A model generated the notes under the pieces. The model did no database searches. It was not told where the DNA came from and was given only the letters and a program-made list of their open reading frames with translations. A DNA stretch of 64,000 nucleotides from an uncultured Chloroflexia bacterium (GTDB lineage: Bacteria; Chloroflexota; Limnocylindria; Limnocylindrales; CSP1-4): NCBI GenBank assembly GCA_963828165.1, contig CAWHDR010000005.1, positions 32,001 through 96,000 of the forward strand, written 5' to 3'. Numbering within the stretch: the first letter of the stretch is position 1; each line of letters opens with the position of its first letter. A program made the position numbers and the translations under genes. Below are positions 1 to 64,000 of the stretch, in pieces.

Positions 1-38
1 ATATCGCCGGACAGGATGTGCGAGACGTCGTCGACCAT
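1..38 (-). CDS. 5' end of a gene running off the window (MVDDVSHILSGD...)
   Basis: ATG at 38-36, preceded by an extended -10-like TGcTACCAT; only 12 codons visible. Confidence 0.3.
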   Translation of the reverse strand, partial: MVDDVSHILSGD

Positions 39-130
39 CGCGCGTGATGGTAGCACAGCGCACGTCCATTTCGCACGGATGTTCGAACGTCTCGGAATGG
101 CCACCACGCGACTAGGCATTCGGGTCTACC

Positions 131-616
131 ATGCCGCGCATGCGACTGTCGCGCCGCTCCGAATACGGCCTCCGCGCGCTGGTCGACCTCGTCCGACACG
201 ATGGCGCCGGACCGGTCGCCCTGGGCGCCCTGGCCCAGCGGAACAACCTGCCGACGAAGTTCCTCGAGCAGATCATGGCGACCCTCAAGCACGGCGGGGT
301 CGTCCGCACGACGCTCGGGTCCCACGGTGGCTACGCGATGGCCGCCGACGCGTCGGCGGTGTCGATCGGGCGGGTCATCCGGCTGCTCGACGGGGCGCTG
401 GCGCCGCTCCCCTGCGTCTCGCTGCGCTACTACGGGCGTTGTTCGTGTCCGGACGAGGCGACCTGCCCGCTACGCGACGTGATGATCGATGTCCGCGACG
501 TCATGCTCGAGATCCTCGACAAGGAGAGCCTGGCCGAGCTCGCGGCCCGCGAGGGCCGGGCGTCCATCGACCCACGCGGGCTGCACGAGGACGCCCTGGC
601 CGGCCGCCGGCCGTAG
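131..616 (+). CDS. Rrf2 family transcriptional regulator, probably Fe-S binding
   Basis: RLSRRSEYGLRAL, KFLEQI..LK..G.V....G..GGY wHTH; C-terminal Cys cluster PCVS..RCSC...TC. Confidence 0.9.
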   Translation: MPRMRLSRRSEYGLRALVDLVRHDGAGPVALGALAQRNNLPTKFLEQIMATLKHGGVVRTTLGSHGGYAMAADASAVSIGRVIRLLDGALAPLPCVSLRYYGRCSCPDEATCPLRDVMIDVRDVMLEILDKESLAELAAREGRASIDPRGLHEDALAGRRP

Positions 617-629
617 GCTCGGGCCGGCG

Positions 630-1226
630 CTAGTCGCGGAGCAAGCTCCGCAGCGCCGCCTTGACCCGCTCCTCGAGGTTCGTGCCCACGCCGACGTCGG
701 CAAGGGCCGTCCGCGACGCCTCGCGTGCCTCCGCCAGCGAGTAGCCCAGCGCCTGGAGCGCGGCCACGATCTCGCCCTCCCCGGCGGCGCCACCCGGCCC
801 GGACGGGCCGAGCGCCGCGACCCCGGCCGCAGCGACCTTCTCCTTGAGCTCGAAGATGATCCGCTCGGCCAGCTTCTTGCCGATGCCCGGGATCGACACG
901 AGCACGGCCTGATCCGCGGTCATGATCGCGAGCTGGAGATCCGCGATCGGCCGCGACCCGACGATCGCCAGCGCCACCTTGGGCCCGACGCTGTTCACGG
1001 TCAGCAGCAGGTTGAAGAACCCGAGCTCCTCCGCGGTCCGAAATCCGTACAGCGCCTGCTGGTCCTCGCGGACGAGGTGGTACGTGTGCAGCTTCAGCCG
1101 GCCCCCCGCCACGGCCGAGGCGATGATCGCCGGCGCCGCGAACACCCGGTACCCCATCCCGCCGACCTCGATGACGAGCGAATCGGCCGTGATCGCCCCG
1201 ACGACCCCCTCGACCGACGCGATCAC
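630..1226 (-). CDS. ruvA: Holliday junction branch migration protein RuvA
   Basis: GTG start MIASVEG; GGMGYRV, VREDQQALYGF, VGPKVAL, IPGIGKKLAERI, ALQALGY. Confidence 0.95.
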   Translation of the reverse strand: MIASVEGVVGAITADSLVIEVGGMGYRVFAAPAIIASAVAGGRLKLHTYHLVREDQQALYGFRTAEELGFFNLLLTVNSVGPKVALAIVGSRPIADLQLAIMTADQAVLVSIPGIGKKLAERIIFELKEKVAAAGVAALGPSGPGGAAGEGEIVAALQALGYSLAEAREASRTALADVGVGTNLEERVKAALRSLLRD

Positions 1227-1233
1227 CTCGTCG

Positions 1234-1852
1234 CTACGACGCGGTGCGCTTGGCGGCGAGGGCGTCGGCCTTCTCGCGGGCGATCGCCTCGCGCACGGCG
1301 CGCTCGTAGCCCGAGCCACCGCGCGTGATGGGCGCGACGGCCGAGCGGTCCATCACGGCCGCCGTGGCCGCGCCGACCCCGGAGCTCTCCGTGTTCGCCG
1401 CCCAGACCGCGATCGCGAGCGCGTCCGCGGCGTCGTCCGGTCGGGGGCGCTCGGCCATCGCGAGCACGACCTGGACCATCCGCTGGACCTGCTCCTTGTC
1501 CGCCGCCCCGTAGCCCGCGATGGCCGACTTGACTTCGTTCGGGGTCGCTTCGCGGACCGGCACGGCGTGCTGGGCCGCCGCCAGCAGCACGACCCCGCGC
1601 GCCTGGCCGACCGCGAAGGCCGTCTGCACGTTCTTCGAGAAGAACAGGCGCTCGACGGCAACCACGTGTGGCTGGTGGAGCGCGATCAGCTCGTCGACGC
1701 AGGTGTGGATCGCGTGTAACCGCTCGGGCAGGGACGAATCAGGCTGACGTCACGAGGCAGCCGTGGTCCACCTCGCGCACGCGGCCGCGCGTCGCCTCCA
1801 CGATCCCGTAGCCCAGCGCCGCGGTCCCCGGGTCGATGCCCAGGACGATCAC
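1234..1852 (-). CDS. ruvC: Crossover junction endodeoxyribonuclease RuvC (frameshift near 1742)
   Basis: N-terminus IVLGIDPGTAALGYG in one frame; AVERLFF..GQARG..K.QV..DDAADALAIA in another; removing one base joins them. Confidence 0.9.
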
Positions 1853-2601
1853 CCGGCGACCTCGGCGAAGACCTCTTCGGGGATGTCGAAGTTGGCCGTC
1901 ACGCGCGATACGTCCTCGAGGTCCTCGAGCGACTCCACGAGCCGGAGGGCCTGACGCGCCTTCGCGACGTCCAGCTCGACGGTCTGTTTCGCGACCATCG
2001 TGGACTCGGCCGATTCGACGGGCACGCCGGCGCCTTCGAGGGCGGCCCGGACGGCCTCGAGCTCGGCGGGCGTCGTGTAGACCCCGATCGCCTCGTCGTC
2101 GTCGGTGTCGACGTCCTCGGCGCCGGCATCGATCGCGGACAGCGTGACCTCGTCCGCATCCAGCCCTGCGCGAGGCACCGTGATCAGGCCTCGCGGCTCG
2201 AACTGCCACGCGACCGCACCCGAGCCCGCGAGCTGGCCGCCGGACTTCGCGAACATCGAGCGGACTTCCGCCGCGGTCCGGTTGCGATTGTCGGTCTGGG
2301 CCTCGACGAGGACCGCCACACCGCCGGGGCCGTAGCCCTCGTAGACGATCTCTTCGTACTGCTCGGCCTCGCCGCCACCGGTCGCCTTGTCGATCGTCCG
2401 CTTGATGTTGTCGGACGGCATGTTCACCGAGCGCGCCTTCTCGATCGCGAGGCGGAGCCGGTAGTTCGCGTCAGGGTCGCCGCCGCCCTGCCGAGCGGCC
2501 ACGCTGATCTCGCGCGCGACCTTCGTGAAGAGCGCGCCGCGCTTGGCGTCGGTCACGCCTTTCTGGCGCTTGATCGTGGACCATTTGCTATGACCTGACA
2601 T
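1849..2601 (-). CDS. yebC: YebC/PmpR family protein
   Basis: MSGHSKWSTIKRQK, YEGYGPGG, TDNRNRT. Confidence 0.95.
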   Translation of the reverse strand: MSGHSKWSTIKRQKGVTDAKRGALFTKVAREISVAARQGGGDPDANYRLRLAIEKARSVNMPSDNIKRTIDKATGGGEAEQYEEIVYEGYGPGGVAVLVEAQTDNRNRTAAEVRSMFAKSGGQLAGSGAVAWQFEPRGLITVPRAGLDADEVTLSAIDAGAEDVDTDDDEAIGVYTTPAELEAVRAALEGAGVPVESAESTMVAKQTVELDVAKARQALRLVESLEDLEDVSRVTANFDIPEEVFAEVAG

Positions 2602-2691
2602 CGCGGGCCGGAGTATAGCCGACTATCATGGCCGAACCCCGCTCCCTACCGGCCCCGGTCGCACCCTTCCACAGGAGGAACGTCTGGCCCG

Positions 2692-4788
2692 ATGACGATG
2701 AAGAGCGTCGACCTGCCCCACCTCCGAAGCGTCGTCCTGGCCGGCCACGCCGGCGGCGGCAAGACGACGCTCGCGGAGCAGTTGCTGTTCAACGCCGGAG
2801 CGATCCCGCGGCTGGGTCGCGTGGACGATGGCAGCGCCCACCTGGACTTCGAGCCCGAGGAGCAGAAGCGCCGCGAGTCGCTGAGCCTGGCGGTCGGGAC
2901 CTTCGAGCACGACGGCACCCGGATCTCGCTCGTCGACACGCCCGGCTACCCGGACTTCGTCGCCGATACGGTCGAGGGGTTCGCGGCGGCCGACGGCGCC
3001 CTGTTCGTCATGGACGCGTCCGCGGGCGTCGGGGCGGGGCTCGAGCAGGCGGTCGCCCTGGGTCGCAAGAGCGGGACGGCGGCATGCTTCTTCATCAACA
3101 AGTCCGACCGTGAGAACGCCGACCCGACGGCCGCGCTCGATGCCCTCCGAGCGACCTTCGGCGACAAGATCGCCCCGCTCCAGATCGCGATCGGGGCAGC
3201 CGATTCGTTCGACGGCCACATCGACCTCGTCCATCGGAAGGCCTACAAGTGGAACGGCACGGACGAAGTCGAGATCCCGATGCCCGAGGAGCTCGCCGAC
3301 GAGGTCGCGATGCGCCGCGACCAGCTCCTCGCAGCCGCGGCCGAGGCCGACGACGACGTGCTGGTCAAGTACCTCGACGGGGAGGACGTCTCCGACCCCG
3401 AGCTCGAGGCCTGCCTGCGCAAGGGCGTGAAGGAAAGCATCCTGGCGCCGGTCCTCGTGGGTTCGGCGGCCAAGGGCATCGGTCTGCGTGCGCTGCTCGA
3501 CGCCATCGTCCGCTACCTCCCCTCCCCGGCCGACGAGGCGCCCTCCCAGGCCATCGACAAGGGTGGCGCGGACGTCGAGATCCCCGCCGACGAGAACGGT
3601 CCCCTCCTGGTCCGGGTCTTCAAGACGACCGCGGACCCGTTCGTCGGCCGGCTCACCTATCTGCGGGTCCTCTCGGGCACGCTGCGCTCCCAGGCGCACG
3701 TCTGGAACACGACTCGCGACCAGGACGAGCGGATCGGGCAGCTCCTGCTGCTGCACGGCAAGGACCAGGAGCCCATCGGCGAGCTGAAGGCCGGCGAGAT
3801 CGGGGCGGTCGCCAAGCTGGCCGTGACCGAGACCGGCGACACGCTCGCCACGAAGGAGCGGCCGCTGCAGTTGCCGGCCCTCGAGTTCCCGGCTCCGTCG
3901 CTGCTGGTCGCCATCGAGCCGGTCTCCAAGCAGGACCTCGACAAGATGGGGCCTGCCCTCGCCCGGATGCTCGAGGAGGAGCCGACCGCTCGTCTCGAGC
4001 GCTCGGACACCGGCGAGCAGGTGCTCCGGACGATGGGCGAGGCCCACACCGCGGTGATCATCGAGCGGCTCAAGCGCAAGTTCGGGGCCGCGATCGCGAC
4101 CCACACCCCCAAGGTGCCGTACCGGGAGACGATCCGCGGGACGACCAAGGTCCACGGCCGCTACAAGAAGCAGACCGGTGGCCACGGGATGTTCGGCGAC
4201 GTCTGGCTGGAGCTGGAGCCGAATCCCGGCGCCGGCATCGAGTTCGCGGAGAAGGTCGTCGGCGGGTCGGTGCCCAAGGGGTTCTTCGCCGGCGTGGAGA
4301 AAGGGGTCCGCGAGGCGGCGGCCGAGGGCGTGCTCGCCGGCTATCCCCTGTCCGACTTCAAGGCCACCCTCTACGACGGCTCGTTCCACCCGGTCGACTC
4401 GAACGAGCTGTCGTTCAAGATCGCGGCCTCGATGGCGCTCAAGGACGGCGTCCAGCAGGCGCATCCGGCCCTGCTCGAGCCGATCATGGCGGTCGAGATC
4501 CGGGTGCCCGAGCAGTACATGGGCGAGGTCAATCGCGACCTGAACGGGAAGCGCGGCCGGGTCCTGGGCATGGACACCGACGGCAGCGATCAGATCATCA
4601 CGGCGCACGTGCCCCAGGCCGAGCTGTTCTCGTACGCGACGGAGCTGCGGTCACTGGCGCACGGGCGCGGCTCGTTCACCGCGGTCCTCGACCACTACGA
4701 GGACGTGCCGGGCCACGTCGCGGAGAAGGTCATCGAGGAGCACCGCAAGACCGGCGACGGGTCGGGCGGCGGGCACGCCGGTCGCTGA
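2692..4788 (+). CDS. Elongation factor G-like protein (EF-G2 paralog)
   Basis: GHAGGGKTT, DTPGYPDF, NKSD, KKQTGGHG, GSFHPVDS; switch-I RGITI replaced by RESLS; not in the str operon. Confidence 0.9.
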   Translation: MTMKSVDLPHLRSVVLAGHAGGGKTTLAEQLLFNAGAIPRLGRVDDGSAHLDFEPEEQKRRESLSLAVGTFEHDGTRISLVDTPGYPDFVADTVEGFAAADGALFVMDASAGVGAGLEQAVALGRKSGTAACFFINKSDRENADPTAALDALRATFGDKIAPLQIAIGAADSFDGHIDLVHRKAYKWNGTDEVEIPMPEELADEVAMRRDQLLAAAAEADDDVLVKYLDGEDVSDPELEACLRKGVKESILAPVLVGSAAKGIGLRALLDAIVRYLPSPADEAPSQAIDKGGADVEIPADENGPLLVRVFKTTADPFVGRLTYLRVLSGTLRSQAHVWNTTRDQDERIGQLLLLHGKDQEPIGELKAGEIGAVAKLAVTETGDTLATKERPLQLPALEFPAPSLLVAIEPVSKQDLDKMGPALARMLEEEPTARLERSDTGEQVLRTMGEAHTAVIIERLKRKFGAAIATHTPKVPYRETIRGTTKVHGRYKKQTGGHGMFGDVWLELEPNPGAGIEFAEKVVGGSVPKGFFAGVEKGVREAAAEGVLAGYPLSDFKATLYDGSFHPVDSNELSFKIAASMALKDGVQQAHPALLEPIMAVEIRVPEQYMGEVNRDLNGKRGRVLGMDTDGSDQIITAHVPQAELFSYATELRSLAHGRGSFTAVLDHYEDVPGHVAEKVIEEHRKTGDGSGGGHAGR

Positions 4789-5029
4789 GGCGTCCCGCGC
4801 GGTCCGGCGGCGGCCGCCCGGTTCCGGGCGACGTCAGCCCCAGGCACATCCCTGGCACAGGCGAGCGTGACCGAGCGCTTCGAACGCCCGATAGCGCGAT
4901 CTGGGCGCCGGTTCGTGCACGGCTGTCGCGAGATCGTGCCTGGTGATGACGGTCATGATCGGCCGCCGCACGGCTGTGCCGAGAACGTGTCTCGTGGTGA
5001 CGCGGGCTGGACCTGATCGGGGGCCGACG

Positions 5030-5770
5030 TCACCGCGAACGGCCGCGCATGGCCTGAGCGAGTTCAAACCGACCCTCGTACAGCGCCCGGCCCACGATCG
5101 CCCCGGCACAGCCGAGCGCCTGGACCACGTTGATGTCGTCAAGCGACGAAATCCCACCCGAAGCGATCACCTCGCCGCGACCGATGCGAAGCAGTCGTCC
5201 GAGGAGATCCACGTCCGGACCGCCGAGCCGGCCGTCCCGGTCGATGGCGGTCGCCTCGAACGTCGTTACGTCCTGGTCGGCGAGGGCGATCAAGGCATCC
5301 TCCGCGCGCACGCCCCGGGCGCCGGCGCGCCACCCCTCCCCGAGCGCCAGACCGTCTCGGACGTCCAGGGCGACCACGATCCGGTCGGGCCCGTGGGTCG
5401 CGACGAGGCGACCGGCAAATTCGGGGTCACGTAACGCCGCGGTGCCCACCACGGCGCGGGCGGCCCCCCCGGCGAGCACGGTGGCCACGGACTCGTCCGT
5501 CCGGAGGCCGCCCGCCACCTCGACCCGGAGCCGGTCCCCGACCGCTTCGACGATCCCGCGGATCACCGCGGTGTGTGCCGGTTCTCCGGTCCGGGCGCCG
5601 TCAAGGTCGACGACGTGGAGCCACCTCGCCCCGGCTTTCGCGAACGACCGGGCAACCGCCACCGGATCGTCGGAGAACGCGGTCTCCTGCTCGAAGTCGC
5701 CCTGCACGAGCCGAACCACGCGACCAGCGCGCAGGTCGATCGCGGGCAGGATCTCGAAGTCACTTGTCAC
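5030..5770 (-). CDS. hisA: ProFAR isomerase
   Basis: ILPAIDLRAGRVVRLVQG, LHVVDLDGA, IASGG. Confidence 0.93.
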   Translation of the reverse strand: MTSDFEILPAIDLRAGRVVRLVQGDFEQETAFSDDPVAVARSFAKAGARWLHVVDLDGARTGEPAHTAVIRGIVEAVGDRLRVEVAGGLRTDESVATVLAGGAARAVVGTAALRDPEFAGRLVATHGPDRIVVALDVRDGLALGEGWRAGARGVRAEDALIALADQDVTTFEATAIDRDGRLGGPDVDLLGRLLRIGRGEVIASGGISSLDDINVVQALGCAGAIVGRALYEGRFELAQAMRGRSR

Positions 5771-5784
5771 CGATGCCTCACCGT

Positions 5785-5825
5785 GTTATCGTTTTAGCAC
5801 GCTACTACGTTAGCACGATAGCGAG
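5785..5825. promoter_or_regulatory. Putative HisR (TrpR/YerC) operator in the divergent hisA/hisR spacer
   Basis: AT-rich 8-bp-phased units TTATCGTT/TTAGCACG/CTACTACG/TTAGCACG/ATAGCGAG with dyad GTTATCGT..ACGATAGC. Confidence 0.55.
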
Positions 5826-5837
5826 GTACCACGGGCG

Positions 5838-6126
5838 ATGGCCCAGGACTGGCGAACCCCCGACACGGAAGCGCTCTTCGACGCGATCCTCAGGCTCGAT
5901 ACGCCCGAGGAGGCCGAGCGCTACTTCCGCGACCTTCTGCACCCTGAAGGAGCTCCACGACATGGCCCAGCGCTGGGCGGTGGCGCGCCTCCTCGACCAG
6001 GGCATGCACTACGCCGAGATCTCGCGAACGACCGGCGCGAGCACCGCCACGATCACGCGGATCGCGTCGTGGCTCAACCACGGTGAGGGCGGCTACCGCG
6101 CGATGCTGGACAAGGCGAAGGCATGA
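5838..6126 (+). CDS. YerC/YecD TrpR-like repressor (HisR), frameshift near 5936
   Basis: LFDAILRL....E..RYF.D, then (shifted) CT.KEL..MAQR..VA..L..G..Y..I...TGASTATITR. Confidence 0.88.
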
Positions 6127-6983
6127 GGGAGCGCCTCCGCCTTGCCGTCCCGAACAAGGGACGGATGGTCGAACCGACCCTTCGGCTCCTCCACGATGCC
6201 GGGCTCGTGTTCGACGAGCACGACCGCAGCCTCGTCGCCCGCGTCCAGAACCATGATCTCGACATCCTGTTCGTCCGGACCAACGACATCATCGAGTTCG
6301 TCGGCGACGGCGTGGCTGACCTCGGGATCACCGGGATCGACCTCCTGTCCGAGACCGGCGCCGAGCTACCGCGCATCCGCGAGCTGGGGTATGGCCGCTG
6401 CCGCCTGGCCGCCGCCGTCCCCAACGACACGCCCTATCGAACGGTCGAGGACCTGCGCGGGCTGCGCGTCGCGACCGCTCACCCCAACACCGCGCGTCGG
6501 TTCTTCGAAGCGCAGGGCATCGCGGTCGACATCATCCCGATCTCGGGTGCCGTGGAGGTCGCGCCACGCCTCGGTCTGGCCGAGGCCATCGTCGATCTCG
6601 TGTCCACCGGGTCCACCCTCGTCATGAACGGCCTGCGCCAGATCGGCGACGTCCTCGAGTCGGAAGCCGTCCTCGTCGCCAACTCGACGGCCGACCGTGA
6701 GCGCCGCGCCGACCTGGACGCGATCGACACGATGATCAGCGCCGTCATCGCCGCCCGCGGCCGGAAGTACGTGATGATGAACGCTCCCGCGGCCTGCCTG
6801 CCCGAGCTCGAGGCGCTCCTTCCGGCACTCGAATCCCCCACGGTCATCCCGCTCGCGCACGACGGCATGATCGCGATCCACTCGGTCGTCGGTGCGGACG
6901 ACGTCTGGGGGCTGCTCCCCCGCCTCAAGGCCTCGGGCGCATCCGGCATCCTCGTGCTCCCCATCGAGAAGATCGTCCCGTGA
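6123..6983 (+). CDS. hisG: ATP phosphoribosyltransferase, long form
   Basis: LRLAVPNKGR, DLGITG.D, GAVEVAP.LG, DLVSTGSTL; C-terminal regulatory domain present. Confidence 0.95.
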   Translation: MRERLRLAVPNKGRMVEPTLRLLHDAGLVFDEHDRSLVARVQNHDLDILFVRTNDIIEFVGDGVADLGITGIDLLSETGAELPRIRELGYGRCRLAAAVPNDTPYRTVEDLRGLRVATAHPNTARRFFEAQGIAVDIIPISGAVEVAPRLGLAEAIVDLVSTGSTLVMNGLRQIGDVLESEAVLVANSTADRERRADLDAIDTMISAVIAARGRKYVMMNAPAACLPELEALLPALESPTVIPLAHDGMIAIHSVVGADDVWGLLPRLKASGASGILVLPIEKIVP

Positions 6984-8384
6984 CCACGCCCGCCCCGGCG
7001 GAGACAGGGGTGGCGGCTCCGTCGTCGCCACTCCGTCTCCAACGCCTCGACCTGCGGGACGTGGCCGCGGGTGTGCCGGCGGCCGTCGCACATCGTCGCG
7101 CCCTCGTGCGACGGGGCGCGGTGCCCGATCCAGCCGTCCGCGAGGCGGCCCGCCAGACCCTCGCCGGCGTCCGCGAACGTGGCGACGCCGCGGTCCGTGA
7201 CGCCAACGCGCGGGTCGGTGGTGGCAGGGCCGATGGACGCCTCGTCGCCGAGCCAGCCGAGCTGCGCGCCGCGAGGGACGGCCTCGACAAGCGAACGCGC
7301 CGAGCCCTCGATCAGGCCATCGACCATGTCACCCGCTTCGCCGAGACCCAGCGACCGACCTCGACCCGCACGGAGATCGCGCCCGGGATCGAGATCGAAC
7401 GCCGCTGGGACCCGCTGGCCAGCGTCGGCGCCTACGTCCCGGGTGGTTCGGCGCCGTACCCGAGCTCCTTGATCATGACCGTCGTCCCGGCGCGCGTGGC
7501 CGGGGTCGATCGCGTCGTCGTCGCCAGCCCCGCGGACCGCGACGGCGTCACGAACCCCGTCCTGCTCGGCGTCTCCGGCCTGCTCGAGGTCGAAGCGTTC
7601 GTCGTCGCCGGTGGCGCCCAGGCGATCGGTGCCCTCGCCTACGGCCTGCCCGATGCCGGCCTGGACCCGGTCGACCGGATCGTCGGACCGGGCAACGCCT
7701 GGGTGACCGCGGCAAAGATCGAGGTCTGCGGCGAGGTCGGCATCGACCTGCCCGCGGGTCCATCCGAGGGCCTCGTCCTCGCCGCGCCGCCAGCCGATGC
7801 TCGCCGCGTGGCCCTGGACCTGCTGACCCAGGCCGAGCACGGCCCCGACTCCCCGGCCATCCTCGTCACGACCGACGCGGAGTTCGCGAAGGCGGTCGAA
7901 CGGGAGGTCGGCGCCCTGCTCGACACGGCGTCGCGCCGCGACATCCTCGCCCGTTCGCTCGCCGAGCACGGCCGGATCGTCCTCGCCCCGGACCTCGATG
8001 CCGCGATCGATTTCGTCAACGACTACGCGCCCGAGCATCTCTCGGTCGATGTCGAGCCGCTCGAACCGACCGTCGCTCGCCTACGCAATGCCGGCTCGCT
8101 GTTCGTCGGTCCGTGGGCGCCCGAATCGGCGGGTGACTACGCGACGGGTGCGAACCACGTGCTGCCGACCGGCGGGCTGGCTAGCTCGTCGGGCGGCGCT
8201 CTCGGTCGAGAGCTTCGGCAAGTTCGTCCAGGTCCAGCGGATCAGTCGCGACGGCCTGGCGAGCATCGCCGACACCATCACGACCCTGGCCGAGGCCGAG
8301 GGCCTGCTCGTCCACCGCGATGCCGTCACTCGCCGCTTCGAGGAGTCCGCATCCGCCGACGACCCGAACGGTACGGAACGATGA
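6980..8384 (+). CDS. hisD: Histidinol dehydrogenase (frameshift near 8194 falsely fuses it to hisC in the ORF track)
   Basis: GAYVPGG, GGAQAI, GPGNAWV, AGPSE, QAEHG, APEHL, GDYATGANHVLPT; tail LSVESF..AEAEGL..H in shifted frame. Confidence 0.92.
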
Positions 8385-9526
8385 GTCCGACACCCGTCAC
8401 GTTCACGTCGCCGACCGCACCCGCCTCGTACAGTTGGGAGGCGACGGACGAGGAGGTCTCGGCGCGCTACGGTGTGCCGATCGAGCGCGTGGTCCGTTTC
8501 GACCTGAACACGTCCCCGGCGCCGCCGGACCTGGCTGCACGCGTGCTGGCGGGGGGCCGGTTCGAGACACCCCTGTCCGAGTACGCCCCATCCGATTATC
8601 GGAGGCTCATCGCGGCCGCCGCCGACCGCTACGGCGTGGGGACCGACGAGATCATCGTCGGGGCGGGTGCCGATGAGATCCTCGACATCGTGGGCAAGGT
8701 CTACCTGCCACCTGGGAGTACCGCGGTCGTCCCGACCCCGAGCTACGCGATGTACCGCGTGATCACCGAGCAGCGCGGCGCCACGGTCGACGCCGTGCCA
8801 CGGCTCAGCGCCGCCGAGGGCTACGCCATGGACGTTTCGGCGGTCCGCGCGGCCGCGCGGACGGCCTCCGTCGTGTGGCTGTGCAGCCCCAACAACCCGA
8901 CCGCGCTGCCGGAACCCGACGGCGCGATCGACACCCTCCTCGCCGGTCTCGCGGAGGACGCCGCCAGCGATGCTCGCGAGCCGGCCATCGTCGTGCTCGA
9001 CGAGGCCTACGCCGAGTTCGTCGATCGATCGCTCGTCGGCCTGCGTGAGCGTCACTCGAACCTGATCGTCGCGCGTACCGCGAGCAAGGCCTACGGCCTC
9101 GCTGGATTGCGCGTCGGGTTCGGCATCGCGCGGCCCGAGGTCATCGCGCGGCTGAACCCGTTCCGACCGCCAGGCTCGGTGTCGACGGTCTCGGTGACCG
9201 TCGTGACGGAGGCCCTGCTCGATCCGACGGCGGCGGCGGCCAACATCGCGCGGGTCGTCGCCGAGCGCGAGCGGCTGCGCGCGGCGCTGTCGGCGCTGGG
9301 CTGGTCCGTGGGCCCTTCCGTCACCAACTTCGTGCTCGCGGACCTCGGGTCGACCGACCGGGCCGCCGCCGTCGCCGAGGGCCTCCTGCGCAAGGGGCTC
9401 GTGCCACGCACCTTCCCGGCCGGCCACCCGCTGGCGGACCACCTCCGGCTCACCGTGCGCGCCCCCGGCGAGAACGACCGGCTGATCGAGGCGGCCCGTG
9501 GCCTGGCCGAGGAGGCCACCGCATGA
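8381..9526 (+). CDS. hisC: Histidinol-phosphate aminotransferase
   Basis: GAGADE, CSPNNPT, LDEAYAEF, RTASKAYGLAGLRVG. Confidence 0.92.
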   Translation: MSPTPVTFTSPTAPASYSWEATDEEVSARYGVPIERVVRFDLNTSPAPPDLAARVLAGGRFETPLSEYAPSDYRRLIAAAADRYGVGTDEIIVGAGADEILDIVGKVYLPPGSTAVVPTPSYAMYRVITEQRGATVDAVPRLSAAEGYAMDVSAVRAAARTASVVWLCSPNNPTALPEPDGAIDTLLAGLAEDAASDAREPAIVVLDEAYAEFVDRSLVGLRERHSNLIVARTASKAYGLAGLRVGFGIARPEVIARLNPFRPPGSVSTVSVTVVTEALLDPTAAAANIARVVAERERLRAALSALGWSVGPSVTNFVLADLGSTDRAAAVAEGLLRKGLVPRTFPAGHPLADHLRLTVRAPGENDRLIEAARGLAEEATA

Positions 9527-10149
9527 CGACCCCGGCCGGCGAGTACACGATCGGAGCCCGAGACGGCCGCCGCGTGTCGGTCGCGCGGACCACCCGCGAG
9601 ACTGACGTGACCGTCACGCTCGGCCTCGACGGCGCCGGCCACACCTCGATCGCCACGGGCATCGGCTTCTACGACCATCTCCTGGGGTCCTTCGGCCACC
9701 ACGGCCTGTTCGACCTGGCGATCACGGCCGACGGCGACCTGCAGGTCGACGAGCACCACACCGTCGAGGACGTGGCGCTGGTGCTCGGCGTCGCGTTCGC
9801 CGAGGCGCTGGGCGACCGCGCCGGGATCCAGCGATTCGGCCAGGCGAGCGTGCCCATGGACGAGGCGCTCGCCACGGCCGTCGTCGATGTCGGGGGCCGG
9901 CCGTACGCGGTCATCGACCTCCCCTTCCGTGGCGAACGGGTCGGGGCGCTGCCGCTCCAGCTCATCGAGCACGCCCTCGAAGCGTTCGCCGCGCGGTCCG
10001 GCACGACGCTGCATCTGCGTGGCAGCGGCCGGAACGACCATCACCTGGCCGAAGCGGCGTTCAAGTCGCTCGCGCGCGCCCTGCGCGCCGCGTGCGAGCC
10101 AGATCCACGGCGGAACGGCGTCGCCTCGACGAAGGGCACACTCGGATGA
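9523..10149 (+). CDS. hisB: Imidazoleglycerol-phosphate dehydratase
   Basis: RTTRET, GFYDHLL, DEHHTVED, PMDEA, NDHHLAEA, STKG. Confidence 0.95.
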   Translation: MTTPAGEYTIGARDGRRVSVARTTRETDVTVTLGLDGAGHTSIATGIGFYDHLLGSFGHHGLFDLAITADGDLQVDEHHTVEDVALVLGVAFAEALGDRAGIQRFGQASVPMDEALATAVVDVGGRPYAVIDLPFRGERVGALPLQLIEHALEAFAARSGTTLHLRGSGRNDHHLAEAAFKSLARALRAACEPDPRRNGVASTKGTLG

Positions 10150-10811
10150 ACGACGAACGGCACGCGCCCAGGATCGCCGTCGTCGACTACGGGGCCGGCA
10201 ACCTCGTGAGCATCGAGCAGGCGCTGACGACCGTCGGGGCGTCCGTGACGGTGGCACGGGACGGCGAGGCGTTTCGCGACGCCGACGCCGTCGTCGTGCC
10301 CGGGGTGGGCGCGGCCGGACCGGCGATGACGCGCCTGGAGGTTCGCGGCCTCGTTGACCCCATCCGTGCCTGGATCGCCGCCGATCGGCCGTTCCTCGGG
10401 ATCTGCCTGGGCCTGCAGCTGCTGTTCGACGGGAGCGACGAGGACGGCGCCACGACCCTCGGCGTGCTGCCGGGTCGAACCGCGCGGCTCCTCGATGCCC
10501 CGACGCTACCGCACATCGGCTGGAACCAGGTGGTCAGGGTCCGGGAGCATCCGCTGTTCGATGGGATCGAGGACGGCGCGGACCTGTACTTCGTCCACTC
10601 GTACGCGGGCGTACCCGCGGTCGGGGCCGACGATGCGGTCCTGGCCCGGACCGAACACGGACGTCCCTTCGTGTCGGCCGTCGCGCGCGGCCGGCTCCTC
10701 GGAGTCCAGTTCCACCCGGAACGAAGCGGCACCGACGGGCTGCGGCTCCTGGAGAACTTCGTGGGGCTCGTGGGGGCCCTGACGGCTGCACCGGCCGGGG
10801 CGGCCACCTGA
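10146..10811 (+). CDS. hisH: IGP synthase glutaminase subunit
   Basis: VDYGAGN, PGVG, GICLGLQ, PHIGWN, YFVHSY, QFHPE. Confidence 0.95.
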
Positions 10812-11602
10812 TGCTGCGCCGCCGCGTCATCCCATGTCTGGACGTCGCCGACGGCCGGGTGGTCAAGGGCACCCGCTTCGTCGATCTCGTGGACGAGGGG
10901 GACCCGCCGGAGCTTGCCGAACGCTACGCGCGCGAAGGGGCGGACGAGCTCGTCTTCCTTGATATCTCGGCCGCACCGGAGCGGCGCGGCACGCTCCTGG
11001 ACATCGTGGAGCGGACGGCGCGCCGGGCGTTCATCCCCCTGACGGTCGGTGGTGGGGTGCGCACCGTCGAGGAGATGCGCGACGTGCTTCGCGCCGGTGC
11101 CGACAAGGTCTCGCTCAACACCGCGGCCGTCGCCGACCCGACACTGATCGCGCGGTGTGCGGCCCGCTTCGGGAGCCAGGCGGTCGTCGTGGCCATCGAT
11201 GCGCGTCGGCGGCTGCGCGGCGACATGGCGGACGTCGCCTGGGACGTCGTCATCAAGGGCGGCCGCGAATCCACCGATCTCGAAGCGGTGGCCTGGGCGG
11301 AGCGGGTCGTCCAGCTCGGGGCCGGCGAGCTCCTGGTCACGTCGATCGATCGCGATGGAACAGGCACGGGCTTCGATACCGAACTGCTCCGCGCGATCGC
11401 GACGCGCGTCGGGGTTCCGGTCATCGCCTCTGGCGGTGCCGCTGGCCCCGCCGATTTCGTCGCCGCGGTCCGCGACGGCGGGGCGGACGCCGTTCTTGCC
11501 GCCTCGATCTTCCACCGCCGGATCCACTCGATCGCCGCGGTCAAGGCGGCGATGGCGCAGGCGGGGCTGCCAGTTCGCCTCGTGCCGGAGGTGGCTGCGT
11601 GA
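10811..11602 (+). CDS. hisF: IGP synthase cyclase subunit
   Basis: [36 protein letters not shown]. Confidence 0.95.
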
Positions 11603-12294
11603 GCGAGGTCGCCACAGCCGCCGCAGCCGCCGCGTCCATCGCACCGGCGAACGCTCCCGCGCCCGACGTGCGCTTCGGCCCCGACGGGCTCGTGCCCGCG
11701 ATCGTGCAGGACGCCGCCGACGGCCGGGTCCTCATGCTCGCCTGGATGGACGCCGAAGCCCTGGCCGCCACCGTCGAGACCGGCGACGTCCACTTTCACT
11801 CGCGCTCGCGCGGCCGACTCTGGCGCAAAGGCGAGACGAGCGGCAACGTCCTGCGGCTCGTCGACCTGGCCGTCGACTGCGACGGTGACGCGCTGCTCGT
11901 GACCGCCGACCCGGTGGGCCCGACCTGCCACCGGGATACGCGCTCGTGCTTCGATCCATCCGATGCGCCCGCCGAGCGCACCACGCAGGGGTTCGGGTGG
12001 CTCGAAACGCTGTGGTCCACCATCGCCTCACGCGCCGAGGAGCGCCCATCGGGGTCCTACACGACCAGCCTGCTCGACGGCGGCGTCGACGCGGTCGGTC
12101 GCAAGGTCACCGAGGAGGCCACCGAATTGCTGCTCGCAGCAAAGGACGATGCCACGGCCTCGTCGGATGCCACCAGGGCGGCATTGACCGGGGAGGCGGC
12201 GGATCTCCTCTACCACGCCCTCGTCCTGCTGGCCGAGCGCGGCGTCCCGCCGTCCGGCGTGCTCGCAACCCTGCGGAGCCGCCACGCGGAGTGA
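11599..12294 (+). CDS. hisIE: Bifunctional PR-AMP cyclohydrolase / PR-ATP pyrophosphatase
   Basis: SRSR..LW.KGETSG, DCDGD, CH....SCF; [20 protein letters not shown]. Confidence 0.93.
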
Positions 12295-12310
12295 GCCGGC
12301 GGGGCCACGG

Positions 12311-12392
12311 TCGACGTTGGCGCCACGACCGTTCCAACCGACGCCGGAACGCGCCACATCCCGGTGTTCCCGCGTCGATCGGGGACGTCGTC
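12311..12392. terminator. Long imperfect hairpin between convergent hisIE and tyrS
   Basis: cgacgccggaac...gttcccgcgtcg arms; no U-tract. Confidence 0.3.
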
Positions 12393-12408
12393 CGGGGGCG
12401 GAAGGCCG

Positions 12409-13707
12409 TTAGCCTGCCCGGCGACCGATCTCGCGGCGGCGCTTGCCGATCCGGACCTCGAGCCACTCCCCGGCGATGGGTTCCGGGACGAACGCCGGGT
12501 CCGACACCCGTGTCCCGTTGATCGTCACACCGCCGCCGGCGATCGTCCGGCGTGCCTCGCCACGCGACGGGAAGACGCCGGCCTCGGCCAGGAAGGCGGC
12601 CGTCCCCATCGCGAGCGACGCCGGATCGAATCGAAAGCCGCCGGTCGACTCGAACAGCGACCGGAGCACCTCGGGGTCGTCGATCGGCCCGGACGAGAAC
12701 ATCGACTCGGAATCGCGGATCGCCTCGGCCGCGGCCGCCTCCCCGTGCGTTCGCGCCGTGATGTCGCGGGCGAGCGCCCGTTGCGCCGCGCGGGCATCCG
12801 GCCGAGCCCCGGATTCGGCCTCGAGCGCGTCGATCTCCTCGCGTCCGAGCTCGGTGAACCAGCGCAGGTACGTGCCGACATCGCGGTCGTCCGTGTTGAG
12901 CCAGTACTGGTAGAAGGCGTATGGCGTGGTCCGGCTCGGATCCAGCCACACCGAATCCCCGACGTCGCTCTTGCCGAACTTCGACCCTGATGGCGTCAGC
13001 AGGAGGTTGTAGGCCAGCCCATGCGCCGGATGGGCCTCCTCCCCGGCTCCGCTGGTCCGGCGGATCAGCTCCAGGCCGGCCGTGATGTTGCCCCACTGGT
13101 CGGCGCCGCCCATCTGCAGCTCGACGCCCAGCTCCCGATACAGGTGGGCGAAGTCGTAGGCCTGCAGCAGCATGTAGCTGAACTCGGTGAACGACAGCCC
13201 ACGCTCCAGACGCACCTGGACCGAGTCCTTCGCGAGCATGTACGGGATCGTGAAGTGCTTGCCCGTGTCGCGCAGGAAGTCGATCAGCGACAGGGAGCCA
13301 AGCCAATCGAGGTTGTTCACCATGCGGGCCGCGCCGGCGCCGGGCGAAAAGTCCAGGAACCGCTCCAGCTGCGCACGGATGGCGGCGAGGTTGCTTCCCA
13401 GCGTCTCGGTGTCGAGCAGGTTGCGTTCCGAGGACCGCCCGGACGGGTCTCCGATCATCCCGGTCCCGCCCCCGACGACCGCCACGGGCCGTCCCCCATG
13501 ACGCTGCAGCCGGAGCAGCCCGAAGATCGGGACCAGGTGCCCGACGTGCAGCGAATCGAAGGTCGGATCGAAGCCGATGTACCCGCTGATCGGCTCGCCC
13601 GACCCGAGGCGTGCGGGCAGCCCTGGCGTCGTGGCGTGCAGGATGCCTCGCCACTCGAGCTCCTCGAGCAGGCCCGAACCCGCGCCCGAGGGGCCCTCCG
13701 CCGTCAC
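12409..13707 (-). CDS. tyrS: Tyrosine--tRNA ligase
   Basis: YIGFDPT..SLHVGH, GMIGDPSG, Y..LQAYD, GGADQWGN, KFGKS; C-terminal S4 domain. Confidence 0.96.
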   Translation of the reverse strand: MTAEGPSGAGSGLLEELEWRGILHATTPGLPARLGSGEPISGYIGFDPTFDSLHVGHLVPIFGLLRLQRHGGRPVAVVGGGTGMIGDPSGRSSERNLLDTETLGSNLAAIRAQLERFLDFSPGAGAARMVNNLDWLGSLSLIDFLRDTGKHFTIPYMLAKDSVQVRLERGLSFTEFSYMLLQAYDFAHLYRELGVELQMGGADQWGNITAGLELIRRTSGAGEEAHPAHGLAYNLLLTPSGSKFGKSDVGDSVWLDPSRTTPYAFYQYWLNTDDRDVGTYLRWFTELGREEIDALEAESGARPDARAAQRALARDITARTHGEAAAAEAIRDSESMFSSGPIDDPEVLRSLFESTGGFRFDPASLAMGTAAFLAEAGVFPSRGEARRTIAGGGVTINGTRVSDPAFVPEPIAGEWLEVRIGKRRREIGRRAG

Positions 13708-13790
13708 AGCGCGAGGCTCCAGGGCGTCCCTGAGCGGTGAGCCAAGTACGAACGTCCGTTCACGGACCCTATGCTATCGTGCGGACTTAG

Positions 13791-16532
13791 ATGCAGACCA
13801 CCCGTGCGCGGCGGCAGCGTCACAGACGCGCCCAGGGTCGCCGGCCCGTCAAGCGCGGGTCCGCCCTCCGTCGCATCCTCATCGCCATCCCGATCATCAT
13901 CCTCCTCGTCGGCGTGCTGCTGGCCGGGGCGGGTGCGTTGTTCACGGTGGCCGCGTACAACTACTACGCGGCGGGCCTGCCGGACCCCGAGGAAGCCCTC
14001 ACCGACCTCGACTTCGAGCAGCAGACGATCGTCTCCGACCGAACGGGCAAAGTCGAGCTCGCGCGCCTGGGCACCCTGCGCCGAGAGCTCGTCGAATTCG
14101 ACGAGATCCCGCGCGAGATGCTCGATGCGACGACCGCGATCGAGGACAAGGACTTCTGGATCAACGCCGGCTTCGACCCGCTCGGCATCATCAGCGCAGG
14201 GCTCGACACGATCTCCGGTCGACCGCGCGGTGCCTCGACCATCACCCAGCAGCTCGTCCGCAACCGGCTCCTGCCCGCGGAGGCCTTCGCGGACTCCACG
14301 TACGAGCGCAAGGTCCGCGAGATCATCCAGTCGATCCGCCTGACCGAAGCGTATCCGGGCGACACCGGCAAGCAGGAGATCATCACCGCGTACCTCAACA
14401 ACAACTTCTACGGCAACTCGACGTACGGGGTGAAGGCCGCGGCGAAGGGCTACTTCGGCAAGAAGCTCGAGGACCTGACCCTCGCCCAATACGCGATCCT
14501 GGCCGCCATCCCGCAGTCGCCGACCAGGTTCGACCTCGTGCGCAACGCGGAGGAGGTCTGCCTCGACGAGGTCGAGGAGGGTGCCGAGGCCGCCGCGGAC
14601 GCCGAAACGGTGGACTGCAAAGAGGTCCAGCTCGTCGTGCCCGACACGAGCGAGATCGTCCAGCGCCGCAACTACGTCCTGGACCTGATGCGCACGCGCA
14701 GCCCGTTGACCGGCACGAAGCACCGGCCGGCCGAGTACGAGGCCGCCAAGCTCGAGCCGGTCGTGATCGCGAAGCAGATCTCCGCCACCTGGCGGGCGCC
14801 CCATTTCGTGTGGCAGGTTCGCGAAGCTCTCTCCGCCATCGTGTGCCCGGAAAACCCCACCGATTGCACCAAGGTCGACACGGGCGGATATCGCGTCACG
14901 ACGAGCCTCGATTGGGACATGCAGAAGATCACGGAGAAATGGGTCTACGTCGGGTCCAGAGCGCCGCAATCCAAGAACACCCGCAAGATCCTCGATCAGA
15001 AGAAGATCCCCAATCGGGAGCGGGGCTGGATCATGAACCTCAAGGGCCGCAACCTCCACAACGCGGCGGCCGCCGTGATCGACTACCGCACCGGTGAGGT
15101 CCTCTCGTACGCCGGCAGCGCGAGCTACACGTCCAAGGGCACCAAGAAGTTCCAGCCACAGTTCGACGTGCTGAGCGACGGCTGGCGGCAGCCCGGATCA
15201 TCGATCAAGCCGATCGACTACGCCATCGGCATCGAGGACGAGGTCCTGACGGCCAGCACGATGTTCATGGACGTCGTGACCGACTTCGGCGGGAAGTTCA
15301 CCCCGACCCAGGCCGACAAGCTCGAGCGCGGACCCGTCCGCCTGCGCAGCGCCCTGCAGTTCTCCCTCAACATCCCCGCCATCAAGGCCACGATCATGCA
15401 GGGCCTCGATCACACCTACGAGCGGACCCAGGACTTCGGGCTGTCCTACCCGGACACGGCGACCCCGGTCCTCTCGATGGGCATCGGGACGCTGGAAACC
15501 CACCCGATCGACATGCTCAGTGCCTACGGCACGATCGCCAACGGCGGCGTCCGGATGCCACGCCAGATGATCATGAAGGTGGTCGACGAGGACGGGAAGC
15601 AGATCTGGCCGCTCGACGACCAGAAGCCCGAGGGCGTCGAGGTCATCAGCCCGCAGGCCGCCTACATCATCACGGACATCCTCGCCGGCAACACCCAGAC
15701 GAAGACCAACCCGTACTGGGGCGAGTTCGCCATCTACCGCAAGGGCGTTCGCCGACCCGCCGCCTACAAGACGGGCACCACCTCCGATAACCGCGACGTG
15801 CATGCCTATGGCTACCTGGCGCCCCCCAAGGACCCTGACCGGCCGGCGCTGGCGGCAGGCGTCTGGATGGGCAACAGCAACAACGAGCCGAACAAGGGCA
15901 GCCTCTCGCTCGATTCGTCGGCGCCGTTGTGGTCCGCGCTCCTGGAGGAAGTGAGCGCGAAATACGGCGTCTCCTCGTTCAAGGCGCCCGGTGGTCTTCA
16001 GACTGCGACCGTGGACGCCTTCACGGGCCTCAAACCCGGTCCGTTCACGAAGAAGACCGTCAAGGAGCTGTTCCTGAAGGGCACCGTCCCGACCGAGCGC
16101 GAGACCATCCGCGTCTCCCTCGCGGTCGATGACGCATCGGGCCTGCTGTGGCGGGACGGCTGCGTCGGGCCGAAGGTGCAGCGCGGCTTCTTCGATCTTC
16201 GCGAGGTGGAGAGCAACTATCCGGCCTGGCAGAAGGCCAACCGCAACTGGGCCTCGCGCGCAGCCCAGGGACCCGGCCGTCGCGGGGGCCCCGAGGGAAC
16301 CAGGACGTCCTACTTCTACAACAGCGGGTTCCGTCCGTTCGGCAGCTCGTGGGGGGCGCCGTTCGCCCCGCGCACCAAGTGCCCACTGGCGCCGCCGCCG
16401 GATCCGATCTGCGATCCGCTGGTGAGCCCGGCACCCAGCGTCCCGTGCATCCCGGCCCCGACCGATGACGAGGATGACGGCGGAGGCGGCAACAAACCGC
16501 CGAAGAAGACCCCGAAGCCGCCGGGAGGCTGA
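13791..16532 (+). CDS. Class A penicillin-binding protein (transglycosylase/transpeptidase)
   Basis: N-terminal TM; EDKDF, GASTITQQL, RKVRE, YLN; transpeptidase SSIK, SLN, KTGT. Confidence 0.92.
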   Translation: MQTTRARRQRHRRAQGRRPVKRGSALRRILIAIPIIILLVGVLLAGAGALFTVAAYNYYAAGLPDPEEALTDLDFEQQTIVSDRTGKVELARLGTLRRELVEFDEIPREMLDATTAIEDKDFWINAGFDPLGIISAGLDTISGRPRGASTITQQLVRNRLLPAEAFADSTYERKVREIIQSIRLTEAYPGDTGKQEIITAYLNNNFYGNSTYGVKAAAKGYFGKKLEDLTLAQYAILAAIPQSPTRFDLVRNAEEVCLDEVEEGAEAAADAETVDCKEVQLVVPDTSEIVQRRNYVLDLMRTRSPLTGTKHRPAEYEAAKLEPVVIAKQISATWRAPHFVWQVREALSAIVCPENPTDCTKVDTGGYRVTTSLDWDMQKITEKWVYVGSRAPQSKNTRKILDQKKIPNRERGWIMNLKGRNLHNAAAAVIDYRTGEVLSYAGSASYTSKGTKKFQPQFDVLSDGWRQPGSSIKPIDYAIGIEDEVLTASTMFMDVVTDFGGKFTPTQADKLERGPVRLRSALQFSLNIPAIKATIMQGLDHTYERTQDFGLSYPDTATPVLSMGIGTLETHPIDMLSAYGTIANGGVRMPRQMIMKVVDEDGKQIWPLDDQKPEGVEVISPQAAYIITDILAGNTQTKTNPYWGEFAIYRKGVRRPAAYKTGTTSDNRDVHAYGYLAPPKDPDRPALAAGVWMGNSNNEPNKGSLSLDSSAPLWSALLEEVSAKYGVSSFKAPGGLQTATVDAFTGLKPGPFTKKTVKELFLKGTVPTERETIRVSLAVDDASGLLWRDGCVGPKVQRGFFDLREVESNYPAWQKANRNWASRAAQGPGRRGGPEGTRTSYFYNSGFRPFGSSWGAPFAPRTKCPLAPPPDPICDPLVSPAPSVPCIPAPTDDEDDGGGGNKPPKKTPKPPGG

Positions 16533-16547
16533 CGCCGACGAGCCTCG

Positions 16548-18903
16548 TCAGAGGCTGACGATCGTCGCCCCGTCTCCACCTTCACCGCGCTCCCCGGGGC
16601 GCGCGGAGCGCACCAATGGATGCGTCGCCACGGCCTCGCGGACCGCGTCGCGCAATGCCCCCGTGCCCATCCCGTGGACGACGGTGACCGCACCGAGTCC
16701 GGCCAGACTGGCGTCGTCGAGGTAGCGACCCAGCGCTTCGAGCGCCTCCTCGACACGGGCCCCGCGCAGGTCCAACGACGATGCCACGCTGCGGGCGCGA
16801 TCGAGCCGCAGGGCCGTCGCGTTCGTGCTGCCGGCGCCACCGGCAGTCTCGAGCGCAGGCGACGGCCGGCCGAGAGCCGGTTCGAGGTCGTCGAGGTCCA
16901 CCAGGACGCGCATCCCGCCGGCCTCCAGCGTCGCGCGCAGGCCACCCTTGTCCATCGCCGCGATGCGGCCTTCCCAGCCGCCCGAGCGGCTGCGTGCCCG
17001 GTCACCGACCTGCCACTGCCTGGGGTCTGATGGCGGCGGACCCGGTTCCGCCACGTCATTCACGGCCGGGAGCCGCGCGGCGATGGCCTCCGCTCGGTTG
17101 ACCGCCGCGTCCAGCGTGTCGGCGGTGACCGTCTCCCGCTCGAGGGCCCGACGCGTCTCCGCGAGCTCTGCCCGCAGGTCCTCCACCACGCGATCGGCTT
17201 CCAGGCGGGCCGCGCGAACGTGCTCGTCACGTTCGCTGCGGGCCTTGCGGCGCTCCTCTGCGGCCGTTCTCAGCGCGTCGGCGGCGCGAGCCTCCGCTGC
17301 GAGGGCCCGGTCGAGCGCCTCGCTCGTCTCGCCCTCGGTTGCCTTGATCGCGGCGAGGGTCGCCTCGAATGAGCGCTGCGCCTCGGTCAGTCGCGATCGG
17401 GCGTCGTCGACGATCGCTTCGGGAAGCCCCAGGCGCTCGGCGATGGCGAACGCCTGGCTGCCACCGGGCAGGCCGATCGTGAGGCGATAGGTCGGCGACA
17501 GCGTCTCGATGTCGAACTCGACGGCGGCGTTGCTCGCTCCGGGTGTCGTGTGAGCGTAGGCCTTCAGCTCGGCGTAGTGGGTCGTGGCCGCGACGACGGC
17601 CCCGGCCCGGATGAAGTGGTCAAGCAGCGCCTGGGCCAGGGCCGAGCCCTCGGTCGGATCCGTGCCCGCACCGAGCTCGTCGAGCAGGACGAGCGTGCCC
17701 CGACCGGCCTCGGCGACGATGCTCGTGATGCGGCGAAGATGGCCCGAGAACGTCGAGAGGGATTGCGCCACGGACTGCTCGTCACCGATGTCGGCGAAGA
17801 CGTCGCGCCAGACCGGCAGACGGCTCCCGGCCGCTGCCGGGATGTGCAGCCCGGACTGGTGCATGAGGCTGAGCAGCCCGAGCGTTCGCAGGGTCACGGT
17901 CTTGCCGCCCGTGTTGGGGCCGGTCACGACGAGCGCGGTGTAGCCGTCGCCGATCCGGATGTCGATCGGGACGACGGTGCCGGTGAGGCCCGGATGGCGC
18001 GCCGAGAGCAGGATCACCTCGGGTCGATCTGCTGTCTCCGCGCGTGTTCCATCCATGTCGGCACCGAGACTCGCCTTGGCCGCCCACAGGTCGAACCGGG
18101 CGAGCGCGTCGAGGGTCTCGCGCAGCGCTGCGGCATTTGCCCCGACGAGCGCCGACAGCTCGTCGAGGATCCGGGCGATCTCGTCCCCCTCGGCGAGCTG
18201 AGCCTCCCGCCACGCATTCCCGAGCTCGACCGCGACGAGCGGCTCGATGAACAGCGTCTGGCCGCTGCCCGAGGCGTCGTGGACGATGCCCTTGACCCTG
18301 GAACGGGCCTCGGCCTTGACCGGCACCACGTAGCGGCCGTTGCGCAACGTCACGATCGGTTCCTGCAGGGCGTTCCCGAGCTCGGCGCCGACGAGGGCGT
18401 CCAGACGGCGGCGCAGCCGGTCGTACGCCACCCTGACCGCGGCGCGCAAGCCCCCGAGCCGCGGCGAGGCCGTGTCGAGCATCTCGCCGACCGGGTCGAA
18501 GCTGCGCGCGAGCGTGCTCCGGATCGCCGGCAGGGCATGCAGCTCGCCGACCGAGGTCGCGCAGCAGCGATCGCCGCTCGTCGGCCAGGGACGTCGCAAG
18601 CCGCGCGGTCGCATCGAGCGTCTCGGCGAGCTCGAGGAACTGGGCGGCGTCGAGGCGACCGCCCCGGGCCGCTCGTTCGATCGAGGGGCCGATGTCGTGG
18701 GCCGCCCCGACCCCCACCCCAGGTCGATCTTCGATGAGCGATCGGGCCTGGTCGGTCTCGTCGAGCCGGCGGGCGACGATGACGGGGTCGGACGCCGGCT
18801 CGAGAGCTTCTGCGAGCCGGCGCGACGGAGGGAACGACGTGGCCGCCGCGAGCCGCTCGCGGACGAGCGGGAACTCGAGGAGCGCCTGCGAGCGTGCGTC
18901 CAT
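16548..18903 (-). CDS. mutS2: Endonuclease/ribosome-splitting factor MutS2 (frameshift near 18547)
   Basis: MDARSQALLEF start; HDASGSGQT, TGPNTGGKT, DIGDEQS, DELGAGTDP, TTHY; KOW-like segment; Smr LDLRG..VHGMGTG. Confidence 0.93.
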
Positions 18904-19640
18904 CAGCCGCGCGGGCGACCGACGGCCGGGTGGCCGCCATGCCGCCACGCCGAGGCCGGCCCGGAGACGGAGCGGTGACCCGCGATGGCGAACCGCCACG
19001 GACGCGCCGCCCAGGCCTCCCCGGCATAGGCGACCCCCACGCGGGTACCGATGGCGACCTGGTCCGGCGTGACGACGGCTGGGTCTTCCGGTGAACCAGC
19101 GTCCGACTCGAGGCGGAGCGGGCTGAACGGATCGCACAGGTCGGTCCCGGTCCACGTGGTGTCCATGCCGAAGGCGGCCCCCACGAGCCCAGGGCCGCTC
19201 GCCAGGCGATGATCGGGGGTCCGTTCCAGGCGCTGCCGCGCGGCCACGGCCCCAGCGTCGGTCCGACCAGCGCGCCGGCGACGATCCCAGGCCAGGCGAT
19301 CGGCCCGCATGCGCTCGATGCCGGCCAGCGGTTCGACGGCGCGAATGAGCACCGCAGACGGCCGGCCCGTCGGCTCGGTGACCACGTTCAGGCAGTCGTA
19401 CATCCCGTAGACAAGGTACACGTAGGCGAATCCCGGTGGCCCGGCCATGACCCGGTTGCGGACCGTCGACGCAAAACGGGCATGGGAGGCGAGGTCCTCA
19501 GGACCCCCATACGCCTCGACTTCGACGATCCGCGCTTCGCGCCGCCCGGTGGGGTCATCGCGAACCAGCCGCGCGCCGAGCAGCCCTGGGGCGACCTCCT
19601 CGGGCGGGCGGGCCAGCTTCCCTCGATCGACGACGGTCAG
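18903..19640 (-). CDS. DNA-3-methyladenine glycosylase (MPG/AAG family); start uncertain
   Basis: RIVEVEAY, D.ASHA, AYVYLVYGMY..LNVV, AVLIRA, GPG, RVGV, PWRF. Confidence 0.88.
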   Translation of the reverse strand: MTVVDRGKLARPPEEVAPGLLGARLVRDDPTGRREARIVEVEAYGGPEDLASHARFASTVRNRVMAGPPGFAYVYLVYGMYDCLNVVTEPTGRPSAVLIRAVEPLAGIERMRADRLAWDRRRRAGRTDAGAVAARQRLERTPDHRLASGPGLVGAAFGMDTTWTGTDLCDPFSPLRLESDAGSPEDPAVVTPDQVAIGTRVGVAYAGEAWAARPWRFAIAGHRSVSGPASAWRHGGHPAVGRPRG

Positions 19641-20230
19641 GCCGGCGGGCTCGTGTAGTAGACCTCGATGGAGTCGGGGATGAACAGCCCGAACACCGTG
19701 AAGAAGCCCGGGATCAGCGTCGACTGGAAGTAGTCGACGATCTGCGAGGTCTCGAGCGCGTTCCACAACTCGCGCAGCCCAAGCAGCTCGTTCGGGTCCT
19801 GGGCGATGCCCGGCACCAGGAAGAACGAGCCTAGGATGATGATCGTCGCGCCCAGGATGATCCCGGCCTCGATCAACCCCAGCACGCCGCCGAGGATCTC
19901 ATCCGCCCAGCGGGCTTTCGCGAACAGCGGCTGCGGCTTGTACCAGCCCTGTGCGACGAGCGCGAATGCGATGACGGCGGCCAGGAACACCGTGCCGAAC
20001 CCGACCATGTAGGAGTACTGCCGCGAGAACTGCGACCAGTTGTTGGCCAGGAATGCGCCGAGCGGCTCGAACAGGTTGGCCGAGAGCAGGAACGAGAACA
20101 TGATCGCGCCGATGCCGATCACCCGGCGGATGGCGCCCTGGGCGAACCCGAGCACGAAGAACCCGATGAAAAAGAGGACGAGCAGCAGGTCGACCGTAGA
20201 CATCCCGCCGAGGAACTCCCCGAAGTCCAC
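19637..20230 (-). CDS. CvpA family membrane protein
   Basis: VDLLLV....GF..G, DEILGGVLG; 4 TM segments; AGGAGG before GTG. Confidence 0.8.
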   Translation of the reverse strand: MDFGEFLGGMSTVDLLLVLFFIGFFVLGFAQGAIRRVIGIGAIMFSFLLSANLFEPLGAFLANNWSQFSRQYSYMVGFGTVFLAAVIAFALVAQGWYKPQPLFAKARWADEILGGVLGLIEAGIILGATIIILGSFFLVPGIAQDPNELLGLRELWNALETSQIVDYFQSTLIPGFFTVFGLFIPDSIEVYYTSPPA

Positions 20231-20398
20231 CGTCCCTCCTTGGAACATGAGAATCCGCCCGAACCGTCCGGTCCGGGGCGGCGCAAGGGTAGCAGCGGCT
20301 CGCGACGCGTCGCAACCGGGACGAAGGTCGTGGGTGATGGGGACCGTCTGGTGTGGTCTGGGGCAGTCTGGTGGGGTCCGGAGACGAACCCGTTCGGT

Positions 20399-22885
20399 TT
20401 ACGTTCGGAGGTGGCCGTCCACGTCGCTGGCGAGGCCCTCGGCGACGTCCGTGACGGCGCGATCGACCTCGTCCTCGGTGAGCGTGCGGTCCCCCGCGGC
20501 GAACACCAGGCGGAACGCGAGACTGCGGCGCTCGTCGGGGAGCGGCCGGCCGCGATAGATGTCGAACAGCTCGACCGACGCAAGCAACGGCCCCGCATGG
20601 CGGTGGATGGCGGCCTCGACCTCACTCGCCGGTCGGGTGTCGGCGACGACCACGGCCAGGTCGCGCTCGACCACCGGATGGCGCGACGGCGTCCGTCCGA
20701 GCGGTACCGCCGGCTGACCCCCCGACAGGCCCGCCACGGCGAGCTCCGCCACGATGACTCGCTCCGCTCGCAACCCGAGCTCATCGATGAGCGCCGGATG
20801 TAGCTCGCCGACACGGCCCGCGATCGCGTCCGCAGCGACCGCGCCGGCGGCCCGACCGGGATGGAGCAACGGGTCGTCGATGAGGGGCGTGTACGCGGGC
20901 TGCGGCATGCCCAGCGAGCGGGCCACGAGGTCGATGAGGCCCTTGCCGTCGTCGAGGTCGTAGGGCCGGGCCGGGCGGTTCCAGGCGGGGATCTCGGCCG
21001 GACCGGTCAGGACGAAGCCGAGCCGCCACCACTCGTGGGTCCCTTCTCCATCGGCCTGCGCCGCGTACCCCTTGCCGATCTCGAAGATCCCGACGTCCGA
21101 TCCGCCCTGGCGGAGATTCGTGGCGGCCACCTCAAGGAGGCTCCCCAACAGCCGCTGGCGCATGACCGAGTGCTGGCTCGACAGCGGATTCGTCACCGTG
21201 ACCGGTCGGCCGCCGGCGGCACCCTCCCCGGCGATGACCGGGTCATCCACGGCCGGGAAGCGCTCGACCATCGCGGGCGACACGAGGGCGAACGACACCG
21301 CCTCGGACAGTCCCGCCCCGGCAAGGACCTCGCGCACCGTGTCCCGGAGGCGCAACGGCGATGGCCGGTACGACGGCATCGGCGTGTCCGGCAGGATGTC
21401 GGGGATGAGCTCGTAGCCACGGATCCGGGCGACTTCCTCGGTGACGTCCGCCTCGATCTCGAGGTCACGGCGCCAGGACGGGACGGTCGCCACGAGCACA
21501 TCCGCCTCGGAGGCGTCCACCTCGAGCGGGTTCGGGCCACCGGCCACGACCACCCGGGCGCCCGCGGTTGCCGGCTCCGTCGCGACACCGACCCGCGACA
21601 ACACGGCACGCTGCTCCTCGGCCGATACGTCCACGCCCAGCAGCCGACTGACGCGTGCCGGTCGGAACGGCACGCGCGTCGGCGACGGCTCCGTCGGGTT
21701 GCTGTCGATGACGCCCTTCGCCACGGCGCCGCCGGCCCATTCCTGGATGAGCCGGGCAGTCCGATCCGCCCCAAGCCGCGCGAGTCGATGCTCCTGGCCC
21801 TTTTCGAACCGGAGGCTCGCCTCGGAGCGGAGTGCGTAGCGGAAGGCGGTGCGGCGGATGCTGACCGGATCGAAGATCGCCGATTCGATGATGACGTCGG
21901 TCGTGGCGGCCGCGACCTCGGACGTGGCCGCGCCCATGACCCCCGCGATCCCCAGGGGCCCGGCAGGATCGGCGATGAGCAGGGTCTCCGGCTCGAGCTC
22001 GCGCTCGACGTGGTCGAGCGTCTCCATCCGTTCGCCCTCGCGTGCGAGGCGGACGATGATCCGGCCGTCGTGGACGGCGGTCGCGTCGAACACGTGGATC
22101 GGCTTGCCGAGCTCCAGCATCACGTAGTTGCTGACATCGACCACGTTGCTGACCGGCCGCTGACCGGCCGCCATGAGGCGCATCTGGACGTGATCGGGTG
22201 ACGGCCCGACCGTCACGCCGCTCACAGCCCGCGCCACGAACCTCGGACATAGTGCCGGTTCCTCGACGGCGACCGCCAGGCGACCCTCGATCGGATCGCC
22301 TCCCTCCGGTGGATCGGTCTCGGGAAAGCGGACGTCCGCTCCGGTCACTGCCGCGACCTCCCGGGCGAGCCCGATCATCGAGAGCGCGTCGCCGCGGTTC
22401 GGCTTGACGTCGACGTCGAGGACCACGTCGCCATAGAGGTCCGCCAACGCCAACCCGATCTGGGTCTCCGGCGGGAGGATGAGGATGCCGTCCCCATCGG
22501 CGGTCAGCCGCAGCTCGTCGCCGGAGCACAGCATGCCGTTGCTCGCGACACCCATCTTCTCGGTGCGCTCGATCCGACGGTCGCCCGGCAGGACCGCGCC
22601 CGGCAGCGCCACCGGCACGCGCTGCCCGGCGACGATGTTGGTGGCGCCGCACACGATCTCGAGCGGCTCACCGCTCCCCACGGACACCCGCGTGAGCGAC
22701 AGGCGGTCGGCTTGCGGATGGGGTTCCACGCTGAGAAGCTCGCCGACGACGACGTTCTCCCAGTCCGCGCCCCAGCGCTCGAGCCCCTTGACCTCCATCC
22801 CGAGCAGCGTCAACCGCTCGGCCAGCTGTTCCGGGGTCAGCTGGATATCGACGTAGTCGCGCAACCAGGAAAGCGGGACTCTCAC
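20399..22885 (-). CDS. pheT: Phenylalanine--tRNA ligase beta subunit
   Basis: VPLSWLRDY, HPQADRL, IVCGATN, PNRGDALS, RFEKG, VPSWRRD, EEVARIRGY; FDX-ACB C-terminus. Confidence 0.96.
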   Translation of the reverse strand: MRVPLSWLRDYVDIQLTPEQLAERLTLLGMEVKGLERWGADWENVVVGELLSVEPHPQADRLSLTRVSVGSGEPLEIVCGATNIVAGQRVPVALPGAVLPGDRRIERTEKMGVASNGMLCSGDELRLTADGDGILILPPETQIGLALADLYGDVVLDVDVKPNRGDALSMIGLAREVAAVTGADVRFPETDPPEGGDPIEGRLAVAVEEPALCPRFVARAVSGVTVGPSPDHVQMRLMAAGQRPVSNVVDVSNYVMLELGKPIHVFDATAVHDGRIIVRLAREGERMETLDHVERELEPETLLIADPAGPLGIAGVMGAATSEVAAATTDVIIESAIFDPVSIRRTAFRYALRSEASLRFEKGQEHRLARLGADRTARLIQEWAGGAVAKGVIDSNPTEPSPTRVPFRPARVSRLLGVDVSAEEQRAVLSRVGVATEPATAGARVVVAGGPNPLEVDASEADVLVATVPSWRRDLEIEADVTEEVARIRGYELIPDILPDTPMPSYRPSPLRLRDTVREVLAGAGLSEAVSFALVSPAMVERFPAVDDPVIAGEGAAGGRPVTVTNPLSSQHSVMRQRLLGSLLEVAATNLRQGGSDVGIFEIGKGYAAQADGEGTHEWWRLGFVLTGPAEIPAWNRPARPYDLDDGKGLIDLVARSLGMPQPAYTPLIDDPLLHPGRAAGAVAADAIAGRVGELHPALIDELGLRAERVIVAELAVAGLSGGQPAVPLGRTPSRHPVVERDLAVVVADTRPASEVEAAIHRHAGPLLASVELFDIYRGRPLPDERRSLAFRLVFAAGDRTLTEDEVDRAVTDVAEGLASDVDGHLRT

Positions 22886-23922
22886 CGGAATTGCCCCAGG
22901 AAGCGCAGGTCGTTTTCCATGTAGAGGCGCAGGTCGCCGACGCTGTGGCGCAGATTTGCGATGCGCTCGACACCCATCCCGAACGCGAAACCCTGGTAGC
23001 GCTCGGGATCGAGCCCGCCGTACTGGAGCACGACCGGGTGGACCATTCCGGCGCCAAGGATCGTCATCCAGCCGGTGCGCGAGCAGGCAGGACACCCGGA
23101 CCCGCCGCAGACGACGCATTCGACGTCGAACGCCACAGACGGCTCAGTGAACGGGTAGTAGCCGGGGCGGAAGCGGGTCCGCTTGTCCGCCCCGTACATG
23201 GCCTTGGCGAACTGGTCGAGGAGGCCCTTGAGATCGGCCATCGTCGTGCCCTCGTCGACCATGAGGCCCTCGACCTGGAAGAACTCCGACGCGTGGCTCG
23301 CGTCGATCGCCTCGTAGCGGAAGCAGCGGCCCGGGAGCAGGGCACGGATCGGCGGGCGTTCCTCGTGCATGACCCGGATCTGGCCGGGCGACGTGTGCGT
23401 CCGCAGAAGGTGGCCCTCGACGTCGACATACAGCGTGTCCCACAGGTCGCGGGCCGGGTGGTCGGGCGGGATGTTGAGCATCTGGAAGTTGCGAACGTCA
23501 TCCTCGATCTCTGGGCCCTCGTACACGACGAAGCCGAAGCGCCCGAAGATCTCGGCGATCTCCGAGATCGTCTCGTTGATCGGGTGACGGCTGCCGCGCC
23601 GGATCGGGCGGCCGGGCGTGGTGACGTCGACCGCCTCGGCGACCAGCCGCGCCGTCAACTCCGAGCCGCGGAGTTCCGCGCCGCGCGCCGTCAGTGCTCC
23701 CGTGATGGCGCCCCGGACGGCGTTCGCGATCGCGCCCACCTGTGGCCGCTCCTCGGGCGGCAGGGCGCCGATCCCGCGCAGCACTCCGGTGAGGCGGCCC
23801 TTCTTGCCGAGGATGTCGAGTTCGAGCGCTTCGAGCGCGGCAACGTCCGCAGCGGCCGCGACCGCGGCCAACGCCTCCCCCTGGAGCGCCTCGAGATCGC
23901 GAGTCAGGTCGGCGAGGTCCAC
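22882..23922 (-). CDS. pheS: Phenylalanine--tRNA ligase alpha subunit
   Basis: HPARD..DT, LRTHTSP, YPFTEPS, GAGMVHP, FAFGMGVER. Confidence 0.96.
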   Translation of the reverse strand: MDLADLTRDLEALQGEALAAVAAAADVAALEALELDILGKKGRLTGVLRGIGALPPEERPQVGAIANAVRGAITGALTARGAELRGSELTARLVAEAVDVTTPGRPIRRGSRHPINETISEIAEIFGRFGFVVYEGPEIEDDVRNFQMLNIPPDHPARDLWDTLYVDVEGHLLRTHTSPGQIRVMHEERPPIRALLPGRCFRYEAIDASHASEFFQVEGLMVDEGTTMADLKGLLDQFAKAMYGADKRTRFRPGYYPFTEPSVAFDVECVVCGGSGCPACSRTGWMTILGAGMVHPVVLQYGGLDPERYQGFAFGMGVERIANLRHSVGDLRLYMENDLRFLGQFR

Positions 23923-24007
23923 GGTCTAATCCTCGGGCTGATGGCTCGCGGAGCGTCGCCTCGGTCTTCCGAGAGCGACTTCGCAGACGCTTGAGCCGCC
24001 CGGAGGC

Positions 24008-24358
24008 CTACGCGGTCTTGGCCAGCTCGACGATGCGACCGAACGTCTCGCTGTCGCGGACCGCGAGGTCGGCCAGGATCTTGCGGTCGATCTCGATCTT
24101 CGCCTTCTTGAGCCCGGCGATGAACTGCCCGTAGGTCAGCCCGTTCTGGCGGGCGGCCGCGTTGATCCTGACGATCCACAGCTCGCGCATCTGGCGCTTG
24201 CGCTGCTTCCGGTCGCGGGTCGCGTAAGCGAGCGCGTGCAGCAACGCCTCGCGGGCGGGCTTGATCAGCTTCGACTTCGTGCCCTTGCGGCCCTCGGCGG
24301 CCTTGAGCAGGCGCTTGTGGCGCTTGTGTGAGGTGACGCCTCGCTTGACTCGTGCCAT
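24008..24358 (-). CDS. rplT: 50S ribosomal protein L20
   Basis: MARVKRG, YA.RDRK.RKR..R.LWI.RINAAAR, IDRKILA. Confidence 0.97.
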
Positions 24359-24374
24359 GTCGGTATTCGGGCTC

Positions 24375-24572
24375 CTAGAGGTACGGGAGCAGGCGGCGGA
24401 CCTGCCGTGCGTGGGAGTGCGGGATCAGGGCCTTGCCGGCGTACCGGCGCGTCCGTCGAGACGACTTGATCTCGAGATGGTGGCCACGCCATGCCTTGAC
24501 CCGGACGAACTTGCCGGAGCCGGTCGCGCCGATGCGCTTCTGGGCTGCCTTGTGGCTCTTCATCTTCGGCAC
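24375..24572 (-). CDS. rpmI: 50S ribosomal protein L35
   Basis: [28 protein letters not shown]. Confidence 0.95.
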
Positions 24573-24579
24573 GGTCGGC

Positions 24580-25464
24580 TCACTCTCCTGTCGGCACCGG
24601 CTCGGGCACCGGCTTCGATTCGCTTCTTGTCGCGGCGGGTGCCGGGGCCGCGGTCGCCGCGGCGGCCGGCGGGGCCGCTGGTTTCGTCTTCGTGGCCCCG
24701 TCTTCGGTCGGGGCCTTGGCCGGTGCTGCGTCGGTGGCCTTGGCCGGAGCCGACGCCGCTGTGGCCGTGGCCTTGGCGGGAGCCACGACCGCCTGTGCGG
24801 GCGCAGCCGGAGCCTTGGCCGGTGGTGCGGTCGCGGCCGGGGCCTCGACCGTGGCCGCCTCGGTTCCCTCCTCCGCCTCGGCCGGGATGGCCAGGGCGTC
24901 GGCGGGGACCTCGTCGACCGCGTGCTTGCGGTCCGGGGCATCGTGGCTCTTGGGCTTGTGGGTCGATGCCATCGTGATGTGCATCGACTTGCCTTCGAGC
25001 AACGGCGTCCGTTCCGCTACTCCGTGATCCTTGACTCGATCCACGAACCTGGTGATGAGGTTCCGCCCGATCTCCGGGTGGGTCAGCTCCCGACCGCGGA
25101 AGCGGACGGTCACCTTGATCCGATCACCATCTTCGAGGAATTCGATCGCGCGGTGGACCTTGGTATCGAAGTCACCGACGCCGATCTTGGGCGACAGGCG
25201 GACTTCCTTGAACGTCACCGAGCGCTGCTTGCGCTTGGCTTCCTTCTCCCGCTTCGTCAGCTCGTACTTGTACTGACCGAAATCGAGGAACTTGACCACC
25301 GGGGGTTGCGCCATCGGGGCGACCTCGACGAGATCGTATCCCCGCTCCTGCGCCATCTCGAGGGCTTGCGGCGTGGGCATGACGCCCAGCTGAGCACCCT
25401 CTTCATCGACCACCCGAACCTGTGGGATCCGGATCATCTGGTTTACGCGCAGGTCTCGACTGAT
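24580..25464 (-). CDS. infC: Translation initiation factor IF-3, ATC start, long Ala/Pro/Lys-rich tail
   Basis: AAGGGGTG-aacc-ATC AGT CGA GAC CTG CGC GTA AAC; RVN..IR, DLVEVAP, KE.RL.P.I, FRGRE. Confidence 0.93.
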   Translation of the reverse strand: MSRDLRVNQMIRIPQVRVVDEEGAQLGVMPTPQALEMAQERGYDLVEVAPMAQPPVVKFLDFGQYKYELTKREKEAKRKQRSVTFKEVRLSPKIGVGDFDTKVHRAIEFLEDGDRIKVTVRFRGRELTHPEIGRNLITRFVDRVKDHGVAERTPLLEGKSMHITMASTHKPKSHDAPDRKHAVDEVPADALAIPAEAEEGTEAATVEAPAATAPPAKAPAAPAQAVVAPAKATATAASAPAKATDAAPAKAPTEDGATKTKPAAPPAAAATAAPAPAATRSESKPVPEPVPTGE

Positions 25465-25626
25465 GGTTCACCCCTTGTTTACTGCTGGTCCATTCGACCG
25501 GCATGGGGGCATACGTCCCCCTACCGGGCGAGCCGGCAGGATAGCACACGGGTTCTGAACGCGACAACGGACGGGCTGGACGACGGCCTCGAAAATCCAA
25601 CCCGAGTTCCCATGCGATCAGCCCCG

Positions 25627-25838
25627 AACCGCCGGGCTTTCCCGGATATCGCCCGGAGCGATGCTACGCGTCGCCGAGCCAGCCCAAGGCCCCCGCGCGG
25701 GTGCTCGGCGGGCCGAACCCTGTCGGAATATCGCTCAGGGCGATCAGCGGTGGTGGAATCGCTCCCCCCGGAGGCATGCGCCGGTTCTCGCCGCGCGTTG
25801 CATCGCCGGTGGCGATATCCGGTAAGCCTCGGACGGTT
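25627..25838. repeat. ~210-bp element bounded by ~50-bp imperfect inverted repeats
   Basis: aaccgccgggctttcccggatatcgcc..gcgatgctacgcg pairs with cgcgttgcatcgc..ggcgatatccggtaagcctcggacggtt. Confidence 0.65.
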
Positions 25839-25893
25839 GCGCCGCAACCTCGTGATCCCGACTCTTGATCAGTTCGTGGCGCGACCAGGCCCC

Positions 25894-27732
25894 CTACGCG
25901 ATCGTCCGCGCCCGGCTCTCCTCGGCCAGTCGGTCGGCGAACTCGTCCCACGGCTGGGGATCCTGCTGCTCCCCTGCCCTGGTCCGCGGCGAGGCCGTGC
26001 GAGCCTCGATCTCGCGGTCGCCCAGCACGACCATGTACGGCACCTTCTGCTCTTGCGCCGTCCGGATCTTGTACTGCATCCGGTTGGATGAGCCGTCGAC
26101 CTCCACTCGCAGGCCGCGCGAGCGCAGCACCGCGGCGAACTCCTCGGCCGCCTCGAGGTGGCGATCCGCGATGGGGATGACGACCGCCTGGACGGGCGCG
26201 AGCCACAGGGGAAACGCCCCCGCGAAGTGCTCCACGAGGATCCCGATGAACCGCTCGAGCGACCCGTAGATCGCCCGGTGGATGGCGATCGGGCGCTGCG
26301 GCTGGCCCGCCTCGTCGATGTAGGTCAGGTCGAAGCGCTCTGGCAGCATCACGAGGTCGCACTGGATCGTGGCCATCTGCCACTCGCGGCCCAGGGCGTC
26401 ATCGATGTAGATGTCGATCTTGGGCGCGTAGAACGTGCCGTCCTTGGGCTTGGTGACGAACGCGACGCCGGTTCGCATCAGCGTCGCGTGGATGAGCTCC
26501 TCGGCTCGCTCCCAGAGCGCGGGGTCGCCGATCGCCTTGTCCGGCTTGGTCGCGAACGCGAAGCGCGGCGTCAGGCCGAACCACGAGTACGCCTCCCTGA
26601 CCTCGCCGAGAATCGCCTCGAGCTCGTCCGACAGCTGGTCGGGGCGAACGTAGACATGCCCGTCGTCCTGGATGAACTGGCGGACCCGGGTCAGCCCGCT
26701 CAGTGCGCCGGAGCGCTCGTTGCGATGGAGCCGGCCGAACTCGCTGAAGCGGAGCGGCAGGTCCCGGTACGAGCGCAGCTTCGAGCGGTAGATGATCGTG
26801 GATTCGGGGCAGTTCATCGGCTTGAGGCTGAAGAGCTGCTTCTCGCTCTCGACGATGAACATGTTCTCCGCGTAGTGGTCCCAGTGCCCGGACTGGCGCC
26901 ACAGGCGCTCGCTGACCAGGATCGGCGTCGAGATCTCCTGGTAGCCGCGACGGTCCTGCAACTCGCGCATCGAGCTCTCCAGGGTCCGCCAGATTCGCTG
27001 GCCCTTGGGATGCCAGAAGGCCGAGCCCGGGGAGACGTCGTGGAACGAGTACAGGTCGAGCGCGACGCCGAGCCGGCGGTGATCGCGCTTCTTCGCCTCG
27101 GCCCGGCGCTCGAGGTAGAGGTCGAGCTCGTCCTGGGTCGCCCAGGCCGTCCCGTAGACGCGCTGGAGCATCGGCCGCTTCTCGTCGCCGCGCCAGTACG
27201 CTCCGGCCGTGCCGAGGAGCTTGAACGGACCGATCTTGCCGGTGCTGGCGACATGCGGGCCACGACAGAGGTCGATGAACGGACCCTGGCGGTAGAAGGT
27301 CGTCGGCGGCATGGGCGTGCCGTCGCGCTCCGCGGCGGCCGCAAGGTCGTCCACGATCTCGACCTTGAACGGCTGGTCGCGCTCGACGAGCGCGGCACGT
27401 GCCCCCTCCGGGGTCTCCTCGCTGAGCTCGAAGGGGTGGTCGGCGGCGATGCTCTCGCGCATCCGTGCCTCGATGGCGGGGAGATCCTCCGGGGTCAACG
27501 GCCGCGGCAGCAGGAAGTCGTAGTAGAAGCCGTCGTCGATGACGGGACCGATGCCGAGCTTCGTGCCTGGGAACAGGTCCAGGACGGCCTCTGCCAGGAC
27601 GTGTGCAGCGCTGTGACGCATCGGCCCGAGCTCACCCGCCGCGCCGTGGTCCATGAGTTCGTCCGCCTCGCGCCGCTCGGGCGCGTCCGGCAGCGCTTCC
27701 TCGACCTCGATCTCTTGTTCGTCCTCGACCAT
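25894..27732 (-). CDS. thrS: Threonine--tRNA ligase (no obvious N-terminal TGS domain)
   Basis: RHSAAH, DLCRGPH, GAYWRGDE, RDHR, KPMNCP, GLTRVRQF.QDD, FYAPKID, HRAIYGSLERF. Confidence 0.96.
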   Translation of the reverse strand: MVEDEQEIEVEEALPDAPERREADELMDHGAAGELGPMRHSAAHVLAEAVLDLFPGTKLGIGPVIDDGFYYDFLLPRPLTPEDLPAIEARMRESIAADHPFELSEETPEGARAALVERDQPFKVEIVDDLAAAAERDGTPMPPTTFYRQGPFIDLCRGPHVASTGKIGPFKLLGTAGAYWRGDEKRPMLQRVYGTAWATQDELDLYLERRAEAKKRDHRRLGVALDLYSFHDVSPGSAFWHPKGQRIWRTLESSMRELQDRRGYQEISTPILVSERLWRQSGHWDHYAENMFIVESEKQLFSLKPMNCPESTIIYRSKLRSYRDLPLRFSEFGRLHRNERSGALSGLTRVRQFIQDDGHVYVRPDQLSDELEAILGEVREAYSWFGLTPRFAFATKPDKAIGDPALWERAEELIHATLMRTGVAFVTKPKDGTFYAPKIDIYIDDALGREWQMATIQCDLVMLPERFDLTYIDEAGQPQRPIAIHRAIYGSLERFIGILVEHFAGAFPLWLAPVQAVVIPIADRHLEAAEEFAAVLRSRGLRVEVDGSSNRMQYKIRTAQEQKVPYMVVLGDREIEARTASPRTRAGEQQDPQPWDEFADRLAEESRARTIA

Positions 27733-27744
27733 CAGGTCCTCCCT

Positions 27745-27988
27745 GGAATCACGAAACCCCTCGTCCCTTGGCTGGACGAGAGGTCTGCTCCCGCGGTCCC
27801 ACCGGCCTTCACCGACGCCGATCGACGGCGGTGCGCTCGCGTGTCGCGCTAACGGGCGACGCCCGGATCGGTTCACCGATCGCTCACGGGTGGTGCCGTC
27901 CGTAGATCGATCGCCGGGTCTTGCAGCCCTGGGGCCCGGCTCTCTTTGGATCGTCCGGCTCGGAACGGCGTGTCCCGCTCGACGCTCT
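27745..27988 (-). ncRNA. T-box riboswitch (Thr, ACC specifier) leading thrS
   Basis: Stem I AGAGAG and GGCTGCAAG motifs; ACC at 27894-27892; CCGTTA; antiterminator GGCCGG-TGGGACC-GCGGGAG..CTCTCGT-CCAGCC; overlapping terminator CCTCTCGTCC..GGACGAGGGG. Confidence 0.88.
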
Positions 27989-28000
27989 TTCGATTCGATG

Positions 28001-28077
28001 TGGTGGGCGACACTGGACTCGAACCAGTGACCTCTTGCATGTCAAGCAAGTGCTCTAACCAGCTGAGCTAGCCGCCC
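28001..28077 (-). tRNA. tRNA-Val (GAC)
   Basis: GGGCGGCTAGCTCAGCTGGTTAGAGC, anticodon arm CTTGC-TT-GAC-AT-GCAAG, TTCGAGTCC, encoded CCA. Confidence 0.97.
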
Positions 28078-28273
28078 GCGTCGCGGGCCCATTTGCGTCA
28101 CGTCCTCGCATCTCGTTGGCTCACGGGGTGTTCCACGTCCCGCGACAAGATTCGTGACCTTGGCGTTCCTGAGCCTGCGGCCCGGGAATGCTACCAGAGG
28201 CCGGCGCGAGCCGACAACGACGGCGGCATCGGCCGAACCGGCGACCGAGGCCGCTAGCTCGCAGGCTGGCGAC

Positions 28274-28426
28274 CTAATAGGCCGGCTGCGAGACGACGCT
28301 CGGCGCGGGGGCGGTCGCGTCGGGTGCCGGCGCGCCTTGCGAACCGGCGCCGCCGCCCGACGGCGCCGTGCAAGCCGCCAGCAGCCCAACGACGATGATC
28401 ACGCACGCGATGAGGGATCGGCGCAT
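28274..28426 (-). CDS. Small putative lipoprotein (50 aa)
   Basis: GGAG SD; MRRS + hydrophobic stretch + LAAC lipobox. Confidence 0.5.
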   Translation of the reverse strand: MRRSLIACVIIVVGLLAACTAPSGGGAGSQGAPAPDATAPAPSVVSQPAY

Positions 28427-28515
28427 GAAGCGTTCTCCTTCTGGGTTCCGCCCCAACGTTCGTCTCGGATCCGGTACGACGGCCAGCGAGTCGCGGTTTC
28501 GGTGATGATGCCCCC

Positions 28516-29370
28516 GTGGACGGTTACGAGCTCATCGATGCCGGCGGGGGCGCTCGCCTGGAACGCTTCGGCGCGCACGTGATCGACCGGCCACATGGCG
28601 GTGCCTACGGCGAGCGGCGGGCGCCCGAGCGCTGGAGAGAGGCAGATCTGCGCTTCGATCGCGACGTGGGGTGGTCGGGGCCGGGTCTGGCGGAGGCCGG
28701 CGACGGCTGGGCCACCACGATCCAGGGACTGGAGATGAGCCTTCGGCCGACCGATTCCGGGCAGGTCGGCTGCTTTCCCGAGCATGCGGCCGTGCTGCCG
28801 TGGCTTCGAGAAGGTGTCGAGCTCCGGCGCGCGACGGCTCCGGACGACGCTGCCCCGGTGCGGCTGCTGCACCTCTTCGCGTACACGGGGCTCGCGACGC
28901 TGGCCGTGGCTGCCGCGGGAGCCGCGGTCGCGCACGTCGATTCGGCCCGGCCAGCCGTCGCCTGGGCGCGGCGCAACGCGGCGGCAAACGGTCTCGGGGA
29001 CGCCCCCATCCGCTGGCTCGTCGACGACGCCCGGGCGTACGTCGCGCGTGAGCGCCGACGCGGCAGCCGGTACGACGCGATCACGCTCGACCCGCCGACC
29101 TACGGCCACGGCGCCTCCGGAAGACCGTGGCGCCTTGACACCGACCTGGACCCGCTCCTCGCCGATTGCCGGGCGATCCTCTCGCCAGACGGATTCCTCC
29201 TGCTTACCGCCCACACGGAACACCTGGGTGAGGATCAGCTCGCCGGCCGCCTCGGGCTGGCCCTCCGCCGCGCGGCAGCCGACATCGAGACCGGGGACCT
29301 GCGCCTCGACGCGACGTCGGGCGCGAGTCTGGGGCTCGGTGTCTTCGCGCGCTGGGACGGCGCAAGATGA
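28516..29370 (+). CDS. Class I SAM-dependent methyltransferase (RlmI/RlmK-like)
   Basis: YELID.G.G.RLERFG, G.FPE, LHLFAYTG, HVDS, LDPPTYG. Confidence 0.82.
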   Translation: MDGYELIDAGGGARLERFGAHVIDRPHGGAYGERRAPERWREADLRFDRDVGWSGPGLAEAGDGWATTIQGLEMSLRPTDSGQVGCFPEHAAVLPWLREGVELRRATAPDDAAPVRLLHLFAYTGLATLAVAAAGAAVAHVDSARPAVAWARRNAAANGLGDAPIRWLVDDARAYVARERRRGSRYDAITLDPPTYGHGASGRPWRLDTDLDPLLADCRAILSPDGFLLLTAHTEHLGEDQLAGRLGLALRRAAADIETGDLRLDATSGASLGLGVFARWDGAR

Positions 29371-30197
29371 CGACGATGTCCGAAGCAGCGCTGGCGAGCC
29401 CGTCCAATCCTCGGATCAAGGCGGCCGCGCGCCTGCGGGAACGCCGGGAGCGGGACAAGCGGGGCCTGACGCTCGTCGATGGCGCGCGCGAGCTGCGACG
29501 CGCCCTCGAGGCGGGCGTCGAGGTCATGGAGGCATTCGTCTGCGAACCCCAGGTCGCCGGGGAGGACGCCCGGACCGCCTTGGACGAGCTCCGGTCCAGC
29601 AACGTGGCGGTGACGACCACCACCGAAGCCGCGTTCGCGAAGCTGGCATTCGGCGACCGGGCCGAGGGCCTCGTGGCCGTCGTACGTGCGCCGTCGCTCG
29701 CCCTCGACGACCTCACGTTGCCCGTGGACCCGCTGCTCGTCGTCATCGAAGGCGTGGAGAAGCCCGGCAACCTCGGTGCCGTGCTGCGCAGCGCGGACGG
29801 GGCCGGGGTCGACGCGCTGATCGCGGCCTCACCGCTCACAGACCTCGCGAACCCGAACGTCATCCGGGCGAGTGCCGGCACCATCTTCACGGTCCCCATG
29901 GCCGCCGCTCCCACGGACGAGGCGCTTCGCTGGCTGCGCGATCGCCGCATCCGCATCGTCGCGGCACGGGTCGATGCCACGGAGGCTTACACGGAGCTGG
30001 ATCTGACGGGCCCCGTCGCCATCGTGCTGGGCTCGGAGGCGGAGGGGCTCACGGACGCCTGGCTCGGACCGGACATCGAGGCGGTCCACCTCCCGATGCT
30101 GGGCGTCGCCGACAGCCTCAACGTCTCGGTGACGGCGGCAATCCTCGTGTACGAGGCGCGCCGGCAACGCACCGGTCATCCGAGGGAGGCAGACTGA
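29367..30197 (+). CDS. TrmH/SpoU family RNA methyltransferase
   Basis: SNPRIK, EKPGNLGAVLRSA, GSEAEGL, LPMLG..DSLNVS. Confidence 0.92.
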   Translation: MTTMSEAALASPSNPRIKAAARLRERRERDKRGLTLVDGARELRRALEAGVEVMEAFVCEPQVAGEDARTALDELRSSNVAVTTTTEAAFAKLAFGDRAEGLVAVVRAPSLALDDLTLPVDPLLVVIEGVEKPGNLGAVLRSADGAGVDALIAASPLTDLANPNVIRASAGTIFTVPMAAAPTDEALRWLRDRRIRIVAARVDATEAYTELDLTGPVAIVLGSEAEGLTDAWLGPDIEAVHLPMLGVADSLNVSVTAAILVYEARRQRTGHPREAD

Positions 30198-30201
30198 CCC
30201 G

Positions 30202-31599
30202 ATGAGCACGTCCTTCGACTTCGTCGTCATCGGTGCCGGCCCCGGTGGCGAGGCCGCCGCGAACAAGGCCCGCGAGCTCGGGGCGACGGTCGCGATCGTG
30301 GACAACCGCTGGTTCGGTGGCAGCTGCCCGCATGTCGGCTGCATCCCGTCCAAGTCGCTGCTCCACGGGGCATACGAGCATGCGAAGAACCCGGCTGCCT
30401 ACGAATGGTCGCGCGCCTCTGCCCGACGCGACTACATGGTCAACCGCTCGACCGACGCCGACGAGCCTGACGACAGAAGCCACGTCGCGGCGCTCGAGAA
30501 GGCTGGGGCGACCGCATACCGCGGCGAAGGCCGCATCACGCGTCGCGGTGTCGTCACGGTCAGCCACGACGACGAGGCGCACGAGCTGACGACCAAGCAC
30601 GTGGTGGTCGCCGTGGGCTCGGTCTCGAAGCGGGTCGACATGCCGGGACTCGCCGAAACGAAGCCGTGGACGAACGAGGAAGCGACGCTGACCCGTGAGC
30701 TGCCACGCAGCCTGGTGGTCCTCGGGGGCGGCCCGACCGGGTGTGAGCTGGCCCAGGTCTATGCGCGGTTCGGGGTGCCGACGACGATCGTCCAGTCCGG
30801 TCCGCGGCTCGCCCCGACCGACCACCCGCGCAACTCCGACGTGATCCGCAAGACCCTCGAGGCGGACGGAGTCACCGTACGTACCGATGTCCGCGCCGTG
30901 AGAGCGCGTGCTGGCGAAGGTCGCGACGGAGCCCACGTGATCGAGCTCGGCGATGGCTCCTCCGTCGAGGGTCACGCGATCCTGACCGCGGTCGGTCGTC
31001 AGTTCCCGATCGACGACCTGGGCCTGGAGCACTACGGCCTGGACGCTTCAGGCCGGACGCCACTGTTCCCGCGTGACGGCCGCCTGCGGATCGCGGACGG
31101 CCTCTACGTCGTGGGCGACGCCGCCGGCCCCGAGCTGCACACACACCAGGCGCACTACCAGGGCGGGATGGCCGTTCGGATGGCGCTCGGTGAAGAGGTG
31201 ACGCCCGACTACCGCGCGCTGCCGCGCGCGACCTACACGGATCCGGAGGCGGCGTTCGTGGGGGTGACGGTCGAGGCCGCTCGGGAGGCGGGTACGGATG
31301 CCTTCGAGCTCGTCGCCGACTTCGCGACCAGCAGCCGCGGCTACGGCGTCGAGGCGTCGCTGGGCCACGTGACGATCGTGATCGACCGGGCGAACCGCCA
31401 GCTCGTGGGCGCTGCCATCGCGTGTCCCGATGCATCCGCTGCCATCCACGAGTGCGTCGTGGCCATCCAGGCACGCGTCCCGATGGACACCCTGGCAGCG
31501 GCAATCCACGCATTCCCGTCGACCTCGCGCATCCTCGACGGCCTCTACGCGGACGCGCTCCGCGAGCTCGAGCGTCCGGGGAGCGTGCTCAAAGGTTGA
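30202..31599 (+). CDS. Pyridine nucleotide-disulfide oxidoreductase (LpdA/MerA-like)
   Basis: GAGPGG, GGSCPHVGCIPSK redox pair, GGGPTG.E, GD, TYTDPE, HAFPS. Confidence 0.85.
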   Translation: MSTSFDFVVIGAGPGGEAAANKARELGATVAIVDNRWFGGSCPHVGCIPSKSLLHGAYEHAKNPAAYEWSRASARRDYMVNRSTDADEPDDRSHVAALEKAGATAYRGEGRITRRGVVTVSHDDEAHELTTKHVVVAVGSVSKRVDMPGLAETKPWTNEEATLTRELPRSLVVLGGGPTGCELAQVYARFGVPTTIVQSGPRLAPTDHPRNSDVIRKTLEADGVTVRTDVRAVRARAGEGRDGAHVIELGDGSSVEGHAILTAVGRQFPIDDLGLEHYGLDASGRTPLFPRDGRLRIADGLYVVGDAAGPELHTHQAHYQGGMAVRMALGEEVTPDYRALPRATYTDPEAAFVGVTVEAAREAGTDAFELVADFATSSRGYGVEASLGHVTIVIDRANRQLVGAAIACPDASAAIHECVVAIQARVPMDTLAAAIHAFPSTSRILDGLYADALRELERPGSVLKG

Positions 31600-31606
31600 G
31601 CCGAGC

Positions 31607-33248
31607 TCAGGCTTCGAAGACGACCTCGCCGTCGAGCAGGACCATCGCCGGGACGTGTCGTCGACAGGGGGCCGCCGGGCGTGACCGGTTCGTCGATCGC
31701 GGCGGCCGGGATGACCACGACATCGGCACGCTGGCCGGCGATCAGGCGGCCGCGGTCGCGCTCGCGCGCGGACATCGCAGGGTCGACGCATGCGGCGCGC
31801 AACGCTCGGTCGAGGGTCAGGGACTGCTCCTCCGCGTAGATCGGGGTGCCGGCCGGCCAGCGTGGGTCCTCGCGGCGGACGGCCAGGGCGAGGCCCGGCC
31901 ACGGGTCGTACGACTCGACCGGCGCATCCGTCCCGAACGCCATGACGGCGCCGGTATCGGCGATCGACTTCCAGGTGTAGGCCGTCGCCTCGGCGCGGTC
32001 GCCCCACAGCTTGCGCGCCTGGGCAGCGTCCGAACCCAGGTGGACCGGCTGCACGCTGGCCGCGATGCTCGCGGCTGCGAACCGCCCGCGATCGTCCGGA
32101 TGGAGCATCTGGACGTGCTCGATCCTGGGCATCAGCGGCGCCGCCTTCGCGCCCGGCGTGAGGACGTCGAGCGCCGCCCGGACCGCGGCGTCACCGATCG
32201 CGTGGATCTGGGTGGCGATGCCCCCGCCGGACGCCCGCGCGACGAGGTCGGCGAGCGCGTCGGGCTCGGTCATCCAGACGCCGCGGCGGCGGTCGGGCGG
32301 GAGCGGCCGATCCGCCTCGGGCTCGATGTCGGCCAGCAGCGCGGCCGTGCGCGACCCGAGCGAGCCATCGGCGAAGCACTTCTGCCAGCCCACCTTGGCA
32401 CGGCCCATGGGGTCGCTCCCGAGCGCCGTCCCGCTTCGAAACCCACGCTCGATGGCGGTCGCCAGGGAGTCGTCGCGCAGACACGCATGGACCCGCAGAG
32501 GCAATCCGCCGGACTCGGCCAGGCGCGCGTAGACCGGGAAGGAGTACGAGAGGTCCGGGTCCGGGGCAACGCCACCAGGATCGTGGCAGGCGACGACCCC
32601 GAGCGACACGAGCTCCTGCCCGACCTCGACGATGGCGGTGGCGAGGTCGTCCGGGGTGAGGGGCGGGACGTGGATCGTCACGAGCCGCGTCGCCGCCTCG
32701 TAGAGCACGCCCTCCGGCGTCCCGTCGGGCGCGCGACGCACCACGCCGCCCGGCGGGTCATCGGCACCGAAGTCGGCGGTCGCGAGCGCAGCGTGACTGG
32801 CCCACAAGGCGTGGTGGTCATGCGCCCACAGCGCGGCGCGGCGGCCTGGCGCGACGGTTTCGAGCTGGTCGGCGGTCGGCCAGCCATCCCATCGATCGCT
32901 GTCCCAGCCGTGGCCCTCGAGCCAGGCGTCGGGCGGGAGGGCCTCGTGGGCGGCGCCGAGGCGAGCCAACCCGTCGTCGAGCGATGGCGCGTCGGTCAGG
33001 TCGACCTGGCGCCTCGCCATCGCGGCCTGCGCGAGGTGCAGGTGCGCGTCCGTCAGCCCGGGGATCGCGACCTGATCGGGTTCCAGGCGGATGCGCTGCG
33101 TGAACGGATCCGCGCGGGTCTCGAGGAAGATCTCCGACCCGGCGAAGGCGATGCGACCGTCGCGGATCCCGATCGCCTCGACCCAGCCGAAGCCCTTGTC
33201 GCCCGACAGGGTCGCGATGCGGCCGGTGATGAGCGTCTCGAGGGGCAT
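31607..33248 (-). CDS. YtcJ-like amidohydrolase (frameshift near 31650)
   Basis: PGLTDAH.H, DHH, K.FADGSLGSRTA, HAIGD, RIEH.Q, GTDAPV; shifted tail MVLLDGEVVFEA*. Confidence 0.85.
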
Positions 33249-33254
33249 GGCCGG

Positions 33255-34281
33255 TCAGCCTAGCGGCTCGGGCGACTCCCGCGGTGACGGTTCCGACCCC
33301 GCCGGGTCCGCGCAGCAACCCCGCCAGCGCATCGCGCGACATCCCCGCGCCGAGACCGAGCGCCAGCGCGACGCGGGTCTTGATCGCGCACAGCGTCCCC
33401 ACCCGCATCGCGCCGGCGCGGACCCACGTCCCGCCGCCGCCTGGGAACGCGTAGGCCGTCGAGACCGGCCCGGCCGGGCAGCGCGACGCCAGCGCGACGA
33501 CGATGCCCGCGACCATCGCCCGCTCGGCGGCCGCCAGCCAGCCGGGTGACGTGTTCCCGGCCCCCGTTGCCGCGACCACGATGCCGTCGGCCCCGGCCGC
33601 GACGGCCGCATCCAGGAGTGACCCGTCCGAGCCGATCCCGGCCGTCAGCAGGTGGACCCGGGCGCCAGCTGTCGGCACCGGATCCAGCCGCCGGCGCGGC
33701 CCGCGAGCCCGGTCCGCCACGACCCGGCCGTCCGCCACACGCCCGAGCGTGCCGCCGTTGGGCGACCCGAACGTCGTGAACGCGGTCGTGTGGAGCTTCG
33801 TGACGTCGTCCGCCGGCTCCAGCGATCCGGCGAGCGTCACGACGACTCCCGCCTCGCGCAACTCGGGCGACACGGCGGCCGCGACGGCATCGCGCAGGTT
33901 CGCCGGGCCGTCGAAGCCCGCCTCGTGCGGCGCGCGCATCGCGCCGGTCACCACCACCGGCTTCGCCGAGCGCAGGACGAGGTCCCAGGCGAAGCTCGTC
34001 TCCTCGATCGTGTCCGTGCCCTGGACCACGACGACCCCGTCGATCGCGGGGTCGTCCAGGGCGCCCTGCACGACCCGCCCGATCTCGAGCACGTCCTCGA
34101 ACGTGAAATGGCTGGCGGGGGTCAGCCCACGGTCGATCGGGACGATCTCGGCGATCTCTTCGAGACCGGTCGTCCGGGCCAGGATCGCAGCGCCATCGAG
34201 CGCGGGGACGTTGCCGCCCGCCACCGGGTCGAAGCCCATGCTGATCGTGCCGCCCGTGAACACCATCGCGACCCGGGCCAT
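33255..34281 (-). CDS. L-asparaginase family protein (frameshift near 33312)
   Basis: FTGGTISM, QGTDTIEET, PVVVTGAMR, DGPANL, TKLHT, GAGN. Confidence 0.88.
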
Positions 34282-34294
34282 GGTCGGCTCGGCG

Positions 34295-35909
34295 TCAGGC
34301 GCGGTCGGCCGGGTCGGACGGACCGATCCGATCGGTCGGCTTCGTCCGCGTCCGACGCCGCCATGTCGATCTCGACCGTCTCGTCCTGCTGCTGGGCGGG
34401 GTCCGGCGCGCTCATCGCGACCGGGTCGACCGGCGGCGGGAGCTTGCTCTGCGGGGCGTCCGGGTCCTCACGCCACTTGGGCCGGTCGGCGCCCAGCGCA
34501 GCGGCGAGCGGATCCTCGAAATGGGGGTCCGCGCTGGCGCCGGCCACGCCCAGATTCGGATCCCGCAGGAACACGCTGGCGATGCCCGACGCGAGGACAC
34601 CCACGCCGACCACGAGCATCACCGTACCCGTCCCGATCAGGTCGGAGATCGGTCCCACGACGATGATCGGCAGGAAGCTCGACACCGAGACGAGCATGTT
34701 GAGCACGCCGAACACCCGGCCGCGGACCTCCTCGGGCAGGTCCTCCTGGAGCTGGGTCTGGGCGGGGATCGCCACACAGCCGTACGCCAAACCGGCCACG
34801 AACGCGATGAACACGACGATCGCCAGCAAGGAGGTCAGGGCCGACAGGTCGAGCAGGCTGCTCGCGGTGTCGGCGCTCTGGAGCAACCGGCTGATCGGCC
34901 CCGCGATCGAGAGCAGCGCGAGCATGATCCCGAGCGTGATCAGGCCGCCCTCGATGACGCGCCGGCGCGGGAGGAACTTGCCGTACGCGTTGAGCAGCAG
35001 GATGCCCATCACGATGCCACCGCCGAGCGGCAGCACGATCACGGCGAAGTCCTTGGGCTCCAGGCCGAGCGCGGTCTCGGCGAAGTCCGGGCCGAGCACA
35101 CCGAGCACGCCGATCAGCGAAGCGGTGATGCCCAGATAGAGGAGCGACCAGCCGATCGACCGGTTCGTCCAGATGAAGCTCAGCCCCTCGCGCAGCTGGG
35201 CGACGGTCGATCGGATGGCTTCCCGGGTCGCCCCGACCGGATGCGCACCGGTGTCGGTCGGCGCGCGTGCCGGCGGCGGCGACGGCGGAAGCGTGAAGCA
35301 GAAGACCGCGGCGAGGAAGTAGAGGGCGGCCACCACGATGATCACGGCCTGCGGGCCGGCGACGTTGATGACCAGCGGGCCGAGCAGGGCGAACCCGATC
35401 GCGAATGCCGCGTTCAGGGTGATCGTGAACACACCGTTCGCGGCGAGCAGCTGGTGACGCGGCACGACCTCCGGGATCATCGCTGCCTCGGCCGGCGCGA
35501 AGAAGACCGTGACGGTCGACACGAAGATGTTCAGCAGCAGGATCAGCAGGAAGTGGTCGCCGACCAGGAACAGCCCGACGATCGCGAATCCGCGCAGGAT
35601 GTTCGTCGTGATGAGCACCAGCCGCCGATCCACCCGGTCGACATAGACCCCGGCCACCGCCGAGAACAGGACCGCCGGGACCAGGAACGACAGGATCAGC
35701 AGGCTGACCGCGGTGTTCGGCTGCGTCGACGACACGATGACCGTCAGGCCGAACAACACCATGTTGCCGCCGATCTGGGTCGTCGCCTGGGACAACCAGA
35801 GGCGAAGGAACGAGGCGTTGCGGAAGACCGCCAGCGCCCCTTCCGACCCGTTAGTCATCGGCGGCGTCGTCCCGGCCGCTCCGCCGGTCGACTCCGCGGA
35901 TCCGGTCAT
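34295..35909 (-). CDS. MFS transporter (MFS_3/H+ antiporter-like); stop position inferred
   Basis: F.RLW.SQ, AGVYVDR.DRR, FFAPAEAA.IP, RGRVFG; about 12 TM segments. Confidence 0.8.
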
Positions 35910-36166
35910 CGGCCCTCGTCCGTGGCCGGCTCAGGGGCTCTCGCGACCGCGGCGTTGAGTGCCATGTCACCGCGTTGCACGAACTCGACAAATCTCCGCT
36001 CGAGCGTCGCTCGCGCCAGCAGCACGTGCCGGCCACACGTCTGGCAGCGCAGCCCGATGTCCGCCCCGAGCCGGTCCACGAGCCAGGAATCGCCCCCGCA
36101 CGGGTGGCTCCGGCGAAGCCGCAGGACGTCGCCGAGCAACAGGGTCAGGACGGGTCGGACCGGCAC
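35906..36166 (-). CDS. DUF951 family small Cys protein
   Basis: GDVLRLRR.HPCG...W...R.GADI.L.C..C. Confidence 0.82.
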   Translation of the reverse strand: MPVRPVLTLLLGDVLRLRRSHPCGGDSWLVDRLGADIGLRCQTCGRHVLLARATLERRFVEFVQRGDMALNAAVARAPEPATDEGR

Positions 36167-36179
36167 GGCGGACAGGCTA

Positions 36180-36854
36180 TCAGAGCCGCGGGCGGCCGTG
36201 CCCCGGGACCAGTTCGCGGTCCGTCGCGGGGACGTCAACACGGTCGAGCGGCGTGACTTCCACCACGACATCCGGCAGGGTCGCGGCGAGCTGCGCGATG
36301 ATCCCGCCCGACCTGGTCAGGGACCCCGTGAGCTTGTCCGGTGCCCCGATCGCCGAGAGCTCGAAGGGATCGCCGAGGGGGACACCATCGACCGTGACGG
36401 CCCCTGCGGCGCCCATCGTGACGACGCCAGGCACGAGCCGCACGGACTCGACGGCGATCGCCTCGGCGCCGGCGTTGCGAAGCTCGTTGACGAGATCCTC
36501 GACGCCGCTCCCGTCGATCGGGCCGCGGATCGTGATGACGATGCCCGGTCCGGTCGCCGGATCGATGCCCGCGTACAGGCGCACCCGGCGCAGGTCGGCA
36601 CGCAGCTCGTCGACCGACGCCTCGCCGCGCTGCGTGTTGGCGGTGAGGGTCGCGAGCTCGCGCTCCAGCGTCCCGATCTCGCCGCGCAGTCCGTCATTGC
36701 GGTCGTTCAGATTCGCGACGAGCACCGTGAGCTCCTGCGAGGACAGCCCGGCGAAGGCTGCGCCGCTCGCCTGGGTTCGAAGCTGGACGATCACGAGCAG
36801 GCCCAGGACGAAGGCCACGGCCGCGATGGTGAGCTGGTTGCGCAGTTGGTGCAT
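36180..36854 (-). CDS. DUF881 family protein
   Basis: N-terminal TM, coiled coil, AG...GPG, VNELRNAGAEAI, AIG. Confidence 0.85.
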   Translation of the reverse strand: MHQLRNQLTIAAVAFVLGLLVIVQLRTQASGAAFAGLSSQELTVLVANLNDRNDGLRGEIGTLERELATLTANTQRGEASVDELRADLRRVRLYAGIDPATGPGIVITIRGPIDGSGVEDLVNELRNAGAEAIAVESVRLVPGVVTMGAAGAVTVDGVPLGDPFELSAIGAPDKLTGSLTRSGGIIAQLAATLPDVVVEVTPLDRVDVPATDRELVPGHGRPRL

Positions 36855-36857
36855 CGG

Positions 36858-37628
36858 TCAGTCGGCCGGTGAAAGCGCGGCTTCCGGGGACGGCTGGGGT
36901 CGTGCATATCGCAGGGTGACCGTGCCGGCGAACGCGGGCATGTCGACCGACTCGGGCTCCGCGATCGAGACCCGCAGGCCCCACGCCTCGGCCCGGGCCC
37001 GGATGAAGTCGACGAATCCGGGCGAAGCGCTCAGCCGCGCATACAGGTCGTCCGGCCCGATGGCCGTGACCTGGAACGGGCCGGCCAGGTACGCCGAGTT
37101 GATGAGGATGGACGGGCCGATGTCGATCACCGCGGTCGTCGGCGTCATGCGCTCACCGTTGACCGCGATGGCTTCCGCTCCGGCGGCCCACAGCTCTTCC
37201 ACGATCGTGCGCAGGTCGCGTGCGCCGACCAGCAGGTCCGAGGTGTTGCCTTCCGGGTCGGCCGGTTCGAGAGAATCCTCGAGCTGGAGGACGATCCCGG
37301 AACCGGTGAGCGGGATCAGGCCGGCCGCGATCCGCGCGGCCTCGAGCTGGTCGTTGAGGTCGCTGACCAGGGCCGCGGAACCCTCGCCCGCCTGCTCGGC
37401 CGCCTGGATCCTCGCGCGAAGATCGAGGATGGACGTCTTGAGTGCTTCCTGGTCGGCCTGCAGCTCGCTGGCCGTCTCGACGAGTGGGGAGCGCTCCTGG
37501 GTCGTGTAGCGGACCCGCGGTCCCTCAGCGGCGAGTTGCGCCGCCACGAGGAACCCGAGACCCAGCAGGGCGACCCCCAGGGTGACCTGCCAGCTCGGGA
37601 TGGCGCGCAGGCGGGCTCCGACGGTCAC
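36858..37628 (-). CDS. DUF881 family protein
   Basis: N-terminal TM, AAGL..L.G.G, DLR.IV.ELWAAGAEAIAVNGER, PF.V.AIG. Confidence 0.85.
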   Translation of the reverse strand: MTVGARLRAIPSWQVTLGVALLGLGFLVAAQLAAEGPRVRYTTQERSPLVETASELQADQEALKTSILDLRARIQAAEQAGEGSAALVSDLNDQLEAARIAAGLIPLTGSGIVLQLEDSLEPADPEGNTSDLLVGARDLRTIVEELWAAGAEAIAVNGERMTPTTAVIDIGPSILINSAYLAGPFQVTAIGPDDLYARLSASPGFVDFIRARAEAWGLRVSIAEPESVDMPAFAGTVTLRYARPQPSPEAALSPAD

Positions 37629-39014
37629 GGCATGGCGCCGGGTCGCCCACGGCGGGAGCGCGACCAGACGAGCAGCCCGGCGGCGCCGAAGACGGCCACC
37701 GCCACGATCCCCAGGACGAGCGTGGAGTTCCCACCGAGCGGCGCGCCGTCGCCGGTACCAGCGCCCGCGCTGGGGATGGGCGCCGGGGCGCCGGGCACGG
37801 GCGTCGCACCGGGGACCTCGCCGGGGGCGCCCCACGCGGATGGCCTGGGCCCTGGCGGTGCCGGCTGTGGCCCGTGTCGCTGGGGCACGACCGCATCCAG
37901 ATCGGCCAGCCACGCCGCATTGAAGGCGGCCGTGTCCATGCCGATGGCCGCCTGGAAGGCCTCGTCGTCGGTCAGCCCATCCGCGTACGACCCGATGAGG
38001 GCGACGAGCGCGTCCTGGTCGTGCGTCCGGATGAAGAAGTCGACGGCGCTGACGCTCTCGGCGTAGGCCAGGAAGAACCCATCGCCGGTCGGGAACTGGC
38101 CGGTCAGCCCGTCGAGCGGGATCAGCGTGCCGGCGCGTGCCGCCGATTCGACCGCCGAGCGGTCGCCGGGGTCGTACGACTGGCTCTGATAGACCGCCAA
38201 ACCTTCGTTGAGCCAGCGCGGGGGGAAGTGGTAGGGGTTATCGACGGCTGTGTCGAAGACGAGGTGGACGAGCTCATGGCGCACGACGATCTCGTCCCAG
38301 CCGACATCGGTCGCGCCGACGAGCGCGAACAGCGTCCGGATCTCGGCGTTCGCCTGGCCGCCGACGTTCTCGCGGGTACCCGGGCCAAGGGCGTCGTAGA
38401 ACGGATCCTGTTCGGCGTAGATGAAGAAGTCGATCGGTTCGTCCTCGGTGACGCCGAGCAGGTCCGACGTCTCCCGTACGGCTTCCTCGGCGATCCGGAG
38501 GGAGCGCTCGCCGAATGCGGTGTCGCCCTCGTACCAGTGGACCGTGACGAGGTCGCCGCGGGCCGTCTTCCAGTCGAAGCGCTCGTCGGCGTAGACGGCA
38601 TCCACCTCGGGACCGAGCACCGGGTCGCCATCTTCGGGCGTGATCCGCCATCGAGCGGACACCGGGGTATTGGGAAGGATGTGGCCGTCCGCGGCGACGC
38701 TCAGCTGGTGCCGCAGCGTGGTCGAGCCGATCGTGGTGGGTGGCGGCAGCTCGACGACCAGGGGCGAGGCGTCCGCGAACGTCAGCAGGACCTCGACACG
38801 CGCCGGCGTCTCGTCGAGCGTCACGGGCTGGGTGAGGTCCACGCCCTCGCCGAAGTTCGCATCGATGGTGGGCGTCCCGAACTCCGGGTCCGCGGCATGG
38901 ACCGGGGTGGCGGCGGCACCTGTCAAGGCGGCGAGCGCTGCGAAGCGTCGCCGCTGCCGGGGCAACGACCCATCGCAGTCTCCGCGCGCCGTGATGGCGA
39001 CCCCCCACGGTCAC
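37625..39014 (-). CDS. Secreted, membrane-anchored peptidase MA family (gluzincin); probable frameshift near 38943
   Basis: HELVH plus WLNEGLA, AYAES; signal peptide ending VHA; Pro/Gly linker and C-terminal TM with basic tail. Confidence 0.8.
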
Positions 39015-40583
39015 GGCTGGCCCCACGCCAGTCCGGCGAAGCGCAACGAGCCCAGGCCGTTCTGCCCGGCCCCGAGCAGCCCGTCCCGGGCCAACGCCCA
39101 CCCGGTCCCGTAGGTGATCGGGACGACCGGCGCGTCACGCTGGACGACGTCCTCGGCGCGGTCGTAGGCGGCCGCTGCCGCGGCCTCGTCCGTGGTCGCG
39201 CCCGCCTCGAGGATCGCGGCGTCGAACTCGTCCGAGGACCAGCGGCCGTAGTTGTTCGTGGAGCCCGTCCCCAGCAGGACGCCGAGGAAATCGTTGCGGC
39301 CGGGATAGTCGGCGACCCACGACAGCTGCCACATCTGCGGCGGGTCGTTGTCGAGCCGATCGAAGTACGTCCCGAAATCCATCACCTCGGAGTTGAGCGT
39401 CACCCCGAGCTCCCGCTTGATCTCGCTCACGACCGCCTCGTCATAGGGCGAGCCGCCGGTCAGGAGCGTGACCTCCGGGAAGCCCTGGCCACCCGGGAAC
39501 CCCGCATCGGCGAGGAGCGCGCGGGCGGACTCCGGGTCGTGGTCGGGCAGGACGTCGCGATCGCTCCGGTCCGGGATGCCCGGCGGGACCATCGATGTCG
39601 CGACCGATCTCGGGTTCGGACACGGACAGGAACGCGATGCGTCGCCAGTCGACGGCGCCCGCGAAGGCACGCCGGATGCGGACGTCGTCGAACGGCGGGC
39701 GGCTGGTATCGAACCCGTAGAAGTCCGTCGAGAGCGATGGCACCTCGCGGAGCTGCGGCCCCAGGGCCGGGTCGTACGCGATCCATGACGCATCGAAGGC
39801 GGAGATGCCGACGTAATCGAGCTCGCCCTCCTCGAAGGCGTCGACGCCACTGCCGCCGCCGAGATCCGTCACGACCGTGATCTCCCCGATCGACGGCGTA
39901 CCGGCCCAGTACGCGGGGTTGGCGCGCAGGACCATCGTGCCCTGGGTCAGCTCGGCGAGGGTGTAGCCGCCACTGACGACGAACGAATCTCCGGCCTGCA
40001 GCGCCGCGGGCTCGCTGCCGACGCCTGGCGGGACGATGCCGAACGTGGGGCTGGCGACCACCGTGACGAATTCCGCAGCCGGCCGCACGAGATCGACGAC
40101 CACGTCGTTCGCGGCCTCATCGGCGGTGAGCCCGACGCCGTCGGCGTCACCGTCGCCCCGGACGTAGTCCAGCGCTCCCTCGACATCGAGCATGAGGGTC
40201 GCCAACGGCGAGGGCGCGGCGGGATCGATGATGCGGAGCCAGCTCCGGACGACGTCCGCAGCACGTAACGGCGTGCCGTCGCTGAACGTGAGATCCGGCC
40301 GGATGTGGAAGATGACCCGGCGTCCGCCGTCCTCGATGCGCCAGGATTCTGCGAGGGCCGGCCGCAGCTCGAGCGTCTCGTCGAACGTCGTCAACGTCTC
40401 GAAGAACTGGGCGATGACGGCCGCGCTCCCCGAGTCACCGGTGGCCGCAGGGTCGAGACTGGTCGGAAGCCCCAGCCCGATCCGGGCAGTTCCGTCACCC
40501 TCCGCGGCCGGGGCCTGGGAGCAGGCGCCGGCAAGCAGTGCGCCGGCGAGCAGGGGGACGAGCAGGGCGGTCCGGCGCAACAT
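39011..40583 (-). CDS. ABC transporter peptide-binding lipoprotein (OppA family), frameshift near 39605
   Basis: LAGAC lipobox, SLDPA, PALAESW, FSDGTP, PFDDVRIRRA; shifted tail WVADYP, NYGRWS. Confidence 0.85.
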
Positions 40584-40626
40584 CGGCCGGAGTATACGGG
40601 TGATGCCCGCGGAACCCGCGGAAGCG

Positions 40627-40766
40627 TGACCGGGCCGTCTCGGGGGCTCGTTCGCGGCGGGCGTGAGATGAGGCCCCGCAGGCCCACACCGCCGGGGGAA
40701 CGATGCTTTGCCCGCGAGGCCTCTGCTGCGATAACGACTCAGCTTCGCCGTCGTTAGGGCCGGTCG
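40627..40766 (-). ncRNA. Unidentified structured RNA candidate
   Basis: Closing stem, a short hairpin, a 14-bp stem with G-U pairs only on the minus strand, and a loop complementary to the 3' flank. Confidence 0.4.
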
Positions 40767-40830
40767 GGGCGAGATTCGCGGATTCGTTGGCTCGGACGGG
40801 TCGGCGAGGGGGGCGGGCTACGATGTCGGT

Positions 40831-42375
40831 GTGACCCTGAGCCTCCGCAACACCCTCACCCGGACCGTGGAGCCGGTCGTGCCGCTGGAGACAGGGCGTG
40901 TCCGGATGTACACCTGCGGCCCGACCGTCTATCGCTACGCCCACGTCGGGAACCTGCGCTCGTACCTGCTCGCCGACGTCCTTCGGCGGGTCCTCGTGTA
41001 TCACGGGATCGAGGTGTTCCACGTCAAGAACATCACCGATGTCGGGCACCTCCGAGACGAGCGGTTCGATCGCGGCGAGGACCGCATGCTGGCGGCCGCC
41101 GGCCTCGAAGGCCGCTCGACGGCCGAGATCGCCGACGCCTACGAGGCAGCCTTCCACGCCGACGAGGCGTTCGTGAACATCCTGCCCGCGCATGTATTCC
41201 CCCGAGCGACCGAGCACATCCCCGAGATGGTGGCCCTCGCCGAGGCCCTCGAGGATGCAGGGCACGCGTACGAGTCACCCGACGGCAACGTGTACTACTC
41301 GGTGTCGTCATTTCCCGGGTATGGGCGGCTGTCGGGCAACACACTCGACGACTTGCGCGCCGGTCACCGCGGCGACGTTGAACCGGACAAGCGCGACCCG
41401 GCGGACTTCGCCTTGTGGAAACGTGCCGGCGAGGGACGTGCCCTGAAGTGGCCGACCGCGCGCTGGGGCGAGGGCTATCCAGGCTGGCACCTCGAGTGCT
41501 CCGCGATGGCGCGGCGCTACCTGGGCGACCGATTCGATCTGCACACGGGGGGCATCGACAACGTCTTCCCGCACCACGAGGACGAGATCGCGCAATCCGC
41601 GCCGCTCGTGGGCGGCCCGCCCGCCGCGGTCTGGGTCCACGGCGAGCACCTGCTGATGGCCGGGCGAAAGATGGCCAAGTCCGCCGGCAACTTCCAGCGC
41701 GTGACCGAGCTCGCGGAGCGGGGCCTCGATCCCCTGGCGTTCCGCTACCTCACGCTGACGTCGCGCTACGGGCGGAAGCTCAACTACTCGGACGAGTCGC
41801 TCGACGCGGCCGCAGCGGGGCTCGCGTCGCTCCGGGCGCGGCTCGCGGCGCTGGGCCCGCCTCCTGCCGACGGCCCGTGGTCAGCCCCTTCCGTCCTGGA
41901 GGCGGGCGCGGCGGGCGACCGCCCGGTGGGATCGGCGTCGGGAGTCGCCGGGTTCGGGGGCACAGCCCGGTACGTCGTCGCGGATCGCGCACATGCGCCC
42001 ACAGCTCCCCTGTCCCCTGCGGGCCGAGAGCTCCACGACCGGTTCGTCGCCGCGCTCGACGACGATCTCGACCTCCCGGGCGCGGTGGCATGCGTGCGGG
42101 AGATCCTCCGCGCCGATCTGCCAGCGGACGAACGGCGCTGGCTCGTCCTGGATGCTGACGCCGTCCTCGGACTGGACCTGCACCGCGTCTGGGAGCCCGT
42201 GGCGGACCGCGCAGGCGCTGCCGTGCCATCGGAGGTCAGCCACCTCGCAGCGGCGCGCGACGAGGCCCGGGCCGCGCGCGACTACGCGCGAGCAGACGAC
42301 CTCCGCCGAGAGCTCACGGAACGCGGCTGGGACGTCGTAGACGGGCCTGGCGGCTCAGAGTTGCGGCGCCGCTGA
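40831..42375 (+). CDS. cysS: Cysteine--tRNA ligase
   Basis: YTCGPTVY..AHVGN, NITD, DFALWK, GYPGWHLECS, H.GG.D..FPHHE.E, KMAKS, DY..AD.LR. Confidence 0.96.
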   Translation: MTLSLRNTLTRTVEPVVPLETGRVRMYTCGPTVYRYAHVGNLRSYLLADVLRRVLVYHGIEVFHVKNITDVGHLRDERFDRGEDRMLAAAGLEGRSTAEIADAYEAAFHADEAFVNILPAHVFPRATEHIPEMVALAEALEDAGHAYESPDGNVYYSVSSFPGYGRLSGNTLDDLRAGHRGDVEPDKRDPADFALWKRAGEGRALKWPTARWGEGYPGWHLECSAMARRYLGDRFDLHTGGIDNVFPHHEDEIAQSAPLVGGPPAAVWVHGEHLLMAGRKMAKSAGNFQRVTELAERGLDPLAFRYLTLTSRYGRKLNYSDESLDAAAAGLASLRARLAALGPPPADGPWSAPSVLEAGAAGDRPVGSASGVAGFGGTARYVVADRAHAPTAPLSPAGRELHDRFVAALDDDLDLPGAVACVREILRADLPADERRWLVLDADAVLGLDLHRVWEPVADRAGAAVPSEVSHLAAARDEARAARDYARADDLRRELTERGWDVVDGPGGSELRRR

Positions 42376-42387
42376 CGTCCGGCCCAG

Positions 42388-42904
42388 TCAGGCTCGATAG
42401 CGCCGGCGGCAGCGTGAGCCCGAACACCCTGGCGAGTGCATCCATGTCCCGCCGGTCGTGGTCGCGGGGCTCGTAGTGTGCGTGGAACGCGAGTTGCAGG
42501 TCGGGGGTCGCGCACCGGACCCGCCGTCCGGCGATCTCCCCATCGGCATCGAGGCTGCCCGCCGGATAGTGGAACACCTCACCGGCCAGCCCGGTCTGGA
42601 CGCCGGCCCCGGATGGCCCCCACTCGATCGGGTGAAGGTCGATCCGGCCGCCATCGCTCTCCACGACGACTCGGGCCGGCCGATCGTCGAGCGATAGGAC
42701 GTATCCCAGCGGCCGCACCGCCTCCATGGCCCGGTCGATGGCCTCTGCTGCCACACCCAGGTCGAGGTCGCCGTGCTGGCGGGTCTCCCGACGGAGCAGT
42801 GCATCGATACCCCACCCGCCCGTGATCCCGGCCCGGATGCCGGCGGTCTCGAGCGCGTCGAGGACCCGGAGGACCTCGGCGCCGCCCATCCCGGCGGTTC
42901 GCAC
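42388..42904 (-). CDS. Nucleotidyltransferase, LnuA/ANT(2'')-like; stop either 42388 (after indel) or 42314
   Basis: GGWGIDALL...TR.H.DLDL, IDLHP, QL.FH..Y...D..D. Confidence 0.78.
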
Positions 42905-42907
42905 CTC

Positions 42908-43312
42908 TCAGCCGCCTCCCGGCCACATCTGGACGTGCTGAAAGTCAGAGTTCCGCCACGCGATGGCGGCCTTTGCCAGCGCAGCCCAGGCTTCCGATTC
43001 CGTGGGCCCGCCGACCACCACCCGTGTCGAGTTCCGCCCGTACATGAACGACGCACGGATCGTGAACGGCTCGCCGGATCCGGGCTGCCCAGCCGGTCGG
43101 ACCGGATCGGCCGGGGACGCCGCCACCTCCGCCGCGGAATCCACCGACTCGACGACGATGGCGATGCCCAGCGTGCGCTGCAGTCGCTCGATCAGGTCGG
43201 GCCCCGTGGGCGGCTCCGGCTCGTCACTCGCGTCCTTTGGCCGCCCGAAGAAGAACAGGACCAGCGCGATGGATCCGATGACGATGAATGGCACCTGCCA
43301 TTCGAACTGCAT
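42908..43312 (-). CDS. Hypothetical protein with N-terminal TM
   Basis: Overlaps the upstream stop (TGATG); hydrophobic N-terminus. Confidence 0.7.
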   Translation of the reverse strand: MQFEWQVPFIVIGSIALVLFFFGRPKDASDEPEPPTGPDLIERLQRTLGIAIVVESVDSAAEVAASPADPVRPAGQPGSGEPFTIRASFMYGRNSTRVVVGGPTESEAWAALAKAAIAWRNSDFQHVQMWPGGG

Positions 43313-44307
43313 CAGGGCACGCCCTTGTCGGTCGACTGGTTCACGACCAGAAGATCCCGCCGCGAGCCAAAGCGGTCGATGATCCGGTAGAAGTTGCGCT
43401 TCGACTGTCGATCACGTTCTTCGTCGGAGAGGCTCGTCCAGCCGCGATGTTCGTGCCGCTCGAGCGGCAGCCCTTCGATGCGAACCGCGCGTCGTGGTTG
43501 CTCGTCGTCGTCGGCGCCATCGCGCAGCACGAGGCTCCACCAGATATCGAGGTTCCGATAGAACCGGAACCGCTCATCGAGCGGGCCGAAGGCGGCCGCA
43601 TCAGAGCGCCGGAACGCCTGGACGTAGCCCTCGATCGCATCGACATCGCCGGGCGGAGCGTCTTCGAAGGTGCGCAGGTCCGTCGAGGTGATCCCCCAGC
43701 CTCCGACGACGGCCACGGCCTCATCGTCGAGGGCGCGGACCAGGGGCGTCACGAAGTCGCCGGTCGGCGCGAGGCTGGTGTCGAGCAGAACGACCACCGG
43801 CGCCTCGACTCGGCGGATCCCGATATTCGTCGCCGCTGCGTGCCCCAACCGCTCCGAGGTCCACACGAGCTCGACGGGGAGATCGGCGCCTTCCCCTGTC
43901 GACTCGATCGACTCCAACGCCGCCGCCTGCTCCTCGGATGGCCCGTCGGCCACGATCACCACGGAGGTACCGGCGGGCGCATGCGCCCGCAGGCCCGCGA
44001 GCGCCCGATCGAGATCCGCCGGCCAGTCGGTGGCCACCAACACGACCGATGCGAGGCCGACGGCCTCATCCTCGAAACGAGCGGGAACGTTGCGCGATGC
44101 GCCATACCGAACTCGGGCGCCCTCGTCGACATCCGGCGGGGCGGTCGGCGAAAGCGCGAAATCGGTGCCGCGATCCACGATCGTCCAGCCGGCCGCCTCG
44201 ATCTCGCCGCGCAGCCGGTCGGCCAGGGCCCAATCGCGCGCCGCGCGGGCGCGCGCTCGATCGTGCGCCGCCGTGAGCACGGTTTCCGGGATGTGGACCC
44301 GTGTCAC
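43312..44307 (-). CDS. GT2-like glycosyltransferase fused to a CysRS C-terminal-like domain
   Basis: N-terminal R.RAR..RDW..AD.LR..IE..GW..VD; then VVIVADG, LGHAAATN.G, LLDTS, V..IEG, LDERF.FY. Confidence 0.8.
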   Translation of the reverse strand: MTRVHIPETVLTAAHDRARARAARDWALADRLRGEIEAAGWTIVDRGTDFALSPTAPPDVDEGARVRYGASRNVPARFEDEAVGLASVVLVATDWPADLDRALAGLRAHAPAGTSVVIVADGPSEEQAAALESIESTGEGADLPVELVWTSERLGHAAATNIGIRRVEAPVVVLLDTSLAPTGDFVTPLVRALDDEAVAVVGGWGITSTDLRTFEDAPPGDVDAIEGYVQAFRRSDAAAFGPLDERFRFYRNLDIWWSLVLRDGADDDEQPRRAVRIEGLPLERHEHRGWTSLSDEERDRQSKRNFYRIIDRFGSRRDLLVVNQSTDKGVP

Positions 44308-44314
44308 GGCAGGG

Positions 44315-45019
44315 TCAACTGCTCCGCCGCGCCAGCGTGAGGTAGTACAGCAGGGTCAGCACCGAGGTGATCGCCGCCGCGACGTACGTCAGCGCCGCCG
44401 CCGTCAGCATCGATTGCGCCCCGCGCTTCTCATCGGGCGAGGTGATGATCCCGGTCGAGTCGAGCATCGCCAGCGCCCGCCGGCTCGCGCCGATCTCGAC
44501 GGGCAGCGTCAGGATCGAGAACAGCACCGCGATCCCGAAGAACAGGATGCCGAGCGTCACCAGCCCGGCGATCTGGAGGATCAGGCCCGCGAAGATCAGG
44601 ATGTAGGCCACGTTGGGGCCAAGGCTGGCCGCCGGGACGAGCAGACCCCGGAGCTTCATCAGCGCGCTGCCCTCGGCATGCTGCTGGGCATGACCCACCT
44701 CGTGCGCCGCGATCGCCATGGCCGCCACGGTCGGCTGCTCGGCGACCGCTTGCGACAGCCCGAGCGAGCGGTCGCGTGGATCGAAATGGTCGGACAGGTT
44801 GCCGGGCACCATCTTGATGGCCGTGATCGCTTCCTGGCCGGGCCTGTCGCCGAACGTCGCACGCTCGCGCAGGAACTCGGCGATCTGCGCACCACTCAGG
44901 CGCGCGCCGTTGGGGACGCGGTTCCAGCGCCCGTACGTGGACCGGATGTAGAGCTGTGCTCCGCCGGCGATCAGCAAGGTCGCGACGATCAGGCCGATGT
45001 ACAGGGGATCGAAGAACAC
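44315..45019 (-). CDS. YugP-like membrane zinc metallopeptidase
   Basis: LSDHFDP, AAHEVGHA.QH, TLPVE..AS.RA, L.AAALTYVA. Confidence 0.9.
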   Translation of the reverse strand: MFFDPLYIGLIVATLLIAGGAQLYIRSTYGRWNRVPNGARLSGAQIAEFLRERATFGDRPGQEAITAIKMVPGNLSDHFDPRDRSLGLSQAVAEQPTVAAMAIAAHEVGHAQQHAEGSALMKLRGLLVPAASLGPNVAYILIFAGLILQIAGLVTLGILFFGIAVLFSILTLPVEIGASRRALAMLDSTGIITSPDEKRGAQSMLTAAALTYVAAAITSVLTLLYYLTLARRSS

Positions 45020-45125
45020 GAAGTCACTCCAGGCTAGGTTGGTCCCGAAATCCTACGACGGGCGGCCTTGCGGCGCCGTAGCCACGACCACCACATCGCC
45101 TTGACGACTTCGATAGGTTGCGTGC

Positions 45126-45575
45126 ATGGAGCACGCGATGCCCTCGATCGCCCGCCTCGCCCTTTCCGCCACGGTCCATTGCCTGACCGGCTGCGCCATC
45201 GGGGAAGTCCTCGGACTGGTCATCGCGACACAGCTGGGCTGGCACGATGCGGCGTCGATCGCGCTCGCCGTCGTCCTGGCGTTCGTGTTCGGCTACGCGC
45301 TCACGCTGCGGCCGCTGCTGCGCTCCGGGGTCGCGGTCCGCGCCGCGCTGAAACTGGCGTTCGCCGCGGACACGCTGTCCATCACGGTGATGGAGATCGT
45401 GGACAACGCGATCCTGCTGGTGATCCCGGGGGCCATGGACGCGGGCATCACCGACGCCCTGTTCTGGGGCAGCCTGGCGATCGCCCTGGCGGTGGCCGGC
45501 GTGGCCGCGTACCCGGTCAATCGCTGGCTCATCGCGCGCGGCCGCGGACACGCGGTCGTCCACGGCCACCACTGA
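45126..45575 (+). CDS. DUF4396 family membrane protein
   Basis: AT.HCLTGCAIGE, ADTLSITVMEIVDN, PVNRWLI.RG.GH. Confidence 0.85.
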   Translation: MEHAMPSIARLALSATVHCLTGCAIGEVLGLVIATQLGWHDAASIALAVVLAFVFGYALTLRPLLRSGVAVRAALKLAFAADTLSITVMEIVDNAILLVIPGAMDAGITDALFWGSLAIALAVAGVAAYPVNRWLIARGRGHAVVHGHH

Positions 45576-45591
45576 GCCGGATCGCCATGGC

Positions 45592-48500
45592 CTACACGCG
45601 GACGATGTGCAACCTGCCCCGGCGTTCGAAGCGGAATCCGGGCCGTCCGGCGAAGTACTCGTCGACGGCCGTCCGGCAGCCTGACCACGTGTCGTAGTCG
45701 TCGATCACGAAGCGACCACCGACCGACAGCAGCGGCGCGATCCGCGTCAGGCAGGTCATCGTCGAGGCGTACCAGTCACCGTCGAGGTGGGCCAACGCCA
45801 CGGGCTCATCGAGGGCGATCGTGTCTTCGAACAGGCCCTGGATGAGCTCGACGTTGTTGGCCGCGATCGGCAGGTCGTGTCGCGCGAACGAGTCGGTGAC
45901 CTCGGTCAGGAGCTCGTCGCGGTAGCCGTAGTACGTCTCACCGGCGATGCCCCTGGACCGACCCTCGACGATCGTGGCGTAGCGGCGATGGACGTCCTCG
46001 CCATCCCGCTCGCCCGGCGGCGGGATCATCCCGAACACGTCGTAGACCTTCATCGGGCGTGCGCTCGACTTCGCTGCCGCCATGGCGATGGCCGAACCGC
46101 CCCGTGCCGTGCCGGCCTCGATGACGAGGCCGTCGATCCCCTCGGCTTCGATCGTTTCGACGGTGGCGGCGAGCGTCCGCAGGCCGGGCGCCCCGAGGTA
46201 GCTGAGGTGCTCCTCCTGCACGGCGGCGATGACGCGCTCGACCTGCTCGGGCAACGGACCAGCGGCCGGACCGATCTCGATCGGGTTGTAGAGCGAACCG
46301 GCCGGTCCGGTCGCGCCGCCGTCCGCGGTCGGCGGGGAGCCCGCTCGGTCACGAACGCTGGCGGCGTATCCCTGCCACAGGTCGCGCCCGTAGGTCAGCT
46401 CGGGATCCCACGGCTTCCCGAACGTCGCCCAATGGATGAGGCTCGGGTCGGGCACGTCCTCGAGCACCGGCATCGCGTTCCAGCGTGGCTCGAGGACGGC
46501 GCGGTTCGGTCCCGCGTACGCCAGCATGATGTCCTGGTCGTGCAGCCCGTAGCGCTCCACCCACGGCAGGTAGGTGTCGGTGAAGTCGTCCCGGCGCATT
46601 CGATCCAGATCGAGGACCAGCACGCCGGCGTTCAGGGCCGCACCGCCGAAGCCATGGTCTCGGCCCATCCGTCGTCGGAACTCGGTCGCCGACTCCTCGG
46701 CGACGCGGCGGGGTGCCCGTTGCCACTCGCTCGCCTCGCTGACGTTGGAATCCCTCGCGGCGATCGGTCGACCGGCGAGGTTCGTGGACGCCAGCCGGCA
46801 GATGTCGTCGAGCACGAGCGTGTCGATGTCGACGTAGACCACGCGATCGATCTCGTCGAGCAGGTGCGGCAGGATCAGCCGGTCGAGCGTGGAGATCGTG
46901 ATCCGGGTCGGGAGGCGCTGGGGCCTCCCGGCGGAGTGGTACGCGATCTGGTCGCACGGCACGAACGTCATCGGGAGCGACGGGAACGCGCCGGCCAGCC
47001 ACACCTGGTACGCATCCGACAGGCCGCGACCGAGGACCCAGAGACGGAGCGGTCCAGAGGCATTCGCGACCATCGACTCGATCAGCACCGGCGCCTGGGA
47101 CGTCAGGTTCTGGTCAAAGCAGAGGACGACATCGGTGATGGCCTTCTCGTCGACCATGTCGTGCGGCCCGAACCGCCGGCTGCCGGCCTTGCTGGTTGCG
47201 ACCGCCGCAGCCACGTCGACGGTCGTCGGGGGATCGGTTACCGGAGACTCGAATCGGGCCTTCGCCTCGGCGACCTGGCCGCGAGTCAATTCGCGCCAGA
47301 GGTCGTACACCTCGCGCTCCCCGGCTCCCGCCAGCACCGTCTCGAAGGTCGTCGCGAGGAGGTCGCGGATGCCGTTCCGGAGCTCCACCAGGCGGGCGTC
47401 GCCCGGCTGCAGGCCGGTCAGGCCCGCGAATCGGATGTCGCCGGGACTGGGGTTCTCGAAGTCGACCGGAACGCCGAGTGCGGTGAGCGGGAGATACGCG
47501 TGCAGGCGCCCAGTGACCGCTCGATCGAGCTCCCGCTGATAGGCCGCGAGCACCGCGCTCGCGTTGCGGACACCGTCGGTCAGGGAGGTGTACCGATACT
47601 CGTCGGCCTGGTGGCTGTAGTGGCGGACCTTGCGGACATCGCGACCGGCGGCCTTGGTCGGACGATCGATGACCCCGACGACGCCGTTGCCACGGTATGC
47701 CGCTTCGCGCGGCGGGAACAACATGTCGAGTGTCGTGGTCAGGCAGCCGCTGAAGAACGCGTCGATGCCGGCGCTCAGCAGCAGGAACACCGTGCTCCAA
47801 TCGCGGCAGCCGACCGGTCCGTGCCGGCGCAGGTAGTCCTGGGCCTCGTCGGTCAGCATGTCCAGCCGATTGACGTGGAACGAGATGAACAGCGGGCGGA
47901 TGTTGGGGTGGTACGGGAAGTCGTACCGAAGGTCGAAGAGCGGGTGCATGTGCCAGCCGAAGGCGATCATCCAGGTTCCTTCAGGGACGTTGCCGCCGCT
48001 GCTGAACTCCCGATCGACCGGTACGAGGTGCACCGATCCCTTCGCGTCGGGTACGCGAAGATCGGGCTGGATCCGTTCCTGAAGCTCCGTCGCCAGCGCC
48101 CCGAGCCCGTCGTCGCCGGAGAACGTCACGTCGGTGTGCCGGGCGAGGTTGCCGAGAAGGGCCAGCGTCTGGATGTAGTCGCCGAGATTGCCCGATGTCA
48201 GCAGGTGATCCGGTGTCTGGTAGCCCATGACCGCGATCGGGATCGAGCCAGCCGGGACCTCCCGTGGTCGGAGGTCGAGCCACCCCTCGATCAGGGTCCA
48301 CGAGTATCGCCGCGGCTCGTCGAGATCCACCGATGGGCGCCGACGGAGCTCCGCCACCAGTTCGGCGGCACGTTCTCGCTCCCCGAAGACGAGGAAGCGA
48401 CCGGCGAGGTCGACCAGGATGTCCGCGGGCATGGTGTCGGTGGGAGCGCCGATGGTCAGTGCGCGCTGACGGGCCTCGGCGGACCCGTCGGCCAGGGCCC

Positions 48501-49092
48501 CATCGACCGCTTCGACCGGGATGAACGTCGCCAGCGCGGCGTCCTCGAGATCGCGGATCCTGGTCCAGGCCCGAACGAATTGCCGTCGACGATGCAGGAG
48601 CAGCGCATGCCCCATGGCCGAAGCGGCGGCGCCACCTGGCAGGCCGCCAGCGCCCTCGGCGATCGCCCAGGCGTCGCTGAACTCCTTGGCTTCGGCCAGG
48701 GTCGCCACGCTCCGGGTCACGGCACGCTCGAGCGGCTCGCCACGCGCGATCGCCTCGGCCAGGACGGCCTGGCCTCGTTGCCGGCCCGCCTGCTTGACGG
48801 CCTTGGGCGCGACGGCCGGGTCCAGGCGTGGCCGCTCGGTCAGGGCGCCCGGCCCGAACACCGCCTTGGCAAGTCGCGACCACTCGCCGACGTACCAGGA
48901 GTCCGGCCGCTTGGTCCCCGCCGCGAGACCAGAAGCGTGCGTCGTGGCCGTCCCGGAGGCCGGGCGGCCGGTCCGGCTGCGGACCACTGATGCGGCTCGC
49001 CGCCGCACCTTGCGGAGCGCGTCGCCCCTCGTCTCGGAGCGTCCGAGGTCCGCCAGCAATCGACGGACGGACGCTACTTGCCTGGCATTCAC
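45592..49092 (-). CDS. Multidomain fusion: pyruvyltransferase-like + GT8 + TylF/MycF O-methyltransferase
   Basis: NLGDYIQ/GCRD/RLH; YVDID/NAGVL/DQD/IHW..KPW; E.GT.RGGS/D.F.M.P/HLDGDWY.ST/IDDY. Confidence 0.8.
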   Translation of the reverse strand: MNARQVASVRRLLADLGRSETRGDALRKVRRRAASVVRSRTGRPASGTATTHASGLAAGTKRPDSWYVGEWSRLAKAVFGPGALTERPRLDPAVAPKAVKQAGRQRGQAVLAEAIARGEPLERAVTRSVATLAEAKEFSDAWAIAEGAGGLPGGAAASAMGHALLLHRRRQFVRAWTRIRDLEDAALATFIPVEAVDGALADGSAEARQRALTIGAPTDTMPADILVDLAGRFLVFGERERAAELVAELRRRPSVDLDEPRRYSWTLIEGWLDLRPREVPAGSIPIAVMGYQTPDHLLTSGNLGDYIQTLALLGNLARHTDVTFSGDDGLGALATELQERIQPDLRVPDAKGSVHLVPVDREFSSGGNVPEGTWMIAFGWHMHPLFDLRYDFPYHPNIRPLFISFHVNRLDMLTDEAQDYLRRHGPVGCRDWSTVFLLLSAGIDAFFSGCLTTTLDMLFPPREAAYRGNGVVGVIDRPTKAAGRDVRKVRHYSHQADEYRYTSLTDGVRNASAVLAAYQRELDRAVTGRLHAYLPLTALGVPVDFENPSPGDIRFAGLTGLQPGDARLVELRNGIRDLLATTFETVLAGAGEREVYDLWRELTRGQVAEAKARFESPVTDPPTTVDVAAAVATSKAGSRRFGPHDMVDEKAITDVVLCFDQNLTSQAPVLIESMVANASGPLRLWVLGRGLSDAYQVWLAGAFPSLPMTFVPCDQIAYHSAGRPQRLPTRITISTLDRLILPHLLDEIDRVVYVDIDTLVLDDICRLASTNLAGRPIAARDSNVSEASEWQRAPRRVAEESATEFRRRMGRDHGFGGAALNAGVLVLDLDRMRRDDFTDTYLPWVERYGLHDQDIMLAYAGPNRAVLEPRWNAMPVLEDVPDPSLIHWATFGKPWDPELTYGRDLWQGYAASVRDRAGSPPTADGGATGPAGSLYNPIEIGPAAGPLPEQVERVIAAVQEEHLSYLGAPGLRTLAATVETIEAEGIDGLVIEAGTARGGSAIAMAAAKSSARPMKVYDVFGMIPPPGERDGEDVHRRYATIVEGRSRGIAGETYYGYRDELLTEVTDSFARHDLPIAANNVELIQGLFEDTIALDEPVALAHLDGDWYASTMTCLTRIAPLLSVGGRFVIDDYDTWSGCRTAVDEYFAGRPGFRFERRGRLHIVRV

Positions 49093-49276
49093 CGCCTGGA
49101 TCCCCGTCGATTCGACTGACCTGCGAGACCGCTCACGACGCGTGATCCGACGGATGGTGCACGGGCTACCTCTGCTTCGTGGCGACGTTCGATGGGGCCG
49201 CGCAAGAGTGTAGTCGGCAGCCTCAGCCCGCGGGTGAGCGCGGGTACGCTGCCGCTGGCTGCGTCCTAGACCGCCG

Positions 49277-50446
49277 CTACAGGATGCGGCGCTCGCCGTC
49301 GGGCAGCCGCGCCCACCAGTGGCCGTAGCGGCGGTACACCCCGGGCTCGCGGTCAGCCAGGAACGCGCGCAGTGCGCGTGCCTCGGCGTCCAGGCCGGCC
49401 CACGCGTCCTCGGCGACGGGATGGAGCGCGGTCACCTCGATGCCGTCTTCCACCGGCCGCCATACGCCGGCCACGTACCCGTCGACGAGGACGGTCGGGA
49501 GAACGTCGCCGTTGGTCCGGATCACGTGGCGACGCAGGTCTTCCGGGATGATCCGGGCGCGGTCCGCGTACGCCAGCAGCGTGCTGTCCCACATCGCCAT
49601 CAGCCGCGGCGGCGCGGGCGTTCCCTCGCCGGGGAGCTCGCCGTCGGGCACGTCCAGGAGCACGACGCCATCCGGCCCATCGAGCGTGACGAGCGCGTCG
49701 CCCAGCGCCTGGACCGCCTCCCGCACGCGGCCACGGGTGATGAGCGCGAATTGCGCGACGTCGGCGACCGTGGCCGGCCCGAACCCCTCGAGATAGCGCA
49801 CGACCAGGTGCCGGAGGGACGCCGCGACGTCGCCCGGCCGGCGCAGATCGCGCGCCGCCAGGAACGCCGGCGCCTGCCCGAACGACCAAGGGCCCCCGGT
49901 GGGTGCCAGCACGAATGGCGCGTACCTGCGGAGGGCCCACCAGACGCCCGGCCGGGGCAGGACACCCAGCCGCTCATCCAGCCAGGCCTCGATATCCGCG
50001 TTGGAGCGCGGCTCCGACGCGTATGCCAGCAGCGGCGGCACGAGGGCGTCGGCATCCTCGACCGACAGCCCGGCGATGGTGAAACGGGTGTCGTCCAGCC
50101 GCGCCGCGCGGAGAAGCGGTTGCATCGCCTCGTGGAAAGCCGGGTAGTCCGCGGCGTCGACAGCGTGAAGTGTGGAGCGCATCTGGGTCGCCTTGACGAT
50201 CGCGTGGGTGGCGAACGCCCGGTCGAGCTCCGCGGGATCGAACGGGCTTAGCCGGTTCCAGAGCGCGATGTACGGAGACGGTGGCGCCTGCGCCTGGAGC
50301 GCGACCACGCGATGGACAGCCTCCACGATGCCGAGTCGCCGCCGGCGGAGGAGGAGCTGGCGCGCGAGCGTGGCCCGGTTCAGCGCGCGAGGAGTCAGCG
50401 GCGCGCGGGCATGCTGCGGCGTGTCCGCTGGTGAAGGCGTCGCCAT
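49277..50446 (-). CDS. HTH_42 AlkZ-like DNA glycosylase
   Basis: LNRATLARQ.LL.R, LQAQ, LW.R, R.TLH, YL..FGPAT, WD..L, DG.VAG.W. Confidence 0.85.
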   Translation of the reverse strand: MATPSPADTPQHARAPLTPRALNRATLARQLLLRRRRLGIVEAVHRVVALQAQAPPSPYIALWNRLSPFDPAELDRAFATHAIVKATQMRSTLHAVDAADYPAFHEAMQPLLRAARLDDTRFTIAGLSVEDADALVPPLLAYASEPRSNADIEAWLDERLGVLPRPGVWWALRRYAPFVLAPTGGPWSFGQAPAFLAARDLRRPGDVAASLRHLVVRYLEGFGPATVADVAQFALITRGRVREAVQALGDALVTLDGPDGVVLLDVPDGELPGEGTPAPPRLMAMWDSTLLAYADRARIIPEDLRRHVIRTNGDVLPTVLVDGYVAGVWRPVEDGIEVTALHPVAEDAWAGLDAEARALRAFLADREPGVYRRYGHWWARLPDGERRIL

Positions 50447-50868
50447 CACATTGGTTCGATCTCTGTGGTCTCGACGGCACAACCGGCGTCGTGGACGCGC
50501 AAGACCGCGTGCGTGAGGCTCCCCGAAGCGATGGCCAAGGTCCCTTCGCAAGGGACTCCGTTCACCCGAAGGCTCACCAGCCCCGGAAGTTTGATCAAGC
50601 TCGCCTCGATGGCGGCGCCGCTCGGGATCCGGGTGGTCTGCGCTTCGACGACGAATCCCTCCGGCAGCGCGACGAATTCGATCACCAGCGGCCTCGTCGC
50701 ACGCCGGGGATCTCCCTCGACCAGCGCGCTACCTGGGCCTGGCTGGTTCTCAGTCCCAGCAATGTGCGTCTCCCCTGGCCCGATGCCGGGCAGATAGCCG
50801 CAGGCGGCCGCGGTCAGCGAAAGCGCGATCACGGGAACGAGACGGCGGTTCCGAGAGGTATTCAGCAC
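50446..50868 (-). CDS. Hypothetical lipoprotein
   Basis: Basic N-terminus, hydrophobic core, AAAC lipobox; stop overlaps the alkZ-like ATG. Confidence 0.55.
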   Translation of the reverse strand: MLNTSRNRRLVPVIALSLTAAACGYLPGIGPGETHIAGTENQPGPGSALVEGDPRRATRPLVIEFVALPEGFVVEAQTTRIPSGAAIEASLIKLPGLVSLRVNGVPCEGTLAIASGSLTHAVLRVHDAGCAVETTEIEPM

Positions 50869-50988
50869 GCTCCTGATCCCTCGAGGGGAACTGCGGTCGT
50901 CCGATCCCTGATCACGATGGTGGCGCATCGACGGCGGCTCGCAATGCACTCCCGCCACGCCGCGCCGGCTCTCGCGGTGTGTTGGGCG

Positions 50989-51064
50989 TGGCGCCCCCGG
51001 ACGGATTCGAACCGCCGACGCAGGCCTTAGGACGGCCTCGCTCTATCCACTGAGCTACGGGGGC
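50989..51064 (-). tRNA. tRNA-Arg (CCT)
   Basis: GCCCCCGTAGCTCAGTGGATAGAGC, AGGCC-GT-CCT-AA-GGCCT, TTCGAATCC, CCA. Confidence 0.95.
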
Positions 51065-51138
51065 GCGGCCGCCATCGTACCGCCGAGATCCCGGTTTCCG
51101 GCGCCAACGCTCGCAGGATGCTCACGTACGATGCTCCG

Positions 51139-52350
51139 ATGACCACGGAGGTGATCGTCGTCGGCGGCGGGATCGTCGGTTGCGCCACGGCCTACTACTG
51201 CGCTCGCGACGGCATGCGGGTGACCCTGCTTGAACAGCAGACGGTCGGGTACGGCGCGTCCGGCCGCAATGTCGGCTTCCTGTGGCTCCACTGTCGCACC
51301 GCTGGCTTCGCGCTCGACATCGCGCGGGCCGGCCGGACCCTGTATCCGGAGCTCCTTCAGGAATTGCCGGGCGGGTTCGAATTCCGACCAAGTGGCGGGC
51401 TGATGTACTTCACCACCCCCGAACAGGGCGCGGTCTTCGAGGAGTTCGTCGCCGCGCGGAGGAGCGACGGCCTCGACATGACCCTGATCGACGGAGCGGA
51501 GGTGCGGCGCCTCGTGCCTCCAATCCGCGAGGACGTCCTGGGCGCGAGCTACTGCGGCGACGATGCGCAGATCGTGACGTCCACCGTCGTCGACGCCTTC
51601 GCCCGTGGCGCGATGGCGGAGGGTGCCACGATCCGCGAGGGTGTCACGGTCGAGCGGCTGGTCGTCTCGGGCGACCGGGTCGAGGCGGTCGAGACCGATG
51701 CCGGCCGATTCAGCGGTGATGCGATCGTCGTCGCCACGGGCGCATGGAGCACCGATCTGCTGGCCGATGTCGATGTCGATGTCCCGATCGGCGGCGAGCG
51801 CCTGCAGGTCGCGATGACCGGACCACAGCCGTTCTGGATCGAGCCGCTGGTGTTCGGTCCGAACGCGACCAAGCAATACGCGCTGTTCCGCGACCTGCCG
51901 TCGTGGGACCCGGCCGCATTCACCACCCCGGGACAGGATCGCGATGGCCTCGTCCTGCTGCCGCTCCTGGTCCAGCGGGCGTCCGGCGAGCTCAGCGTCG
52001 GATGCGCGACGGACTATCCGGGCGAGCTCGATGCGCACCCGACGCTCGCCGGGCTGGCACAGATCGCGGACGGGTTGACGGCCGACTTCCCGTCGCTGCG
52101 CGACGTGCCGATCACCCGGACGTGGGCCGGCCTCCTCCCCTTCACCTCCGACCACGCGCCCGTCATCGACGAGGTGATGCCCGGCCTGTTCGTCGGCGCC
52201 GGCCACACCTTCGGGAACACCGCGGGCCCGGTGACGGGCCGCGTCCTGAGCCAGCTCATCGCCGGCCAAGAGCCCCAGTTCGACATCAGCGAATGTCGCT
52301 ACGGCCGCCCGCTCGACCCCATCGTCGTCGGCGCGCCGACGCACTGGTAG
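51139..52350 (+). CDS. FAD-dependent oxidoreductase (DAO / sarcosine oxidase beta-like)
   Basis: GGGIVG, GASGRN.G, ATGAWS, WAG..PFT.D..PVI, GH..G. Confidence 0.87.
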   Translation: MTTEVIVVGGGIVGCATAYYCARDGMRVTLLEQQTVGYGASGRNVGFLWLHCRTAGFALDIARAGRTLYPELLQELPGGFEFRPSGGLMYFTTPEQGAVFEEFVAARRSDGLDMTLIDGAEVRRLVPPIREDVLGASYCGDDAQIVTSTVVDAFARGAMAEGATIREGVTVERLVVSGDRVEAVETDAGRFSGDAIVVATGAWSTDLLADVDVDVPIGGERLQVAMTGPQPFWIEPLVFGPNATKQYALFRDLPSWDPAAFTTPGQDRDGLVLLPLLVQRASGELSVGCATDYPGELDAHPTLAGLAQIADGLTADFPSLRDVPITRTWAGLLPFTSDHAPVIDEVMPGLFVGAGHTFGNTAGPVTGRVLSQLIAGQEPQFDISECRYGRPLDPIVVGAPTHW

Positions 52351-52409
52351 ATCGCGGCGACCGGCTGCAAGGAGCGGAACCCGTTCGGGATCCCGGGCGT
52401 CCCGACGCC

Positions 52410-52442
52410 ATGACCGCCGTGCCTCCCTACGGCGGTCATTTC
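52410..52442 (+). terminator. Probable intrinsic terminator
   Basis: Perfect 11-bp stem ATGACCGCCGT/ACGGCGGTCAT followed by TTT. Confidence 0.5.
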
Positions 52443-52486
52443 CATCATCGGGGCCGGACGCGGTCGCCACGTACAATCCGAGCGCG

Positions 52487-52807
52487 ATGTCCGGCACTCC
52501 CCTCCCCGACCTGATCCTGTACGGCCGCGCCGATTGCGGGCTCTGTGATGAAGCCCGCGAGCTGCTGCGAGCGCTCCTCGAGGAGCGGCGCCAGGGAGCG
52601 CTCCCGACGCCGCCGCTGCGGGAGGTCGACATCGAGTCCGATCCCGCCCTCGAGCGCGCCTTCTTCGCAGCGATCCCGGTCGTCGAGCTCGGCGATCGGC
52701 GGCTCGAGACCGTCACGAGCCTCGCCAAGGTGCGCCGCCTCCTCACCGACGTCCTCGACGGCGATGTCGCCGCGCCGACCAACCCGGAAGCCGCAACGAC
52801 CGCATGA
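52487..52807 (+). CDS. Glutaredoxin-like protein (DUF836)
   Basis: LYGR.DCGLCDEA, VDI, IPVV. Confidence 0.82.
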   Translation: MSGTPLPDLILYGRADCGLCDEARELLRALLEERRQGALPTPPLREVDIESDPALERAFFAAIPVVELGDRRLETVTSLAKVRRLLTDVLDGDVAAPTNPEAATTA

Positions 52808-53640
52808 CCGGCGGCACCGACCTCACGATCCTCCTGGCGCTGGCGGCCGGGGTCATCAGCTTCCTGTCGCCATGCGTCCTGCCGCTCGTGCCCGCGTACC
52901 TCGGTCAGCTGTCCGCGATCGCCGTCGCCGGTCGGGCAAGCGAGATGACAGCCCCGAACCGATGGCTGGCCGTTCGCCACGCCTTCGCCTATGTCGCTGG
53001 ATTCGGTGCCGTGTTCACGCTCCTGGGCGTCACCGCGACGTACCTGGCTTCCGGACTCGCGGCCTACATCCCGACCCTGCGCGTGATCGGCGGGCTCATC
53101 CTCATCGTGCTCGGCCTGAACCTGGCCGGGATCCTGCGCATCGCCGCGCTCGAGCGCACCTGGCGCCCGCTCGATGCCGGCGCGGCCGGCAGCCTGGCCA
53201 CGACGACGGGCTCGATCGCCCTCGGGACGCCGGGCCGGCCGCCCGGCACCGGGACCAGCCTTGGAGATCGTCTCGGTGGGCGGCTCATCGGCACGAACGG
53301 CGGCCTGCTCGCCTCGTTCGGACTGGGAGCGATCTTCGCGATCGGCTGGAGCCCCTGCATCGGCATCATCCTCGGTGGGATCCTGACGATGGCCGCCACG
53401 ACCGGCACGGTCGTGGCGGGCGCTGTCCTCCTCATCGCCTACACCCTGGGTCTCGGGTTGCCGTTCATCGCGATCGCGCTCGTCTACGACCGCGCGCCCG
53501 GGCTCATCCGTCCGCTCGTTCGCCACGGCCGCACGGTGTCCCTCATCGGAGGCCTGCTGGTGGCCCTGATCGGCGTGGCGATGGTCTTCGACTGGCTGTC
53601 GCTGATGCCGCGCTACTTCACGTTCCTCACGGCCATCTGA
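52804..53640 (+). CDS. ccdA: CcdA thiol-disulfide membrane transporter
   Basis: SFLSPCVLPLVPAY, GWSPCIG, Y.LGLG.PF. Confidence 0.9.
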   Translation: MTGGTDLTILLALAAGVISFLSPCVLPLVPAYLGQLSAIAVAGRASEMTAPNRWLAVRHAFAYVAGFGAVFTLLGVTATYLASGLAAYIPTLRVIGGLILIVLGLNLAGILRIAALERTWRPLDAGAAGSLATTTGSIALGTPGRPPGTGTSLGDRLGGRLIGTNGGLLASFGLGAIFAIGWSPCIGIILGGILTMAATTGTVVAGAVLLIAYTLGLGLPFIAIALVYDRAPGLIRPLVRHGRTVSLIGGLLVALIGVAMVFDWLSLMPRYFTFLTAI

Positions 53641-53647
53641 GCGGTCT

Positions 53648-54346
53648 GTGGCCGAGGAGCGACCCGGGTTCAGCCACAAGCGCGAGCGCCACGGCCTGAT
53701 CGGCCCGTTCAGCGGTCGCCAATTGCTCCTCGGGGCCGTGGCGATCGCGATCGTGGCGATCATCGGCGTGGCGATCACGACTCCGCTCGGCAACACCTCG
53801 ATCGGCCCGAACCTCGTCAATCCCCAGGCCACCCCGTTCATCATCGGGGAGGCGCCGGCCCAGGGCCTGCGGGCGGGCGAGACGGCACCCGAGCTCGCGA
53901 CCGTTCTCGTTGACGGCACGACCTATCAGCTGACCGACCTCGACGGCCGGCCGATCCGGCTCGACGCACTCCGCGGCAAGGTCGTGTGGCTCAACTTCTG
54001 GGCGTCGTGGTGCCCGCCGTGCCAGCAGGAGACGCCGATCTTGCGCGCGCTCGATGCGAAGTACCGCGACCAGGGGCTCGCGATCGTCGGTGTCAGCGTC
54101 CAGGAGACGACTCCGACCGACGTGAGCGCGTACGCCGACCGGTACGAGCTCGACTACACCATCGGCTTCGACGGATCCGGGCACATCCTGCGGACCTACC
54201 GGGTGTTCGCGCTTCCGACCCAGTTCTTCATCGACACGAACGGTGTCATCCAGCTCGTCCTCAACGGCCCGGTCGACGAGGCCGGGGCGTCGGCCCTGAT
54301 CGAATCGATGCTTGGCGCCGTCCCGTCCGAACCGGAGCCGTCGTAG
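53648..54346 (+). CDS. TlpA/ResA family membrane-anchored thiol-disulfide oxidoreductase
   Basis: TM; LNFWASWCPPC..E.P, LPT.FFID. Confidence 0.9.
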   Translation: MAEERPGFSHKRERHGLIGPFSGRQLLLGAVAIAIVAIIGVAITTPLGNTSIGPNLVNPQATPFIIGEAPAQGLRAGETAPELATVLVDGTTYQLTDLDGRPIRLDALRGKVVWLNFWASWCPPCQQETPILRALDAKYRDQGLAIVGVSVQETTPTDVSAYADRYELDYTIGFDGSGHILRTYRVFALPTQFFIDTNGVIQLVLNGPVDEAGASALIESMLGAVPSEPEPS

Positions 54347-54393
54347 GGCGCCGTCCCCCATGATCATCGCCATACTTGTGGCGAGGTGAGGCG

Positions 54394-54864
54394 ATGAACG
54401 CGATCGACGTCCTGACGTACGGGCAGAAGACCATCCTGGCGACGATGAGCCGTTACCGGCCCGACGACTGGGACCGGATCGCCCTCGGGGTCTGGACGGC
54501 GAAGGACCTGCTCGGGCACCTCGGGGCCTTCGAAGTCCGGTTCGCGGACATCCTCGCGACGTTCGTCGGCGCACCGCCAGTCTCCGACCTGATGCGTGCG
54601 GACCCACGCACGTTCAACGACGACCAGGCCGCGATCCGCAAGGACTGGACCATCGAGCAGGTCACCCACGAGTTCCTCGACGCCAACGAGCGGGTGATGA
54701 CCCACGCCGCGGCGATCACGCCCGAACGCTGGCGCGAGGTCGGGACCATCCCCTGGTACGGCGCGGAGTACTCGCTCGACGACCTGCTCGTGTACCAGAT
54801 GTATGCCCACAAGCGGGAACACGATCCGCAGCTCAGCGCCGTCCTCGAGGCGCCGGACCGGTAG
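54394..54864 (+). CDS. DinB/MDMPI-superfamily protein
   Basis: GVWTAKDLLGHL...E; C-terminal H..EH; GAGGTGAGG SD. Confidence 0.72.
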   Translation: MNAIDVLTYGQKTILATMSRYRPDDWDRIALGVWTAKDLLGHLGAFEVRFADILATFVGAPPVSDLMRADPRTFNDDQAAIRKDWTIEQVTHEFLDANERVMTHAAAITPERWREVGTIPWYGAEYSLDDLLVYQMYAHKREHDPQLSAVLEAPDR

Positions 54865-54866
54865 GG

Positions 54867-55733
54867 TCAGACCGGCTCGAACCGGAAGCGGTCTCGATCG
54901 CGCTCGAGGCGGCCGACTGGCCGCTTCGACTCGTGCGACAGCACGATCAGCCAGCCTTCGTCGACCGCCTGCGCGAACAGCTCGAGCTTGCGCAGCACCG
55001 AATCGAGCGGGAAGTCGTCGAAGGACGTGACCCAGCGTGGGTTGGCGCCCCACGGCCGCATGAACAGGTCACCGAAGAACGCCACGGTCCGTGAGCCGTC
55101 GCCAGTGCCCCGGACGATCACGGCCTGGTGGCCCGCGGAGTGTCCACCCGTCGGCACGACGGTGACGCCGGGGAGGATCTCGCGTTCGCCCTCGGCCCAA
55201 CCTTCCGAGCCCCAATCGTGGACGAGCCGTAGCTCCGGCTGGACGTACGAAGCCACGACGCGCGGGTTGTCGCCCAGCGCCACCTCCCATTCGGCCTTCT
55301 GGGCGACGACGGTGGCTCGCGGGAACGCGCGCGAACCGTCCGTCAGCAGCAGGCCGCCGGCATGGTCGAAATGGAGGTGGCTCAAGGCCACGACATCGAC
55401 GCTGTCGGGGGCGAAGCCGGCGGTCTCCAGGGCCGGCACGACCGGCGGGCCCTCGTAGACTCGCATCGCCCTCGTCTTGTCGTCGACCCGCTCGCCGATG
55501 CCGGTCTCGACCAGCACGCGTCCGGCCGGCGTCTCCACCAGCAGGCAGTTCAGCGCCTGGAGGAGCCGATGCTCATGGTCGATCTCGTCGGTGACGAGGC
55601 CACCCCACAGCACGCGCGGCACGGGGCCGAAGAGCGTGCCTGCGTCCGATCGGAAGGTCCCGGCCTGGACGAGCGCGACGCGGGTCCCGCCGCCCAGCTC
55701 GGCCTGCCATGGAACCGACTCGTTGAGCGCCAC
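54867..55733 (-). CDS. MBL-fold hydrolase (YtnP-like)
   Basis: D.G..FG.VP, SHLHFDHAGG, TGGHS.GHQ, GD, H. Confidence 0.85.
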   Translation of the reverse strand: MALNESVPWQAELGGGTRVALVQAGTFRSDAGTLFGPVPRVLWGGLVTDEIDHEHRLLQALNCLLVETPAGRVLVETGIGERVDDKTRAMRVYEGPPVVPALETAGFAPDSVDVVALSHLHFDHAGGLLLTDGSRAFPRATVVAQKAEWEVALGDNPRVVASYVQPELRLVHDWGSEGWAEGEREILPGVTVVPTGGHSAGHQAVIVRGTGDGSRTVAFFGDLFMRPWGANPRWVTSFDDFPLDSVLRKLELFAQAVDEGWLIVLSHESKRPVGRLERDRDRFRFEPV

Positions 55734-55737
55734 GGGA

Positions 55738-56310
55738 TCAGTCCTTCACGAAGTCCCGGTGGAAGGCCGACGCCGTCGGCTCCTTCTGGCCCTGGTAGCG
55801 CGAGCGCAGCTCGGGCGACCCGTACGGCCGATCGACCGGGGACGACATCGTGAAGAACGAGATCTGCCCGATCCGCATGCCGTGGTACAGCGCGATCGGC
55901 AGCGTCGCGACATTGGAGAGTTCGAGCGTCAGGTTGCCCTTCCACCCTGGGTCCACGAAGCCCGCCGTGGAATGGATCAGGAGCCCAAGTCTCCCCAAGG
56001 AACTTTTCCCCTCCAATCGCGAGACGATGTCGTTCGGGAGCTCGACGAATTCGAGCGTCTGGCCAAGCACGAATTCGCCGGGGTGCAGGATGAACGGCTC
56101 GTCGTCCTCGATCGTCAGCATCTCGGTCAGGTCAGGCTGGGGGGCGCGGACATCGATGTAGGGGTAGCGGTTGTTCCGGAAGACCCGGAACGAGCGGTCC
56201 AGATGCAGGTCGACCGACGACGGCTGGATGTCTTCCGGGTCGTAGGGCTCGATCCTGATCGTTCCCGCCTCGAGCGCGGCCCGGATGTCGCGGTCCGACA
56301 GGACGCTCAC
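55738..56310 (-). CDS. dcd: dCTP deaminase
   Basis: [40 protein letters not shown]. Confidence 0.95.
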
Positions 56311-56780
56311 GCAGCGCCCCCGTTGCCCTTCTCGTTGTAGAGCGTGTCGACCTCGCGCTTGAGATCCTCGAGGTCCTCGAAGCTCTGATACACGCTGGCG
56401 AACCGGATGTAGGCGATCTGGTCGATGCCCCGGAGCGCCTCCATCGACAGCGCGCCGACGCGAGACGAGGGGACCTCGGTGACACCGGCGGCGCGCAGTT
56501 CCGCCTCGATGCCGTCGGCTGCGGCCTCGGCGGCCCCGTCTGGGACGGGCCGGCGCGTCAACGCCTTGCGCAAGCCGGTGACCAGCCGGTCCCGGTCGAA
56601 CTCCTGGCGGGTGCCGTCACGCTTGATGACGACGAGGCGGGCAGCCTCGATCCGCTCGTAGGTCGTGAATCGCATCGTGCAGGCGTTGCATTCGCGCCGG
56701 CGCCGGATGGTGGCGGAATCGTCCAGATCGCGCGAGTCGACGACGCGGGTGTCCCGCTCGCCGCATTGGGGGCAGCGCAT
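56307..56780 (-). CDS. nrdR: Transcriptional repressor NrdR
   Basis: MRCPQC, V.DSR, IRRRREC..C..RFTTYE, ATP-cone, AYIRFASVY. Confidence 0.96.
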
Positions 56781-56800
56781 CGCTCTCCTGTCGCTCCGCA

Positions 56801-56848
56801 CCACTACCACTTGTGGTGTGCGACGAGGATACCACTACATGGTGTGGT
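56801..56848. promoter_or_regulatory. Tandem NrdR boxes
   Basis: CACTACCACTTGTG (56802) and CACTACATGGTGTG (56833), 31 bp apart, resembling CACwAtATaTwGTG. Confidence 0.7.
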
Positions 56849-57416
56849 CAGAGCGCGGCTCGCGCAGTGCTCGTGGTTCCGGCGGCGCCGGAGCGAGGGT
56901 CGCGTCCATGGCCTCGGCACGAGCCGCGTGGGCGTGGATGGCTTCACGGGCGTGAACGAGGTTGAGGTACCCGCGCTTGATCGAGGTCTGGGCTTCCAGC
57001 TCCCGCCCGCGACGGATGGTCTGGGCCAGGATCGTCGCGCCATGGCCGACCATCGCGAGGGCGCGATCGGCGCGTTCGAGCTCTGCGACCAGGTCGTCGC
57101 GGATCGACTCGGCTGCCGGCGGGCCATGCAACGCCCGAGCCTCATCGGTATAGCGGGAGATGGCGTCGGTCGCGGCCTCGATGGTCGCGCCGATCGTGGC
57201 AGCCCCCAGCTGCTGGCGACGGACGGCGTCGATGCGGCCGGCGGCGCCCTCGAGCGACTGGTCGATGCGGCCGGCGAGCTCGCGCACGGATGAGCGGAAG
57301 CTCTCGACCTCGCGGGTCCGGGCCACGATCCGGCCCGCTCGCCGAAGGACGATCGCGAAACCCACGGCGAGGATGAGGAACGCCGCCAGCGGCAGCAGGA
57401 TGGCGAGCTCGGTCAC
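56835..57416 (-). CDS. Hypothetical protein (N-terminal TM + helical domain)
   Basis: GTG start TELAILLPLAAFL; Ala/Arg-rich helices; 3' end uncertain. Confidence 0.65.
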   Translation of the reverse strand: MTELAILLPLAAFLILAVGFAIVLRRAGRIVARTREVESFRSSVRELAGRIDQSLEGAAGRIDAVRRQQLGAATIGATIEAATDAISRYTDEARALHGPPAAESIRDDLVAELERADRALAMVGHGATILAQTIRRGRELEAQTSIKRGYLNLVHAREAIHAHAARAEAMDATLAPAPPEPRALREPRSDHTM

Positions 57417-57441
57417 CGGTGTCGTCCCCGAGGCCGCTGGG

Positions 57442-58422
57442 TCAGCCCGACCGTTCGCGCAGCTGCGCGAGGATCGCCTGGCCGACCTCGACGAGGTCGC
57501 CCACCACGACCATGTCCGCGAAATCCGCGATCGGCGCGTCCGGGTCGCGGTTGACCGCGACGATCGTGGAGGCGGTCTGCATCCCGACCTTGTGCTGGAT
57601 GGCACCGCTGATGCCCATCGCGAGGTACAGCTGTGGCTTGACGATCTTGCCGGTCTGGCCGATCTGCTGGCTATACGGGATCCAGCCTGAATCGACCGCG
57701 GCCCGCGTCGCACCTACCGCGCCACCCAGCGCCTCGGCGAGGTCCGCGATGAGGCCGAATCCTTCCGGCCCGCCCACGCCACGACCGCCGGCGACGATGA
57801 TCCGCGCGTCGTCGATGGACGCGGCCGCGCCCTGCGCCTCGATGCGATCGACGATCGGGACGGCGGGCTGCGTCAACTCCCCGGTCGGGGCCACCGTCTC
57901 GACGTTGCCGGCGCTGTCGGCGGCCTCAGCGGTCACCGTGTTCGGGCGGATGGTGACGATGCCGCGCCCGTCGGACAGGGCGCTCTCGGTGATGAGCTTG
58001 CCGCCGAACACGCTGTGGGTCGCGATGGGGCCGTCCGGCGATCCTCGCAGCGCGATCGCATTGGCCAGCACGCCGCGGCCGGTCAGGGCGGACAGGGCGC
58101 CGGCGAGGTCCCGTCCTTCCGGCCCAGCCCCGGCAAGGACGACGTCCGGGTCGTGCTCCTCGAGGAGCGCGGCCAGTCGCTGGGCCACGATCGTGCCGGC
58201 GGCGTGGTCGGTGGTCGTGGGTTCCGTGACCGCGAGAACGCGGGGCACGAAACGAGCGAGCTCCGCGGCTGCAGCGGCCGGATCCGCGCCGATCACGACG
58301 CCCGTCACCTCGGCACCGCCGCTCTCCCCGGCCAGCGCGCGTGCCAGCGTCGCGACCTCCGTCGAGAGCTTGGCCAACGACCCGTCCGCCGCGAGCTCGC
58401 CGTGGACCCAGATGCCGGCCAT
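57442..58422 (-). CDS. etfA: Electron transfer flavoprotein alpha subunit
   Basis: VAGGRG, GATRAAVD, QIGQTGK, GISGAIQH..GM, N.D.DAPI. Confidence 0.95.
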   Translation of the reverse strand: MAGIWVHGELAADGSLAKLSTEVATLARALAGESGGAEVTGVVIGADPAAAAAELARFVPRVLAVTEPTTTDHAAGTIVAQRLAALLEEHDPDVVLAGAGPEGRDLAGALSALTGRGVLANAIALRGSPDGPIATHSVFGGKLITESALSDGRGIVTIRPNTVTAEAADSAGNVETVAPTGELTQPAVPIVDRIEAQGAAASIDDARIIVAGGRGVGGPEGFGLIADLAEALGGAVGATRAAVDSGWIPYSQQIGQTGKIVKPQLYLAMGISGAIQHKVGMQTASTIVAVNRDPDAPIADFADMVVVGDLVEVGQAILAQLRERSG

Positions 58423-59213
58423 CAGATGAGCCTCCGCTCGGCGAGGAGCGCCACGACCTGGCGTGCGGCCTCGTCTGGTTCCTCGCGGACGACGCGGGTC
58501 GGGGCGCGCGGCTCGGGCGCGCGAGAGTCCACGACCTTCGTGGTCGCGCCCGCCGTGCCGACGGTGGCCGCGTCGATCTCCAGATCCGCCAGGGTGAGGG
58601 TCGTGATCTCCTTGTTGCGCGCCGCCATGATCCCCTTGAGCGACGGGTAGCGCGGCTCGCCCAGGGCCTGGGTGCCGCTGATGAGCGCCGGCATCGGCGC
58701 CTCGAGCACGTCGTACCCCGACGCCGTGATGCGGTTGACCCGGACCTTGCCGGTGGCGGTGTCCGGCTCGATCGAGGCGGCATAGGACAGGTACGGCAGC
58801 CCGGCCAGCGCCGCGACGCCCGGAGCGACGACGCCGGCACCGCCGTCCGACGTGTCCACGCCGGCGAGCACGAGATCGAATTCGAGGGTCTTGAGCGCGG
58901 CGGCGAGGATCCGTGTCGTGGCGACCGTGCACGAGCCGCCGATGGGTGGGTCCGTCACGAGCACGCCGCGCGTGGCGCCCATGGCCAGCGCCTTGCGCAT
59001 CGTCTCGGGCGCGGTTGCCGGGGCCATCGTCAGCAGGACGACCTCGCCGTCACCGGCCGCCTCGACAAGCTTGAGCGCCTTCTCGAGGACGTACTCGTCA
59101 TTGCCGTTCACGACCGCTGGGCTGTTCGTCCGATCCAGGCGCCCATCGGCGCCCAGCCGTTCACCACCCGACGCCGGGTCGGGGACGGGCTTGGTGAGGA
59201 CGACGATTCGCAC
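58422..59213 (-). CDS. etfB: Electron transfer flavoprotein beta subunit
   Basis: K.VPD, N..D..E.AL, ALAMGA, G....DG, PRYPSLKGIM. Confidence 0.95.
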   Translation of the reverse strand: MRIVVLTKPVPDPASGGERLGADGRLDRTNSPAVVNGNDEYVLEKALKLVEAAGDGEVVLLTMAPATAPETMRKALAMGATRGVLVTDPPIGGSCTVATTRILAAALKTLEFDLVLAGVDTSDGGAGVVAPGVAALAGLPYLSYAASIEPDTATGKVRVNRITASGYDVLEAPMPALISGTQALGEPRYPSLKGIMAARNKEITTLTLADLEIDAATVGTAGATTKVVDSRAPEPRAPTRVVREEPDEAARQVVALLAERRLI

Positions 59214-59234
59214 GAGCCTTGGACCTCCCGCCGG

Positions 59235-60410
59235 TCAGCCGCCCTTGCCGAGCAGTGCCCGTGCGATGACCAGCCGTTGGATCTGTTGAGTCCCCTCGTA
59301 CAGCTGCGTGATCTTCGCATCACGCATCATCCGCTCGACCGGGAACTCATCGATATAGCCATAACCACCCAGGACCTGGACGGCGTCGGTCGTGACCCGC
59401 ATGGCATTGTCACCGGCCACGAGTTTACACAGCGCCGACCACCGACTCGCGTCGGGAGCGCCCGCGTCGATCTCGACGCAGGCCTTGTACAGCAGCTGAC
59501 GTGCGGCTTCGGTGCCCGCGTCCATGTCCGCCAGCATGCCGCCGATCATCTGGAAATCCCCGATGCGCTGGCCGAACTGCTTGCGGTCCCGCGCGTAGGC
59601 GGTCGCGACCTCGAGGGCGCCCTGGGCGATACCGACGGCCTGCGCCGCGATCCCCGGCCGGCTGCGGTCCAGCGTGCGCATCGCGATGTCGAAGCCGTCG
59701 CCTTCCGCGCCGAGGAGGTTCGCCGCGGGCACGCGGACCTTGTCGAAGGCGAGCTCGGCGGTCGGGCTTCCCCGCAGGCCCATCTTGTGCTCGATCCTGG
59801 TGACCGCGAAGCCGTCGGTCGGGACCTCGACGACGAATGCGGACAAGCGCCGATGGCGCTCGGCCTCCGGATCCGTGACCGCGAAGACCACCAGCAGATC
59901 CGCGACCGAGCCGTGGCTGATGAACCGCTTGGCCCCGTCGATGAGGTAGTCCTCGCCGTCGCGGACGGCCCGGGTGCGGGCGGCGGCGACGTCGGAGCCC
60001 GCCTCGGCCTCGGTCAGGGCGAACGCGATGAGCTGCTCACCGCTGGCCAGCTTCGGGAACCAGCGGGACCGCTGCTCGTCGGTGCCGGCGATCGTGATCG
60101 GGAGCGAGCCGAGCTCCTGGACCGCCAGGATCAGACCAGTCGTCGCGCAGGCCCGGCTGAGCTGTTCCACGGCGAGACAGACGCTGAGGAGCTCGCCACC
60201 GAGGCCACCATGCTCCTCCGGGAACGGCAGCGCCAGGATGTCGTGGTCGGCGAGAAGGCCCCGCAGGTCCTCGGGGAATTCGGCGGTGCGATCGATGTCC
60301 GCCGCGCGGGGAGCCACGCGCTCGTCCGCGAGCACGCGAACGGCGTCGCGGAGCATCTCGTGCTCCTCCGTGAGGCGGAACGGCCCGGGGGCGCGGTTCG
60401 CGGTGGTCAC
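59235..60410 (-). CDS. Acyl-CoA dehydrogenase
   Basis: FALTE.EAGSD, G.K.FI, KMGLRGS.T, R.QFG..I, Q.LGGYGY, RDAKITQLYEGT. Confidence 0.92.
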   Translation of the reverse strand: MTTANRAPGPFRLTEEHEMLRDAVRVLADERVAPRAADIDRTAEFPEDLRGLLADHDILALPFPEEHGGLGGELLSVCLAVEQLSRACATTGLILAVQELGSLPITIAGTDEQRSRWFPKLASGEQLIAFALTEAEAGSDVAAARTRAVRDGEDYLIDGAKRFISHGSVADLLVVFAVTDPEAERHRRLSAFVVEVPTDGFAVTRIEHKMGLRGSPTAELAFDKVRVPAANLLGAEGDGFDIAMRTLDRSRPGIAAQAVGIAQGALEVATAYARDRKQFGQRIGDFQMIGGMLADMDAGTEAARQLLYKACVEIDAGAPDASRWSALCKLVAGDNAMRVTTDAVQVLGGYGYIDEFPVERMMRDAKITQLYEGTQQIQRLVIARALLGKGG

Positions 60411-60524
60411 CGGCGGCATCGTACCGCGCGCCGCGACGGCGCCGGCAGCGTCGGGTCGGCGTACGCTTGGCGGACGTCGGCGAGTCGGGCACGGGGGCAC
60501 GGCTCCAGTCGACGGGAGACGACC

Positions 60525-60749
60525 ATGGACCAGAGCACCCAGATCCTGGCCCTTGTCCTCATCGCCGCCGTGGGGATCGTCGCCGTGCTGTCGATCCTGC
60601 GCCGTGACCGGGTCGCGTCCGAGGGACCGCCACCCGAGAACCCCTTTGCCGTCGCCACGGAGGGGATGAAACGTTGTCCCTCGTGTGGGATGGGGAATCT
60701 CGTGACCGACGCCAACTGTTCCAGCTGCGGGACGCGGCTGCCCGGCTGA
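60525..60749 (+). CDS. Small membrane-anchored zinc-ribbon protein (74 aa)
   Basis: GGGAG SD; TM; CPSC..N......CSSCG; hidden at the end of a spurious long ORF. Confidence 0.7.
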   Translation: MDQSTQILALVLIAAVGIVAVLSILRRDRVASEGPPPENPFAVATEGMKRCPSCGMGNLVTDANCSSCGTRLPG

Positions 60750-60948
60750 CCGTGGGTCGCGGCCGTCGACGTGACGCCCGTGCCACTGCAATGCCCTCGC
60801 AGCGTGCAACCCGTCGCATGTGACGGCGCGATCCCGCATCGCGGGGCATGATGGCCGCAGCGGGCAGCATCTGACGCTCGGTCGATCGAATATGGCCGCC
60901 TGAGACCGAGTCGAGCTACTGGCGAAACCGGCCCGTCGCACTCCGGGA

Positions 60949-61308
60949 GTGTCGATGCGCCGGCGCGCCAGCCATGCGATCCGCCCAGTCGATCACGGCG
61001 TCGTGCGGTTTCGCGTGGCAGCCCTGTTCGCGGCCCAGTTCTTCGATCTCGGCACGTTCTCGCTGATGGTCGACCGGCACGGTATCGCCGCAGAGGTGAA
61101 CCCGATCGTCGCGCAGGGCTTTGCCGATTGGGGGCTCGTGCTCGTCGTGGTCGCGAAGCTCGCCCTGGTCGTTCTCGTCGGCTCCATCGTGGTGCTGCTG
61201 GCGGGGAACCCCACGCGGCGGGTCGGCCTCGGCCTGGCGGCGGTGGTGTCGGTCGCCGCCGTGGTCGCGGGGTTCGTGGGTGGAGTCTCGAACCTCGCGA
61301 CGCTCTGA
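60949..61308 (+). CDS. Small membrane protein (DUF5658-like); start uncertain
   Basis: Q..D..T, E.NP, K motifs; 3 TM segments. Confidence 0.6.
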   Translation: MSMRRRASHAIRPVDHGVVRFRVAALFAAQFFDLGTFSLMVDRHGIAAEVNPIVAQGFADWGLVLVVVAKLALVVLVGSIVVLLAGNPTRRVGLGLAAVVSVAAVVAGFVGGVSNLATL

Positions 61309-61313
61309 CGGGC

Positions 61314-63446
61314 CTAGACGACCGGCAGGCGCCGGTCCTCGGGGATACTCGCCAGCCGGGCGGCCAGGACCTCGCTGACGTCCAGGGCGGCGACCCCGGC
61401 AGCCCCCTCGGCTGCGGCCAGGCCGTCGGACAGCATCACCATGCAGAACGGGCAGGCCGTCGCGACGGTCGTCGCCCCGGTCTCCAGCACCTGTCGGGTC
61501 CGTTCGGCGTTGATCCGGGTGCCGCGCGTCTCCTCCATCCACATGCGCCCACCGCCGGCGCCGCAGCAGAACGTGTTCTCGAACGACTTCTCCATCTCGA
61601 CGATATCGGCGCCGGCCGCACCCAGCACGTCTCGCGGAGCCATCGTCACGCCGTTGTAGCGGGCCAGATAGCACGAGTCGTGGACGGTCACGCTGCCAGG
61701 TCGGTGGTCGCCGGTCTCCGACGTCGCGTCCTCCGGCAGGGTGGCAAGGCGCCCCGAGGAGACGAGCTCAGCCAGGAACTGGCTGTGGTGGACGATCCGG
61801 AACTCGCCGCCCAGCTGGCCGTATTCGTTGCCGATCGTGTTGAAGCAGTGCGGACAGGCGGTCACGATCGTGCGTTCGCCCATCCGGTAGCGGTTGAGCG
61901 TGTCGACGGCCGCTCCCGCCAGCATCTGGAAGACGTATTCGTTGCCCATCCGGCGGGCCGGGTCGCCGGTGCACGATTCTTCCTGTCCCAGCACGGCGAA
62001 CGGGACACCCGCGGCATGGAGGCACGTTGCCACGGCCCTGGCGACCTGCTGATTGCGCGGATCGAACGCCGCAGCGCAACCGACCCAGTACAGGACCTCG
62101 AGGCCGTCGAGCTCGTCGGCCGCCGCGACCGATGCCACCGTCCGCACCTCGAACGGCAACGGCCGCGTCCAGTCCAACCGCGCCGACGCCGGCTGCCCCC
62201 ACGGGTTGCCCTGGCCCTCCATGGCCCGGAACGCGGGCGTCAGCTCCTGCGGGAAGCGGGAGTCTTCGAGGACCAGGTTGCGGCGCAACCCGACGATCTT
62301 GTCGACGTGCTCGATGAGCACCGGGCAGGCTTCTACGCACGCCCCGCACGTCACGCAGTCCCAGACCGCGTCGTACGGGATCGCCGTGTCCACGATCGGC
62401 TCGGCCAGGGCGACCGCCGCGGGACGGGCGTCATCGAGCCCGTACGTCTCGCGCACGATCGGCGAGTTCGGGATGAGGTTCAGCCCGGCCTCCGCGTCGA
62501 CCGACATGTCGCGGATGCCCATGATGAAGGTCTTCGGGTTGAGCGGCTTCCCCGTCGCGTGCGCCGGGCAGGCTTCCTGGCAACGGCCGCACTCGGTGCA
62601 GGTGAACCCGTCGAGGAGGTCCTTCCAGCCGAGATCCTGGAGCGTCTTGAGCCCGAACGTGGCGGTCTCGTCCTCGAGATCCATCTTCGGCAGCTCGCCG
62701 CGTGGCGCGAGCTTGCGGAACCAGATGTTCGGGAAGCTCGTGGCGATGTGCAGGTGCTTCGAGAAGGGCAGGTAGCACAGGAACGCCGCGACGATCCCGA
62801 TGTGGGCCCACCAGAGGGCGGCGAACAAGGTCTCGAGCGTTGCCGGCGAGAACGACGCCCGGAACGGCGCCGCCAGCGCGGCCGCCACGAACGCCCCTGG
62901 TTGGTCGCCGTGCGCCGCGAACTCGAATGCCTCGGCCAGGAGCTCGGTGGCCACGACCCCGCCGATCATCGCCAGGATCACGAGCGCGTCGCGGTTGAAG
63001 GTCAGGCGGCGCGGCTTGGTCACCAGTCGACGGAAGAACGCCCAGCCGATCGAGAGCAGGACGATGACGGCGACGATGTTCTGCATCGCGCTGACGAGCG
63101 TCCACAGCAGGCCGTCGAACGGGATCGACAGGACCTGCTCGATGATCCCGCCGGTGACGACGTTCGCCGTCCCGATCGTCAGCAGCACGAAACCCCAGAA
63201 GATGCCGGCGTGCATCAGCCCGGCCCGGGCATCCTTGAACATCTTGGTCTGGATGAAGGCGTAGCGGATGAGCCCCACGACCCGGCGCGGCACGTCGGCG
63301 AAGGGACTCGGCCCTTCGGCGCGGACCGCCGCGAACACCCGCAGGTGGCGGGCCATCGCGAGACAGAAGAAGGCGACCGCGCCCCAGAACAGCGGGAAGA
63401 CGAGCGGGTAGAGCGGGACCTCGGCGAAGGGGCCGAAGAGCGTCAC
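61314..63446 (-). CDS. Membrane Fe-S oxidoreductase (FadF/EtfD, HdrD-like CCG domains)
   Basis: 5 TM with His (MHAGIFWG, WAH, KHLH); CTECGRC..CP and CVTCGAC..CP; CTGD, ACPHC, HDSCY, CCGAGGG, ACPFC. Confidence 0.88.
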   Translation of the reverse strand: MTLFGPFAEVPLYPLVFPLFWGAVAFFCLAMARHLRVFAAVRAEGPSPFADVPRRVVGLIRYAFIQTKMFKDARAGLMHAGIFWGFVLLTIGTANVVTGGIIEQVLSIPFDGLLWTLVSAMQNIVAVIVLLSIGWAFFRRLVTKPRRLTFNRDALVILAMIGGVVATELLAEAFEFAAHGDQPGAFVAAALAAPFRASFSPATLETLFAALWWAHIGIVAAFLCYLPFSKHLHIATSFPNIWFRKLAPRGELPKMDLEDETATFGLKTLQDLGWKDLLDGFTCTECGRCQEACPAHATGKPLNPKTFIMGIRDMSVDAEAGLNLIPNSPIVRETYGLDDARPAAVALAEPIVDTAIPYDAVWDCVTCGACVEACPVLIEHVDKIVGLRRNLVLEDSRFPQELTPAFRAMEGQGNPWGQPASARLDWTRPLPFEVRTVASVAAADELDGLEVLYWVGCAAAFDPRNQQVARAVATCLHAAGVPFAVLGQEESCTGDPARRMGNEYVFQMLAGAAVDTLNRYRMGERTIVTACPHCFNTIGNEYGQLGGEFRIVHHSQFLAELVSSGRLATLPEDATSETGDHRPGSVTVHDSCYLARYNGVTMAPRDVLGAAGADIVEMEKSFENTFCCGAGGGRMWMEETRGTRINAERTRQVLETGATTVATACPFCMVMLSDGLAAAEGAAGVAALDVSEVLAARLASIPEDRRLPVV

Positions 63447-63937
63447 GCGGTGGGGTCCTGGCCTTCGTCGTGGTCGTGTGGTCCAGCCAGCGTCTCCACG
63501 GCGTGGTCGAGCACGCCCTCGATGGCCGCCAGCGACTCCATGGCTCCACGCGGGCTGCCGGGCAGGTTGACCACGAGGGTCCGGCCGATGACGCCGACGA
63601 CGCTGCGCGACAGGTCCGCGTACGGGGTGCTGAGGCGGCCCGCGGCGCGCATGGCCTCGGCCATTCCCGGGACCTCGTAGTCGATCGCGGCCTTCGTGGC
63701 CTGCGGCGTCACATCCCGTGGGGTCAGGCCGGTGCCGCCGGTGGTCACGATGAGGTCGTGGTTCTCGGCCGTCGAGCGCAGGACGTCCGTGAGCATCTCC
63801 TGCTCATCCGGCAGGACCGCTCGCTGGACCGTGTATCCGAGGGCCTCCAACCGCTCTCCCACCCCGATGCCGGAGGTGTCCTCGCGGACGCCTTCACTGA
63901 CGCGGTCACTGGCGGTGATCACCACGGCCCGCTTCAT
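63443..63937 (-). CDS. Molybdopterin adenylyltransferase MogA/MoaB
   Basis: TASDR, D.SG, TTGGTG..PRDVTP.AT, SR, NLPGSP. Confidence 0.92.
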   Translation of the reverse strand: MKRAVVITASDRVSEGVREDTSGIGVGERLEALGYTVQRAVLPDEQEMLTDVLRSTAENHDLIVTTGGTGLTPRDVTPQATKAAIDYEVPGMAEAMRAAGRLSTPYADLSRSVVGVIGRTLVVNLPGSPRGAMESLAAIEGVLDHAVETLAGPHDHDEGQDPTA

Positions 63938-64000
63938 CCCGGCCGCCTGCTCCCGGTCCGGCCCCCCTGGCGCGGCGGCTTGGCGATGCGGCCCGCGCCG

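Follow-up and report, generated by a model that had tools for sequence, protein, structure and literature searches.

A gene at 43312..44307 (−) of the window, the 64,000-nucleotide stretch of DNA from a soil Chloroflexota bacterium analysed here, encodes a 331-residue protein with a GTG start in which a module of the CysS_C type, as found at the C-terminus of cysteinyl-tRNA synthetase (CysRS), is followed by a GT-A (GT2) glycosyltransferase domain. This architecture emerges from the open reading frame, Pfam, the AF2 model, Foldseek and PDB matches. A complete second-copy CysRS is encoded nearby in the convergent orientation, and in other lineages the two proteins form a single polypeptide. The best reading of the module, the linkage and the fusions, which we put forward tentatively, is that of a tRNA-Cys-directed glycosyltransferase working with a dedicated CysRS.

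An anticodon-binding-type module at the N-terminus

The module spans residues 7–54 of the glycosyltransferase, hereafter GT (44146..44289, −), and consists of two helices (residues 8–22 and 26–38) and a β-hairpin (residues 41–54). A first-pass annotation of the window had pointed to a resemblance between this N-terminus and the C-terminus of the neighbouring CysS. BLASTP with the single sequence is not significant, either against the neighbouring CysS (E 3.2, 10/20 identical) or against the housekeeping CysS (E 0.34, 13/23 identical), and the PF23493 (CysS_C) match over residues 16–48 falls below the cut-off (17.7 bits versus 23, E 0.004; 21.4 bits in the genome scan). The second-copy CysRS is itself borderline for this profile, with 21.3 bits in the Pfam run and 24.8 bits in the genome scan. 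The homology is nevertheless clear at the family level. A profile built from 41 GT N-termini retrieves five CysRS sequences from the PDB (3tqo, 4.6e-12; 8qhp, 3.8e-9; 1li5/1u0b, 1.4e-8; 6ujd, 4.4e-7; 3sp1, 2.9e-5) and no other match below E 0.17, and hhalign aligns the GT N-termini with the C-terminus of the neighbouring-CysRS family over 58 columns (98.9% probability, E 3.3e-17).

The structural comparison agrees. Superposition on the CysRS C-terminal domain had been set beforehand as a test, and the AF2 model of the 60-residue module finds E. coli CysRS as its top Foldseek match (1u0b_B, TMq 0.71, rmsd 1.0 Å over 45 columns), with 3sp1_B in second place (TMq 0.69); the weak E-values of these searches (0.18, 0.9) are explained by the shortness of the query. 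As in the CysRS domain (PF23493; approximately residues 413–459 in E. coli, 1U0B), two helices pack with a β-hairpin, and the equivalents of E. coli R423, R427, W432, D436, R439, G446 and D451 are kept. R17, R21, D30 and D45, which do not vary among 46 sequences, map without gaps to E. coli R423, R427, D436 and D451; likewise, R21, W26, D30 and R33 of the window protein align without gaps to R427, W432, D436 and R439. These last four are anticodon-interacting residues in E. coli CysRS according to PMC13449415, which draws on PDB entry 1U0B and in which Arg427 bonds G34. Conservation at these positions is nearly complete among 117 family members (R21 in 116, an aromatic residue at position 26 in 115, D30 in 115, R or K at position 33 in 116), as it is for R17 (117/117) and D45 (116/117). 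The GT domains of the family fall to about 30% identity, and most of the GT domain is less conserved than the module residues. The module as a whole is present in 48/48 loci of the phylum, as judged by eye, and in 117/117 aligned family members, so that the expectation that orthologs retain it has held.

By sequence profile and model, residues ∼7–54 of the GT are thus truly homologous to the anticodon-binding domain at the C-terminus of CysRS. The module differs from that domain in its setting, since it precedes a glycosyltransferase domain and is not accompanied by the catalytic, stem-contact and helical-bundle domains of the synthetase, and also in the final G-T-x-W of the hairpin, which is replaced in the GT.

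The catalytic domain is a GT-A fold with a variant metal motif

By profile and fold, the window gene is a soluble GT-A (GT2) glycosyltransferase, sugar transfer itself being predicted. PF00535 (Glycos_transf_2) matches residues 87–212 with 44 bits, above the cut-off of 23.3, and the AF2 model of the whole protein has a pLDDT of 94.7 and a pTM of 0.90. The catalytic domain (43348..44055, −; residues 85–320) has a Rossmann-like GT-A fold, its Foldseek matches being GT-A enzymes with E values of about 1e-10 and TMq 0.46–0.57, and includes a basic C-terminal helix (residues 295–313, motif SKRNFYR).

The first-pass annotation had described an LDTS sequence in place of DxD, and this is indeed what is found: LDTS corresponds to residues 175–178, and D176-T177-S178 (43774..43782, −) aligns with the D-A-D of 6yv7. 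The GT2 DxD pattern is absent throughout, with D176 in 114/117 family members and an acidic residue at position 178 in 0/117. Position 120, that of the nucleotide-binding acid in the V-D-N-G-S region, is acidic (D or E) in all 11 fused forms and in all 3 forms of family f23; in Limnocylindria it is Ala in 101/101 sequences and acidic in 0/101, the window GT having D121 instead. The missing second DxD acid, together with Ala120 in Limnocylindria, means that an unusual donor or weak activity is possible.

A candidate metal or substrate site is offered by the H285-E-H287-R288 motif (43444..43455, −). H287 is kept in 70/71 GTs with an adjacent CysRS copy, in 9/9 forms of family f3 and in 11/11 fused forms. 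In the 21 Limnocylindria GTs without an extra CysRS, the H285/H287 motif decays (H287 in 8/21) and the module stays intact, which could mean that the module has a role independent of catalysis. Sixteen arginines are conserved in the GT family, many of them in the C-terminal helix, and would fit a polyanionic substrate.

Compared with ordinary GT2 enzymes (PcManGT 6yv7, chondroitin and heparosan synthases, ppGalNAc-transferases), the protein shares the GT-A fold, with sequence E values down to 1.5e-15 and Foldseek TMq of about 0.5–0.57. It departs from them in the D-T-S replacing DxD, in the conserved H-E-H-R motif, in the basic C-terminal helix and in the N-terminal tRNA-type module, which is unique to its family.

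The neighbouring cysS is a dedicated second copy

A cysS gene at 40831..42375 (+) converges on the GT gene and encodes a complete CysRS of 514 residues, anticodon-binding domain included; 937 bp and two small genes separate its end from the 3′ end of the GT gene on the opposite strand. The protein passes TIGR00435 (369.7 bits versus a cut-off of 340). Aligned to 1li5, it has the Cys/Zn-site segments CGPTVY, WHLEC and HHEDE as well as KMAKS; its HIGH motif reads HVGN, to be compared with HIGN in CysRS 3sp1 and HLGN in 6ujd. Since the Cys/Zn-site residues and KMAKS are kept, the second-copy CysRS looks like an intact and putatively active synthetase. Its own CysS_C module (42223..42366, +; residues 465–512) has R476, R480, D489, R492, G499 and D504 invariant in 32 second-copy-type CysRS sequences.

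The proximity to cysS noted in the first-pass annotation is real, but the neighbour is a dedicated second copy: a housekeeping-type cysS lies on another contig (C1), beside an rlmB-like gene. The tree separates the two. The fused CysRS domains cluster with the split copies, and with the sole full-length CysRS of two genomes of family f24, in one clade (support 100/99); the housekeeping CysRS of the host genome falls outside it. A predicted complex of the second-copy CysRS with the GT scored 0.02 (mark 0.32) and was used neither for nor against their pairing.

CysRS–GT fusions and conserved linkage

In 13/48 loci of the phylum, CysRS and GT are one protein, made of a complete CysRS, a single junction module and the GT. 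These proteins of about 730–880 residues, with the GT as their C-terminal half, belong to other Chloroflexota families, and more of them are found in protein databases. Such a Rosetta-stone fusion links the GT to CysRS, and the fused forms are the strongest evidence that we have. JGI labels many GTs of this kind ‘cysteinyl-tRNA synthetase’, and NCBI gives the fusions the name ‘cysteine--tRNA ligase’; both labels conceal the GT half.

Where the genes are separate, they are mostly linked among close relatives. Among the 80 closest species loci (the best 80 of 533, all of them close Limnocylindria relatives), a second-copy cysS lies within 4 kb of the GT in 65, always convergently, and in 60/68 if only those of the 80 with at least 1.6 kb of downstream sequence are considered; relatives being non-independent, these counts overstate the support. 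The 3′ ends of cysS and GT overlap in many close loci. Conserved linkage to cysS, on which the first-pass annotation had staked its proposal, is thus borne out by 65/80 close loci (best 80 of 533) and by the 13/48 fused loci. Many genomes nonetheless hold a GT without an extra CysRS; a PF01406 scan of 401 genomes, with 150 of about 650 matches listed, served for copy numbers only.

In the split forms, CysRS and GT both carry an intact module of their own, as expected if each half must bind tRNA-Cys alone. The best explanation for the GT module is inheritance from an ancestral CysRS–GT2 fusion, the fused form of which persists in other Chloroflexota.

The family numbers 1175 representatives at 50% identity (E ≤ 1e-30), including some giant multi-GT proteins that match the GT domain only. 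It is distributed over soil Chloroflexota (Limnocylindria, Dormibacteria, Ktedonobacteria-like lineages, Roseiflexaceae) and some Actinomycetota, among which named genomes encode proteins with both PF23493 and PF00535.

The other neighbouring genes

Between cysS and the GT lie two small genes on the (−) strand. One, at 42908..43312, encodes a 134-residue protein that matches no family and has a single hydrophobic helix at its N-terminus; the start of this gene shares 1 nt with the GT stop. It is restricted to the closest relatives, in 7/80 close loci (best 80 of 533), including L085, L086, L090, L096, L127 and L137. The other, at 42314..42904, encodes an ANT(2″)-like nucleotidyltransferase (PF10706), its 3′ end overlapping that of cysS by 62 bp, and is present in 3/80 close loci (best 80 of 533) and in L045. 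Upstream of the GT, at a distance of 7 bp and on the same strand, is a Zn_peptidase_2 (PF04298) gene (44315..45019, −), found at this place in 15/80 close loci (best 80 of 533). All three genes are confined to the closest relatives. Beside the fused genes, a Peptidase_S51 gene occurs in 5/13 loci; peptidase genes flanking the GT in two lineages might be a sign, instead, of a pathway involving small molecules or peptides.

A TPR-rhomboid gene adjoins the GT in 17 loci of families f1 and f3, and a two-component system, a cupin and ABC ATPases are also near it in some loci. We considered these as functional partners and judged them to be within-class synteny. In the window itself, GT8/TylF and other sugar-related genes are found nearby.

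A candidate tRNA-Cys-directed glycosyltransferase

Module superposition, module retention and cysS linkage together make a tRNA-Cys-linked function the best reading. Within it, the first-pass annotation had offered three options: tRNA modification, gating by tRNA and use of Cys-tRNA. In the mechanism that we propose, the module would dock the GT on the GCA anticodon of tRNA-Cys, to which it putatively binds, and the GT-A domain would transfer a sugar to a tRNA position near the anticodon arm, a site expected from the direct packing of the GT-A domain on the module. The same pool of tRNA would be served by the second-copy CysRS, which is convergent here and fused in other lineages. On this reading the protein would bind tRNA-Cys, and the acceptor would be the tRNA rather than its cysteine cargo. 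By the geometry of 1U0B, the GT of the fused forms would be positioned where the synthetase meets the anticodon, a long way from the site of aminoacylation. Against the proposal, the host genome (G000, an assembly that is 87.7% complete) has a single tRNA-Cys gene, with anticodon GCA; no dedicated second tRNA-Cys or variant was found in this 87.7% complete assembly. Nor do we know of a glycosylated nucleoside in bacterial tRNA-Cys.

The alternative that survives best, although we think it improbable, moves the chemistry to the other end of the tRNA: cysteine on Cys-tRNA-Cys would be the acceptor or co-substrate, the extra CysRS would charge the tRNA, and the GT held by its module would glycosylate the cysteinyl thiol or amine or pass the cysteinyl group to a sugar, the product being a glycosylated cysteine from which a metabolite or peptide would be built. 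Such a pathway would have a use for a complete, apparently active CysRS in fusion with the GT or encoded beside it, LysX (LysRS–MprF) sets a precedent for a synthetase fused to an aminoacyl-tRNA consumer, and SunS is a GT2 enzyme that S-glycosylates cysteine; the peptidases at 5/13 fused genes (Peptidase_S51) and at 15/80 close loci of the best 80 of 533 (Zn peptidase) also agree with it. Yet the GT follows the anticodon module, which by the geometry of 1U0B and the rigid model (pTM 0.90) would place it at the tRNA end opposite the aminoacyl group, and the GT is often retained where there is no extra CysRS. No conserved precursor-peptide or other tailoring genes occur near the loci inspected, and we know of no GT-A enzyme that uses aminoacyl-tRNA.

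Two further possibilities leave the tRNA unmodified, and we regard both as unlikely. The module might be a sensor, the binding of tRNA-Cys (for example when uncharged) switching a conventional GT on or off, so that a glycan or glycoconjugate pathway would respond to the supply of cysteine. The module residues are invariant even where motifs of the catalytic region drift, the GT domain resembles ordinary GT-A enzymes and sugar-related genes, GT8/TylF among them, are near in the window, all of which would suit a sensor; but a sensor gives no reason for fusing a whole, catalytically intact CysRS in many lineages, no conserved glycan-pathway neighbours appear across the lineages examined and no tRNA-gated glycosyltransferase is known to us. 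Alternatively, and just as doubtfully, the module might have nothing to do with RNA: it would be a structural remnant of the fusion or would serve to dock CysRS or some other protein, and the GT would act on an ordinary non-RNA acceptor. Its tight packing on the GT (model pTM 0.90) could serve folding alone, and in single-sequence searches it stays below the Pfam threshold. Against this, conservation falls exactly on those surface residues through which E. coli CysRS contacts the anticodon, as described in PMC13449415, and a remnant would not have retained R21, D30, R33 and D45 while the sequences diverged to about 30% identity.

Least of all do we favour a mycothiol-like synthesis of a cysteine–sugar thiol, in which the GT would build an amino-sugar glycoside and a CysRS-like enzyme would ligate cysteine without tRNA as MshC does: the pairing of a CysRS homologue with a glycosyltransferase recalls MshC and MshA, and MshC-like proteins of 392–412 residues occur in several of these genomes, but the window CysRS passes TIGR00435 and scores only 196 bits against the MshC model TIGR03447 (cut-off 485), its anticodon-binding region, which solved MshC chains (413–414 residues) lack, is complete, its clade includes the only full-length CysRS of two genomes, a GT with its own anticodon reader would be pointless in a tRNA-free pathway and no linked deacetylase is present at the loci examined.

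Comparison with known systems

Eukaryotic queuosine glycosylation had been cited in the first-pass annotation in favour of a tRNA-linked GT. The tRNA-Cys-linked role stands as the best reading on the grounds of module, linkage and fusions, but the parallel with QTGAL, a member of GT2, is one of analogy only. According to a preprint (bioRxiv 10.64898/2026.06.28.735034), QTGAL and QTMAN glycosylate Q34 in vertebrate tRNAs. If our proposal holds, the window GT would resemble these enzymes, which act on queuosine-34 of tRNA-Tyr and tRNA-Asp, in being a glycosyltransferase with a nucleoside of the tRNA anticodon loop as acceptor; it is set apart by their description as eukaryotic enzymes acting on Q34 of GUN tRNAs. 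To our knowledge, queuosine occurs only in GUN tRNAs, and neither QTGAL nor QTMAN is known to us to have a synthetase-derived anticodon reader. As tRNA-Cys has a GCA anticodon, it is not a queuosine tRNA, and the GT is unlikely to belong with QTGAL and QTMAN.

A complete extra synthetase fused or linked to a transferase is also found in LysX, a LysRS fused to an MprF-type transferase in mycobacteria, and in another synthetase–transferase pair, VlmL/VlmA; there, a dedicated aminoacyl-tRNA pool feeds a non-ribosomal reaction. Unlike these systems, the present one has a GT-A glycosyltransferase rather than a GNAT/DUF2156-type aminoacyl transferase, and its GT is attached to the anticodon end of the synthetase and, in split forms, retains an anticodon module of its own. 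With MshC/MshA of mycothiol synthesis it shares the pairing of a CysRS-family enzyme and a glycosyltransferase, but the CysRS falls short of the MshC model and retains the C-terminal anticodon module, and the GT is GT2/GT-A, whereas MshA is GT4/GT-B.

Implications

We found no paper describing a CysRS–glycosyltransferase fusion or a bacterial tRNA glycosyltransferase, in a search that covered subscription journals thinly, so that a description may exist. In databases the protein goes by the name ‘glycosyltransferase’ or ‘cysteine--tRNA ligase’. A bolder form of our proposal, on which we would place somewhat less weight and which we consider rather unlikely, is that this would be the first bacterial tRNA glycosyltransferase, a CysRS-type reader aiming a sugar at a nucleoside of the tRNA-Cys anticodon arm and the second CysRS being specialized to charge the glycosylated tRNA or to act on it in cis. 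If this were true, soil Chloroflexota and some Actinomycetota would maintain a private pool of modified Cys-tRNA.

A synthetase-derived domain at work outside translation is a rare pointer to new RNA biology. In this case, an entire family joins a GT to a tRNA-Cys anticodon reader, and many of its lineages add a complete extra CysRS. If tRNA-Cys is the acceptor, bacteria would have a new tRNA modification, and the enzyme responsible would be directed to its target in a novel way; if the tRNA-borne cysteine is the acceptor, a GT-A fold would be carrying out a new class of chemistry that depends on aminoacyl-tRNA.

The GT gene and its surroundings

The glycosyltransferase (GT) gene lies at window positions 43312–44307 on the (−) strand, in a region of about 70% G+C, and encodes a 331-residue ORF with a GTG start, the position of which is common to close relatives. 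The names of near-identical database proteins assign the source organism to class Limnocylindria of the Chloroflexota. It belongs to a row of (−) strand genes that opens with a Zn_peptidase_2 gene (44315–45019), continues after the GT gene with a gene for a 134-residue protein with a single hydrophobic helix (42908–43312; its start overlaps the GT stop by 1 nt) and ends with an ANT(2'')-like nucleotidyltransferase gene (42314–42904). The cysS gene (40831–42375, + strand), encoding a 514-residue CysRS, is convergent to this row. Its 3' end overlaps that of the ANT(2'')-like gene by 62 bp (42314–42375), and relatives that lack the 134-residue-protein and ANT(2'')-like genes inserted here have GT and cysS 3' ends overlapping by 2–11 bp. 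The (−) strand at 45592–49092 encodes a 1166-residue protein that combines, according to Pfam, a GT8 domain (residues 655–896) and a TylF-type O-methyltransferase domain (965–1146); its long N-terminal region matches no family, and NCBIfam returns nothing for this protein.

An anticodon-binding-type domain at the N-terminus of the GT

Taken as a single sequence, the GT shows a CysS_C match below threshold in Pfam (residues 16–48, 17.7 bits versus 23), and BLASTP against the neighbouring CysS (E 3.2) or the other CysS of the genome (E 0.34) is not significant. The resemblance of its N-terminus to the CysS C-terminus, noticed in the first-pass annotation, is nevertheless real by profile searches. 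With 41 GT N-termini as its sole input, a profile search of the PDB retrieved five CysRS sequences (E 4.6e-12 to 2.9e-5), the best match outside this set having an E of 0.17, and profile–profile comparison with the neighbouring CysRS family gave 98.9% probability (E 3.3e-17) over the 58 C-terminal columns of that synthetase. In the AF2 model of the whole GT (pLDDT 94.7, pTM 0.90), two helices (8–22 and 26–38) and a hairpin (41–54) precede the GT-A domain. Modelled alone (pLDDT 82), this module has as its top Foldseek match 1u0b_B, E. coli CysRS with bound tRNA-Cys (TMq 0.71), followed by Borrelia CysRS. The modelled N-terminus superposes on the CysRS C-terminal domain (r.m.s.d. of 1.0 Å over 45 columns of 1u0b_B), and at the family level the homology of the two is beyond doubt.

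The module aligns with E. coli CysRS without gaps (window residue p corresponds to p + 406), which pairs R17, R21, W26, D30, R33, G40 and D45 with R423, R427, W432, D436, R439, G446 and D451, respectively. According to PMC13449415, based on PDB entry 1U0B, the anticodon-domain residues Arg427, Trp432, Asp436 and Arg439 interact with the anticodon, with Arg427 bonding G34. We compared 117 sequences of the GT family: 71 next to a CysRS copy, 21 lacking one, nine from family f3, three from f23, two stand-alone from f24 and 11 fused to CysRS. R17 is kept in all 117, R21, D45 and an arginine or lysine at position 33 in 116 each, and D30 and an aromatic residue at position 26 in 115 each. In a 46-sequence alignment the module holds four of the nine invariant columns, despite GT-domain identity that falls to about 30%. 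A 990-residue protein from a dinoflagellate transcriptome (P0276) carries about 11 tandem CysS_C-like units with Pro-rich linkers between them (repeat unit R..E.AR...DY..AD.IRDEL...GV.L.DK.H.F), so that a eukaryote, too, has the anticodon-reader module in the form of a free repeat.

The catalytic domain

The GT-A/GT2 fold with a variant metal motif proposed at first pass is borne out by Pfam (Glycos_transf_2, residues 87–212, 44 bits, cut-off 23.3) and by D176-T-S in place of DxD: D176 is found in 114/117 sequences and an acidic residue at 178 in none of the 117. The nearest solved relatives, PcManGT (6yv7; E 1.5e-15) and chondroitin and heparosan synthases, together with ppGalNAc-transferases by fold, are ordinary GT-A enzymes. 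Also conserved are D184 (114/117), R233/R234, and D244 and D254 (113/117), as well as 16 arginines invariant or nearly so in close relatives, many of them within the C-terminal helix SKRNFYR...R..DLL. At position 120, the usual site of the nucleotide-binding acid, fused and f23 forms have D or E and all Limnocylindria forms have Ala. An H285-E-H287-R motif is conserved in GTs with linked or fused CysRS (H287 in 70/71 and 11/11, respectively) and in f3 (9/9); H287 occurs in just 8/21 Limnocylindria sequences without an extra CysRS, in which the module is intact (R17, R21, D30 and D45 each in 21/21). As the sequence groups are kin, this pattern can serve as a lead but does not amount to a test.

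Fusion and linkage to CysRS

A GT homologue was found in 104 of the 401 Chloroflexota genomes scanned (a tally including G344, flagged unpublished), 77 of these in the 322 genomes of high quality. The family tallies are 22/23 in f1, 12/16 in f3, 28/28 in f24, 9/12 in f23, 5/11 in f28 and 0/4 in f2. Most genomes are MAGs, and relatives in these counts are not independent. Many matches lie in open frames of 700–900 residues, which when read contain a complete CysRS, one CysS_C module and a GT domain, some with a His-rich tail; in one, NCBIfam recognizes CysRS over residues 57–539 as well as the GT. Among 48 loci (local tblastn), 13 are such fusions; in five the GT lies tail-to-tail with a CysRS gene that stands separately, and in the other 30 CysRS is absent to a distance of about 9 kb. 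The tail, H.H.H.WPDH.H.HPH.H, ends the fused forms of the f24, f28, f66 and f78 lineages (L037, L038, L041, L042 and L082), whereas Limnocylindria GTs lack it.

Both the module and the cysS linkage suspected at first pass are kept in orthologues: the module precedes the GT domain in 48/48 loci, and a second-copy cysS, always on the opposite strand, lies within the 4-kb downstream flank in 65/80 close loci. These are the best 80 of 533 relatives, from species-representative genomes, all Limnocylindria-type MAGs with GTs 59–93% identical. In seven of the 15 others the downstream sequence stops short of 1.6 kb, so that 60 of the 68 loci with enough flank carry this gene; in many close loci a few bases are shared by the GT and cysS 3' ends. 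Outside the close group most f1 genomes have a single CysRS gene and still keep the GT (a tally including G227, G038, G344, G173, G272 and G145, flagged unpublished); retention of the GT therefore does not depend on the extra synthetase. A TPR-rhomboid protease gene adjoins the GT in 17 f1 and f3 loci [e.g. L059 10472–11794 (−) and L066 7856–9073 (−)]; it occupies the convergent position of cysS in f1 without extra cysS and is divergent in f3.

The neighbouring cysS is a second copy

The cysS neighbour reported at first pass is present, but as a second copy: the source genome has another CysRS, of 471 residues and with a stronger CysS_C match (38 bits), encoded beside an rlmB-like methyltransferase gene on contig C1. 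In a midpoint-rooted maximum-likelihood tree of 37 CysRS-family sequences, which we chose from the loci examined, one clade (support 100/99) unites 13 fused CysRS domains, 12 split copies and the sole full-length CysRS of two f24 genomes; the housekeeping CysRS of the source genome is its sister, with HIGH-type CysRS and MshC-like proteins on more distant branches. The window CysRS matches E. coli CysRS (E 2.6e-81), passes the TIGR00435 cut-off, fails the MshC model and retains CGPTVY, WHLEC, HHEDE and KMAKS, with an HVGN comparable to the HIGN and HLGN of the solved CysRS 3sp1 and 6ujd. By these features it resembles a functional tRNA synthetase and not an MshC-like ligase. In a genome of the same genus (G333), the second-copy cysS is in two frames meeting near 12300 (L045 11462–13004), which points to a pseudogene with a frameshift or else to a mistake in the assembly.

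A third CysRS-family gene, of 392–412 residues and without the C-terminal anticodon region, occurs in L166, L168, L170 and L172 (genomes G287, G111, G165 and G138), and a gene of the same type is found some 7 kb away from the GT in two f3 genomes (L072 1574–2674 and L073 2103–3200). These genes form a clade (support 100/100), score 377–397 bits where the MshC model requires 485 and pass the cysS model as well; they could encode a mycothiol-type cysteine ligase in Chloroflexota.

Fused proteins have a single module, at the CysRS/GT junction, whereas in split forms each of the two proteins has its own: R476, R480, D489, R492, G499 and D504 are invariant in the split CysRS copy (32 sequences), and the split GT retains the matching set. 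On the simplest reading of these sequences, each activity would need its own grip on the tRNA-Cys anticodon. The convergent gene arrangement shows that the split is not a simple stop-codon fission; one possibility is that it arose by duplication followed by reciprocal loss.

Possible function

We tentatively propose that the GT may be a tRNA-Cys-directed glycosyltransferase acting on the anticodon arm, the reading that we favour, although it falls short of being probable. The module would read the GCA anticodon, and the GT-A domain, predicted to pack rigidly against it (AF2 pTM 0.90), would in fusions extend from the anticodon end of the synthetase. Judging from the CysRS–tRNA complex, the sugar target would then be the anticodon arm and not the distant aminoacyl end. 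The source genome has one tRNA-Cys(GCA) among 56 tRNAs, hence no private tRNA; the ARAGORN set also includes a tRNA-SeC(TCA) and a single tRNA-like gene whose anticodon is called as four bases, '(gccg)'.

The main rival, chemistry on the cysteine carried by tRNA-Cys, seems unlikely, although LysX-type synthetase–transferase fusions provide a precedent that it fits. It also fits the peptidase genes beside the system: Peptidase_S51 in 5/13 fused loci (one over-long L064 ORF left out) and Zn_peptidase_2 in 15/80 close loci (the best 80 of 533). The Peptidase_S51 genes (dipeptidase E/cyanophycinase family) adjoin the fused gene at L037 5124–6140, L042 2576–3262, L043 2693–3457, L076 8404–9264 and L083 7014–7793, and Pfam confirms the assignment in four of the five. 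Less likely, and in our view improbable, are a sensor in which the module gates the GT by tRNA-Cys and, equally, a vestigial module without an RNA role. A mycothiol-like role for the CysRS and GT pair is very doubtful.

Clustered at 50% identity, the family comprises 1175 representatives with E ≤ 1e-30. Most of the top 150 have 300–350 residues and match from profile position 1–8; five are of fusion length, and several are giant multi-GT proteins matching in the GT part alone. The relatives bear the names of Limnocylindria, Dormibacteria (f23 type), Roseiflexaceae and unclassified Chloroflexota. A 69-member ESM Atlas cluster, most commonly from Actinomycetota and with PF23493 on 65% of members, is a lead to possible further members. 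Protein databases also hold fused forms under the name 'cysteine--tRNA ligase' (e.g. in a Roseiflexaceae MAG), so the architecture is recorded there, under automatic names only; the literature searched, incomplete in coverage, contains no description of it. If the proposed reading is right, what is new would be a GT2 enzyme guided by an anticodon reader of synthetase origin and partnered by a synthetase dedicated to it.
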